From NCBI GenBank assembly GCA_965287045.1, contig OZ336872.1, forward strand, positions 23,064,001-23,128,000: a stretch of 64,000 nucleotides of DNA, in the 5' to 3' direction. Every line of letters begins with the position of its first letter. Positions within the stretch are counted from its first letter, which is position 1. The stretch comes from Carcharhinus amblyrhynchos (lineage: Eukaryota). Both the position numbers and the translations under genes were made by a program. The notes under the pieces are model-generated. The model was not told the origin of the DNA and did no database searches. It saw nothing but the letters and a program-made list of their open reading frames with translations. Of this stretch, positions 1 to 64,000 are shown piece by piece.

Positions 1-92
1 CACTTTTAGATCAGCCATGATCTTATTGAATGGTGGGGCAGTCTCGAGGGGCTAGATGGCCTACTCCTGCTCCTATTTCTTATGTTCTTATC
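1..92 (+). mobile_element. CR1 3' tail
   Basis: agatcagccatgatcttattgaatggtggggc...tggcctactcctgctcctatttcttatgttcttat, same family as 63715-63800. Confidence 0.75.
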
Positions 93-214
93 TCTTTCGT
101 GTTTACCCTGAAGAAATTTGTTATGATTGTTTAGCTTCTTTGCAATAGTGGGAAATTCCTATCCCAAAATGCATTTGCATGTTGAGTTTATTAGAAGCAT
201 TAAATCTAATCATT

Positions 215-705
215 AAAGAACACTGATTTGGCCTCAATACTGTGTCCAATTCTGCTCACAGCCCATTAGAAAGGATGTGAAGGCACTGGAGTGGGGTTCA
301 GGGTACAGAAATGTTTTTAGAATGAGGAATTTCAGTTACACTGATGGATTGGAGAAGTTGATGCTGTCCTCTTTGGAGAAATGGAAAGTCAAGAGGATGT
401 CTGATGTAGGTGTCCAAAGTCATCACGAGTCTGACAGTGCAGATAGGAAGAAATTGTACGCACTGGCAGAAGAATCGAGAAGTAAGGGACACTAGGTGAA
501 TGGCAAAAGAACCATGAGGAAAAGCTTTTTCATGTAGTGAGTGATTCGGACCTGAAATGCACTACCTGTGTGTTAATCGTAGCTTTCAAAAGGGAATAGG
601 ATAATTATCCAAAGCAAAAAAAAAGAATGCAAGGCTACAGAGCTCTTGTATAGGCATAGGCAAGACAGGCTGACCAACGTCCTGCTGTGATATAAACAAT
701 GATTC
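215..705 (+). mobile_element. Old degenerate CR1 3' fragment
   Basis: Decayed CR1 ORF2 C-terminal and 3' UTR motifs. Confidence 0.55.
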
Positions 706-1645
706 TAAAAATGAAAATGAAATGAAATATTTAGCTAGCCATGGATGGCATGAGAAAGAAAACAGAAGGAAGGCAGAGCATACCCGGGTAAGAAAAACAA
801 GCAGATATGATCAATTACCCAGGCAGAAACTACGTGAACAAGGGAATACTCCAGGAAAGGAACCGACTGGGAACTGGGAAGCAGTGGTCAAATGGCCATA
901 AAATCTAAGTTTCCAGGGAAACATGCTTTATCCAGCATTCACTGCAGCCAGTGACATATATACAAAGTATAAAACCAGATGTGATCTCTTCAGTGCTGTT
1001 AATGTCACTATAAAAGTTAAATATTTTGATAACATTTAAGAAGGCCTTCAACAAAAAATGCACTTCATTGGACTATTCGCACGCTGGATTAAAAAAACCT
1101 GAAATCACCATTTTGATCATCACAACAAGCATCTATAAAAAATTGGATTTGCAATTTAAAAATGATTGAATGATAAGTGCAGAAGTTCAGTTATTTGCAG
1201 TCAAATGTAGATATGGGCTTGAGAATTTGTAACTATAGAAATGCAAAGACTCGTGGAAGTTGCATGTGTAATGGCTCAATCATGTTAACAACCAATTGAT
1301 CAGTTTAATTTTATTGGAAGTCACAACTAGCATTTCAATAATAAGTCTCTTTATACAAGACGAAATGAGAACTGACAATGTTGCTTTTTATTCGTGTTGC
1401 ACGAGAATAACTGGAGACAAAGTGCAGTCCAACTTTAAGCTCTTGTGGCTGGAATCAGGGCAGGCGAGACTCACAGAGTGGAATTCTCCGTTGGCCTAGG
1501 AGGGGATTTTACAAGTCTCACCTGAGCGAGATTGTAAATTCCCAGCCTGTTACGTAGTTACACAGGAAAAAAAACCTTGCTTGTTTTTTTTCAAACCTGT
1601 GGTCAGTACGCAAGTGAGATTTTGAAAAACCATGAATCACAATAC

Positions 1646-1768
1646 CTGAAAGCCTCGATCAGACGTTCTACTTTCTGAGCTTCTCCTTGGACTCGGATGT
1701 GGGCCTGGAACTTTCTGAGAGCTTCGTCTAATTCCATTCCTGAAAAATCCATCTCATCGACAACACAG
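1646..1768 (-). CDS. IQSEC1: IQSEC1 Sec7-domain exon containing the catalytic glutamic finger ([15 protein letters not shown])
   Basis: Acceptor ttttatttcag|C, donor AG|gtattg, 123 nt, phase 2/2. Encodes [40 protein letters not shown]. Confidence 0.96.
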
Positions 1769-3755
1769 CTGAAATAAAACAAAAAACAGTGATTACTTGG
1801 CATGATTTAAGTATTTAGAAAAATACTTTAAAATTTGAGGTGCAACAAAAAAAAACTTTTGAAATGAGTATTTTTGTACGATTTATCTAATCCCCAGAGT
1901 GCGAAATCATTCAAGGAGAATGTTACCTCCTGTATTCCTACTTTGGATGTCTGCTATTATTGTTCATTACTTACGAGGTTGGGGCCTTGGATTCAGCATT
2001 TCTGTAGCTGCAGAAAAAACCTTGGAATTTTTGCCCACCAGGTTTTTCTTACCCCAATAGCTTATGCATCATAACAAAGCCACCTAGATTCCACTCAACG
2101 GAATCAACCTCCTAAAACAATCTTGCTCCTCAGGCTTCACATCCCTTCTTAAAACTGAACTCACTGCTTAAGCTTTTGGTCACCCTTTTTCACCCCATAA
2201 GTGCATAAGAGGCCATTCTGCCCATCGAGTCTGCACTGTCTCTCCGAAAAAGCACTCTACCTAGGCATATTCCCCGCCCTATCCCTGCACATTGATCATG
2301 GCCAAACCACCTTACATGCACATATTTTCACACACATGGGCAATTTGGCATGGCTAATCCATTTAACCTGCACATCTATGGGCCACTAATATGTCCTACT
2401 TCTCCTCAACATCTGTTTTCCTCACGTGAAACACAGACTATTAGATTTCCGGGCCTAGAGCTAACAAAACCATGGATGAGGGCAAGTGGAAGTTCTTACC
2501 TCACTGATGTCCTTATAAGGAACTTTTATGCATCTATATATTCAATCTGCTTAATATTTTGAGGAAGTAACATCCCAAGAAAACTGTGGAAAGCCTATAG
2601 TTATAATATATCCAGTCTAATGGAAAGCCTTTGTTAAAGTTCCATAACAAATGCTCTGGATGTTTAAAATAATGGAAAATCAATTTAAAACCATGAAATA
2701 ATTGGCTAAAAAAGTGAACAGCGTGGACTTGCTAGAGGAGTAGGTAGTTGCAGGAAACTGGGCATTTCTGTGGATTGATGAAAACATGGAAGAATTATAA
2801 CACAACCAGAAAAGAGCTATAATTCCAGGAATCAACTGAACGTGACAAGTCATCTAAAAGAAAAAAAAATCACTCAGTGGACTCTGGCATCTGAGCAAAA
2901 AAGACTTGTGAAAAAACAACAGACAAGCATAAAGACTCCTGGTGGCAAGTTAATGCTTTAACCACAATCCTGGTGCATGTGTGGTGCCGTGTTGGCTTGA
3001 ATCTCTTTTGCTGAACTTGTGATTATTCCCATTGGGATCAACAAGCAGCATGGCAGGCTCAATGGAACTAGCTAGAAACTGTATTCCTTATGATGGTCTG
3101 GAAACTGATATGATATCGCTTGCATAATTTGATTGCAAATTCATCAATATAAGCAATTTAGTTGAGTAAATACTCAACACAACCAAATGCACTGCCCTGC
3201 AAATACTTACTGGAGTCAAAAGGGAGTGTTGAAACAAGATGAAAAATTAATATCTGTCCAGAATATATCCAGTTGACACTCCAGGGACCAATCAACATCC
3301 TCAGACCATGGACATGTTAGATTCTGCAGATGGCTGACAGCTTTATTTCATTATGAAAAATACATATTGGCCTTTGTCCCACATTGTACTTTGAGAATTG
3401 GAAGGTTATGTCTCTATCAAGTTAATTGCAACTCAGTTCTTCTGGGCCGACTGAAATGGGCATACACAACAGGAAATTGCTAGGACATAGATTAATCCTA
3501 ATGCACAAGTTATGCATGGGTCATTATGTCAAGAGAGATGGTTAACTGTTGTGTTTTTTTTTAACCTGAGAAAGAAATGCAATTAGAAGTTCAGAAACAA
3601 AGTGAGCCATTGTTTAACTTCCATTTTTAGTAAGTTAGTCTAATAGCTTATAGATAAATACAAATTTCTGTTCAACTCCTGGGTGACTGTGCATTAGCAG
3701 GTACATATGAAAACATACATTTGTTCTAATGGAGTAAAGATTAATACAGGATAGA

Positions 3756-4073
3756 ACGGTGACATAGCGGTTAGCACTGCTGCCTCTCAGTTCCAGGGAC
3801 CAGGGTTCAAATCTGGCTTCAATGACTGTCTGCATGGAGCTTGCACAGTTTCCCCGTGTCTGTGTGGGTTTCCTTCAGGTGCTCTGGTTTCGTCCCACGA
3901 TCCAAAGATGTGCAGGTTAGGTTGACTGGCCATGCAAAATTGCCCCTTAGTGTCAGGGGTGCTGAGCAAGATAAATATGTGGGGTTACAGGGATAGGGCC
4001 TGGTTGGGATTGTTGTCAGTGCAGACTCAGTGAGCCGAATGGTTTCCTGCTGCACTATAGGGGTTTTATGATT
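3756..4073 (+). mobile_element. tRNA-derived V-SINE (HE1-like)
   Basis: A-box/B-box head (ggttagcactgctgcct, gggttcaaatc), V-core tggagcttgcac..tccccgtgtctg, CR1-like tail. Confidence 0.88.
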
Positions 4074-4479
4074 CTTAGGTACAAATTACGAAAAATAATT
4101 TGTTCAAGTCTTAAAGATCAGACATGCACATCAGTAATATTCACAATAATATTTTATAGATACAGCCCCCATCAGCAGTAAGCATAAGCCAAGTTAGAAG
4201 ATAGCTAAAATGAGTATTTCAAAAGCAAGGAAGGCAGATAACAGCAAGCAGCATCCAAAATACATTTTTAAAGCTATGTTTGTAGCTGACAGGGAGTAAA
4301 AGACTGGTTAAACCTTTCAAAGAACAAGTGGAGTAGAAACATTAAAGCATCTAGAAATTGCAAAGTTGTCAAAACAAGTCACTTAGATCATTCTTCACAA
4401 ATCAAAACTGTAGCCAAATTCCACATCCTGTCAATTTAGCTCAGGAATCTAATATATAGGATAAATGCAACCCCAGCCT

Positions 4480-5260
4480 GCACTCCATTATCAGCAAAAT
4501 GATGGAAGAAGCTGTCAACGGTCCTATCCACCAGCACATAGTCACCAATAATCTGTTCAATGCTCTCAACTTGGGGTTCTGCAAGGACCACTCCGCTTCC
4601 AATCTCATTCCAGACTCAGTCCAAATATTGACAAGACAGCTGAATTCAAAAGGTGAGCTGAGTGCAACTGAAAATGACAGTAAAGGAAGTCAAGCAAAAC
4701 TGTAGTCGGTAAAAATAGGTAACGATGGGGGCAGGGGATGGGTGAGAAAAGAAGGGGTAGTCTTCAACAGCTGGAGTCTCATCTGAATGGAGGAAGATAG
4801 TGTGTTTACTAAAGGCCAATAATTTCAGCCTTCAGACCTCACTGCAGGAATTCCTCAGGGCACTGTTCTAAACTTAATTATCTCAGCTACTTTATCAATA
4901 ACCTTCCTTCTATCACTTGTGCAGCATTCTTGCACGTGAACATGGACTGCTTCATTATCTCAGTCATTCTGTTTTGATTGGAGCTGAACTCGGCAGTCAG
5001 TGACCAGACATTCTATCTATTACCAACAAAACAGTGCTGTCCACGTGCACTGTCTGCACTATAGCAGACAGTGCACATGGACAGCAGCTATAGCAGCTAA
5101 GCTTCTTTAGTCACACCTTCCAAATCTTCAACATCCATGACCTAAAAGGATAGGAGCAGCTGTGGGAATACCAGGCCACAACAATGTGGTTAAATGCCTT
5201 CTGAAATGGCCACTCAGTTCCAAGGCAATTAGGGAACAAATGCTGCCATCCACAATAGGG
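4480..5260 (+). mobile_element. Very old LINE fragments, same family as 40635-41620
   Basis: atcagcaaaatgatggaag, ttcctcagggcactgttcta (PQG motif) and ggcaattagggaacaaatgctg tail. Confidence 0.45.
5035..5086. repeat. 23-bp inverted repeat with a 6-nt loop
   Basis: tgctgtccacgtgcactgtctgc-actata-gcagacagtgcacatggacagca; one mismatch. Confidence 0.9.
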
Positions 5261-5436
5261 AAAAAAGATCTGTATTTGTTCAGGTAGCTGTAATAATTCC
5301 AAAGTACTGTTCTACAGGAGTCGGGAGTTCTCTCAGTTAACGGTCAGCGTTCCTTCCTCAACCACCAAAAGTAGATGACTTTATCGCCACCCTCTAATAT
5401 AGAGCATTTTAAACTGGTAAAAGTTACAATGCTTAC

Positions 5437-5598
5437 TCAAGTACATCTCGGTTGAACTGCTTCTGGCGATTGCCTAAAAACTCGCCAATCATCTGTCTGC
5501 TAAGGCCTTTCCTCTGCAGAAGGAAGTGAGCAATGCCAACAGGGGTGTCGGGAACAAATCCACGCTCAATCAGATACTGCACACCTTTCTCCGGTTTT
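5437..5598 (-). CDS. IQSEC1: IQSEC1 Sec7-domain exon ([53 protein letters not shown])
   Basis: Read by hand; not in the ORF track. Acceptor ttctttgcatag|A, donor GA|gtaagc, 162 nt, phase 2/2. Confidence 0.96.
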
Positions 5599-6744
5599 CT
5601 ATGCAAAGAAAATGAAAATTAGAGTGTTAGACATTTCCAGATAAGCAATGTTCTGAAATATATATTTATTATTACGTAACACAATTATGCACCCATATTT
5701 TGAGACCAACATACAACACTTAAACACCTTTATCTCTCTCTTTTCATTCACAGATCTGGACTTGTGCATACATGACACTGTCACCATGTAAAATTCTTGG
5801 AATTCTCTACTTCACATCATTGTGAAAGCACCATAAAAAGGAGTACAGCAGTTGAAGGACTATACTTATCTTAGACAATAAATGTCAACATCACTTTCAT
5901 TTAGAACATTAATCTCAATCTAGAAGCACTTGAATAAGGAGGAGCTGATATTGGCTTTATGTAGAATGGGACCTACCTGCCAATTTAAATGCTGCTCCTC
6001 TCTATTTGTTTTTCACTTCCCTTCTGAACTTTTTATATTCTGCTTGGTTCTCATTTGTAATACCAACCTAATCATATGCACTCATTTTCAGCTTCATCTT
6101 TTGCCTATCTCGTCCATCATCGAAGGAACTCTTGATGCTTTTTTTCTGATGTATTGATAATACCAGCTTCACTGATGTTCTCAACCCCAAAATGGGCCAC
6201 TCTCTCAGGTACAATAATTTGTTATAAGTTGCACATATAACTAGTTGTACATATAACTTCTTGCTACAGGAATGAGACACAGACTAACTTCAATTGCCCC
6301 ATCTGACTTATATTCCCAGTAGTAGTTTCTCAATAACAAACAAAATTGGCCCCGGCCAATTTCACTGTCTCATGTTCAAGGATTACTGAACAAATTGTTC
6401 TGTTCACAGTTGCCAGCCCCAAATGAGATCACCATAAGTGGGCACTGAACTCTCGACCCTGTTCATCTGCATGCAGACTAGGAAAATGTTTCAGCCAGAG
6501 GAGATTAAGTGATTAATTTTATTGGAAACTGTATTTCCATTTGATCAATTTCCTAATTCTTGTTTGAAAAATAGATTTCCATTCTCATTAATGCATTCCG
6601 TACAGGGTAAAGTATGCAATATTATCAGAGATCAAATTCACTGGAAGCATTATGCATGCTTATAGCAATGATCAATAAGGAAAGAACAAATCAAGACATC
6701 TTAGACATTACAGGGAATCAATCCATTTGGTACATAAGGATTTC

Positions 6745-7290
6745 AGAGGTGCTTCCTAGGTGCAACATGATTTGGTCTCCTAGTCTGAGGAAGGACATTC
6801 TTGTTCTTGAGAGAGTCCAGCAATTCCTGGAATGGCAGGACTGACACATGGAGAGACTGGATTGACTGGGCTTGTACTCACGGGAATTTAGATGAATGAG
6901 AGGGGATTTCATAGAAACATATAAAATCCTGATGGGACTAGACAGGCTAGATGTGGGAAGAATGGTCCCGATGTTGGGGAAGTCCAGAACTAAGGGTCAC
7001 ACTTCAAATATCAGTGATAAGCCGTTCCGGGCTGAACTGAGGAAGAACTTCTTCACTCAGAATTGTGAACCTGTGGAATTCGCTACCACAGAAAGCTGTT
7101 GGGGCCAGTTCGTTAGGTATGTTCAAGAGGGAACTGTACATGGCCCTTGCAGCTAAAGGAATCAAAGGATACGGAGAGAAAACAGGAGTGGGATACTGTA
7201 AGTGCACGATCAGCCAAGATCATATTTCATGGTGGGCGCAGGCACGAAGGGCTGAATGGCCTACTCCTGCACCTACATCCTGTGTTTCTA
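6745..7290 (+). mobile_element. CR1 LINE 3' fragment
   Basis: MRGDFIETYKILMGLDRLD and NLWNSLPQKAV remnants; tail gaatggcctactcctgc. Confidence 0.85.
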
Positions 7291-8367
7291 TAACACCATC
7301 TTTGATCCCTTTTTATGAAAATGAAGGCAGATAGTCTTAAAAAGAACATAACCACGGGTAGAAAGATGGCTTCGATTAACGGATCAGTTACCAAAAGAGC
7401 AGCTAGGTCTTTAAAAGCTAGAGTGCGGTTACAAAAGGTCATAAAAAGACAAATTAAATTCTGCATATCATGGTCCAGAACTTCCGATGTCTGGGGGGGC
7501 TCATACCCCAGAGATACCCAAGAAGATGCAACCTACAATGGGCAATTGCCCTGCATCAAGAAATATCCAATTGTTACCCAGGAAAAGTTAGAAGAGTTAA
7601 AATCACTTCTAACTTTGGGTAACCCAACTACCAACTCCCCCAAATAACCTAGTTTGCCCCCCACCCTTCACTCCTCCAGCGCAGACTTGGGCAGCTGTCT
7701 TACGGTGATATAAACATTTAAGCCTAACTCTATCCTAACATCTATTATGTTATTGCACACCTGAATCTATCTAATGCAGCCTTTCCAGTCACTTAACGTT
7801 CCCAATCAAATATTATGTATAGAATTGAGCTTAAGTACCTTAAGATTGGCAGTGTTCCCATATCTGTTCTGGCTTGCATCATTTGCTCAGATAAAATTGA
7901 TCATATTATCATTTTCATTAGGTGGTTATGGATCCAATGTGCTGAATTCTGGACCTGTTTGAAAGTACTTTTTCCATCTAATAGCTATTTTGCTAAGAAA
8001 CAATCTTTGGCAGTGTCATTCAAAGCCATTCTATTATTTACAGTAGGATGACAATTGCACTCGAGTTCATGGAAATGTTGCAAACCTTTTCACTTTTAGT
8101 TCAGGCCAGATTAAGCCAAGTGAATAATGGACTTTTTAAATACTGCAGCACTAATGAGATCAACAACAAGCTCTGGTAACTAATATCAAGCCAAGCTAAC
8201 CGAGTTATGAATGCCCTTTTCCACAATAATCTAAACAGTCCAAGTCTGCAATAACAGAACTGAATGCATGGTGGTGCTCTGATTCTGTGCTCAGAAATTA
8301 GAAGCATTTTTGAAAGAGTCCATATCGCGCAACCTAACTGCATTCTGGAACTTTTTTTTAAAAAAAA

Positions 8368-8720
8368 TCATTCATGGGACATGGCATCTCTGCCTGGCCA
8401 GCATTTATTACCCATCCCTAGCTGCCCTTGGAGGGCAGTTGAGAGTCAACCACATTGCTGTGGCTCTGGAGTCACATGTAGGCCAGACCAGGTAAGGACA
8501 GCAGATTTCCTTCTCTAAAGGACATGAGTGAACCAGATGGGTTTTTCCAACAATCCACATGGCCTCCTGGTTATGAGTAGATTCTTAATTCCAGACTTTT
8601 AAAAAAATTGAATTCAGATTCCACCACCTGCTGTGGAGAGATTCGAACAGCTCACCAGAACATTAACTGAATTACTGGATTAATTGTTTAGCAGTAATAC
8701 CACTGGGCCATCGCCTCCCA
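8368..8720 (-). mobile_element. Second tRNA-derived SINE family
   Basis: Minus-strand head gggaggcgatggcccagtggtatt; 3' tail shared with the LINE at 40635. Confidence 0.75.
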
Positions 8721-9540
8721 ATAATCTCCACTATTTATAAAGAATTTGCAAAAAAAGGCAAGATAAAATCAGAGGCTGGTAAAAATGGAAATCAGATATG
8801 TCATGCAAAGTAAAACAATGGCACAGTTAAATTCTAGATAAGTGCACATTATTGCTGATGATCTTGTAAATTGTGCGAGGGAATAGAGGCACAAAGTTCG
8901 GCATGGCTGGCCTTATGAAGTTCAACTCATAAAAACACTATGGGTGGGATTTTTTCACCCTGCTGTGTTAGTTGAATAGTGTGGCATGGCAGGAGATATG
9001 AGTGAAAGGTGGAAAATTGGGCTTGCTCCCAATTTAATTGCCTCTCCCGGTGTTGCCAGCCCCGTTCTGTGTTGCGCAGAATGCTGTAAATTATCACCAC
9101 TTTTATCTCCCATGTTCTCACCTGCAAGACAATCAGAATTTTTCAGAAAAAAATGCGCTCTACATCTATGAGGCAAAATGGCTCCACGTTTACACAGCAT
9201 TTTTTTCTTGCATCCAGCAATTGAAAACATTGTGTTTTACTGCCTTGTTTGAACGATCTAAGCTATGATGTGACAACTGCAGAACTGATTGAGTGACTGC
9301 CTGTTACGTATATAGCTCCTATTTTTCAAAGGACCCCCAATCATAAACAATAATGTTGCCTCTTAGGCACTGGATGGATGTGCGACTGGAAGCTGTTGGT
9401 TTATAGCCCACTTTTCACATACAATCTTTTTACTGTAGTTTTATCAGACCCTATGAATACTTTCGCTCTATAGAAGTTGGAAATATATGAACCGCTGATA
9501 CAACTAAAACAAGAATAGCATATAACCAATCAATAAGTTT

Positions 9541-9866
9541 ATAGAATCATAGAATCCCGGCAATGCAGAAAGAGGCCATTCAGCCCATCAAGTCTGCACC
9601 GACCACATTCTCACCCAGGCCCTTTGCCCATAACTCCATGTATTTACCCTTCTAATCCCCTGACACTAAGGGTCAAGTAAGCGCAGCCACTCCACCTAAC
9701 CTGCACATCTTTGGACTGTCGGAGGAAACCGGAGCATTTGGAGGAAACACACATGGATACAGGGAAAACATGCAAACTCCACACCGACAGTGACCTAAGG
9801 CCAGAATTGAACCCAGATCCCTGGCGCTGTGCAGCAGCAGTGCTAACCACTGTGCCACCATGCTGC
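9541..9866 (-). mobile_element. HE1-like V-SINE
   Basis: Reverse complement of the same consensus; (atagaatc) tail. Confidence 0.88.
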
Positions 9867-11352
9867 CCAGACAGAGGTTCCCACACAAATGAGACAGAGT
9901 TCAGAATTCCAGCAGCACTCTTGCCTTGTGAACTGAAGGGGCAGCAACTCTCCCTCCCATTAAAAATGACCAAAAGGTGAGACCCAAGAACATTTTTTCA
10001 ATAAGATAACTTAATTTAAAAACTAGAAAAGACTTCCATAAATTAGGTTTTTGTATGTCATAGTCATAGAAAAGGACATTTGGCCCATCATGCCTTCAGT
10101 GGTCAAAATACTGCCTAACTACTCTAACCCTATTTTCCAGCACTTGGCCCATTGCCTTGTATAAATTGGCATCACAAGTGCACAACTAAATACTTCTCAA
10201 GTGTTTTGAGGGTCTCTGCCTCAACCACCCTTTCAGGCAATGAGTTCTCATCATTCTCCTCACATCCTCCCCTAGACCTTCTGCCCCTTTATGCTCCCTG
10301 GTCATTGATCCCTTCACCAAGGGGAAAGGATTCCTCCTATCTATGCCCCTCAATTTTTTGTTTGCAACTCTTGCCTGTGCCAATTGCTCGTGCCTATCAT
10401 GCGAAAACAAGCATTTATTTGTCATTTGACTCTTCAACTCAATAATGTTTCTCAAGGGTTCCTTCAGTCCTCTTGGGAGGTCAAAAGGGTTCCACGGCTG
10501 GAAAAGTTTGGGAAACACCGAGTTACAGCAACAAACATCTCTATTCTGAAGGCATTTAGTTTGTGTACACTGCCCAAGATAATTCATTACCTCACTGGAC
10601 AAATAAACCTTTTGTTTGCAGTGAAAGGGAAGTTTTAATTGAAGGGAAGAGGAGGACGTCCTTGGAACTGAACTGAATAATCAGTAGGCGTAGCTGGTTG
10701 CTATGAATATGGTTGTTGGTAGTCTCTTCAGAAATCTTGTTCATGGAAGTCTTTCCTCAGGTAATGGGACCTAATTACTTTGTGTTAAACAAACAAATAA
10801 GGTATTATAAATATTGTCTAACACCTTTCCTACTAAAAAGAATTGATCTCTCTTTCAGTCTGACCATCACTTACTCTCTTTGTATTCATCCATCTTCATT
10901 GGGCTTTTTTTGATTTTATATATTGACTGGGTGGATAGATGGGATGATTCTTTTGAACTTTGCCTCATGTGATCTACATATGGAGCACTCAATACTTTAA
11001 CTCATTCTGTTCTAATAGCAGTCAACACAATTCCAGAATACACTCATTAAAGTCTAACCACACAAAAATCATGGATTTCTTTAGTTGCTACATTTTGAAC
11101 CTCGTAAAATATAATTCTTCGTGATCAATAGTGAGAACCAAAAAATATCCGGCTCCCTTTGTACAGCTTACAAGTAAAACAGAATGCACTTTGTATCACA
11201 GCATGAAAACAGTAGATTACTTAGTAAAGCATTATGTATGCTTTTTTAAATGATATGCTGGATTGTGTGTCCAACTGCTGGTGCATTCAAGTGAGCACAG
11301 TAAAAAGTCTGACAACACCAGGTTTAAGTCCAACTGATTTATTTGATAGTAA

Positions 11353-11392
11353 ACTCACAAGCTTTCGGGGTTTGTCCCTTCGTCAGGTGAAT
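11353..11392 (-). ncRNA. Minimal type I hammerhead ribozyme, copy 1
   Basis: AUUCAC-CUGACGA-AGGGACAAACCCC-GAAA-GC-UU-GUGAGU: 6-bp stem I, CUGANGA and GAAA core, palindromic AAGCUU stem III. Confidence 0.72.
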
Positions 11393-11510
11393 ACCACCAT
11401 GCCACTGCCTTCCCTGTATACAAATTGAATGAAACACATTGGACTGAGGTAAACACAGTAAAAAGTCTGACAATACCAGGTTTAAGTCCAACCGATTTAT
11501 TTGATAGTAA

Positions 11511-11550
11511 ACTCACAAGCTTTCGGGGTTTGTCCCTTCGTCAGGTGAAT
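11511..11550 (-). ncRNA. Minimal type I hammerhead ribozyme, copy 2
   Basis: Identical 40-nt motif, 158 nt from copy 1, same strand. Confidence 0.72.
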
Positions 11551-11595
11551 GTGTTTCATTCAATTTGTATACAGGGAAGGCAGTGGCATGGTGGT

Positions 11596-11635
11596 ATTCA
11601 CCTGACGAAGGGACAAACCCCGAAAGCTTGTGAGT
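11596..11635 (+). ncRNA. Minimal type I hammerhead ribozyme, copy 3 (inverted)
   Basis: attcacCTGACGAagggacaaaccccGAAAgcTTgtgagt, read directly on the plus strand. Confidence 0.72.
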
Positions 11636-12244
11636 TTACTATCAAATAAATCGGTTGGACTTAAACCTGGTGTTGTCAGACTTTTTACTGTGTTTACCTC
11701 AGTCCAACGCCAGCAAATCCACATCATGACTGCATTCAAGTGAAGCAGTGAATAGATATACCCAAATGTCGTGACCACAGCTAGCAAGTAGCCGAGATAA
11801 AGATGTGGACTTGGTTGCTTGCTTGGCTAAGTTTTCTGTTATTTCAGTTCATTCAATTTTCTCATACTCAGTTTTGTATGAGTTGGCACTATAGTCCTAG
11901 ATGGCTAGTTCCGATCTCGATCTGCCTCAATCAAATGAGCCAACCATCAATTGTGAACTACATTTACTTTGGGCCAAAATGACAAAAATAAATGCAATCA
12001 TGTGGAGCTAATCAGACAGAGCGAGTAGAAGATCACAAAATCATCCTGTCTTCACAATAGGACATTCTCTTCAAGTATTTTACTGTAAAATTTATTCCTT
12101 ACTTAGCATATAGACAAATTGCATACTGAAAATGCGCTCATACCATAAATAAAAGCACACATACCAGACAATGAGTCACTTGAATAGAAAATGTAAAGGT
12201 TAATCATTTGCATAGATCTATGGGGAAATTTGAGTAAAGAAAAG

Positions 12245-12537
12245 GGGTGGCACAGTGGTCAGCACTCCTGCCTCACAGCGCCAAGGACCTGGGTTCGATT
12301 CCCAGCTTGGGTCACTGTCTGTACAGAGTTTGCATTCTCCCTATTTCTGCATTGGTTTCCTCCCATGGTCCAAAGATGTGCAGGTTAGCTTAATTGGCCT
12401 TGTTAAATTGCCAATTAGTGTCAGGGGGACTAGCTAGGGTATATGCATGAGGTTATGGGGTTAGGACCTGGGTGGGACTGTGGTTGGTATAGACTTGATG
12501 GGCTGAATGGCCTCCTTCTGCACTGTAGGATTCTATG
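12245..12537 (+). mobile_element. HE1-like V-SINE
   Basis: gtggcacagtggtcagcact...gggttcgattcc...ggattctatga. Confidence 0.85.
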
Positions 12538-12766
12538 AAAATTCTCCAAGGTAAATAAATGAAAATGACTTGCATACAGAATATAATTTGTCCAAGATAA
12601 AGAGTGACATTTACTGCCTTTGCTCAACAGGTATACAAAGCTTTTCTTCCAATGTCAGTGACATCTGATTTTATCTGATTTAGGTTGGACTTCCCAATTT
12701 TAGGAAACAATTCACATCATGTGCAATGTAAAGATCTGTTCTTGAGTTTCATTCAATTTGTATACA

Positions 12767-13145
12767 GGGAAGGCAGTGGCATGGTGGTATTCTCACTGAA
12801 TAGTAATCCAAAGACCCAAAGTAATGCTCTGGGGATCTAGAGTGTGAATCCCACCATGGCAGATGGTGAAATTTGAATTCCATAAAAATCTGGAATTAAA
12901 AAGTCTACTGATGACCGTGAAACCATTGTTGATTGTCGTAAAAACCCATCTGCTTCATTAATGTCCTTTAGGGAAGGAAATCAACTGCCCTTACCTGGTC
13001 TAGCCTGCGTGTGATTCCAGACCCACATCAACGTGATTGACCCTTAAATGCCTTGAAATTGCCTGGCAAGTCACTCAGTTCAGGGGCAAAGAGGGAAGGG
13101 AAATAATTGCTGCTCCAGTCAGTGACACCCACATTAATGAATTTA
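12767..13145 (+). mobile_element. Second SINE family, full length
   Basis: gggaaggcagtggcatggtggtatt...gaatcccaccatggcagatggtgaaatttgaattc... Confidence 0.78.
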
Positions 13146-13539
13146 AAAAAAAAAGCAGTAGCTAATCCTCAGATATTTAAAATTTTCATTTTCTAGTATT
13201 TTTGGAAAGAAATAAGCAGTCCTTCAGCATCCTACATACATATATATGTATTTTGATTTAATCACAATTTAAGAACGCCTTATGCTATTGTCTATACCTT
13301 AGTTATTAACTCAGCACCCACCAAACACATCAAAGGAAATATATGATTTCTGATAAAAAATTATGGAAATTTCACGCCTTCACTGAACACTAACAAAATA
13401 CCTAAAACCTTGCATCTAAATACTTAAGCAAAGGGCAACCACCTAATACACTGCAAAGTTGCAGTTCAAGACTTTGGGAAAGGTGGTGGTAGAAAATAGG
13501 GCCAAGTTGATATTGGCTACTCTCACACACAGAAGTTGG

Positions 13540-14000
13540 GTGGCATGGTGTCACAAGAGTTAGCACTGCTGCCTCACAGTGCCAGGGGCCTGGGTTCAAT
13601 TCCAGCCTTGGGTGTCTTTCTGTGTGGAGTTTGCACATTCTCCCCGTGTCTGCATGGGTTTCCTCCGGGTGCTCCGGTTTCTTCCCACTGTCCAAAGGTG
13701 TGCAGGTTAGATGGACTGGCAATGGTAAATTGCTCTAGTGTCCTAAAATGTGTAGATTAGGGGGATTAGCCGTGGGAATAGGGTGGAGAAAGAGGGCCTG
13801 GGTAAGATACACTGTCAGAGCATTGGTACAGACTCAGTGGACCAAATGGCCTCCATCTTCACAAGAGGGATTCTATGTTAGAGGGATTAGTGGGGTAAAT
13901 ACGTGGGGTTACAGGGAAAGGGCCTGGGTGGGATTGTTGTTGGTGCAGACTTGATGGGCCAAATGGCCTCCTTCTGCACTTTAGAGATCCTATGATTCTA
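13540..14000 (+). mobile_element. HE1-like V-SINE with a doubled 3' tail
   Basis: Full head and core; two successive tails ending at about 13878 and 14000. Confidence 0.85.
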
Positions 14001-14354
14001 AGTATGCAACCCAGGCTGCCTGGTCATCCTGTTGTTGTAGGTTGCCTTAGAGCAAGTCTTCAACCATTTCAAGCAATTTTTGTTGATTTTCAATCAGGTA
14101 AATTAAAGGATACTATCCTGGTGGGAGAATACTGACAACCTCCAAATTAATACCCTAATGTCCTCCTTTGCAGTCTGTTTTCTAAAATCAGCAAATCCTC
14201 AAAATTGTGAAAACATGGGCTAAAGGGACACTGTCCTTGACAAATCGACAATAAATCACAGGGCAGCATCTGCATCTACTTTAAAGTACACATCCCGACA
14301 TTACAATCTAAACATAGTGCGTACAATAGAAAGGAGAATGAAATTGCCACGTAC

Positions 14355-15637
14355 TTATTGAAGAGATTCAGGCCAATCCGGTAGTGACGTTTTCGGATGA
14401 TATCATTGCTAAATGCAGGAGAATCCCAGCTGTTTCGAGTCTCCTTGTGATATGTTTGTTTGCTCAACGTTTGCTCTCGTAAACTGTCTCTGGAAGAGGA
14501 CTCAGAGCTACAGTTTATCGTATCGTTGGAGTTTGAAGTGCTGTTGATACTGTCATTGTCCCCATCAGAAAAATCCGACTCCGACTTGCTTTGCCGGTTT
14601 GCCGAGCCGTTGATGGCCAGGTGGCTGTCAATCTGCCGAGGCCGGTGGCGAGCGGGTTCGTCATCACGGTGGAACACTCTTGTGGGTATCGAGTGCGGAA
14701 TATGCTTGGGGCTTCCCCGCTGGCTATTCAGGCCCTGCTCGTATGCGTTCTGTCGCTTTAGTGAGCCCCTGTCCGAACGGTCACTTAAATCAACTGAACT
14801 ATCACTGGGCGGCTCGATAGTTAGTAATGGGAGATGGTCGACACGGAGCCTCGACTCCTGACACTCCAAAGATGGGGTACTCCTGCAGCTCGTGTCAGTG
14901 TCTGGCTTGTCATCCCTGTGGGTCATGGACCAGTATTCCTGGGCAGAATTGACAGACCGGAGGCGGAAGTCTGACTCTGTGCTGGATGGCCTGTCTACGG
15001 ACTGTAAAGAGACAGGAAGTGGAGGGGAAAGTTCTTCCTCGTCTATATACAGGGTGACATCACTGTACGAAGCAGACATTTCATCCAATTTTCTGCGCTC
15101 AGCCTCACGTGCAGATTTAGCGTAAGATAGGCTCTCCATCTCCTCCTCTTTTTGTAAATTTTCTTTGTAACGTTTACCCTGTTCAGTAGGTTGTCCATCG
15201 TCTGTGTGCAAGCTGCGACAATTCAGTGCATCGTCAATCGATTCTGCAAGCGACTTGACTTGCCTTGAGAAGGCATCTTCCAGCTCCGTTATCGCGTCTG
15301 CAAAATCGTTGTTCGCCGCCGGAGACTTGATCACTGCTGAGCCTCCGAGGTCCCCGCAATCCGACTGAACAATGGCTCCTACCTTTCCTGCATCGTCAGT
15401 CATGGACACCTGTTTTCCCTCAAAGAATGAGCTGTGGAGTTTCTCAGGTCCTTCAAAAGAAAACTGCATTCTCATATTGGACAGAACAATGCGCCTGGAC
15501 ATGCGGTTCTCTGACATAGAACTTCGAAGCCTTTCAAAGTTTTTGTTCATTTGATATTGGCGGAATGCAGTCTGAATGGTTCGAGCAGCATGCCTGGTTA
15601 TGAAACGTCCTCCATATTTACGTTCAAGCATCTCCAC
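14355..15637 (-). CDS. IQSEC1: IQSEC1 large exon: IQ motif, Ser-rich linker, start of Sec7 domain
   Basis: Acceptor tttcag|GTGGAGATG, donor AATAA|gtacgt, 1283 nt open. Encodes VEMLERKYGG...AARTIQTAFRQYQM (IQ motif) through RKRHYRIGLNLFNK. Confidence 0.98.
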
Positions 15638-15944
15638 CTGAAAGCAGACAAACATTTAATAATCCAATTCTTCACAGAAATTAGACCAAGCCAGAGGGTA
15701 ACTTTGCGCTGTACATGAGGTTCCAATAGTCTGAAATGGCTTAATTTCTTCATTTACAATAAATTATTCGATTTTACCACAGTGATCAGTTGCTAAATTG
15801 AATTTTAACTGGTGTGTTCAAATAAATAACAAGATAATTCATAATGGAATAAAATGGTAACTACACAGTGAAGGATCAGATAGATGAAATCTAACATTTC
15901 TTGTGAAGTAAGTAGGGCTATTTTAGTTTGAAGCTTATTTGTTA

Positions 15945-16200
15945 GTACCACAAGCTTACATTAACACTGTAATGAAGTTACAATGAAAATCCCCTAGTTG
16001 CCTCACTCCAGTGCCTCTTCGGATACCCTGAGGGGCAATTTAGCATGGCCGATGCACCTAACCAGCACATCTTTTGGACTGTAGGAGGAAACCCATGCAG
16101 GTGTAGGGAGAACATGCAAACTCAGACAGTGACCCAGGCTGGGAATCAAACCCAGGTCCCTGTACTGAGAGTGCTAATCACTGTACACTGTGTCACCCCA
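15945..16200 (-). mobile_element. HE1-like V-SINE (alternative-tail subfamily)
   Basis: ttacattaacactgtaatgaagttac...gggaatcaaacccaggtccct. Confidence 0.8.
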
Positions 16201-16214
16201 CAGTGTAGGCTATT

Positions 16215-16432
16215 CTAAAGCTAAGGTTGCCATAGTTCCAGATGACAATAGGCTTCTCTCCCCTTTGATGGGGAGAGGTGACTGGTGGCAACTTAATCTG
16301 AGGATCACCACACCTCAGGCCAGGGACAAAGTCAAGAAGAACTCATGAATAACCTCAGCTGGTACAGGGATTGAACTAGCACTGTTGGCGTCACTCTGCA
16401 TCACTAACCAGCTATCCAGCCATCTGAGCTAA
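16215..16432 (-). mobile_element. tRNA-derived SINE, third family
   Basis: Minus-strand head ttagctcagatggctggatagctgg...tagttcaatccc (A/B boxes). Confidence 0.55.
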
Positions 16433-17040
16433 AACAAACCCCCGTGTAGGTTATTCTAGATATTTGCTCGTATACATCTTTTCTTTCTCGGCATGCTGGA
16501 GTGTAAATGTATATTTTATTCCAAGGATGGTACGCCATGTGGAAATAATAGATTGGATATTGTTTCTGGGATGCCTTAAAAATTACATTCAATTACATTT
16601 GCAGAATCAGTAATCTGCCGAAACTCAAGATCAGCTTTGTCCAAGACATCCATTCCACTAACAAACTGCTTTCTTCCACCATGCAACACTTCTTATTTCT
16701 GCCCCCATCACTTATTTACCAACTGATATTAAAATCCTGAATCATTTTTTTCATTAACTCAATGACTGACATCTAAACGGTTTTCTGCTTGCTTCCCTGC
16801 ACAAGCTACAACTCATCCAAAATATTACTGCCTGCTTCTTCATCTGCCCCAAGTCCCATCCTCTCACCATCCCACTTTCTGCAAAGCTTTATTATATTTG
16901 CACTTTTCGCCCCAACATATCAATTTTAAAATTCATAATCAAATCCACCCATTTAACTTAATTCAGTGTTTTAAGTTCAAGTCTTTTTTAAAATTCATTT
17001 GTTAGTGTCACAAGCAGACTGAGATTAGCTCTGCAACAGA

Positions 17041-17283
17041 GTTACTGTGAAAATCCCCTAGTTGCAACACTCTGGCACCTGTTTGGGTACACTGAGGGAG
17101 AATTTATCATGGCCAATGCACCTAACCAGCATGTCTTTTGGACTCTGGGAAGAAACCAGATCACCCAGAGGAAACCCACGCAGACACGGGGAGAATGTGC
17201 AGACTCCACACAGACTGTGACGCAAACTGGGAATCGAACCCAGGTCCCTGGCACTGAGAGGCAGCAGTGCTGAACATTGTGCC
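17041..17283 (-). mobile_element. HE1-like V-SINE
   Basis: gaaacccacgcagacacggggagaatgtgc...gggaatcgaacccaggtccctgg. Confidence 0.85.
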
Positions 17284-17929
17284 CAGCTAGGGTGGATTTA
17301 CAATAAGTATACCTTGCCAAGGCACAGGGCCCCAACCAATGGGATGCCCTGCGGGACCTGGTACTGGAACACTCAGTCATCTCAGCTGGAGGGCCCATCA
17401 ACATGGCCAGAGTTAACCGGGCATCCAATAAGAAGGTGATCACTCCCCACATTTGTTGCTGATAGACGCAGACTCTGATGGGATGCGAACCAAAGAGCAG
17501 AAAGTAACAGTTGGCAGCTGGCACGCACAAGACCACGAGGTGAGGGACAGCGAGACAAGGGGCAGCAGGGAGGGAGAGCTTGAGAGGAAGGAATCGGTAG
17601 GTGGGTGGGGGGGAGTGGAGTTGAGTGAATGAGTAGAGTGTATGTTGTTTGTAATTCATGATCAGAATCACAGCTTTACAGTTAAAAGATGAATCTTATC
17701 TTTGCAGAGCCATAACCTGTCAGATTGACTGCTCTTTCAGATACACTATTAGCTGCCTAAAAATCAAGATCAGTTTCTCCAGCAACACGAAGTGACACCA
17801 TCGATCTGGCAACTAAAACTCATAAAATTGAAGGCGCGGCAAGAGGATGAAGCCAAGCAAAAAAACAGTTTGTCACTTTATTTTGAAAAGCTTGATGTAT
17901 TGAAACGTGGCGGAAGGAATTCAATCCGA

Positions 17930-18500
17930 AGTGTGAGGTGGCGCGTTTGGGGAGGTCAAACAAGGCAAAGAATACACAATTAAATGGGAGAACACTGAGA
18001 AGCATAGAGGAAGCAAAGGACCTTGGAATGAACCCTGAAAGTAGCTGGACGGGAGGATAAGGTGGTTAAGAAGGTATTTTTTATCAGCCAAGATAGAGAA
18101 GCTGAGCAAAGATGTTATGCTGGAACTGCAGAAACTCACAATGAAGCCACAAGCTGAGCATTGTGTGAAGTTCTGGTCACCTCATTACAGAAAGGACATC
18201 ATTGTTCTCTCACTAATACAGAGGAGATTTCTGAGGAAGCTGAACTTTTCCAGTCCTGGTAGCTATGAGAAAGATTGGATAGGCTGGGATTGTTCACCTT
18301 TGATAGAATGGATGGGAAGGGCTTTATAATAGAGAGCTCAGTTGATGAGGGGGCATGGAGTTTTAGTGACTGATGGGAAGATTAGAGGGGAGATGAGGAA
18401 TAAGTTTTTCACCTAGACAATAGCAGGGGATCCAGAATACAACCTGAAAAGGGTAGTAGAGGCAGAAACACTCAATGCATTTCAAGGTATGCTGTTATGT
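17930..18500 (+). mobile_element. Degenerate CR1 fragment
   Basis: HCVKFWSPHYRKDI remnant. Confidence 0.7.
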
Positions 18501-19590
18501 ACCTCACATGCTGTAACCAAAGATGTGCAGGTTAGGTGTATTGGCCATACTAAATTGCCCCTTAGTGTCCTGGGGCGTGTAGGTTAGAGGGATTAGCAGG
18601 GTAGATACATGGGATTGCAGAGATAGTGCTTGGGTGGGATTGTTGTTGGTGCAGCCTCGTTGGGTGGAACGGCCTCCTTCTGCACTGAAGGGGTTCTATG
18701 ATTCTAAGCTGCAGGGCTACAGACCAAAAGCTGGGGGATTGTGTTGGGTAGCTGGCTTCTCAGCTGGCATGATATTCTTCAAAAATGCAAATTATTCCTA
18801 AGACCTACATAAGATGCGATGAGACATTTTTATTTGGAGGAATCGAATCGAGTTAAAGAAGCCAAGAACAAGTTCAATCTGATGGGAAGGAGCAGTGGTA
18901 GATAGGGGGACCGTTTGGGTCTCCATTGAAGGAAGAAGCAACAGGCTTGCCGGCCACTTCATGGACTACTGAAGTATTGAAGAATTGAATGCCCAGGTGG
19001 TTAAAATAGCGGAGTGTATTAGAAGAGTCATGAGGGGAGTTGTGGAATAGGCTTGACAAGAGAGATAAAAGAGGGTTATGATAGGAAGAAATGAGTTCTG
19101 CAATAATCCTTCAAATCATCCTTAGTGTTCCAGAGCAATCTCAAAACAATCCTGTTTAGCATTTAGTAATGCAGCAATTGTTATTTTCCCTTTCCAAATT
19201 TCTCTCTGTTGCAGGAACATGCTGTGATTCTAATGAGGCTAAAAATATAAACTTATCATGCTATGATTATACACGACAGGTTCACACAGCAGCTTGGTGT
19301 GCCATTTTAGAGCTATAAAGTCCTCATTTCTTAGCGATCAAATATTGGTATGCATCCAGTTAATAAAAATAGCTCCTCCACTACAGAAAAGCACTGCCAC
19401 ATTGTCAAAGAGAGATGAATATTGTGATTCAAAGTTGTGTTTACTTGCCTTCATACTTTGTGTTAAACCTTCAACCTTAAAAATTAAGTATCATGGTTTC
19501 TTGAAGATTGAAAATTATTACTGGATGTCACTCAATGCGAACATCCATTGCTAATTTTGGTGCAATTCAAATGAGGCTGAGGGAAATGAG

Positions 19591-19850
19591 GGGTAGCACG
19601 TTGGCACAGCGGTTAGCACTGCTGCCTCTCAGCACCAGGAACCCGAGTCTGATTCCCGGCTTAGGTCACTGTCAGTGTGTGGTTCCTCTGAGTGCTCTAG
19701 TTTCCTCCCACAGTCTGAAAGACGAGCTGGTTAGGTGGACTGGCCATGCTAAATTCTCCCTCAAGTGTACCCAAACAGGCACAGCAGTGTGGCAACTAGG
19801 GAACTTTCACGTTAACTTCATTGCATTGTTAATGTAAGTCTATTTGTGAC
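19591..19850 (+). mobile_element. HE1-like V-SINE
   Basis: ggcacagcggttagcactgctgcctc...aacttcattgcattgttaatgtaag. Confidence 0.8.
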
Positions 19851-19919
19851 AAAATTTATTTTAAAGTTTATTTATTAAACTTTAAAATAAACTTTATTTT
19901 AGGGGGAGGGGAGTAGGGC

Positions 19920-20210
19920 GGAGGGAGAGATAATAGGTTTAATTTGCACGGGACAAGGTTTAAAGGAAATGTACGAGGCAAGTCTTTTTCTTGCACACAG
20001 AGGGTGATGGGTGCCTGGAACTCACTGCCAGGGGAGGTAGTGAAAGCAGATACACTAGTGACTTTTAAGGGCTTTAATTGGATAGAATGGGAATAGAGGG
20101 ATATGGTCCCCAGAAGGGTATGGGGTTTTAATTCAGACAGGCAGCATGTTCGGTGCAGGCTTGGAGGGCCGAATTGCCTGTTCCTGTACTGTATTTTCTT
20201 TGTTCAAGTC
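19920..20210 (+). mobile_element. CR1 3' end fragment
   Basis: cacagagggtgatgggtgcctggaactcactgcc...ggcttggagggccgaa; same family as 43780-44120. Confidence 0.65.
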
Positions 20211-20890
20211 AACGGGAACATAAGAACATATGTGGGCCATTCAGCCCTAAGGATATACTGCCATTCAATTTGATCATGATTGGTCTATGACTTAATTTAC
20301 TTCAACACTCTTACCTAACAAAAGTCTATGATTTTTAGTTTGAAATTTTCAGCTGACCTAGCCTCAATAGTTTTTTGGTGAAGAGCTTCAGATTTTTAAT
20401 AACTTTTTACGACAAAGTGCTTCCTTACATCACCCTAACTGTTCTGGACTTTCCCACTCGAGTAAACACTTTCCTCTTGATTTGTCCTATCAAATTCTTT
20501 CATTAGCAAAAGCACCTCAATCAGATCGCCCCTTGATCTTCATAGTAAAGGGAACATACATTCATCAAAGCCAGGATGTCAAAGCATATGTCTACAGTAA
20601 GGTCGTGGATGGCAAAGGCCTTCTTTGCCAAGTGAATGGACACTCTGAAGGTAACTGTGGAGGGGGAGTTGTCATCATTCCCCAATACATATTACAAGTT
20701 AGCCACAAGTGGAATCTAATCAAAATTATTTTAAAAAGGGGAGTGTTGTTTGAAAGTTGCAACTCGTCTTGGGAGCATGATATATACAATTCTTGCAGTA
20801 CTTCTGGGCAATTCAGAATTTATTCATTTGCCTTATGCACTGGTGTATAGACTAACGTAAAAGCCAACAGTGTGATTAGATGCTCGTTAC

Positions 20891-21173
20891 CTGTTTATCC
20901 TGCAGATCCGAGGAGAGCTCATAGCTTTCTGACAGTGATCTGGAGCGCTTGATTGCGTCTTCCTCGGCTTGTTTTCGGAGTATGGAGGTGGAATGTTGAA
21001 GCTTGGGCCGCCTCGGACGCTGCTGACCAGGTGAGGCAGGAAATGATACCAAAGATGAACCATCAAACTGGTCAGGGCTGGCAGCAGCGCTATGAGTTAT
21101 TGGACCCTGGCTGTAGCTTGAAGGGCTGTCGAGAGAGGTTCCAGTCTCGCTTCCTGGAGCATCACCCTCCACA
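20891..21173 (-). CDS. IQSEC1: IQSEC1 internal coding exon (VEGDAPGSETGTSLDSPS...ELSSDLQDKQ)
   Basis: Acceptor ttttccttttag|TGTGGAG, donor CAG|gtaacg, 283 nt. The translation resembles the IQSEC1 N-terminal region including RRPKLQHSTSILRKQAEE. Confidence 0.96.
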
Positions 21174-24100
21174 CTAAAAGGAAAACAATTCAGATCAGCA
21201 ACAAGCAGAAAACTTGTTTGTTTTACCCATTCACTGACCTAAAGATTTGCTGGAGTCAGTGACACATGAATGGAAATATAGTTAATATAAAATTACCAGG
21301 TGCATTAGTCCTATTATAAAACAGTTCAAAGTACAGATTCTTTGTGGGTGTAAAGCCACAGAATATTCAAATCCTCGAAAAGGATCAAGGTAGTTATTTC
21401 AGTTGGATGGTTCTGCGAGAATACCTCAATTCAGCCAGCAGCAGCCAAACCTTCAGCTGAAAGCAAAATTTAAAACAAACTAATTTCTTCCACAGTGATC
21501 CAACATTCTCTCCTTACCAACGCGAATCAACAAACACACATTTAAAAAAAACACAACCACGTCCGCATACGCAGCATTCTTCTCTAATATCCTTCAAAAG
21601 GTAATTTGAAAGATAACATTACATGATTGTATCCTATCATTTTACCCCTTTGTGACAACTGAAACAAGCCTGCGAAAAGAGGGTGGTGCTAATCTCATCC
21701 TGCAAGTACATTTCTTCCATTACTTTCCTGACCTTTGGAGCAACGGCAAAGCAATTATCTTTTATGGTATGCATGCAAACATCCAGGATACAGTTCAAAC
21801 AGATATCGGAGGCAATTCAGATTTGTCTTTAAAAAAAATTAATATGTTGCAGATAGAATGCATTTTAAACAAATTTAAAAAGCTAAAAAGCAAGGTAGTT
21901 GTAGATGAGTCAGATGTAAAAATCATCCTATGCGAACACTACATTAGGCATGTACTTTTTTCAAGAACTGTTCTGCAAAAAAATCAGCATGTAGCAGAAA
22001 TGTATTTGGATAAATTGCTCCCAAGAGTATTTTGCAACTTTTCATCTTTCAAGGGCTTAACGGCAGAAGAAAAATTAAGAACTGCAGGAATAATAAACGA
22101 ATGCACTTTTATATCCTCACTGAACAAGACCATCATTTGGTAGGATCTCCAACAGAAACACTAATTACAAACAAAATAAAAGCAATAGGTTTTCCCTTTC
22201 GGACCAAATGAAAATTCACCATTGAATGGAGTTGAAGAGTTTGCACCAACAGTTAACGCAGTTAAACAGCAGTAAGGCCCTTATTAATCTAAGCCGGAAA
22301 CAAAATTAAGATGGATAGTAAATGCCTTTGTGCAAGCGTTGCAGAATTTTAATTTAAAATGATCCCCAGTGGCACTGATGGGTAGCCCAGAACCTGAAGG
22401 AGTTTCTGATGTTGACCATTGTAGGGTGCAGACTACAACCACTTACCTCGGCTTCACAAAATGTGCTTGATGTTCTTTGGTTTTAAAATTTAGCTACCAA
22501 AAAGTTCCCTTTTGTCACAGTTATGCGCAGGATTACCAAATGCATTTTTTACCACCTATTTTACACTGCAGTTTTGAAATAATTGGTACTGCATTCGCTG
22601 AGGACTTCTTCCCTTCATCACTGAATTTCTAATTGCCATCGTTCACCACAGTTTGAAAACTGGTTCCAATCGCGGTACTGTACACTGAATCAGTATCAAT
22701 GTATCTTAAATGTCTGGCCCTGGTGGGAGCATCAATCTAATTCTGCAAGACAAACTCTTGAATTCAAACACTTTTCAATTATTTGCTTCAGCTTCTCCTG
22801 TCTCAGAGAAATATTCTATAACTGCCATAATACTATGTTCTGGAAATTGTGACATTGCAGGAGAATGGAAAATATACTACAATGATGCAAATGCATAAGG
22901 GAAGAAAATATATCCTTGTATCTTAAATTAAATCTGCAGGAAGGACACAAATCACACATTCATGTGGGGCATACTGGATATGTTGAAACTGTTCTGGGTA
23001 ATATCTATGAAGGGAACACCCAAGATATTTTAATCCTATTCAGTGCGTGAGCTTATATCCAAAGTCATATTCTGATAACAAACCCAAATCATTTCATTCA
23101 GTGCTTGGTAATGAATAAACCATGGGTTTACTTAGTCATTTAATATAAGAAATCAATTATTCAGTATAGAGTAGACAAGTTTCTCTTTGCACAAGAAGCA
23201 ATGGGGTTAGCTGCTTCACAACAATCTCAGTTTCTGCAAAATGTTCTTTGGAGGAAGGGGAATGGGGCAAAAAAAAGTAGAAAGGGGGTAGAGGTAGACA
23301 CAGCAAACAAAAAGATGAAAAAAGCTTCATATTTATTAGCGAGATTACATAGAGTTAAAATCTTTTCACGTAATACTTTTCTTGATAATAGATTAATTTT
23401 TTAAAATCCCAAATAAAGGTAACAATCTGCATCTAATTTTGCTTGGCACAATCTACCTTTAGGAAAGTCTAGAATATACTTAGACAGCAGGAGAAGAATT
23501 TGAAGGCTGGTGAGCGATTGGCACTGCCATCCCAAAAGTCAGTGCCTAACGTACAGACAATGATTCTCAAACTCCCACTGTCACTTAACACTCACTTAAG
23601 TGTTGGTTGGCAGGAGGTAGGATTTCCATCCATCCTTGGAAGGAAGTTCTATCCGTGAGTGCCAAATTGGCCGACAGGTCTTCAACATGGCCAGCATAGT
23701 GCTGCAGTGGCCAAAACTGGTACTGCAGTGCTCTGCCTGTAACTATGCCCTCAGGCCTTTGAAAAGGTAAGTCCTGAGGGAGGGGGGAAGGAGGGAGGGA
23801 GGATTGGGGGAGGGGGAAGGGAGGCAGGATTGGGGGGGGGTGCAATGGGGTCAGCCGCTGGTGTTTGGGAGGGAGGGAGATTGTAGCTTCAGGGCTCCAG
23901 TACGACAGGTTCCAGAGCTCCAACATCCCATGGGGAAAAACTCTGAGGTGGCCTCAAGAGTGAGGCACCCATCACGCAACCCCCCCCCCCCCTTCTCACC
24001 AGAGATGGAGAAAAGTTTAAACATTTTCCTACCTTAACTGCACCCACCAGCCTAAAAATGGAATCAGGAAAATGCCCTGAAGAGGGTGCTTCACGGTCTT

Positions 24101-24932
24101 AATAGGTGAATGGGTGGGCTTCCTGTCCAGGGTCCTGTCAGCCTAAGCATGAAATTGTGTCTAGGTTTGGGCAGGTGGGTTCCTGGGGGAATCCCATCTC
24201 TTCAATTTTACCCTCCACACACACACACCCACCCACCCCACCACCCCTTCCCCTCGTCCAAACTGCCTCAGAACCCAACTTGGGATCGGGGAGGGGGAAG
24301 AGGTTGAGTAAAATTTGGTTCTGCTGGTCCTTTAAATGGGTCAGGTGACTTTGGCCAGGCAAAGAGTCCAAGCCAACTATCCACTGTTATAATGCATAAC
24401 TGGCAGCAGCCACAGCAACAGGAAAAAATACTGCTCCTGTTTGAAGCAAAGCAGTATTATGGAATGTTAAACAGTATTGAAAGCTTTGTTGGACATTTGT
24501 TCACAATTTACTCTTATTGCAGTAAGACTCTGATTTTCTTTCCCCCAACACATGAGTACAGCAGCACAGTAATTTAGTTACCGGACCAACAATAAAGACC
24601 TGAGCTAGGAAAGTTCAAATCCAATCTTGGCAGCTGAAGACTATAATATGGCATTAAAAAAAGTTTAGAAATAAAAACCGGATATCAGTAAACATGATTA
24701 TAATTGGCATTCCTTCAGGGAAGGAACCCTAGTTGAACTGTTTTATTTGATTGCAGTCCCACGCCCGTGATATTGTCATTTACTTGTCCTATGAAGCTAC
24801 AATTGAATGAAAACTGTTTGCAACAGTTCAAGGTGAGCCCAGCACTTTCAGTTCAGGGTAACTGTGGATGAATAATAAATGCCAGCTTCTCCAATAAGTG
24901 GCTGACAGGTTAAGACAGTGATTCCAAAACAT

Positions 24933-25068
24933 GGCCAGAATTCTCTGGCCTTTCATGCCCCACCGTCACTGCAAATGTAGATGGAGAATTCACCACTCTA
25001 CCAAATCTCCGTTCATTGCAGCGGGACCAGAGAATCCCACCAGTGTGAATAGTTGGAAAATCCTGGCC
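24933..25068. mobile_element. MITE (PIF/Harbinger-like)
   Basis: Imperfect TIRs ggccagaattct / aaaatcctggcc with CAT on both flanks; a related copy lies at about 33760-33880. Confidence 0.5.
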
Positions 25069-25712
25069 CATATTATTGCTAACCCACTCATTCAGAGATT
25101 CCCACCCCATCCTCAATCTCATTTGAGAAAAAAAACAAAGGAAAAGGAAATTTGCCCTGGTGTAAAATAGGATGCTGCATTGCTATGCCTCCACTACGCA
25201 ATCCTGGGCAAAAACTAACTCCGCCCATTGTCCAGATTTTTCCCATTGAGAAAATATTATTTTCTCGGCTAATGTAATAGTTTGAGATAAAAAGTAACAA
25301 ATAGTAGAATACCACGATTACATAAATAGTAGAATACCGCCAACCGAATAAACTTAGAAACATAATCAAACATTTGACCACTCGTCCCTATGATTCGGAG
25401 GAGCCTATGTGCCAACACACAAGTTATTTCAGGTCTGGGGAGTTTCGAACGCTGGATTAAACCTGGATCGTTACGAAAGAACATGTGAAATAGGAGAAGG
25501 GTTTGTCCATAATTTCCCCACAAGCCTGCTCCAGCATTTAATGCCATGGCTGATTCTCTACTTCAACTATTCCACCTGACCCTTATACCCCTCCCCTTTT
25601 AGTGCAAGAATATCAATTTTAGCCTTGAGCCAAGCCACTTTTGAATCCAACTTTCAACATTCCCCTGGATCCCTCCGTTGATTTTTTTTTAAACCAGTAT
25701 GGGCCATCAAAT

Positions 25713-26732
25713 TGTGATGTTAGTGTGCCTTTAAGGAAGTTTTTTTTAAAAAAAAGACATGATTTCTGAGGCTCACAGCTTCAGTGATGTAATTGTCGCT
25801 GGCTTGATGATGATGAGTCCTTTTATTGCTACTTAAGTGGCTTGAATGGAGTTGTTTGTGTTTACTCTGGGATTAGTTTATGATCTTGCATTGTTCAGAT
25901 GGTGGTCATGTGTTTTTCCATAGTGTTTTTCTTTCATTTTCAGTCTGGAGCTGCAGGTTTGACTTTTAGTTTTAGAAGGGACAGTGAGCAAAAAGTCAGC
26001 GTTTTCCGTCTCTCGCTATTGTTTTGAAAATTCTGTTGGTTCGCTGAAAACAAGATCTTGTTTTCCTGAATGGTGAAAATCTGCTGTTGTTGGGGGCTGG
26101 AGCAGAGTCTCTCTGGAGTTTTGGGAAGCTGTCTTGTCTTTGAACTGTTCAGCATGAATCCAGAGAACTGCAGAATTCAATTAAAGTCCAAAGATGTGCG
26201 GGTTAGGTTGATTGGCCACGCCATAAAATTGCCCCTTAGTGTCCTAAGATGTGTAGGTTAGAGGGATTAGTGGGTAAAATACATAGGGATATGGCAGTAG
26301 GACCTGGGTGGGATTGTGTTTGGTGCAGGCTCGATGGGCTGAAGGGCCTCTTTCTGCACTGTAGGGTTCTATGATTCTACGACTCAATTCCCATTATCAC
26401 GTGGGCAGTAGATCTTGCTATATTGAAAGGATTTGGTCTATGACATGTGTTTTGGTTGATTGGAAAACATGATATATCTTTGCTAAGGGTTATACATTAT
26501 AGTGGTTGTTTTGTTTCTCATTTGTAATTGACAAACGTTCTCGCTAAATGTCTTACTATGGATGTTAACTATATTCTTAAATAAATGTTGTTTGATAAAA
26601 GCTCCCTAGTCGGTCATTTGAATCATACCTGAAGGGCAATATCTTATGCTTATGGTAGCCAAATTCAAGATGCAAAACTTATGATCCGGGTAGATTCCAT
26701 GAACACTTTGTAATTTGACTGGAACCATAACA
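25713..26732 (+). mobile_element. Solo LTR (Gypsy-like) with a V-SINE 3' half inserted at about 26186-26378
   Basis: TGT...ACA termini; 4-bp flanking duplication AAAT at 25709-25712 and 26733-26736; AATAAA near 26580. Confidence 0.6.
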
Positions 26733-26753
26733 AAATCCAGTGAATGTGTCTTG

Positions 26754-26808
26754 AGGGAGGGAGGGAGGGAGGGAGGGGGTGGTGGTGGTGGTGGTAGTGG
26801 TAGTGGTA
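26754..26808. repeat. (GGGA)n followed by (GGT)n microsatellite
   Basis: Direct reading. Confidence 0.9.
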
Positions 26809-27794
26809 GAGGATCCCATCACTTCTGGAAAGCCTTGTGTTTTATATAGTGAAGTCGAGTGCAACGTCATCTCCTCTACTGTAACTTTGCCCATCTCACT
26901 TTTGGTATGCTCTTCCTGTTTATATTCTTTGAGAAGCTCTTATAATCTGTTTTTATATTGCTAGCTAGTTTACTCTCTCATATTCTACTTTCTTCCTGTA
27001 TCAATCTTCTTGCTATTCTTTTCTGTCATCTAAAACTCTTCCAATCTTCAGGCATACCACTCTTCTTGACAATATTGAGACTCGCCTTTTAATCTAATAC
27101 TGAGCCTATTCATTTAGCCACAAATGGATGTATTTTTCTGTGCATTTACTTCTCAGTGGGACAGATTTAATCGAGAATAATGGAATTTTTTTTTAATGTT
27201 CTAATGTTCTTTAATCAAATTTCCCAAACTATCTTAGCCAATAGGTCCCCATAACTTTGTAACTGGCTTTATTCAAGGTCAATCCTCTAGTATTACCCTT
27301 TTCCCCATAGCCCTGTAAATCTTTCCTTTTTAGACAATGATCAAATTTCATTTTGAAAGCCTCAGTTGATCCCATCTCCTTCAAATTCACAGTCGATGCA
27401 TCCCAGATCCTAACCACCCACTGTAAGAAAATGCTTCATTTGCCTATCACCTTAAATCTGCACCCTCTGATTCTGACTCTTCCAACCACTGACAACAGTT
27501 CACTTTATATGTTAAAAAATTGCCTTTTTAGAAGCTCCCCTCATTTATTAGTGCACCATCCAACAGTATAGCATTCCACTGGGCAGTCCATCAACAACTG
27601 CCCCAATGGTTCCTTCCACTTGTTATTTCTTATTTCCACCCATATTGAGCCTACTTCATGCTCTTGCGAGCCAAGACCTTACTGACCCTCTGTCATACTT
27701 CATTACCATGGCTATCCCACCCCGCCTTTTCCATTTCTTTTGTCTTTTTGAAATAAGTACCCTGATGTATTTATTTCCCAATGTTCTGAAGATT

Positions 27795-28412
27795 CATAGA
27801 ACATAGAACATAGAACATTACAGCGCAGAACAGGCCCTTCGGCCCACGATGTTGCGCCGACCAGTTTTTAAAAAAAAAACACTGACCCACTAATCTAAAC
27901 CAATCCCTTTTCGTCCATAAACCTATCCACAGATCTCTTAAACGCCCCCAAACTAGGCGCATTTACAACCGCAGCAGGCAGGGCATTCCAATCCCTCACC
28001 ACCCTCTGGGTAAAGAACTTACCCCTGACATCCGTCCTATAACTACCCCCCCTTAATTTAAAGCCATGCCCCCTCGTGCTAGCTTTCTCCATCTGAGGAA
28101 AAAGGCTATCACTATCCACCCTATCTAAACCTCTAATCATCTTATATGTTTCAATAAGATCCCCTCTTAGCCTCCTTCTTTCCAGCGAAAACAACCCCAA
28201 ATCCCTCAGTCTCTCCTCATAGGACCTCCCCTTCATACCAGGCAACATCCTGGTAAACCTCCTCTGCACCCTCTCCAAAGCCTCCACGTCCTTCCTGTAA
28301 TGTGGGGACCAGAACTGCACACAGTACTCCAAGTGCGGCCGCACCAGAGTTGTGTACAGTTGCAACATGACGCTGCGACTCCTAAATTCAATCCCCCTAC
28401 CAATAAACGCCA
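27795..28412 (-). mobile_element. Young 5'-truncated CR1 LINE 3' end
   Basis: Open ORF2 C-terminus (LVRPHLEYCVQFWSPHY...LRGDLIETYK) and a (catagaa)n tail at about 27795-27818. Confidence 0.92.
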
Positions 28413-30176
28413 ATTCTGTTCCATTCTCCTCAAATGCAAACAGACTTGAGTTTTTCCAGCATTCTTTGTTTTGATTTATTTCCTGATCTTGGTCATCACG
28501 CAACTAGTGTCTCCGAAATGGCTATTAGGACAAAACCATTTGATTTGTGTCATTAATTTGTGTATCTTGTTATGAAACCTTCATGTATTTAGATGAAGCA
28601 CTTTTAATTTCAACTTTTTACTACACTTCACTGATTTGGTCTTATTCAATGACACACTATTATTGTTTAACTTCCTGGCCCTTCCTGTCATTCTGTTTAT
28701 CTTTACCTAAAGTAAGACATAACTCAGGTGGTCATGACTTTTCCATTTGGATTTACAAACTTCCTCTTATTTGAACCCTACCCAAATTATATATTAATTT
28801 TAAAATCTTATCTGCACATCTCTCATATTATAGTGGAAGTTAATTCATTGATATAAATGCAGATGCCACAAATGAAAAAGGAATTTTTAATGAGGTGTTA
28901 AGGGGGGTTTCATTTTATCATTTCTACAGTTTTCCACACAGTATATAGCAAAATCCTTTTGCAGAATAGACCCTCCTCAACATGCCAACCTTTCAGATAT
29001 GGTATTTTAGGTTCTTATAACTGATCTGTCAAGTTCCATAATTAGCAGTAGTCAGAATGAATGCCCCCAAGCAATGTCAGAATGAATCCAATGAGAAGTG
29101 AAGAAACAAATCCATCATTCTGCTATTGTATTCTTTTCTGAAGTGAATAAATCTGTTTTAGAATTATTTTTCCCCACATTCATCCCTCATTTTCTTGGAA
29201 GTGCCAATTCCTGCAGAGCCAGATTTCAAATTCTACATGTAACAGCAGTCCCCTCGTACTTTACCCATGTAGTCCCTTAGTGATCGTGTGCATCAGACAT
29301 TTGTCGCTAAATATCACAACCAAGTTAATACTGTTCTCATGCTATGTCCAAAATGGACATTTTTGCAGAAGTGGTCAGTGACAGTCAGCAGAAGTAGGGG
29401 TAGACATCAGAATAAAAGGAAAGAAAAACAATTGTCAATTATATTGCAGTCAGTTGAAGCAGACCAACTCCCTTAACTGCAGTAGTTAACTAATTTAGCA
29501 TAGAACACAACATAGTCTATATGACTCACTTTCACACTTGGATGATTTACCCGCTTACACATTACTTGAATATCTCTGATAGATAAACAAACAACTGCCA
29601 TTTATATAGTGCCTTTAGTAAAACATTGTGTGTTATGGTGAAAGTGGCGAAGGCAAAACATTCCTGTTCTTTAAAAATCCTGTAAGTTGAGTTGATTACA
29701 TGCTATGAATCTGCAAGATTCTCTTTTCAACCGTGATTTTCATCATCCAAATCCTATGCCATCTTTTGTAAGGGTGGTTGGGATCATGGTTTCAAATCAA
29801 ATAGATCAGGATATAAATCCATCAGTAGTGCACGACCTCCATTTAAAAGGTCATTTTGCACTAGCTCTGCAGAATTGCTAGATTTATACACAAGTCATTC
29901 GAAAATCGAGAAATAGCAACTGTGATCAGTTTCCAAGCAAAAAAGCCGGGTCTGACTGTCAAAACTCATTGATCCAAAAATATATGGCCCAGTGTTTTAA
30001 TCATTCACAAGCTCCCTTGTAAAAAATAATCAGCAAAAATTAAAAATGTTAACATTAGAAAAGTAGCACTGTATAACAAAGTTCCTGCTCCAATGCATCA
30101 ATGCACTACGACCAAAACAGGAGTAATGGAACACAATGCGGAGCAAGATGAGGAAGGTAACAAAACGCGTTCTCAC

Positions 30177-30205
30177 CTGCTGAACCTGTGGGACGTACTG
30201 AACAT
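30177..30205 (-). CDS. IQSEC1: Candidate alternative first coding exon of IQSEC1 (MFSTSHRFS-S)
   Basis: gcaccATG TTC AGT ACG TCC CAC AGG TTC AGC AG|gtgaga: Kozak-like ATG, strong CAG|GTGAG donor, 29 nt (phase 2), in frame with the exon at 21173, in repeat-free DNA. Confidence 0.55.
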
Positions 30206-32668
30206 GGTGCAGATGAACACCTGGTTCACCTAGATGCACTAACAGTCAAATGATACTGCACTTGATAATCCAGAAAGCCAGATGAAGCAGTGTCTGAGAC
30301 TGTGCCAAAACGGAAAGCTTTTCCAGCTCCATTCTGATATTTAAAATGCCAACCTGCCTCAGATCTTGTCAAAGTTGAATGTACGAGTGCATTCCTGCTT
30401 AAACTGTTGTGAAGGGATTGATCTTCTCCACAGCTGAGGCAAGTGAATACAAGATAGTAATTGTTCTAATGTTATTTCTTGCTGCTTCTTTCATTGCAGG
30501 CCTGAGTCTTCAGCTGCTCAGAACCACCAATCAGAAAGGAGTGCGACATAGGATGACATAGCCTGCAGATAAAATCCAGCTTTTTTTTAATGTTTATGCT
30601 TCGCAGGAAATCAAGCATATCCTGCTATTTCCATTTGTTATTTCCCTTATCATGTGTTTCATTTTCTGCTTGATTCATTTTACTTTCTGAACAGATACAA
30701 AAATAGCTTAAACAAAAAGGTGCCTCTGCGGTAACAACATTTTAAATCAGAGTAAATGCTGCCAAATGTATAAATAGCCAGTATATCCATGGAATTTCAA
30801 AAATATTTCTGATGAGACAACATTGATACGCCAACTTCAACATTATCGTTACTGAATTACGCTGGCTTGTGCATCTAAACATCAATTTGAGCTCATCAGA
30901 CTCCACAACAGAGTCCGAACTGCTAGTTTTTCTCTGAAGTGTTGACTGAATGAATATGAGCCTCATTTTTCCTATAGTCCTCAAGCAGTAGAGCACTGAT
31001 GTATAATATTCCAGATTATTTCTGTAGTACAGATTTCTAAGAGATGTATTGCAATAATCTGGTTCTTGACATTCACATGAGGCGTGCACTATTATAAAAT
31101 CCTGTCTGCTGTTGTTAACAATCGAAAATCTGGGAGTGGGCTGTTTATGTTACAGCACGAGACGCCATACTGCTCTTCTGCAAGAGATAAATGTGCATGT
31201 GATTAGGAGGTTGGCCCTGCATGATCATTCAGTTGTAAATAATCAGAAGTGAAATTCAAACCCAAAGGAAAAACACGTGGAGGAAATGTAAGGAGAAACC
31301 TGGAAATGAACTGCAGGCCTTAGTACAGCACTGCTCCTGAAGCAATTCATTGAAATACGTGATTACATTTCTCCAGAAGCATGGAATCCAGCATATCTAA
31401 TTCATGCTTTGCTGAAGGTACCATGCAACAAAGCAAATTCAAATTTACAGCAGGGAAAAGCTAATGAACAAAGGTATTACTAATAATGCTTACAAACAGT
31501 CTTAAGCAAATACTTGTACAGCTGCACTAAGTCAAATATATGGACTTTATAAAATCAAATTACACTAGAGCTTAGAGAACCACAAGAAGCAAAAATAATC
31601 ACATCTTATAAAGCAAACAAGCTTCTTCACTGGCAAGGAATAAGATGCGACCACTACATATATGAACTGCTGTGCTGCTGTCTCCACAGATATATCAACC
31701 TGCATAGCATCTCATTGCTGAACTAATGAAAGCAGACCATTAATAGTGAATACTGGACTGAGATTTCTTAAATAGCAAAATATCATTCAGTTCCTTCAAC
31801 TCAGAAAATAATTTTAAACCTTAATCTGATAACTATTTCCTTGTATCAGAACATAATCCTGCTTTCCTGAATGAATCAGAAGCATTTATTACCGCATTTA
31901 TAGAATGCTTTTGACTGATTATGTACTTGAGCTCCTTCATAAAATCTGCAAATCAAATATACCACAAATCAGAAAAGCGCTTTAACGTAGAAATCCTCTA
32001 GGTACTCTAAATGTAATTTATGCACATTTAGCTTTAACTGAAAAGGTCTTTCGAAGCCACAATTCATCTTATGATGCTTTATCAGCCCAGGGTGCAAATT
32101 CTCAATACAAATCGTCTTGAAAATCTACAAAGACATATTTTTTCCGTGACATTCAAAAATTGTTCTGCCTGCAGAAATGGTGCACAAAAAATATCTCACA
32201 AACTATTCACGATCAGCGTTGATTTACCAAAGGCCAATTAATTCCACTTCTTGTAGATTATAACCTGGGTTCTCGACAAAGTCAAATATGCCGCAAGAAA
32301 GTATGTACTGAAGGTTGAAAACTGTCCACTGCACAAAACGTTCCAGTAGTGCTTTCCCCACCTATTTTCCATACTGCAGACAACAAAATATCTGGAAGCT
32401 TACTATGGCCTTCACATTCAATCACATTTCAATTGGTATTACCGTACTGGTAACTAAGCAATAGTGTTCATCCTGTAGATGGCTGTACAATGTATTCAAG
32501 TGTCCACCTATTATTAAAATTAAATGCATCCTTCAACAATAACGCATCTACTTACAAGTACTTCTTCAGTAAAGGTTCAACTTTAAAAACAAATGTTTTC
32601 CTGATCATTCTAATCCTAGGGGTGCAGTTTCATTCACAATAATGAAATAACAGACAATACATGCTTAC

Positions 32669-32733
32669 CTCCTATCCAATTCAAGCTCCCGGAAAGACTG
32701 GGTTCTTTCCGACGTACAATGTAAACACCACAT
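32669..32733 (-). CDS. IQSEC1: IQSEC1 first coding exon (MWCLHC-type N-terminus), coding part
   Basis: Minus strand reads tatagccATG TGG TGT TTA CAT TGT ACG TCG GAA AGA ACC CAG TCT TTC CGG GAG CTT GAA TTG GAT AGG AG|gtaagc = MWCLHCTSERTQSFRELELDR. This resembles the human IQSEC1 N-terminus MWCLHCNSERTQSLLELELDSG (from memory). The phase-2 donor fits the acceptor at 21173. Confidence 0.92.
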
Positions 32734-35439
32734 GGCTATAACAGTAAGTAGAAGGGGATGTCCAAATATGTTAGCAAAACTCTAGTTCAGGTAAGCATTG
32801 TTTCACAATAAGGGTGTGAAGTACAAAACAATGAGGGTGCATGTGGCAAAATCATGAATGCTCCAACACAACCCAAGAGACTCGAGCAGCTCAGTATACA
32901 ATGTCCTTTTGGCTTCAGGAGAAAATGAAATTCAACAGTGCACGGAGCAGGAAACGATTGGCCTGTTTGGGAGTGGTTGATTGATCCAGTTAATCAACCT
33001 GATTTGTTAAAAGCTTTTCCCAGGGAGGTATTTGCCATTGGAAGGCAATGCTGTAATCATATTTGATGCAGATTGTCAGTGCAAACAGCAATACAACTGG
33101 GAGTTGGTCCATGTGATGTTGTGTAGGCAGCTCTATTAATAGACGCTTTCAGACTGATAAATGTTAAAGTCTGTCTTTACCAATTTATTGATACCATTCA
33201 GCTTTGTACTGTAGTTGTCTGCAGCTGAAGGAGCTAGGTTGCCTCAAGGTTTGTTAACCTTTTCAGGAATGCACAAATTGTACTTGTAATAACATTTCGG
33301 AAGGTTTAAATTGCTTACTCTCCTGCATTTGCAATTCAATCCGACTCTAATTTTAAGGAAATAAAAAACATAATAGCTTTTCAAAGAGTCATTGCCTTCA
33401 TGACAAAATTCAACAAACCACTTTCTGCTGGGTGAAGTTTCTTATTGTGTTTTTAAATTACTTTATGGGATGTGAGCATCACTGGCTAGGCCAGCGTTCA
33501 TTGCCCATCACTAATTGCCCTGGAGAAGATGGTGGTGAGCTGTCTTCTCAGATCACTGTAGTCCATGTGGTGTAGGAACACAGACAGAGATGTTAGGGAG
33601 GAAGTTACAGGATTTTGACCCAGCGATCGTGGAAGAACAGCAGGCGATATGTTTCCAAGTCAGGATGGAGATGCACTTTTAACCAATTCACTTTGTGATA
33701 GTGCTTTATAAGATTGTGCATCTCATTGTTTGGAGGTTTCCTAACAGACCACAATGGACAACTGGATTTTACCGCCCCGCCTGCCACAGAGCAGATGAGA
33801 GGCGAACAATGGGAAGGTCCATTGACCTCCAGCGGGATTTTACGGTTTCAGGACAAACCAGGCCACAAAACACTGGTCATGATCTCTTTTTATGCGCTAT
33901 CGTTCTCTGATTTGATGGAGCTAGTGCACTTTTTAAAACTAAGCCCTCAAACATCTATAGTACCATTTTGAGCATTACATCTAGAACTGCTCAGTATAAG
34001 CCAATCATTTCTAAATGAAAATACACAAATCAGTATTTTTGTTTAAAGGAACAACCAAATGACATCGAAAAAAATCCCGCACTGATTGTAGGCCTGTTAA
34101 TTCTTGATTTCTCGATCAACTTGCTATCTGAATCAATCAAAAGCCCATCATGTTTAAATTTCCATGCTAATGAGGAAAATTCAATCTGTAGGGTTTTGAT
34201 GTGGAATGTAAACTCTCTCCTTGTACAGTCCACTTACTGAGAGTTATTGCTCAGGGGCTCCCTTATTACATACAAGGGGACCATTAAAATTACACAGCTT
34301 ACCAATGTAGTGCTAGCAAGCTTTCAACTGTCTGTTCAGCTAGGATGACGCCATCAATTATTGGCTTACAGCATTGCCAAAGTCGATTTGGAAGAACCCT
34401 GGGATCTCTGGAATTCCCTCAATCTGCCTAGTTCACATACTAAATCTGCTATGCCAGGCAGCCTTGATTCTGAACCTTTCTCACCAGTTTGGGACCAACT
34501 CAATCCATTGACCTCCTCTTCAAGATGCATAATCATTTGACGACTGTAGAATGCATGTTTGAGCCTTCAAAAGCTAGGCATTGGGTTTTAGGGGCTTCAC
34601 ATAAATGGCATGGTTAGAGCACCTCTAAGTTTGTTATGGAGACTATAACTGACTCAGATTTTACTGCAAAATTTGTCCACCATCACAAAATGGGTAATTT
34701 ACAGTGGTGTTTCCAGGTAATGCCAGCAGATTAGACCATCTCAAACCTTCCTGGTTGGCAAGCTACGAAAATAAATATGAAAAGCACTTGGGAAAAAATG
34801 CAATAACCGTTTCCAAAAGTGACAGAAGAAGAAAGAGGGCACAACTATCTAGAGACACTGATGACGCTGGGGGCGTTTTCTCGAGAAAACGCCAAGGGGT
34901 AACCTGATAGATGTCTTTAAAATGAAATGATAGGACAGACATAGAGGAGAAATTTCCATTTGTGGGGCAGTCCAAAATCAGTAATCATAAATATATGAAT
35001 CCCCGTAAGTGATTCGGGAGAAATTACTTCATTCAGTATGGGGTTTATTATGACCGAGTGGTGAGACAAAAAGCATAGATACATGCAAAGGGAAGCTAGA
35101 TGGGAACATAAAGATGAAATGCACAGAAGGAAAATGTTGAGAGGGCGAATGGGGGGAGACTCATGTGCAACATCCAGCACAGATATACTGGGCCCAGTTG
35201 TTTACTTCTGTGTTGCAGAATTCAATGCAGCTTCATGTAAAATGGCTCCCACAGTATAGCAAATAATCAGCAGACACATTTGATATATGAGTGAAGTGTA
35301 CATCTTGGTAAATTATCATATTTGACAGTGTAATTTTCTGGTCAATTACTCAGCAGTAACAATGCAAGATTCTGCAAATGCATCTTCTATTTTTAAACAG
35401 TACAAATTTCATTTAACAAAAATTACATGCTACATTACT

Positions 35440-35825
35440 AGGCAGCACGGTGGCACAGTGGTTATTTCTGTTGCCTTAGAGCGCCAGAGACCTGGTTCGA
35501 TTCCAGCCTTGGGTGACTGTCTGTATGGGGTTTGTATATTCTCCCGTACGTGTGGGTTTCCTCCACTGCTTCTATTTCCTTCCACTGTCCAAAGATGTGC
35601 ATGTTAGATGGTTTGGCTGCACTAAATTGCCACTAGTGTCAAAAAACGTGTAGATTAGATGGATTTGCCTAAGGATGGGGTTATGGGGATTTTGGGTGGG
35701 TGGGTGGGGGACAAGCGGCAGTGGTGTGGAAAAAGAGGCTGGGCCTGGGGTAAGATGATCTTTCGGAGAGTTGGTGCAAATTCGATGAGCTGAATGACTT
35801 CCTTGTGCACTGTAGGAATTCTATC
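35440..35825 (+). mobile_element. HE1-like V-SINE
   Basis: ggcagcacggtggcacagtggtta...ggttcgattcc. Confidence 0.82.
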
Positions 35826-36097
35826 ATATGTTGTAAGGAGAGTCAAAAAATCAAGTGACTTTTCTCAGTCCAACACCATGATTTGGAATTTCAGACAACG
35901 CTTTACTCGGAGTGCCTTGATGTAATTTATGGTGCCAAAACAGGGCTGAAGTTGGAGCAGGTACAAACTGTGTTTCCCAGACAACAAACAACAATTTGGC
36001 ATGTTAGTTATTCACAATCATTGCTAATACGACAAAGTTATTCCTTTGGATTCAGTTATCAAGGTTGCTTGATTTTGTACAAAAGTAGGATTATTTA

Positions 36098-36330
36098 GCA
36101 GCATGGTGGCACAGTGGTTAGCACATCTGCCTCAGTGCCAGGGCCCTGGGTTCAATTCCTGGGTTGGGTCACTGTCTGTGTGGAGTTTGTACGTTCTCCC
36201 CATGTCTGCATGGGTTTCCTCTGGGCACAATGACCCAAACAGGCGCCGGAGTGTGGCGATTAGGCGGATTTCACAGTAACTTAATTGCAGTCTTAATGTA
36301 AGCCTTACTTGTGACTCATAAATAAACTTT
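36098..36330 (+). mobile_element. HE1-like V-SINE, internally deleted
   Basis: Head and V-core joined directly to the alternative tail. Confidence 0.8.
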
Positions 36331-37829
36331 ATTTTGCTTTATCAAGAATCATTTCTGAAGAAGCAAAGGAAAACTCAACTAAATGTGCAATTCCAATTAC
36401 TGAATAATAATTCTGTCTATAACACAATGCAAGTACTTTATCTAAACATATATGGAATATTGCATTATTTTGACTTTTTTTTTCCCATTATCCTCTTTTC
36501 ATATGGAAGCAAAGGCAGGGGGCAAGGGATCAAATGAGCCCAGGCTTAAAGTCAGGGCATTGGTCCATGGCCCAAATGAAAGGAAGTTTATTTACACATA
36601 TGGGAAAATTATCAACAATCTTAAATACCCATATGATGACTGCTGATTGATATTTGTCACCTCCTCTTTTGAACAGGTTAAAGGATATCCGAGAACGCAA
36701 AATATATCCTCTTATATTTGTCAACAATTATGTTTTGAGTACTGCAGAGCATTCTTCGTGCCGAAATAAGTTTTCTCATTCACTTGATGGAAAGTAGTTA
36801 GGATGAAATTACACAGAACTAGCAAATTATTTTGACTTTTGCAAATTAAACTCTGAACAACCAAGTTATTTCCGCAAAACCTTTGCAGCACGCATGATTT
36901 GAGAAATTTCTCCAAAGACTCGAATCTAACACATCAGTCCTAGTGAAACTGCTGTTCAGTGTAAATGCAACTTGTATTTTTTTTTACAAGGCTTGTGAGG
37001 GTGAGGTAAAATGAATTTCTTAAATTGGTATCAAGTAACACTGGGATATGGTTTCCTAGAAGAGAGTAACTCTTTGGTATCTTTGATAACTCTTTCGGTA
37101 CCTCAGTGACTATTCTTTACTTATCAAGGTACGTAGAATGCATTAATAGGCTGTTCATAGTTGAGTATTAGCATGCTATCCGACAATAGTGGACGTCATA
37201 GCTCAGACCTATCATGTCCTTAATTGTCATTCCATTAAGGGGATACAAATAGTGATCAGAAACAAGAAAGCTGAATAGTTTATCCTTTTTCAGCCTCAAG
37301 ATGCTGTTGCCAACTATACTGCCGCAACAATCACAATGTCTGAGACTAGTTAATTTGGCACCAACCGAGGATAACTGTGTTGGTGCAGTTACCCTGAAAT
37401 GGTACAAAAGCTACATGGCACTATGTTTGTGAAAACACAATTAAATTTGTGACTGAGTAGGATTGAAAAATCACTAGAATTGCAAGCTTAAGCATAACTT
37501 GATGCCCTTAGAAGAATGAAAACATTTTAAAATGACAAAGCCTGTGAGATTGAATATACAATGGTCTTTCTTTAAAAAATACATCAACTTTTTTGTCATT
37601 TCAGAATACCATACCCATTAGTTTACACAGGTATTGACCAGACTTACGAGCCTCAAGATTGCTTTGTTCTGGATCATCAAATTGCAACTCAAAATCTGTA
37701 TTTTGTTCTGGTGAACAGTTATAATGTACTCACCTTCTGTGATTATAAGGAAGAGACTGTGGAATGCTAACCAAGGTATTACAGAACAGAAGGCAAGTCA
37801 TCAGGGTGGGCGGGACAGAAGAGCATAAA

Positions 37830-38880
37830 AATTGCAGTCTCTGAGGATTCAACACTTTCTGCCGCCCAGAACCTTTGACTCCGTTATAGATCAAACATTT
37901 GTCTAATTCAGCCTTGAATATAGTAAGTGATCCCACCTGCACTGCTCTCAGTGGTAATGAATTCTGATGATCAATGACTTTCAGGAAATTCATCCTCATC
38001 TCTGCCTTAAATATGAGGTATCTCATTTAAATGGTGCCCCCTAGTTCTAGATACCTGATGAGCAGAAACATCCTCTGAGCAACTATCCTGTCAAGTGCCC
38101 TCAGAATCTTGCATGTTTCAATCTGATCATCTCGAATTTTTCTAAACTCCGCTGAGTATAGGCCAAACCTGCTCAAACTTTCCTCACAAGACAAACTGTC
38201 AAACTAGGAATCAACCAAATGCACTTTCTTTGAACTATCTCCAGTGCAATACATATTCATGACATCAAAACTGTCTATACCACTCCAGGGAAGTCACCTC
38301 AATGCCCCGTACAGTTATAGAAAAACATCTTTACTTTTATACTCTATCCCCCTTGCAATGAAGGCCGAACTTTCATTTGCCTTCCTAATTACTTGTTGTA
38401 CCTTTGTGATTTATTTACTAGGACACCTAGATGCTTCTGTACCACAGCATTTTGCAATCTCGCTCCATTTATTTAATATTGTGCTTTTCTATTCTTCTTG
38501 CAAATTCACATTTTTCCACATTACATTCCAGCTGCCAAATTTTTGCTCACCCATTTATCTGATCCATATCCCTTGTCGAACTATTTGCATCTTTCCTACC
38601 TACCTTTGTCGCGTCAGAAAATCTGACCACAATACAATCATTCTCTTCATCTAAGAAATTAATATAAATTGTAAATAGTTGAGGCCTTGTTGTAATTCCA
38701 GTGGCAATCCACTAATTAAAAATTTGCCAACTTATAAAAGACAGATTTATTCTGAGTCACTGTTAGTTAGCCAATCCTCTATCAAGGATAATATATACTC
38801 TAACACCATTTCTTACCTTGCGCAGTAACATTTTATGTGGCTCCTTCTTCAATGTCTTGTGGAAATCCAAATACCACAGA
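37830..38880 (-). mobile_element. Old CR1 LINE fragment
   Basis: Decayed CR1 RT and C-terminal sequence with many stops. Confidence 0.6.
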
Positions 38881-39326
38881 TTCAGGCATATAAATTGACC
38901 ATCAAAAACACAAAAAAATCCCTCCAAAGGGGAACAACTTACTTGGTCAGTACAAAATTAAACTGCTGGTGGGTATGGGTGGTCACCATTTTGAGATGTC
39001 ATCAGCAAAGAGTGGTGTATCCTAAATTCCAGTGCATCTTGCAAGACAGCCCATTTCATCACCTTAATGCTGTGTGCCTGGTTATAAGGTATTGGTAAGT
39101 AAAACACCTTTGAGATGTGAAAAACTGAGGCCGATTACTGATGCAAACATAGCGCATCATGGCTGAAAGTGGGGGTGGTGGGTTGGGGATGTCAACTACA
39201 TAGAAAACATGATGTTTGACAATGAAAAAAAGGGTCATTTTATACACCAGGTCAACTTATGCACCATGATTTATAATACACTACGTCTAATAGTTCCCTC
39301 TTCTCCAGCCTTTTTGTTACCACCTG

Positions 39327-39632
39327 GGGAGGTAGTGGTATAGTCGCTGGACTGGTAATCCAGGGCAACACTATGATTCACTGGGGACCCAGGTTCGAAT
39401 CCCACCACAGCAAATCAAAATCTGGAATTAAAAATCTGGTAATGATCATTCTCGATTGTCATAAAAACCCATGTGGTTTCACTAACGTCCTTCAGGGAAG
39501 GAATCGGCAGTCCTTACCCAGTCTGCCCTATATGCGACTCCAAATCCATAGCAATGTGGTTGACTCTTACTGCCCTCCAGGACAGGCAATAAATGCAGGC
39601 CCAGCCATGCCCACATCCCATAAAAATGAATT
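39327..39632 (+). mobile_element. Second SINE family copy
   Basis: gggaggtagtggtatag...aggttcgaatcccacc...ggcaataaatgc. Confidence 0.75.
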
Positions 39633-39702
39633 TTAAAATCTCAAACAGTTCCTTGATTGGCTCCTTTTACTATCTGTATGCCTACAGAAGTCATGGGGAT
39701 GA

Positions 39703-39796
39703 AAAGAGAAAACATTGAAACTGCCTAGCAGGTCAGGCAGCATCAGTGCAGATAGAAACAGAACTAATGTTTCAGGTGATGATCTTTCATCAGAAG
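39703..39796 (-). mobile_element. Penelope-type tail of a second family with a degenerate hammerhead core
   Basis: Minus strand: ttCTGATGAaagatcatcacctGAAAcaTTagttctgtttctatctgcactgatgctgcctgacctgct. Stems are decayed. Confidence 0.5.
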
Positions 39797-40634
39797 GGAT
39801 AAGGAGGAGGGGGAAGGAAGGAAGGAAGGAGGGAAAGGAAGTGGGAGAACATGAAAGAGAATGCAAGGGAAAAAAGAAATGTGGATGAGGGGTCCCAGAG
39901 CAGGGAGATACTGAGTGTTAATGATCTCTGTTTTTCATCAGAAAAAAAACACATCAGTAACAGGAAAAATCAATTGGCCTACAACAAACTGCTCTAAACT
40001 GGCAAGCTCAATATTTGTCTCAGCAGTTAAAAATCAGTGGTAACCATATTCCCATCTTTTATTATGAAATCAGTAGTTGTTGGCAAAGGAAATGATCACC
40101 TCAAAGTCAAAAAGAAATGCTTTCAAGATGAAAACAATAAATAAAAAGGCCACAGTGCTGCAAGACTTTTTCCCCAAATCAATTCTTATTCAATTCTACT
40201 TCTAAGAAAGGTCAGATATCACTCAAGCTGAAGGTTGCAGATGTGTGGCAGCCAAAGACGTTGGCTGAAATAGCCATCAAGAAATAAAGCTTTAAAATGC
40301 ACACAATTTGATCCAAGCCGGGAATCGAACTCTGGAGCTATGGGGCATCAGTGCAAACCACTACGCCGTCCTTCTGACCCAAACTAACTCTTAGCAAGAC
40401 CACAGGAAAGCCACCTAATTACTTACTGATTTACAATTTTCTCTTTTACTGTTTCCAAATTTAGTGTCAAGTATTTATAATCTTGTCCCTTTAGTTTGAG
40501 GTTACTCAATGTAATGATGACCATTAATTCAAACATAATTTGGAATAAAAGTTAAAAAACAATTCTCTCTCAGAAAATGGGAAAATGAATGAACAGGGGG
40601 AATCCTTCCATGTGCGAGCGTAATGACTCACTTT

Positions 40635-41620
40635 CATTTATTCATTCAAGCTATGTGGGCTTTTGCTGGTTCAGCCAGCATTTACTGCCCATCCCTAATT
40701 GCCCTCATGATGATGGTGGTGGTGAGCTGTGACTTCTTGAACCGTTGAAGTCCCTGAGGTGTAGGTACACCCACAGTGCTGTTAGGGAGGACGCTCCATG
40801 ATTTTGACCCAGCAACAGTAAAAGAACGGTGATATAGTTCAAAGTCAAGATATTGAGTGGTTTGAAGGGGAACTTCCAGGTGGTGGTGTTGCCATGTATC
40901 TACTGTCCTTGTCCTTCTACATGTAGTGGTCATGGGTTTGAAAGATGCTGCCTAGGGAGCCTTGGTAAGTTCCTGCAAAGTAAGTAATACACACAACTGT
41001 TACTGTGTGTTTGTGGAAAGGATGCCAATGAAGTAGACTGTTTTGTCCTGGATAGTGTCACACTTCCTGAGTGATGCTGGTGCTGCACTCCTCCAGGCAA
41101 GGGGAGAGTACTCTTGACTTGCGCCTCCTAGATTGTGGTGATACTCTGGGGAGTCAAGAACTGAGTTATTCATTGCTAGGATTCCTAGCCTCTGACCTGC
41201 TCTCAGAGCCACAGTATTTATACGGCTAGTCCAGATCAGTTTCTGGTCAATGGTAACCCCCGGGATGTTGATAGTGAGAGATTCAATGAGGACACTGCCA
41301 ATGATTGCCATGGGGCAATGCTTAAATGCTTTCTGGGAACTGTGTGGCACAACGTTACTTGCCACTTGTCAGTCCCAAGCCTGGGTATTATCCAAGCCTT
41401 ATTGCATTTAAACACAGACTGTATACAAGTGGTGTGGTTGGTGCTGAACATTGTGCTGTCATCAGTGAATTTCTGACCTTATGGTGGAAGGAAGGTCATT
41501 GATGAAACAGCTAAAAGTGGCTGGGTCTAGGGCACTCCCCTGAGGAACTCCTGTCGTGATTCCTGGAGCCGAGGTGACTGACCTCCAACAACCATAACCA
41601 TCTTCCTTTGTGCTAGGTTT
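40635..41620 (-). mobile_element. Degenerate LINE (L2/CR1-clade) 3' part, partner of the second SINE family
   Basis: GVTIDQKLIWTSRIN..RAGQRLGIL..EYSPLAW remnant; the 3' end (cagcatttactgcccatccctaattgccct) is shared with the SINEs at 8368, 12767 and 39327. Confidence 0.65.
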
Positions 41621-42139
41621 GATGGAGCTTTTGAACCATGGACACTATAGTCAAACTCTACCTACTAAAGTCCATATCACATTGACTAAATACCCTTTGA
41701 ATACCCAGGCAGCCTGTCTTTGTAATTAATTGATTTGTTTTGAAGCTCTAGTTAATGTCATTAAAAGTAGGCAATTTAAAAAACTGGGAGTAGGAAGAGC
41801 TACGTCAATCCTGGAATACATTAATCAATTGACAGTATAAACCCCTCAGGAAATATATCAATTGGTTATAGATGCTATTCATTGGTATTAAAACAGGCAG
41901 CATTCAGAGCCTGGTGCATAATGATGTGCTACAATACTTAGATCCTTTAAAATGCCACATTTTCAATGATGGGTGCAGAGTAAAATCACGTCATTCTCTG
42001 AAAATAGTGAACTCCTCTCAGCATTTCTGAGCATTTCGCATGTTTTTAAGTCTTTACATTAATGTCTCCTCATAAGAGATTTCTTTGACAGTATTCTTGC
42101 TGCAGTTCCAGTACGAATGAGGGGAAACATTTCAGACAA

Positions 42140-42680
42140 GACCAAGAAAATTTGGCACGTTAGCTACGACGCTCACCAATTTTTACAGATGCCCTATAAA
42201 CAGCGTTCTTTGTAGTTGTGTCACAGCTTGGTATGGCTCTTGCTCTGCCCAAGACTGCAAGGAACTACAAGAGGTCGTGAATGTAGCCCAATCCATCACG
42301 CAAACCAGCCTCCCATCCATTGACTCTGTCCACACTTCCTGCTGCCTCAGCAAAGCAGCCAGCATAATTAAGGATCAAACGCACCCTGGACATTCTCTCT
42401 TCCACCTTCTTCCTTCAAGAAAAAGGTACAAAAGTCTGAGGTCACATACCAACCAATTCAAGAACAGCTTCTTCTCTGCTGCTGTCAGACTTTTGAATGG
42501 ATTTACCTTGCATTAAGTTGATCTTTCTCTACACCTTAGCTATGACTGTAACACTACATTCTGCACTCTTTTGTTTCCTTCTCTAGGAACGGTATATTTT
42601 GTCTGTATAGCGTGCAAGAAACAATACTTTTCACTGTATGTTAATACATGTGACAATAATAAATCAAATCAAACCAAATC
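42140..42680 (+). mobile_element. Rex1/Babar-like LINE 3' fragment
   Basis: KAASIIKDQTHPGHSLFHLLPS..FKNSFF remnant; tail gtgacaataataaatcaaatcaaa. Confidence 0.65.
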
Positions 42681-42939
42681 AGTGCGAGTAAACTTCAGAT
42701 TGGTCTACAGCACATTATCAAACCTGTTCATGACCTGCAAGTACTGTAGCAGTGAAAGGCTGGAATCCTTACCAATGCATGAAATATACAGAAGTTAGTG
42801 CTGGCTAGACCAATATTTATTGCCCATCACTAGTTGTTCTCAAGGAGGTGGTGGTTCAACCTATTCCATGTAACTGTTTATTGTCCTTGCAAACGAACAG
42901 TGCTAATCATCACGTTTTCTTCATTCATCCATCTATCCA

Positions 42940-44445
42940 GGACAAGAACAAAGAAAAGCACAGCACAGGAACAGGCCCTTCGGCCCTCCAAACCTGTGTT
43001 GATCACAATGTCCTAACTAAACAAAACCTTCTGTCCTTACTCAGTCCGTATCCCTCTATTCCCCCCCATTCATGTATCCATTCAGATGCCTCTTAACTGT
43101 TGCTAACGTGCCTGCTTCCACCACCTCCTCTGGCAACACGTTCCAGGCACCCACCACTCTGTGTGAAAAACATCCCCTCCCTGCACATCTACCTTAAACT
43201 TCCCCCCTCCCTCACCGTGAATCTGTGGCCCCTTGTAACTGACACTTCCATACTTGGAAAAAAGCCTCTGACTATCCACCAGGTAGTCTGTCTATGCCTC
43301 TCAATTTTGTAGACCTCTATCAGGTCTCCCCTCAGCCTCCATTTTTCCAGTGAAAACAATCCTAGTTCATTCACCCTCTCCTCATAGCCAAAGCCCTTGA
43401 GACCAGGCAACATCCTGGTGAACCTTCTTTACAATCTCTTCAAACCTTCTACATTCTTCTGGTAGCGTGGTGACCAGAACTTCTCAAAATACTCCAAATG
43501 CTGCCTAACCAAGGTTTTAGTTGCAACATGATCTGCTAACTCTTGTACTTAATGCCCTGGCTGATGAAAGCAAACATGCCATATGCCTTCTTAATCACCT
43601 TGGTCGTATGTGCTGCCACTTTTAGGGAATTGTGGACCTGAACGCCCAGATCCCTCTGGATGTTAACGCTCCTAAGGGTTCTGCCATTATTAGTATAATT
43701 CACACCTAAATTTGATCCTCCAAAATGCATCACCTCGCATTTGTCGGGATTAAACTCCATCTGCCGTTTGTGTCCAGAACAAAGAACAAACAAAATCACA
43801 GCACGGAACAGGCCTTTTGGCCCTCTGAGCCTGAACTGACTATGCTGCCTGACAGAACTAAAACCCCCTACCCTTCCAGGGACTATAGCCCTCTCTTCCC
43901 ATCCTATTCATGTATTTGTCAAGATGCCCCTTAAAAGTCACTATCGTATTTGCTTCCACTACCTCCCCCAGCAGCAAGTTCCAGATACCCATTGCCCTCT
44001 GTGCAAAAACTTGCCTCGTACATCTCCTTTAAACCCTGCTCCTCGCACCTTAAATCTACGCCCCCTAGTAATTTACTCTCCCATCCTGAGAAAAAGCTTC
44101 TGACTATCCACTCTGTCCATGCCCAATCTATCTGTATCCTGTTGTATCCCTTGACAATCCCCAGCACTATCAGCAACTCCACCAATCTTCGCGTCATTTG
44201 CAAACTTACTGATCAGGGCACATACATTTTCCTCCAGACCATTTATATATATTACAAACAACAGAGGCCCCAGCACTGATGCCTGCAGAACACCACTAGC
44301 TACAGGTCTCCATTCTGAAAAACACCACTACTCACTGTCATGTATAACCAAGCCAGTTCTATATCCAGTCCACCCTGAATGTGATTTTAATTTCTGTACC
44401 AGTCTGCCATGTGGGATCTTGTCAAATGCCTTACCAAAGTCAATC
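42940..44445 (-). mobile_element. CR1 LINE fragment with a second CR1 3' end nested at about 43777-44120
   Basis: ORF remnants GPLLFVIYIN..SKFANDAKIGG, FNPDKCEVMHFG and LRGDLIEVYK. Two separate (gaacaaa) tails; the host element resumes at about 44121. Confidence 0.8.
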
Positions 44446-44794
44446 TAATCTAAAATGTTGATATAGTATCTACTGTAATCCTGGAAGCGAATTCAGCAGC
44501 CTGTGTGTAGTGAATTTTGCTTTTTCCTTTGTTCAACATTTCCTGCATTTGATCTTCCATCTGTGGTCCCTTATCATTTTACATCCTTCAACTACTAGAA
44601 ACTCTCTCTTCTAACAGGATTTCAAATACTTCAATCATATCTTCCCTGTGGTCATCTTGTTCTAGTGAAATGTCTCAGATTTTTATTGCTTTCTTCCCAG
44701 TTGTATTTTCTTGAAACATGCAGAAGTGTAGTGAATTGGGGATGTACTCTCTTTATAATCCTTAAACCCCTCCCTCACGGTATGGCACACCATT

Positions 44795-45240
44795 AACATA
44801 CATAGGAACACAGGAAATAGGAGCAGTCGGCGGCCATTCAGCCTTTTCAGTCTGCTCTGCCATTCATTATGATCATGGCTGATCATTCAACTCAGTAACA
44901 GCTTCTCTTTTTTCCCCCCCATATTCTTTGATCCCTTTACCCAAGTGCTATATTAAATTCCTTTGTAAAAACACACAATGTTTTGGCCTCAGCTGCTTTC
45001 TGTGGTAGAGAATTACACAGGCTCACCACTTTCTGGTGAAGAAATAGCTCCTCATCTCAGTCCCAAATGGTCTACCCTGTATCCTCAGACTGCGACCCCT
45101 GTTCTGGGCATCCACACTATCCTTCCTGCATCTACCCTGTCTTGCCCTGGTAGATTTATAGGCTTCCATGAGATCCCCTCCCATCCTTCTAAATTCCTGC
45201 AAACATAATCATAACTGACTCAACCTCTCCTCATATGTCA
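44795..45240 (-). mobile_element. CR1 3' fragment
   Basis: aggagcagtcggcggccattcagcc tail followed by ORF2 C-terminal remnant. Confidence 0.65.
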
Positions 45241-47337
45241 GTGTAATCTTGAGGATTTATATAGCTTCATTGATGTAATTCTTGGCATTTCTGTTCCAAA
45301 CCTCATAATAAAACTGAAGATTCCACTGACTACTTTTTTTCCAAGAAAAGCCCATCAGTTGGTGATGGTTCTTTCAATACCCTCTAAACCTGTATTCTCA
45401 AATCCCTATAAAGGTTCACGGCACTAACATTCTTGTGTTCAGAGCATAATGACCCAAAGATACATCTTGAAGGTGGATGATATTCTTTTCACTGACAGCC
45501 ACATTTACAATACATATTCCTTCCAACAGTTGAATTGTGTGTGAAATATTTGGAGTTGACCAGAGTATCACAGTGTACAGTACACAAAGAATTTTATATA
45601 ATTATTGCAAAATTCAATTGTTTGTACTCAAATTTATTCCTAGTCATCTGCTGCATTTAGCTGCTCATCAGTTCACTTAATATGAGATTGGGGGTGGGAT
45701 TCTCTGATCCATGGACACCCCGCTGTAAACAAGAACAGAGAATTTGGCGTTTCAGCCAAAACTCCATTCACTTTCCGAGGAACCAGAGAACCCCCAGCCT
45801 CGAATGAGGATGGAGCTTTTAGTGTACATCTCATTCCTCGGGCGTAAACTGTTCTTTTCCCCCCCAAACAGAAAGAACAGTTCATGTGCACCAGGTAAAA
45901 TTATATCATTTTATTCCTGAGACAGAACTTCCGTGAACATTCAGAATAGCTAAACCATCAAATATCTGCACCACACTCGAGTCCATCACCCTTCCTGGCT
46001 GATTACTCAAGTTGAATCAGGTAGAGTACAATTTCTTTCCACTGTTGGGCCATTTTTGAATTCAACACTTCATGCCATCACCTGGTCACTTCCGCATCCA
46101 CAATACTGTTCTCCTGACTACCTCCGTTACTGAAACTCTGGTCACAAATCTTCTGAATTACTTCCTCAAATACCTCGTTTGCTGCCCTGCCAGGGTCCAA
46201 ACTATTGAGTCTTCAATCACTCCAAAAAGAAAATTCACTGTTTTCACAACCTGTCTTCTTTCTTTTGCTTAAGGTGTCATATAAATGTTATGGCAGAGGG
46301 CAAAAATTCTGCACACTGTTTGAGAGTCTAAATTTAAACTGCATATGGCACAGGACATCTTTAAAAGGAAGGAATCCATCACTGATTTGTTGCATTCAAG
46401 TTCCTTAATACACAAGTATTATATGATCACATGCTTTCAGAAATAGGGGCATTGACACTTAAAACATGTGGCCTCATACTGATACAAAGATTCTGGTTTT
46501 TTTATATTTATACCAGTTCCCTAATTGTACCGTACAGAAATGAGATGGTACAGGTTAAAAATAATTACAATGTTGGCAGAATTTCTACATTTCCAATTAA
46601 TTGAATTTTTTAAATTTTCTGCTGCAAACATAGCAAAGCCTACACTCAGATAATACCTTTACTGAAACGTCAGGCAAACATGGCATTATTTTGTTCAGTT
46701 AGTGTCGACAGGAAGCAAACTGCAGTGTAATTAATGTAATTAAAACAGACCCATGCTGGCAAAAATATAAAAGAAAGTAAAAGAGCATCCTTCTTATCCG
46801 CCTTTAAGGGAATAAAATCGGATTAACTCAGTGAATACAACTATTTCTTTCTGCCCTTCATAATTTTGCTTTGCGGCTGTTAGACTGTCATTAACCTGTC
46901 ATACAGAAACTGTCTTCCATAACGCATCCATCTTTTGCCTACTTTCAGATGAGCTTTCAAGAGTATTTCACGATACAAAGAAATTTAAAAGCTTTAGCAA
47001 TTTCACACTAATAATCTTTAAATGTGTGACCATTATGGAACTTTTCAATTCAACTATTAAGATTGCACCACACGATTCATATCAGGAAAAGTAAAAACAT
47101 CACAGACACCATGAGGCTGAGGACAGAGGAGGCATCTGTGCTCGACTGGATTTTACAATACTGACCATGTACCTCGGTTATATAGTTTCTTGAGTGGAGG
47201 AGGGAGGAGGAAAACATTCCATCCATCTCTCAAATTTGATAAATACCCCAGATTCATAGCACACATTTTGAGATGGTTGTGTGGAACATTGGACTTTGTG
47301 AATGGTTGCATTGGTAAGGTTTGGATGCCTTTGCGGG

Positions 47338-47628
47338 AGGCATGTGGCACAGTGGTTAGTACTGCTGCCTCTCAGTGCCAGGGACTGGGGTTCAATTTTG
47401 ACCTCAGGTCAGTGTATGGAGTTTGCAATGTTCACCCCCTGTCTGCATGCGCTTCCACCCACAGTCTGAAAGACATGTTGATTAAGTTGATTGGCCATGC
47501 TAAATTGCCCTTCGCACAAGGAGGATTAGCAGTGTAGATTTGGGAATGGGGACTGGGTGGGATTGCTGTTGGCGCAGGCTCAATGGGCCAAATGGCTCCT
47601 ATTGCATTGTCAGGATTCTATGATTCTA
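47338..47628 (+). mobile_element. HE1-like V-SINE
   Basis: gtggcacagtggttagtactgctgcctc...ggattctatgattct. Confidence 0.82.
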
Positions 47629-47974
47629 AGCCATCAGCGTCCCAGGTATTTTGCTGCTCACTATGCAATTTTCCATACAAAACTTTTAATTCACAATGCC
47701 AGAGGATTAATTCCATTCATTGGTTAGCTTGTAGTGTAGCCAATGCCAAAGCTCCAGAGTGCGGTTAAACAGGATATGCTTATAATAGGGGATTGCTGCC
47801 AAAAACTCCTAAATGGTATATCAAATATTTCATCAAGGATATAAATTATGTTCCGAAGCATTTTTTGTTCTATTTGAAATTCATTTTTAGATTTCTCAAT
47901 AACAAGCTTCCCTGCAGTTCAATTCTTTTTTAATTATTAAAACAATGTTTTACTTCATGTAAATAATTTTAATG

Positions 47975-48355
47975 ACTTGATGGGGGATCTTATTGAAACT
48001 TACAGGATACTGCAAGACCTGGAGAGCGTGGATGTGGAGAGGATATTTCTCTAGTAGGAAAGACTAGAACCAGAGGGCACAACCTCAGGCTGAAGGGACG
48101 ATCTTTTAAAACAGAGATGAGGAGGAATTTCTTCAGCCAGAGGGTGGAAGTCTTTGCCACAGAAGGCTGTGGAGGCCAGATCATTGAGTGTCTTTAAGAC
48201 AGAGATAGATAGGTTCTTGAACAATAAGGGGATCTGAGGTTATGAGGAAAAGGCAGGAGAACGGGCATGAGAAAAGTATCAGCCATGATTGAGTGGCGGA
48301 CCAGACTCGATGGGCCAGCGGCCTAATTCTGCTCCTATGTCTTATGGTCTTATGT
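47975..48355 (+). mobile_element. CR1 3' fragment
   Basis: gggggatcttattgaaacttacaggatactg...ctaattctgctcctatgtcttatggtcttat. Confidence 0.75.
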
Positions 48356-48599
48356 TAAAATTAGTGCAAAGTTAGTGAGAAAAAGCTATTTAGCTAAGAG
48401 AACAGAAAAAGTTAAAAATTTAATTTGAAATCCAACAATAGCACAATTTTCCACTTTAGGTTTTAATTTGTTTCATACATTGGTTAAAATGAGGCAGGGC
48501 CGGTTAGACTGGAAAGGGGGTTAGTGGGAAAAACAATTGGGCTGACAATGGGCTAACTTCAAACCGGAAGTGGTCTGGACTCAGTCAAGGTATATTCCC

Positions 48600-49580
48600 T
48601 TAAAAGGAGAAAGATAGGGCGATCAACTGCAGAGCTACCCAGATGAAAAAAAGAGATAGGAATTAGGGCAAGGAAGAAAGTATGTATTTCTGACAGATGT
48701 TACATAGAGAACCAAGAGGAAAAGTTCAGAGGGAAGGTGAAAAGGTACATTAGAGAAGTGACGATGCGTGAGAAAAGATAGGTAGCCAACATAAAAGGGA
48801 ACCCAAAGTCTTGTATAAAACCATACAAATAGTAAAAGGATGGTGAGAGGAGTAGAGCCGATTAGGGACCTAAAAAGGGAATTTATACACGTGGGGGGGA
48901 TGGTGGGGGGTGGGGGGGGAGAGGTGGGCATGGCTGAGTATTAAATTAATACTTTGCATCCATCTTTACCGAGGAGGTACATGCTACCCAGGACATGGTG
49001 ACAGACAAGGGAAGTTGTTCTTTGAGGATTTCAAAATTGAGAATTGAATAGACAGTTGGTACTCAAAGCTGACACAACACTGGGACCAGATGAGATTCAT
49101 CCGAGGATATTGAAGGAAGTGAGTGTGGAAATTGCGGGATACTGGCCATTATCTTCCAGTCTTCTCTACACTCAGGGGATGTTCTAGAGGACTGAAGAGT
49201 TACAAATGTTACTCCCTTGTTCAAAAAAGGCTGTAAAAGCACAGTCCTAGCAATTACAGACCAGTCAGTTTAACATCAGTGGCGAGCAAGCTTCTAGAAA
49301 CAATTATTCGGAATATTTAGCAGAATAGAAATTAAAATAGAATTAGTAGTCACATGGAAAAACTTGTGGGTTGGTTAGGAAGAGCCAAAGTGGATTTCTA
49401 AAGGGAAATTGTGTTTCACCGAGCCTACTAGCGTTTTTCTGAGAAGGTAACAGAAAGGGTCAACAGGGATAATGCTGATTGTGTAGTGTGCGTGGACTTT
49501 CAGAAGGCATTCTGTACAGTGCCACACGATAGACTTCTGACAAAAGTTATAGCTCATGGAATAAAAGGACAGTAGCATCT
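48600..49580 (+). mobile_element. Degenerate CR1 ORF2 (RT N-terminal region)
   Basis: caattacagaccagtcagtttaacatcagt (NYRPVSLTS) and gactttcagaaggcatt (DFQKAF) remnants. Confidence 0.7.
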
Positions 49581-49583
49581 GGG

Positions 49584-50542
49584 GTTATGTTTCTGTTAAA
49601 CCGTGGTTCTATTGTGCTGAGAGAGATTTACAGTGAAATAAGACGATTAGCTTGGAGAAGGAAAGAGATGTTACTTAGCAACCAGGGGTACCTTCAGGTT
49701 ATGAAGGCTTTTTTTTCTTGATTGTGTTTAACTGAATTTATAGTAGTTGGTGACAGGAAGCTGAGGGGGGGGGGGGGGGCGGTGGGGGGAAGCAGCTCTT
49801 AGCTTTGCTAGAAGAAGAGCCATACAATGGGGTAATGGTTAAAAAAGCCAATGCCAGAAATTGAAAGAATAGCTAGTTATGAAAACTAGAGAAATAAAGA
49901 GAAGTTTCTAAGTCTGAGATTAAAGGAATAGTGGAAACTGGAACTGGAACAGTTAATTCAAATCACAGACAGAGCTAATAATGAGTTGGCATCTGAAGTG
50001 GTTCTAGGATGTATGTTATCCGACTAGCTTGTGCGACATTCGTCGAAATAACTGTGGTGCAACTCGTGGCTAGATTTTGAAGTTAGCGTCAAAGCATTCA
50101 AGGCATAGAGAGTCCTGAAAGGAGAGTTGGAAAACCTGGAGGTTGATTCTGGATGAAAACAGCTGATGAAAAGCAAAGATGATTGTAAAGCATATCTTTT
50201 TGAGTGGAGTTTGGAAACACTCATGTTCCTGGGGTGAAATTTGAGGAGAAATCCACCAAAGATCAGTTGAGTGAATCTGCTAGTTGTTTTCAGAGTGGGG
50301 TGTTATCCTTGAAATCTGTGTATATTTGTTTAGATATGGGGGAGTGAAGGAGTAGTGTATTATAATCAAACTTTTCATGCATAATAAATGTTTTCTTTCT
50401 TGTTGCTAAAAACTAATTGGCAGTCCTGTGACTTTGTTCTTCCATTTTTTTTAAACAAAAAGTAGAACGTTACGATCTTCTAAACCAGGATTCCAATCTG
50501 GGATCCGCCCATCCAGTAGTAATACCAATGAGGATCGTAGCA
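49584..50542 (+). mobile_element. Possible degenerate solo LTR abutting the CR1 fragment
   Basis: Abrupt break in the CR1 sequence; ends aataaa...ggatcgtagca, similar to the end of the LTR at 26732. No clear TSD. Confidence 0.35.
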
Positions 50543-50574
50543 TTATCTAGACATGATTAATATTCAGCTCGATC

Positions 50575-50945
50575 ACAGAATTGGTTTAGCACAGGAGGCG
50601 GCTCTCAGGCCTATCATGTCTGCACCTGCTCTACAAATGAGCAACTCTCTATAGCCATTCCCCCAACTTCTCCCACAGCCCTGTACCACCTTCCTGTTCA
50701 GACAGTAACCTAATCCCTTTTTGAAAGCCTCAACTAAACTTGACTCCACCACAGTCTCAGGTAGTGCATTATAGGCCCCAACCACCCCGCAAGACAGAGG
50801 AGTTTTTTTCATGTTGTTTTTGCTTCTTTTACCTATTATTCTAACTTTGTGCGCCCTCGTTCTGGATCCTCTCACAAGCGGGAATAATTCTTTTCCTATT
50901 ACCCTGTTCAACCTACCTTTGAATACCTCCTCTCAGCGTTCTCTT
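50575..50945 (-). mobile_element. Degenerate CR1 3' fragment
   Basis: LFPLVRGSRTRAHK...NALPETVVE remnant. Confidence 0.6.
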
Positions 50946-51309
50946 GATGCAGAGGCAGAATTAATTTATAAATGAAATTTAACAAAAAAAATGCAATTGT
51001 ATGCTAAATGCGATTAAGTGTACTGTATCATAACAATGTAGTTTATTGTGGATTGTAGGTTTTTAAATGAGACTTTTGTTTTTCTCCCTGCCCTCCCCCA
51101 CAATGTTTATCTTGGAGCCTTGATGCGGGTGGGGTGGGAGGGGGAAGTAGCCTACTCCTTGGCTGTGCTGGCCCACAACTGCCTGCTGAACAAATACAAG
51201 AGAGGCCCCAGGACAATTTCTATGTCACCGTAAGGCCACACAAAATCTACACGCTGCTTTGCCCTAAACAATGACATCAGTATCAGCTGTCAGTCTCAGA
51301 GTGGCAGCT

Positions 51310-51770
51310 GTGGCTCTCCTGGTTGTATTGTTGCCTTTCCAATCAGAAGGTTCTGGGTTCATTTCCCACTCCAGGGCTCGAGTACATAATCAAAAGCAAA
51401 CAATCCTCGAGTACTGAGGAAATGCTGCACTGTCGAAGGTGACATCTTTCAAGTGAGACAATAATTCAAGATCTTATTTGCCTGCTTTGGGAGGATCACA
51501 TGTTGCTTTTTTTTAAAAAAGGGCAGGGAATTTAACCCTGGGTACTGACCAATTTTTATCACTTAGTCAACATTATCAAAATCAGATTATCTATTCATCA
51601 TCACAGTGTTGTTTCCAGGGAATATTGCTATTTGCATCCCAGCTCCACAACAGTGTACTTCATGTGCTGTAAAGCACCTCGAGCCATCTGATAGTTATGA
51701 AAGGCCCTCTATGACAACACATCTTTCATTTTCTTTTCAGTAACCCCACCCACGTTGCTTCCTGTCACAC
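51310..51770 (+). mobile_element. DeuSINE (SacSINE1-like), ancient
   Basis: ggttctgggttcatttcccactccag...gtactgaggaaatgctgcactgtcgaaggtg...gctgtaaagcac..tgaaagg layout; recognised from memory of the consensus. Confidence 0.55.
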
Positions 51771-51919
51771 AATTTTTGCAACTTGCAGGCTGCAACTTTT
51801 TACTGAAGCAAAAATGAAACAAAAGGAAGCAATGACACACTTGCCCACTGAGTAGAATGGTTCTCTTGAAACCCTAGCTGTTTGAAAGTCTCATAATACG
51901 TACAAATCATTGAAAGTAA

Positions 51920-53145
51920 AAGCAAACTTGAGTGCGTGGTTAATAGAGGATATTGATTCTGAGCTTTCTAAACAGGGATAGAGTGTACAAGAGCGCCAAA
52001 ACCTGTATAAACCATTGATTTGGGTCTCAACTGGAGCACTGGATCCAGTTCTGGCCATTACACTAAGGAAGGGTGTGAACCTATTGCAGAGATTGTTGAA
52101 AAAAAAAGTTCATGAAAATGGTTCCAGGGATTGAGAAACTTCGGCTATGTCAATGGATTGGAAAAGTTGAAGCTGGTCTCCTTGAAGACGAGAAGCTTGT
52201 CAGACAATTTGATAGAAGTATTTAAAATGACGAGCAATACGATACTCCTTATGCACTTATGACTTTGTGGCCAAATTCCGCCCCAACTTAACTTTCAAGT
52301 TTGCTGATGACACTACTGTAGTGGATCGGATCTCAAACAATGATGAGATGGAGTACAGGAATGACAGAGAATCTGGTGAAATGGTATGACAATCTCTCCC
52401 TCAACGTCAGTACAGCAGAGATAGTTATCGACTTCAGGAAGTGTAATGGAGGACATGTTTCTGTCTACATCAACATGGATGAAGTGGAAATGATTGAAAG
52501 CTTCAAGGTTCTAGGTGTCCAGATTGCCAACAACCTGTCCTGATCCCTCCATGCCAATGCTACAGTTAAGAAAGCCCACCAATGCCTCTATGTTCTCAGG
52601 AAGCTAAGGAAATTCAGCACGTCTTCTACAACTTTCACCAATTTTTACAGTATCCTTTCTGGATGCATCATAATTTGGTATGGCTCCTGCTCTGACCAAG
52701 ACCGCAAGAAAATGCAAAGGGTTGTTGGACATAGTCACGGTATGCTTAATCCACATAGCGCACAAAAGAATACTTTTCACTGTGTACCAAAACGTGTGAC
52801 AATAATAAATCAAATCAAACAGAACGTAGGAAGAAATTCTTACCATCGGTGGAAGGATCGAGAACCAGAGAATTGATTTGTGATTGGCCAAAGAAGCAAT
52901 GACAACATGAGGAAAAAGTTGCGTACACACCAACTGATTATGTTTTCTGATGTGCTGCCTGTAGGTGTGGTGGAGGCAGATTTAATCATAATTTTCAGAA
53001 GAGAATTAGGTCATTGCTGAAAATGAAAAACTTGCAGGGTCATGGTGAAAAAGCAAGGCAGTGGGATTAGCTGAATTGTTCTTGCAAAGGGCTGGCACAG
53101 ACATGATAGGCTGAATGGCCTCCTTCTGCACTATACCAATTCTAT
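51920..53145 (+). mobile_element. Old CR1 fragment split by a Rex1/Babar-like LINE piece (about 52245-52820)
   Basis: CR1 motifs at 51920-52230 and 52830-53145. The inner piece has aagtttgctgatgacac (KFADD) and the same tail as 42140-42680. Confidence 0.6.
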
Positions 53146-53507
53146 GGTGTTAATATTACATTAGATTTGACTGTGAAGTGCAATTGTAAAGGTAACATTA
53201 AAATTCTAAAATGTTCATGCGCCATTTATTAATTGCTAGCCAAAATATTTCTACAGTTTTTTTCACAAAACCAAAACCTTTACTATTGGCAACTTTGGTT
53301 TTTGTTACAAGTTTCAATCTGCTGTACATGCTGTAGTATCAACTGCTCCTACAAATAACTAACCTCCCTCAGCCCTTGCACATCATTAACCAAAAATATG
53401 CTCCTTAAATGCCAGGGTAAACTCACATTGATCAATATTTATTATGCATTGTAAAACAAGATACCCATGTCTTTTGCATATGCCTCTATGTGCCTTGCCA
53501 ATCTTTT

Positions 53508-53786
53508 CATAGAATCCCGAACACTACAGGAGGCCATTCAACCCATCAAGTCTGTACCGACCACAATGCCACCCAGCCCTATTCCCATAACCCCACACAT
53601 TTGCCCCGTCAATCCCCCTGACACGGCCAATTAACCCAATCCACACATCTTTGGAGTGTGGGAGGAAACCCACGCAGACATGGGGAGAATGTGCAAACTC
53701 CACGCAGCCAGTAACCCGAGGCTAGAATTGAACCTGGGTCCCAGGCGCAGTGAGGCAGCAGTGCTAATCACTGTGCCACCGTGCCA
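53508..53786 (-). mobile_element. HE1-like V-SINE
   Basis: Reverse complement of the consensus, ending gtgccaccgtgcc. Confidence 0.85.
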
Positions 53787-54300
53787 AAGCACAAAGGTTA
53801 AATGAAAAAAATGTTATGATCAAGGCCAGATATAAATAATCACACTGCTTTGATTCATAGCGAGTGAAGATACTTGTGTTTGCATAATAATGCAAAATAA
53901 CAATCATGCAATTCATCTTCACATCAGGGGGTTCCTTTGCTCAGAGTTAAACAAAATAACATTAACAAACCTCCCTCTCTGACTTAATTGGATCCGAAGA
54001 TCCATTTCTTTGACCAATCTTTTGATCAGCCCTACATTATCTTTAGATCTATGCTTCCCTGATTACACTTGCAAAACATCTTGGGATGAATTTTTATTTT
54101 AAAAGTTGCTATAAAAATATGAATTGATGCTGTTATGACTTCCTTCACATGCTGAACCAGTCAACAGCTTACCCTCAAAAGCTATCAATATTAAGAAGTT
54201 ACCCATTTTGGTCACTGGTATTTTTTTTACCTAGGTTCACAAAGCGAGGGCCCCAACAATCCCTGCTTTTTGCCCAGGACCAGGGTTTTCCTATCAAGAT

Positions 54301-54605
54301 GGCAGGACGGTGGCACAGTGGTTAGCACAGCTGCCTCACTATGGCAGAGACCCGGGTTCAATTCCGGCCTTGGGTCACTGCCTGTGTTGAGTTTGCATGT
54401 TCTCCCTGTGAGTCTCCTCCAGGTGCTCCGGTTTCCTCCCACACTCCAAAGATGTGCAAGTTAGGTTGATTGGCCGTGCTTAATTGCCCCTTAATGTCAG
54501 GGGGATAAATACACGTGATTACAGGGATAGGGTGGGATTGTTGCAGGGGCAGGCTTGATGGGCCAAATGTCCTCCTTTTGCACTGTTGGGACTTTATGAT
54601 TCTAT
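54301..54605 (+). mobile_element. HE1-like V-SINE
   Basis: ggacggtggcacagtggttagcac...cccgggttcaattcc. Confidence 0.85.
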
Positions 54606-55817
54606 TTTATGATGAGTGAGGTGTTTATCGATTATTGGTAACCAAGGACCATTGTGGAATATACTCTTTAGGGGAAAGTAACATTTAATTTTTTTATTTC
54701 AGTAATTAGTGTTTTTTTTTTAAAAAGTGAATATACTGTGCTTTAACAAAACCATTAAATGCAACTCTTTGCTGCCCCAAATGCTTTTTACATAAAAATG
54801 AGCAAACATCCCAAAATGTGACGGTATATGTTATCACATTATACAAGTGCAACAGAAGCGTTCCATTTAGATACGGTTACAATCCTGTAATCAGATGTGG
54901 TTTTCCCTCCCCTGTAGTCATTATTAAAAGTCCACTCCAGTTCATTAAGCGTCAGCATGTTCATCTGCTGATGAGACAATCTCTTGAAAAGCTGTAGCAT
55001 CAGGTTTCTGTTTCATAGAAAACACGGCCCAGATGAAGCAGGCAAATTTTCAACCTCAAATGATCAAAACTTAACAATACATTGTTGCCAGACTTCAATG
55101 GTGCTTTAATCCTGGTGGCTTAACTTTGGCAAATTTTAGGATTACGAATTGAACAAAAACAATTTTGAATTTAAAACAAAGCTGCAAACCAATTAAAATT
55201 AATGTAGAGCAAGTACTATTTCAAATTCAACAACACTAATACCTTTAATAAATGCAACAAGCTCTAAAGTAGCATTTTAGCTTTTAATCTAATAAATCTC
55301 ATCGGATCTTCAGATCCGTTATTAAGCTATAACAGCATTTTGTGTGGGTTCATTACTTCATTCAATGAAAACGCTAACAGAATGTACTCTTGCGGGTACA
55401 CAAGCGTAACTTCCATTTGGGATCATTTGAATATCCTGTCGGCCCAGTACAGATTTCGCTCTGGTTCTGCTTAGTCTTTGACAGCAGCTTGGTCAAGCGT
55501 GCTGCTCCCTAGCAGAGTGGCCTGGAAGTATGTTGACTGTATTGATGGAGATCTCCACAGAGATGTCCTCAATCAGCATTGTGCTGACTCGGAGATATTG
55601 TGGGTGTGAAAGAGAACATTAGGGTAAGAGGAAAAATAATGAGGATTTTTTAAAATGGATAATGCAGAATGAGACATGTATCCTTTTAATCATAAAGGAG
55701 TTCTTCATCACAACGTTTGACAATAAATCAGAATATTTGACTAAAAACTCCAAAAGCAATGATTTATTAATGCAGCTCTCACACTGTTCTACCGAGCCAT
55801 AAATAACACACCTCTTA

Positions 55818-56143
55818 ACACATTCCCTCAGCTCCATTCACATCCACACTCCCAGCATCATAGGCTGAACAAGTTATCTGAACATCAAATGATAAATTGT
55901 CACACCGTGCCATTATATCAGATTTTTTTATCTGGGTTACCTGAAACAATGTGCAGAATTTAATCTCCCGCATCCCCCCTCCCCCAGTCTCAAAACTTAC
56001 CTCATGGCAGGGCACTTGATCAGGCAGGAGAGTGTGGGTTGAAGACTCCATCACATTCCCTCAATTATCTCTGAGCAAGAAGACTTGTTGTTAGCCTTCC
56101 CATTCTTTGGAGTTCAACTAATAAACTGAGGGACAAAGTAAAA
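55818..56143 (+). repeat. Diverged direct repeat, copy A
   Basis: Aligns colinearly with 57422-57738 (e.g. cacactcccagcatca, tttatctgggttacc, ttgaagactccatca, gagggacaaagtaaaag). Confidence 0.85.
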
Positions 56144-57421
56144 GAGGTCACCCTTAAAAGGGGAACCCCATGATGTCATCTGAGGCTGTTGTGGCTAATT
56201 AAGGGCCTCATCTGGGAGTCCATAGAACAAAAGTCCTGTTGGGTGTGCTTATGGGTCCTACAAGAGTTCCGTTGTTGTCAGGCACTCAGTACTTGATTGA
56301 GGGATCTGGCATTGGGAAGAAGGGACCTGCCAAGTCACACCCTGTCCTTTGTCCTGACCCTCTGCATCCCCCACGCCGATTTATAACTTCCTTCCCGCAA
56401 CAATCCTGCCCTCACTCACTTGCCCATGCTGATCTCGGGACTCTAGCTGGTGCATTGTTGGAAGCTCCCAGTGGCATTGATGGCCATGAGGAGTCGTCCA
56501 CCTCTGATTGGTGGGCAGCTGTCACCAGGGATTGGGGACAGGCAGGAGTTCTTGCTCCAGGGCTTCTTAACCCCTGTGATGGCTCCTCGCTGGGCACATG
56601 TCTAATTTGGGAGGGATGAAAGAGAGAAGTGGGTCAGCCCCAAACTACTCAATGGGAGCTTCTGCCTGCTCTCCTGTCGGTGGGCAAGATCTATCAGCAC
56701 TTAGTTCCACTTTTTTTCAGGCACTTTGGTACCATTAGTGATGGGACCATAGATTTTATGCAAATGCTAACACATTTCACAAGCAGCAACTTTGGAGAAT
56801 CACAAATTGTCAGCATTTTGATATTCAAAATCAGAAAAAAAAACATTTTTCTTAAAAGATTTGTTAAAATGTTTAGTTTTAGACCCTGGCACTGGTGCAC
56901 ATGCTAGTTAGTAAATTTAGATAACATGGTTGCTGACTTGAATGACAAAAAATTTCCTTGGAACCCTGCCTGATGTTCCCCTCTCTTGTCTGGAACTCAG
57001 GCATTCTGCATTCATCCCCAACAAAACCACAACCAAAGTTCAAACTTTAAACAACTCATTTGGGAGTCACTTTTAACATCTGACTGCAATGAGGAAAATG
57101 CCTGTAACAAAGAACAGCTCAGCACTAGTAGCCACATTTTCCGTGTGGTCACTTAAGGCATGGAATTTCTTTTTATTTCATTGGGATGCTAATAAAAAGG
57201 AGAAATATCCCAAACTGAACAAATACAATAGGGCAATGAATAAGGATGCTATAATAGTAACTGCTACCCAGGCGTACAATGTTGTCAGCAAATAGCCAAC
57301 CAGGATCATAACAAACATACTATTACAACTATGAGTTTTTTCAGGTTATGCTGTTTGGGTACAGTCTGTAATTCAAGGCAAAATGAAGTTGGTCATGTGA
57401 CATGCTCATGATGTCTACGTG

Positions 57422-57738
57422 ACACATTCCCATAGATCCACTCACACTCCCAGCATCACAGGTTGGACAAGTTATCTGATCAAATGCTAAATTATCACAC
57501 CATGCCATCATTTTATCAGAGTTTTATCTGGGTTACCCGGAACAATGTGCAGAATCTAAGCCATTCACCCCCACCCCCGTCTCCAAACTCACCTCATAGC
57601 AGGGCACTTAATCAGGCAGGAGAGTGCGGGTTGAAGACTCCATCATATTCCCTCAATTACATTTGAGGCAAGAAGACTTGTTGACAGCCTTCCCACTCTG
57701 AGTTTAATCAATTATTAAATGGAGGGACAAAGTAAAAG
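57422..57738 (+). repeat. Diverged direct repeat, copy B
   Basis: Aligns with 55818-56143; roughly 80% identity estimated by eye. Confidence 0.85.
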
Positions 57739-58127
57739 CAAGCCTGGGTGGTTTGTTTGTTAAAAAGTTATTGGGGCTCTGAATGCATTACAGGGCAAGC
57801 AGCACAAGGGGCGCACACTTAGAGACAGTAACAGCGGCCTGTGTGCTAACAATGGTTAGCCTGAGTCTACAAAGTCCCAGAAAAACACCAAGATCAAAAC
57901 AGTTGTGCTTTAAACTGCCCATTTAGTTCCAAGATGAAAGAGATTTTGACTCTCAGAGATGCTAATTATCTTTCCTACCTAGGGGGAAGAAGACCCATGC
58001 GATTCAGATTGCTCTGGAAATGGACTGCAAGTGGGCAACAACTTTTAAAATCTCCCTGAAAACACTGCAAGTCTGCCAGATTCAGGCGAGAGAGAGAGAC
58101 AGAGAGTGAGCAAGAGCGACAGGTCAG

Positions 58128-58390
58128 TGACAGTGGCACAGCAGTTAGCATCGCTGCTTCCCGGCTTGGGTCACTGTCTATGCAGAGTGTGCACATTCTC
58201 CCCATGTCTGCTTGTGTTTCCTCTGGGTGCTCTGGTTTCCTCACACAGTCTGAAAGATGTGTTGGTTAGGTGGCCATGCTAAATTCTCCATCAGTGTACC
58301 CGAGTAGGCACTGTAATTGGCGACTAGGGGATTTTTACAGTAACTTCATTGCGGTGTTAATGTAAGCCTACTTGGGACACTAATAAATAG
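58128..58390 (+). mobile_element. HE1-like V-SINE
   Basis: Head with B-box deleted, V-core, alternative tail. Confidence 0.78.
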
Positions 58391-59001
58391 ATTTAAAACT
58401 TCAGGGCAGTTAGGATCAAACATTTCTATGGTTCATTGTACCGGAATGTCGGTGGAAGCTCATGCATGGGGTACAAAGTCCAAATTCATGGTGAGTTAAA
58501 ATGAGGCTGGAAGATTTGTTTAGCTAAAGAAAGAAATCTCTAGAAAAACTCGCACCAAAGACAGTTCTGAAGTTAAAAGTTTCCAGGCTGAAATTCTTGG
58601 GAGGCAAGAAACCTTTTGGACTGATCTTGGGGGAATTGAACGTCCAGTTAAAGGACAGTGTAACACAGACCTGTGCTAAAAATATAAAAGCAGGATATTC
58701 TGTCCTTTTGTTTAAAATACAAGTAATTTAAAAGGTAGTGTTTAATTATGGCATTTATAGTCATTTGTCACAGTACATGAATTAAAACGGTGACATCCTG
58801 TCATATCATTCTTTCAGCTATTAATTGGAAGTTCAAATTTCTTTTTATAAGTTATTGGTCTCTATGGAGATCATAACAGTGCGCTGTCAATAGAAGTGTA
58901 TGACAAGGAAAAAAAGGGAATACAAAATGTCTGATGAACAAAGTAAAACTAGAGAACTCTAGTCAAAAGATACACCTTTAATCATGGCGTTCTTTCTGAA
59001 C

Positions 59002-61546
59002 ATAGAGCATTACAGCACAAACAGGCCCTTTGGCCCACAAGTTGCACCGATCACATCAATATCTACCAATCCATAGACCTATCTATAACTCCCAATCCCA
59101 TTAAGTCCCATATACTCATCCAGAAGTCTTTTAAAAGACCCCAGCGAGTTCGCCTCCACCACCACTGACGGCAGCCGATTCCATTTACTCACCACCCTCT
59201 GAGTGAAAAACTTACCCCTAACATCACCTCTGTAGTTGCTTCCCTGCACCTTAAATCTGTGTCCTCTCGTAGCGACCATTTCAACCTGGGGAAATAGCCT
59301 CTGAGAATCCACCCTATCTATTCCTCTCAACATTTTATAAACCTCTATCAGGTCGCCTCTCAACCTTCGTCTCTCCAGGGAGAAGAGTCCCAGCTCCCTC
59401 AACCTATCTACATAAGGCATGCCTCCCAATCCAGGCAACATCCTTGTAAATCTCCTCTGTACCCTTTCAATAGCTTCTACGTCCTTCCTATAGTGAGGCG
59501 ACCAGAACTGCGCACATTACTCCAACTGGGGCCTGACAAGGGTCTTATAAAGTTGCAGCATTACCTCCTGATTCCTAAACTCAATCCCTCGATTAATGAA
59601 GGCCAGTACACCATACGCCTTCTTAACCACATCCTCTACTTGTGAGGCCGATTTAAGAGTCCTGTGGACCCGGACCCCAAGATCCTTCTGCTGCTCAACA
59701 CTGCTAAGACTCCTGCCCTTGATAGTGTACTCGTTCATCCCATTGGTCCTGCCAAAATGGACGACTACACATTTATCCGCGTTGAAGTCCATCTGCCACT
59801 TCTCCGCCCAGTCTTGCATCCTATTTATGTCCTGCTGCAACTTCTGACATCCTTCCAGACCATCCACAACACCACCGACCTTCGTGTCATCAGCGAACTT
59901 ACTAACCCATCCCTCCACTTCCTCATCTAGGTCATTTATGAAAATGACAAACAGCAAGGGTCCTAGAACAGATCCCTGGGGCACTCCACTGGTGACTGAC
60001 CTCCATGCAGAAAAAGACCCATCCACAGCCACTCTCTGCCTTCTGTAGGCAAGCCAGTTCTGGATCCACAAGGCCAAAGCCCCTTGGATCCCATGCCCTC
60101 TCACCTTCTCAAGAAGTCTTGCATGGGGGATCTTATCAAACGCCTTGCTGAAGTCCATGTACAACATGTCCACTGCACTTCCTTCGTCAATGTGTTCAGT
60201 CACATTTTCAAAGAACTCAACTAGGCTCGTAAGGCACGACCTGCCCTTGACAAAACCATGCTGACTATTTCTGATCATGCTAAACCTCTCCAAATGCTCA
60301 TAAATCTTGTCCCTCAGAAGCCTCTCCATCAGCTTACCAACCACTGAGGTCAGACTCACCGGTCGGTAATTTCCCGGGCTATCTCTGTTCCCTTTCTTGA
60401 AAATAGGAACCACATCCGCAATCCTCCAATCCTCTGGAACCTCTCCCGTCTCCATTGACGATGCAAAGATCATCGCCAGGGGCTCTGCAATCACCTCCCA
60501 CAGTAACCTGGGGTACATCCCATCTGGTCCTGGCGACTTATCTATTTTGATAGAATTCAAAAGTTCTAACACATCCTCTTGCTTAATACCCACATACTCA
60601 AATCTTTTCCATCTGCTGCAAACCTGTAGCAAAATCTCCCAGATCAGTTTCCACCGTGAATACTGAGGCAAAGTACTCATTAAGCACCTCTGCCATTTCT
60701 TCTGGTTCCACACAGACCTTTCCCCCTTCACCTTTTATAGGTCTTATCCCTTCTCTTCTCATCCTTTTACTTTCCACATATTTATAAGGCGGCCTTGGGA
60801 TTCTCCTTAATCTTACCCACTAAGGCCTTCTCATGACCCCTTCTGGCTCTCCTAATTTCCCTTTTAAGCTCCTTCCTACAATCCTTATACTCCTCTAGAT
60901 CCTTAACATCTCCTAGCTCCCTGAACCTTTTGTACACATTCCTTTTCCTCCTGACTAGGTTCACCACAGCCTTCATGCACCATGGTTCCCGCGACCTACG
61001 AAAACCTCCTTGTCTCATCAGAACGTTGTCGCGCAGAGCTCCAGACAAACATTCCTTGAATATCCGCCACCTTCCTTCTGTACTTTTCCCCCAAGAATGC
61101 CTCCTTCCAGTTTATTTGTCCAATTAACTTCCTGACGTCTTCATATTTCCCCTTACTCCAGACAAACACCTTCCTAGCCTGCCTGATCCTATCTCGTTCC
61201 AATGCAAACGTGAAGGAGATAGAATTATGATCACCATTCCCAAGATGCTCTCCTACCGAGAGATCCGTCACCTGTCCTGGTTCATTCGCCAGTACCAGGT
61301 CAAGTACAGCCTCTCCTCTCGTAGGCTTATCCACGTACTGTGTCAGGAAACCTTCCTGAACACACCTAACAAACTCCTCCCCATCCAAACCCCTTACCCT
61401 TGGGATATTCCAATCGATGTTTGGGAAATTGAAGTCTCCCATCACGACAACTCTGTTATTACTACATCTCTCTAGAATCTGTTTCCCTATCTGCACCTCA
61501 ACTTCCCTGTCACTATTGGGCAGCCTACAGAATACACTCAGCAAAG
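59002..61546 (-). mobile_element. 5'-truncated CR1 (HER1-like) LINE; ORF2 endonuclease C-terminus plus RT, frameshifted
   Basis: ORFs 60996-61589 (VVVMGDFNFPNIDW, DHN), 59517-60731 (NYRPVSLTS, GVPQGSVLGPLLF, KFADDTK) and 59079-59441. Candidate 8-bp TSD TTCTGAAC at 58994-59001 and 61547-61554. Confidence 0.93.
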
Positions 61547-61684
61547 TTCTGAACTGTATATCAAATAAATTTCTAGAGTTTGCTGCCATGATTTACTGGC
61601 AATGTGTGGAATTACAATACATTGGGTCTTGACATGCACCAATAATTGTCAGCAAGTTAAATTAGGTTTTCAGGGTCCAAAAAC

Positions 61685-61998
61685 CATAGAATCCCTACAG
61701 TGCAAAAGGAGGCTATTTGGTCCATTGTGTCCGCACCAACGCATACCCAGGCTTAACCTGTATACCCCGCTAAGCCCATAAACCTATAGATCTTGGGACA
61801 CTAGGAAGCAATTTAGCATGGCCAATACACCCAACCTGCACTCTTTTGGACTGTGGCAGGAAACCGGACTGTCTGGAGGAGACTCATGCAGACATAGGGA
61901 GAAGGTACAAACTTTACTTCTGACAGTCCACCAAGGTCAGAATTGAACCTGGGTTCCTGGCGCAGTGAGGCAGCAATGCTAACCACCGTACCACCCAT
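61685..61998 (-). mobile_element. HE1-like V-SINE
   Basis: catagaatccctacagtgc...gaattgaacctgggttcctggcgcagtgaggcagc. Confidence 0.82.
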
Positions 61999-63614
61999 AA
62001 GCCTTGATTCAGACTGTTGATATTTCAGAAAAAAGGACCGTCCCTCTTTTCAACATATATCTGTCCAAAGAATTGGAAAGGAATAACTAAGTATGTATAC
62101 ATGGAGCATTGCTAGCATTATTAAAAAGTTTGTTGACAGCAGTGTAGGTGATTAGCTGTCAAATTTGGTTCGATAGCACTCATGAAGCACCTTGGAATAT
62201 TTTACTCTGCTGAGAGCGCTATATACAAATACAGATTTTTGTTATCAATTCCGGAGATATTTCATTTTCAGATGGAACATCACTATCAGTAGGTCAGGCA
62301 GTCTGCAGCAAAGCATCAAGGTTTGCCACTGGCCTTGTAAAAAGCTGAACAAAAATGATCTACTGATCTCGGTGATGTGCTTTTTCCTTTTGCTGACAGT
62401 GGTTTAAATCTGATGCCAAGTTAAGGGGATGTCTCTATGAGCAGCAGTAATGTCAGCAAGCAGGGAAACAGCAATCACACTAAGGCGTTCACACACAGTA
62501 AAACAGGATGTTAAAAAAATCATCTTTGACATTTCTTTGTAAGAGAAAGGATAGGAGTGCGCCCGGCGACAATCAAACAGGCAATTCAACCGATTAAGGG
62601 GCTAATTGGATGCAATTTTATGTGGCCTATCTGCTTTTACAGTCAGTGAGCGGGCTGATTAGTCAGGAGGCTCTCTGTTTTTGATCCTTCAGGCCTGAAA
62701 TAAAATTAAAAATGGTGTCTGGGGACAGAGGTTTGTGTTTGGATATGCTAAACTCTCCTTGCAGCATTTTCCATCGGAATTTTTTTTTCCAAACAAAAAA
62801 GGTCTGCAGCTTCCTGAGGCAGATCCACATTGACTGTCCCCCTTCAGGGGGCGCAGTATGAAGGCCTGCCCGTACCCTCCTTTTTCTCCCTGCCTGCTCT
62901 CCCCAGCAGGGCTGAACTTTTTCTAGTTAGCCAGTGTGAAATCATGCCCTGGGGTTGATCACGACCCAGTATTTCATACCCGCTTCTGGGCCTGCCAAAT
63001 ACGCGCACCCAACAAGCAAAACAGTTCAGTCCATGGAGTTAAGGTAGATAAATGAAATTGAGGGACACATCAGTCAAGATAAAATCCAATGGCTGAATAT
63101 AGTGTGGAAAAACCTACTTCTGCTCCTATGTATTGTCATGAGGCTATGTCCCTTTATTTTTGAAAATATAGTTAACTGCCTGCAAGTTTTGCAATTTGAA
63201 ATGAGATAGAACAAATTACTTAAAAATGCAAGGTCACTTCCAGGGTGAAGGTGAAAATCCTACAAAATCATCCTCAGGGAATGTGGAGAGAGAGAGAGAT
63301 GTTTTATAATTCAGAGATGCAACAAACTTGACACTGTCTAAAGAAGAGACATTAGAATGCAAAGTTCTAAGAATTGAAACAATGTTCATCACAGGCGGAT
63401 CCCCCAAAACTTCTTGGAAATACACAATGGGTTGGAGTATTTCAGGGCAAGATTGCCAGCCACTGCAGCGAGATTGTGACAAAGTGCTCAAAAAAGGAAA
63501 CAGACTGAAAGCTGGGTTCTCTCCCTCTTGGGACAAGTGTATTATCTAGTTCAGGAGCCAACTTTACTAGAAATTTACAAGTGAAGTGAGATCTTATAAG
63601 TACAACATTTTTCA

Positions 63615-63800
63615 CTCGCTAAACATATTTAAGACGCGGGTAGATAGGTTTTCGATAGGCAAGGGGATTAAGGGTTATGGGGAAAGGGCGGGAAAGTGGA
63701 ACTGAGCCACGACAGATCAGCCATGATCTTATTGAATGGTGGGGCAGGCTCGAAGGGCCAGATGGCCTACTCCTGCTCCTATTTCTTACGTTCTTATGTT
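63615..63800 (+). mobile_element. CR1 3' tail
   Basis: agatcagccatgatcttattgaatggtggggcaggctcgaagggccagatggcctactcctgctcctatttctta. Confidence 0.8.
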
Positions 63801-63911
63801 CACACCTAACTGTATCCATGAAACCAATTAATCCAAATTGGTCACAATTAAAAATCTACAACTCAAGGACACTTAACCTTACAAACTTTTATTTTATTAT
63901 ACTTTAACTCT

Positions 63912-63947
63912 GCGTGTGTGTGTGTGTGTGTGTGTGTGTTTGTGTGC
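63912..63947. repeat. (TG)n microsatellite
   Basis: Direct reading. Confidence 0.95.
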
Positions 63948-64000
63948 GCATCCTCCAATGGCTGTATGAGAACTGTCATTTTATTATTCTAGAGTTTATT

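Follow-up and report, generated by a model that had tools for sequence, protein, structure and literature searches.

Three hammerhead motifs in a shark IQSEC1 intron are likely passive cargo of a single Penelope-like element insertion

The three minimal hammerhead motifs found in an IQSEC1 intron of Carcharhinus amblyrhynchos all lie within one 437-bp insertion with a 13-bp target-site duplication (TSD) at its ends. We consider it probable, at roughly 0.78, that this is a single 5'-truncated insertion of a Penelope-like element (PLE) and that the motifs are passive cargo, predicted not to cleave the IQSEC1 pre-mRNA. The parts of the insertion, their order, the TSD, the local source of the spacer and the parent element were observed directly in the window (the whole stretch of 64,000 nt analysed, positions 23,064,001 to 23,128,000 of contig OZ336872.1) and in the genome. 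Predicted folding suggests that the locus is likely an ordinary insertion scar with an untidy junction, and inactive.

The insertion consists of three 3'-end fragments of a high-copy PLE and two copies of a local 47-nt segment, S. The motifs are the starts of the three fragments, which come from one 136-nt unit. Read along the plus strand, the insertion runs TSD, fragment A reversed (unit 97 to 1), S reversed, fragment B reversed (112 to 1), S, fragment C (1 to 136) and TSD. The left TSD copy (11282-11294, plus strand) was recognised as the longest word common to both flanks. Arm A (11296-11392, minus strand) holds unit 1-97, the short, tail-less end of the family, with its motif at 11392-11353 and a nominal cut after 11359. 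It is joined, via the same 4-nt overlap as at the junction of S and arm C, by the second copy of S (11389-11435, minus strand), which is identical to 11553-11599 and 12746-12792. The extra middle copy B (11439-11550, minus strand, unit 1-112) has its motif at 11550-11511 and a nominal cut after 11517, and is followed by the captured segment S (11553-11599, plus strand), the last 4 nt of which overlap the start of arm C. Arm C (11596-11731, plus strand) holds unit 1-136, including a tail of about 40 nt, with its motif at 11596-11635, antisense to IQSEC1. The right TSD copy (11731-11743, plus strand) shares its first base with the element end.

The donor of S lies about 1.0 kb from the insertion (12746-12792, plus strand) and is composed of unique flank and the head of a high-copy repeat, which we take to be a SINE; read depth climbs in four runs from 12779 onward. 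The unique 24-nt part of S has three places in the 2.9-Gb genome, two in the insert and one at the donor. The B-S junction of the 158-nt unit occurs a single time genome-wide. Among the three copies there are no substitutions in 120 motif nucleotides and two elsewhere: arm A has one private G>A at unit 58 and copy B one private G>A at unit 77, each copy thus being one base off C, and one of these transitions is at a CpG. B and C have in common an allele that is found in only 1 of 42 other copies.

A preliminary description of this DNA, made from its letters, had reported three identical 40-nt motifs, two of them spaced 158 nt apart on the minus strand and one inverted. All of this holds, with the motifs at 11596-11635 (plus), 11511-11550 (minus) and 11353-11392 (minus), and U17 sits at both of the cut positions it named, 11517 and 11359. 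The motifs are indeed identical, but the repeated unit exceeds them, the copies being 97, 112 and 136 nt long. As a side observation, positions 11296-11692 form a near-perfect intronic hairpin, which makes them a possible target of A-to-I editing or of processing into small RNAs, and thousands of insertions of the family would give similar hairpins.

The host is an IQSEC1-like gene on the minus strand, with Sec7 exon matches at 5433-5606 and 1639-1767. Exon 5439-5597 is identical to human IQSEC1 at 52 of 53 residues (105.9 bits, against 98 bits for IQSEC2), in a paralogue comparison that consists of PDB hits, IQSEC3 being absent among these. Gene identity is taken from this Sec7 match together with the 3' end of the upstream exon on the PDB chain. 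The large upstream exon (14355-15637, minus strand, 5' boundary approximate) was recognised as an open reading frame whose 3' end maps to IQSEC Sec7 constructs, and a GT splice donor adjoins it at 14354; the downstream Sec7 exon (5437-5598, minus strand) is supported by PDB and Sec7 matches. Because the flanking exons map to adjoining residues of one PDB chain (the end of the upstream exon to residues 7-26, exon 5439-5597 to residues 28-80), 5599-14354 is a single intron, and the insert lies within it, as had been proposed. From translation and recall we take 20876-21238 (minus) to be likely a further IQSEC1 exon, 59517-61592 (minus) a LINE-like RT fragment and 12246-12538 (plus) a tRNA-like SINE copy.

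The 136-nt unit has 2229 first-look candidates in the genome, the best 40 of which, self aside, are 96-98% identical to it. Since the 34-nt motif core has 318 exact genome copies, the motif is not due to chance, yet neither is it rare; a 31-nt word downstream of it has 5,888. The coding capacity of the family is seen at two loci, L194 and L195. The latter shows the complete layout of the element. An inverted short arm is followed by a direct repeat; the reading frames begin directly after the unit and encode RT, a CX4CxxC linker and a GIY-YIG-like terminus, and the direct repeat recurs about 3 kb further along. RVT_1 is above the Pfam cut-off in L194 (32.5 against 29.6 bits) and below it in L195. 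The GIY-YIG domain of L195 is assigned from a weak, sub-threshold match (E 0.032; 15 bits against a cut-off of 22.6) and its position C-terminal to RT, and a YLIxC...WYIG motif is visible. Both translations contain the linker CHSNLCKTC, which fits the CX2-5CxxC pattern between RT and EN that, in the accessible part of PMC8557442, defines Neptune and is shared with Nematis. Judged from these domains the parent is an EN+ PLE, and its clade is likely Neptune-type, an assignment made by the linker.

Long open frames at L194:1379-3241 (620 aa) and L195:647-3444 (587 and 462 aa) suggest recent activity of the family. The closest named proteins are from shark genomes, where the endonuclease end of the element is also fused into annotated gene models (FAM210B, XRCC5, septin 5a and a PPP1R12A-like gene); these fusion proteins (P0008-P0010, P0014, P0020, P0022, P0024, P0025) may reflect exonisation or annotation error.

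Truncation at the 5' end is usual, with 65 of 96 sampled copies beginning at most 30 nt upstream of the motif or further 3', and the short ends of the family cluster at unit 93-101. At unit -2 to 4, where 10 of 55 copies end (0.026 per base against 0.013-0.018 nearby), the excess of ends is too weak to claim unit position 1 as the start of the element transcript. A TATA-like run lies about 30 nt upstream of that position in another copy (L014:1441-1510).

The identification of the motif as a PLE-type minimal hammerhead on the pre-mRNA strand is borne out. Its features match those listed for the minimal type I hammerheads in the pLTRs of metazoan PLEs (Cervera and de la Pena 2014, PMC4209133, as far as described there): CUGANGA and GAAA boxes, one extra base between positions 9 and 10.1, a G10.1-C11.1 pair, a palindromic 15.2-16.2, location in a terminal repeat and many solo and opposite-strand copies. 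The short stem III is palindromic as described, but the part that pairs is AGCU (A15.1-U16.1) rather than AAGCUU, the outer A and U of which are core residues 14 and 17. A general minimal-hammerhead pattern has at least 43,288 exact matches in the genome, from many PLE subfamilies whose stem II sequences vary yet stay paired, and its reversed control has one; the genome-wide count of the motif is thus at least 43,288, against a single occurrence of the 158-nt unit junction. About 4,000 are reported for coelacanth and 9,000 for Xenopus (PMC4209133), obtained with different search methods. An Rfam scan returned no hammerhead family at E up to 10; miRNA hits in the same scan were rejected, being below cut-offs and reflecting the long hairpin only.

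Among 179 sampled motifs the extra base is A in 178 (most sampling patterns required it). Stem II is of about 3 bp only, as first suspected, with 3 pairs in the subfamily of the window; at its second pair, G-C occurs in 124 and A-U in 44 of the 179, at its third G-C in 159 and A-U in 11, these figures counting copies and not independent events. The second pair is formed in 172 of 179 motifs, a number that slid registers lower to 131-132. Since it alternates between G-C and A-U, the fold has been kept across subfamilies. Stem I is paired, with few double changes. Position 17 is U in 143 of the sampled motifs, and U17 is the slowest choice of cleavage site. The CUU triplet conforms to the NUH rule as described in PMC6908138. 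Differences from the hammerheads of PMC4209133 are the U at position 17 and the 3 pairs of stem II, compared with 7-8 in Schistosoma. No description of shark PLE hammerheads was found in a literature search that mostly lay outside subscription journals; one cartilaginous fish is included in a 2026 preprint, according to its accessible text (10.64898/2026.07.22.740005).

The inverted arm is an ordinary feature of the family. In a close-match sample of 59 loci (57 after two double fetches were dropped), a divergent partner lies within 1.5 kb in 30 of 57 and a same-strand partner in none. A second sample, taken from the first 100 listed places of the word downstream of the motif, held 96 copies at 79 loci once four duplicates were dropped, and at 54 of these loci an inverted arm is joined within 600 nt. 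The suggestion that the inverted copy serves as a built-in antisense silencer is therefore not supported, such an arm being the family norm. One long and one short end were found at 53 of the 54 two-arm loci (L106-L193), and the arms in the window end at 136 and 97. In 24 of 53 loci the 5' reach of the short arm exceeds that of the long arm by over 10 nt; for this reason neither arm can have been copied from the other there, and these loci therefore need two separately RNA-primed cDNAs. The two-arm copies fit a model in which a pair of cDNAs starts from two sites, with both strands used for priming, and two RT start sites were found in vitro for an anole PLE (PMC11167929, in the part available). 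Inverted pLTRs with a 30-40-bp tail, TSDs and captured host DNA have likewise been described for PLEs (PMC8557442, PMC3846280, in the accessible text). The window copy agrees with Neptune-type EN+ PLE insertions as presented in the available parts of these three sources in its 5' truncation, the inverted copy at its 5' end, its TSD, a 30-40-bp tail on one arm only and a parent with a C-terminal GIY-YIG-like domain and a CX2-5CxxC linker. It differs from them in its third fragment and two 47-nt copies of local DNA.

Tandem copies are less usual. Short tandems with a gap of 115-145 nt have 15 matches genome-wide, the window locus included. Five of the other 14 (L091, L093, L094, L097 and L104) have an inverted arm, an extra middle copy and a mirror arm within a 9-13-bp TSD; of the remainder, seven seem to be adjacent copies from distinct subfamilies, and two contain no more than a half-motif that arose by chance. 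The extra tandem copy, rarer than the inverted one, likely arises from repeated re-priming during repair of the 5' junction, as far as these builds can tell. Three details of other loci may be recorded here. L091 (about 1452-1673, reverse-oriented) has three motifs with a 72-nt tandem, the shortest period seen, in one TSD-bounded insertion, and two of its motifs are without the 3' strand of stem I. The three-part insertion of L094 (about 1593-1670, reverse-oriented) has as its spacer a GA-rich mini-repeat that matches nothing in the 1.4-kb flanks. Junctions at unit -41 to -44 in L091, L093, L097, L115 and L116 point to a possible preferred point of fold-back or slippage.

How the window locus was assembled can be proposed in some detail. 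Both outer arms carry the unique local segment S, joined identically in each, so that one of them is a DNA-level copy of the other, a conclusion to which the rare allele common to B and C adds further evidence; and because C holds unit 98-136, missing from A, C would be the original arm. The element would have nicked both strands, and cDNA would have been primed at its two usual start sites, near unit 136 and unit 97. The long cDNA may have halted at unit 1, jumped via a 4-nt overlap to DNA 1 kb off and copied 47 nt. Its end would then have folded back and copied itself to unit 112, giving copy B, before being released. The released end would have re-primed at the start of the captured S for a second round of copying, which would yield S and A, and the short-end cDNA would finally have joined this last copy and the gap would have closed. 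The order of events and the polymerase are read from one locus. The step of flank capture is uncommon, because captured flank of at least 15 nt was found at 1 of 54 other junctions, with 1.5-kb flanks searched. For R2 junctions there is published evidence of snap-back synthesis that uses cDNA or nearby DNA as its template (PMC11371274), and templated insertions and fold-backs are described for L1 (PMC11702581), both as far as the accessible text goes. A cDNA end that primes on itself or on nearby DNA before joining is common to those systems and our proposal; there the evidence is experimental, while here it is drawn from sequence, for a PLE and with two rounds. Rolling-circle copying of a 158-nt circle was rejected as the origin, the unit with its spacer being found nowhere else in the genome and S having the orientation opposite to that templated by the IQSEC1 pre-mRNA at the donor.

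Alternatively, the same PLE insertion may have received copy B and the captured segment at a later time, by replication template switching inside the palindrome. Palindromes are generally prone to such rearrangement, and A, B and C, being one base apart each, indicate events close in time without fixing their order. We nevertheless regard this as unlikely, as the TSD and both family-typical ends are intact, the outer arms both end on S with an identical junction, and each of the five other loci of the same build is one TSD-bounded unit.

The fate of the motifs in the transcript depends on the inverted arm. The preliminary description held that the inverted copy is transcribed first and can pair with either ribozyme, which agrees with the predicted nascent folds: B is paired with the inverted arm at 0.989 at five transcript lengths, and afterwards A at 0.999. 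In the pre-mRNA the inverted arm would thus pair with the emerging B and end in a hairpin of about 143 bp with S and A, the final predicted fold, and two free hammerheads are predicted never to be present together. Whatever the transcript length modelled, one tandem copy is predicted to be sequestered by the inverted arm, which would act as a block and not as a switch. In the final fold the loop leaves copy B unengaged, with both stem I and stem II in place, which counts against a fully locked structure.

This free copy raises the question whether B is occasionally cleaved on its own, with the help of a PLE protein or a transcript in trans, the intron being nicked and no circle being released. 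In favour of this, protein-assisted cleavage is reported for the hammerhead of an anole PLE, where the motif is dispensable for insertion (PMC11167929, in the available part), and near-intact reading frames of the family exist. We consider it very unlikely: single minimal PLE motifs are inactive in vitro in the accessible data of PMC4209133, stem II has three pairs, and the 5' ends of family copies do not pile up where the cut would fall (unit 33-37 has 7 of 82 and unit 38-45 has 14 of 96, equal per base).

Other sequencing runs bear on the reality of the structure. In four of four runs (X3, X5, X6, X7; X5 is from the same study as the best-matching run and is possibly not independent of it) the contigs of both flanks stop within the element, with left-flank differences from the window of 4/617, 1/600, 14/620 and 18/605 bases, respectively. 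These insertion ends are common to runs of three organism labels (A, B and C, not to be confused with the fragments), the contigs breaking inside the insert. Because the ends occur in runs of all three, the insertion predates the split of these organisms and, judged from these runs, has persisted. No joint that skips the insert, as an empty site would give, was found among the best 15 of 2211 joints. Depth is slightly raised at 11394-11418 in X6 and X7, which hints only weakly, if at all, at the junction between S and the element. Sequencing is known to produce fold-back chimeras, and the B-S junction is unbridged by any contig listed in four of four other runs (X3, X6, X7, X12), as would be expected if the middle copy were an artefact of assembly or library fold-back. 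Short-word assembly graphs, however, lose links between high-copy repeats, both outer ends are present in four of four runs, the same build occurs at five other loci, and the private transitions of A and B, one of which is at a CpG, are unlike a read artefact. An artefact is hardly credible in our view.

According to a further proposal of the preliminary description, the two tandem motifs could act as a dimeric ribozyme within the pre-mRNA and release a 158-nt circularisable monomer, regulated by the inverted copy. The tandem is on the sense strand, core residues are intact in both copies, and the arrangement does allow a valid nested dimer fold in which all pairs are canonical; it is in the native context that this fold is predicted to be blocked. 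Forcing the dimer at 37 C costs 14 kcal/mol for the tandem alone, without the inverted arm, 18.6 for the construct proposed in the preliminary description and 145 in the native context, and more at 20 C, in a folding model that ignores tertiary contacts, so that small gaps are no proof of inactivity while 145 kcal/mol would be hard to overcome. The dimer is also predicted to be 10 kcal/mol worse than two open monomers. In vitro, dimeric and trimeric constructs of minimal PLE hammerheads cleave weakly (PMC4209133), and eight of nine Xenopus retrozyme dimers were without cleavage (10.64898/2026.07.22.740005), as far as these sources are accessible. Dimeric cleavage and a 158-nt circle thus appear unlikely on modelled folding, self-cleavage of the pre-mRNA is not supported with one tandem copy predicted to be held by the inverted arm throughout, and the combined model, whose unit is moreover single-copy, is the least credible of the readings weighed.

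Compared with non-LTR retrozymes (defined in PMC7229834; see also 10.64898/2026.07.22.740005, both in their accessible text), the locus has two same-strand type I hammerheads, a PLE origin and low GC, and in form its tandem has the two units that the preprint demands, with two motifs 158 nt apart, about 1.6 periods, that are missing from TRF output. In contrast to retrozymes, its motif is minimal and not canonical, its 158 nt are shorter than their circles of 170-400 nt, and a perfect antisense arm is attached. A dispersed or amplified unit was not found, the unit junction occurring once and the spacer three times, all at the locus. Because this junction is present once genome-wide, the 158-nt unit has never moved as a retrozyme, and its portrayal as a miniature retrozyme is not supported. 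The few domesticated intronic hammerheads of amniotes (RECK and others; PMC6155905, as far as described there) share with it the position on the sense strand of an intron; those are canonical and deeply conserved, whereas the window motif is minimal, young and one of thousands. No sign of selection on the window hammerheads was seen in a comparison of the three copies, whose substitution counts do not discriminate, and of the insertion ends in the runs of organisms A, B and C.

A more far-reaching interpretation, which we hold to be doubtful, is that the locus is a stillborn retrozyme: short tandems would be born at PLE integration via re-priming at the 5' junction and silenced only by the inverted arm. 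The 2026 preprint, in its available part, derives retrozymes from PLE ends and leaves the first tandem to local amplification (10.64898/2026.07.22.740005). If true, the stillborn-retrozyme interpretation would supply the missing first step from a PLE end to a non-LTR retrozyme, and a tandem that lost its inverted arm would become a unit capable of the dimer fold and transcribed by the host. The five further loci of the same build in this genome are test cases for it.

Under the preferred reading of a single PLE insertion with passive cargo, the consequence for IQSEC1 itself is likely none, and the significance of the locus lies with the element. The genome of this shark holds at least 43,288 minimal hammerhead motifs. 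At the window locus, the captured local DNA is a tracer of arm-to-arm copying at the DNA level. Together with the 24 of 53 two-arm copies, the locus is a record of PLE integration that fits the one in vitro study, and two-site priming in PLEs would thereby gain support at the genome level.
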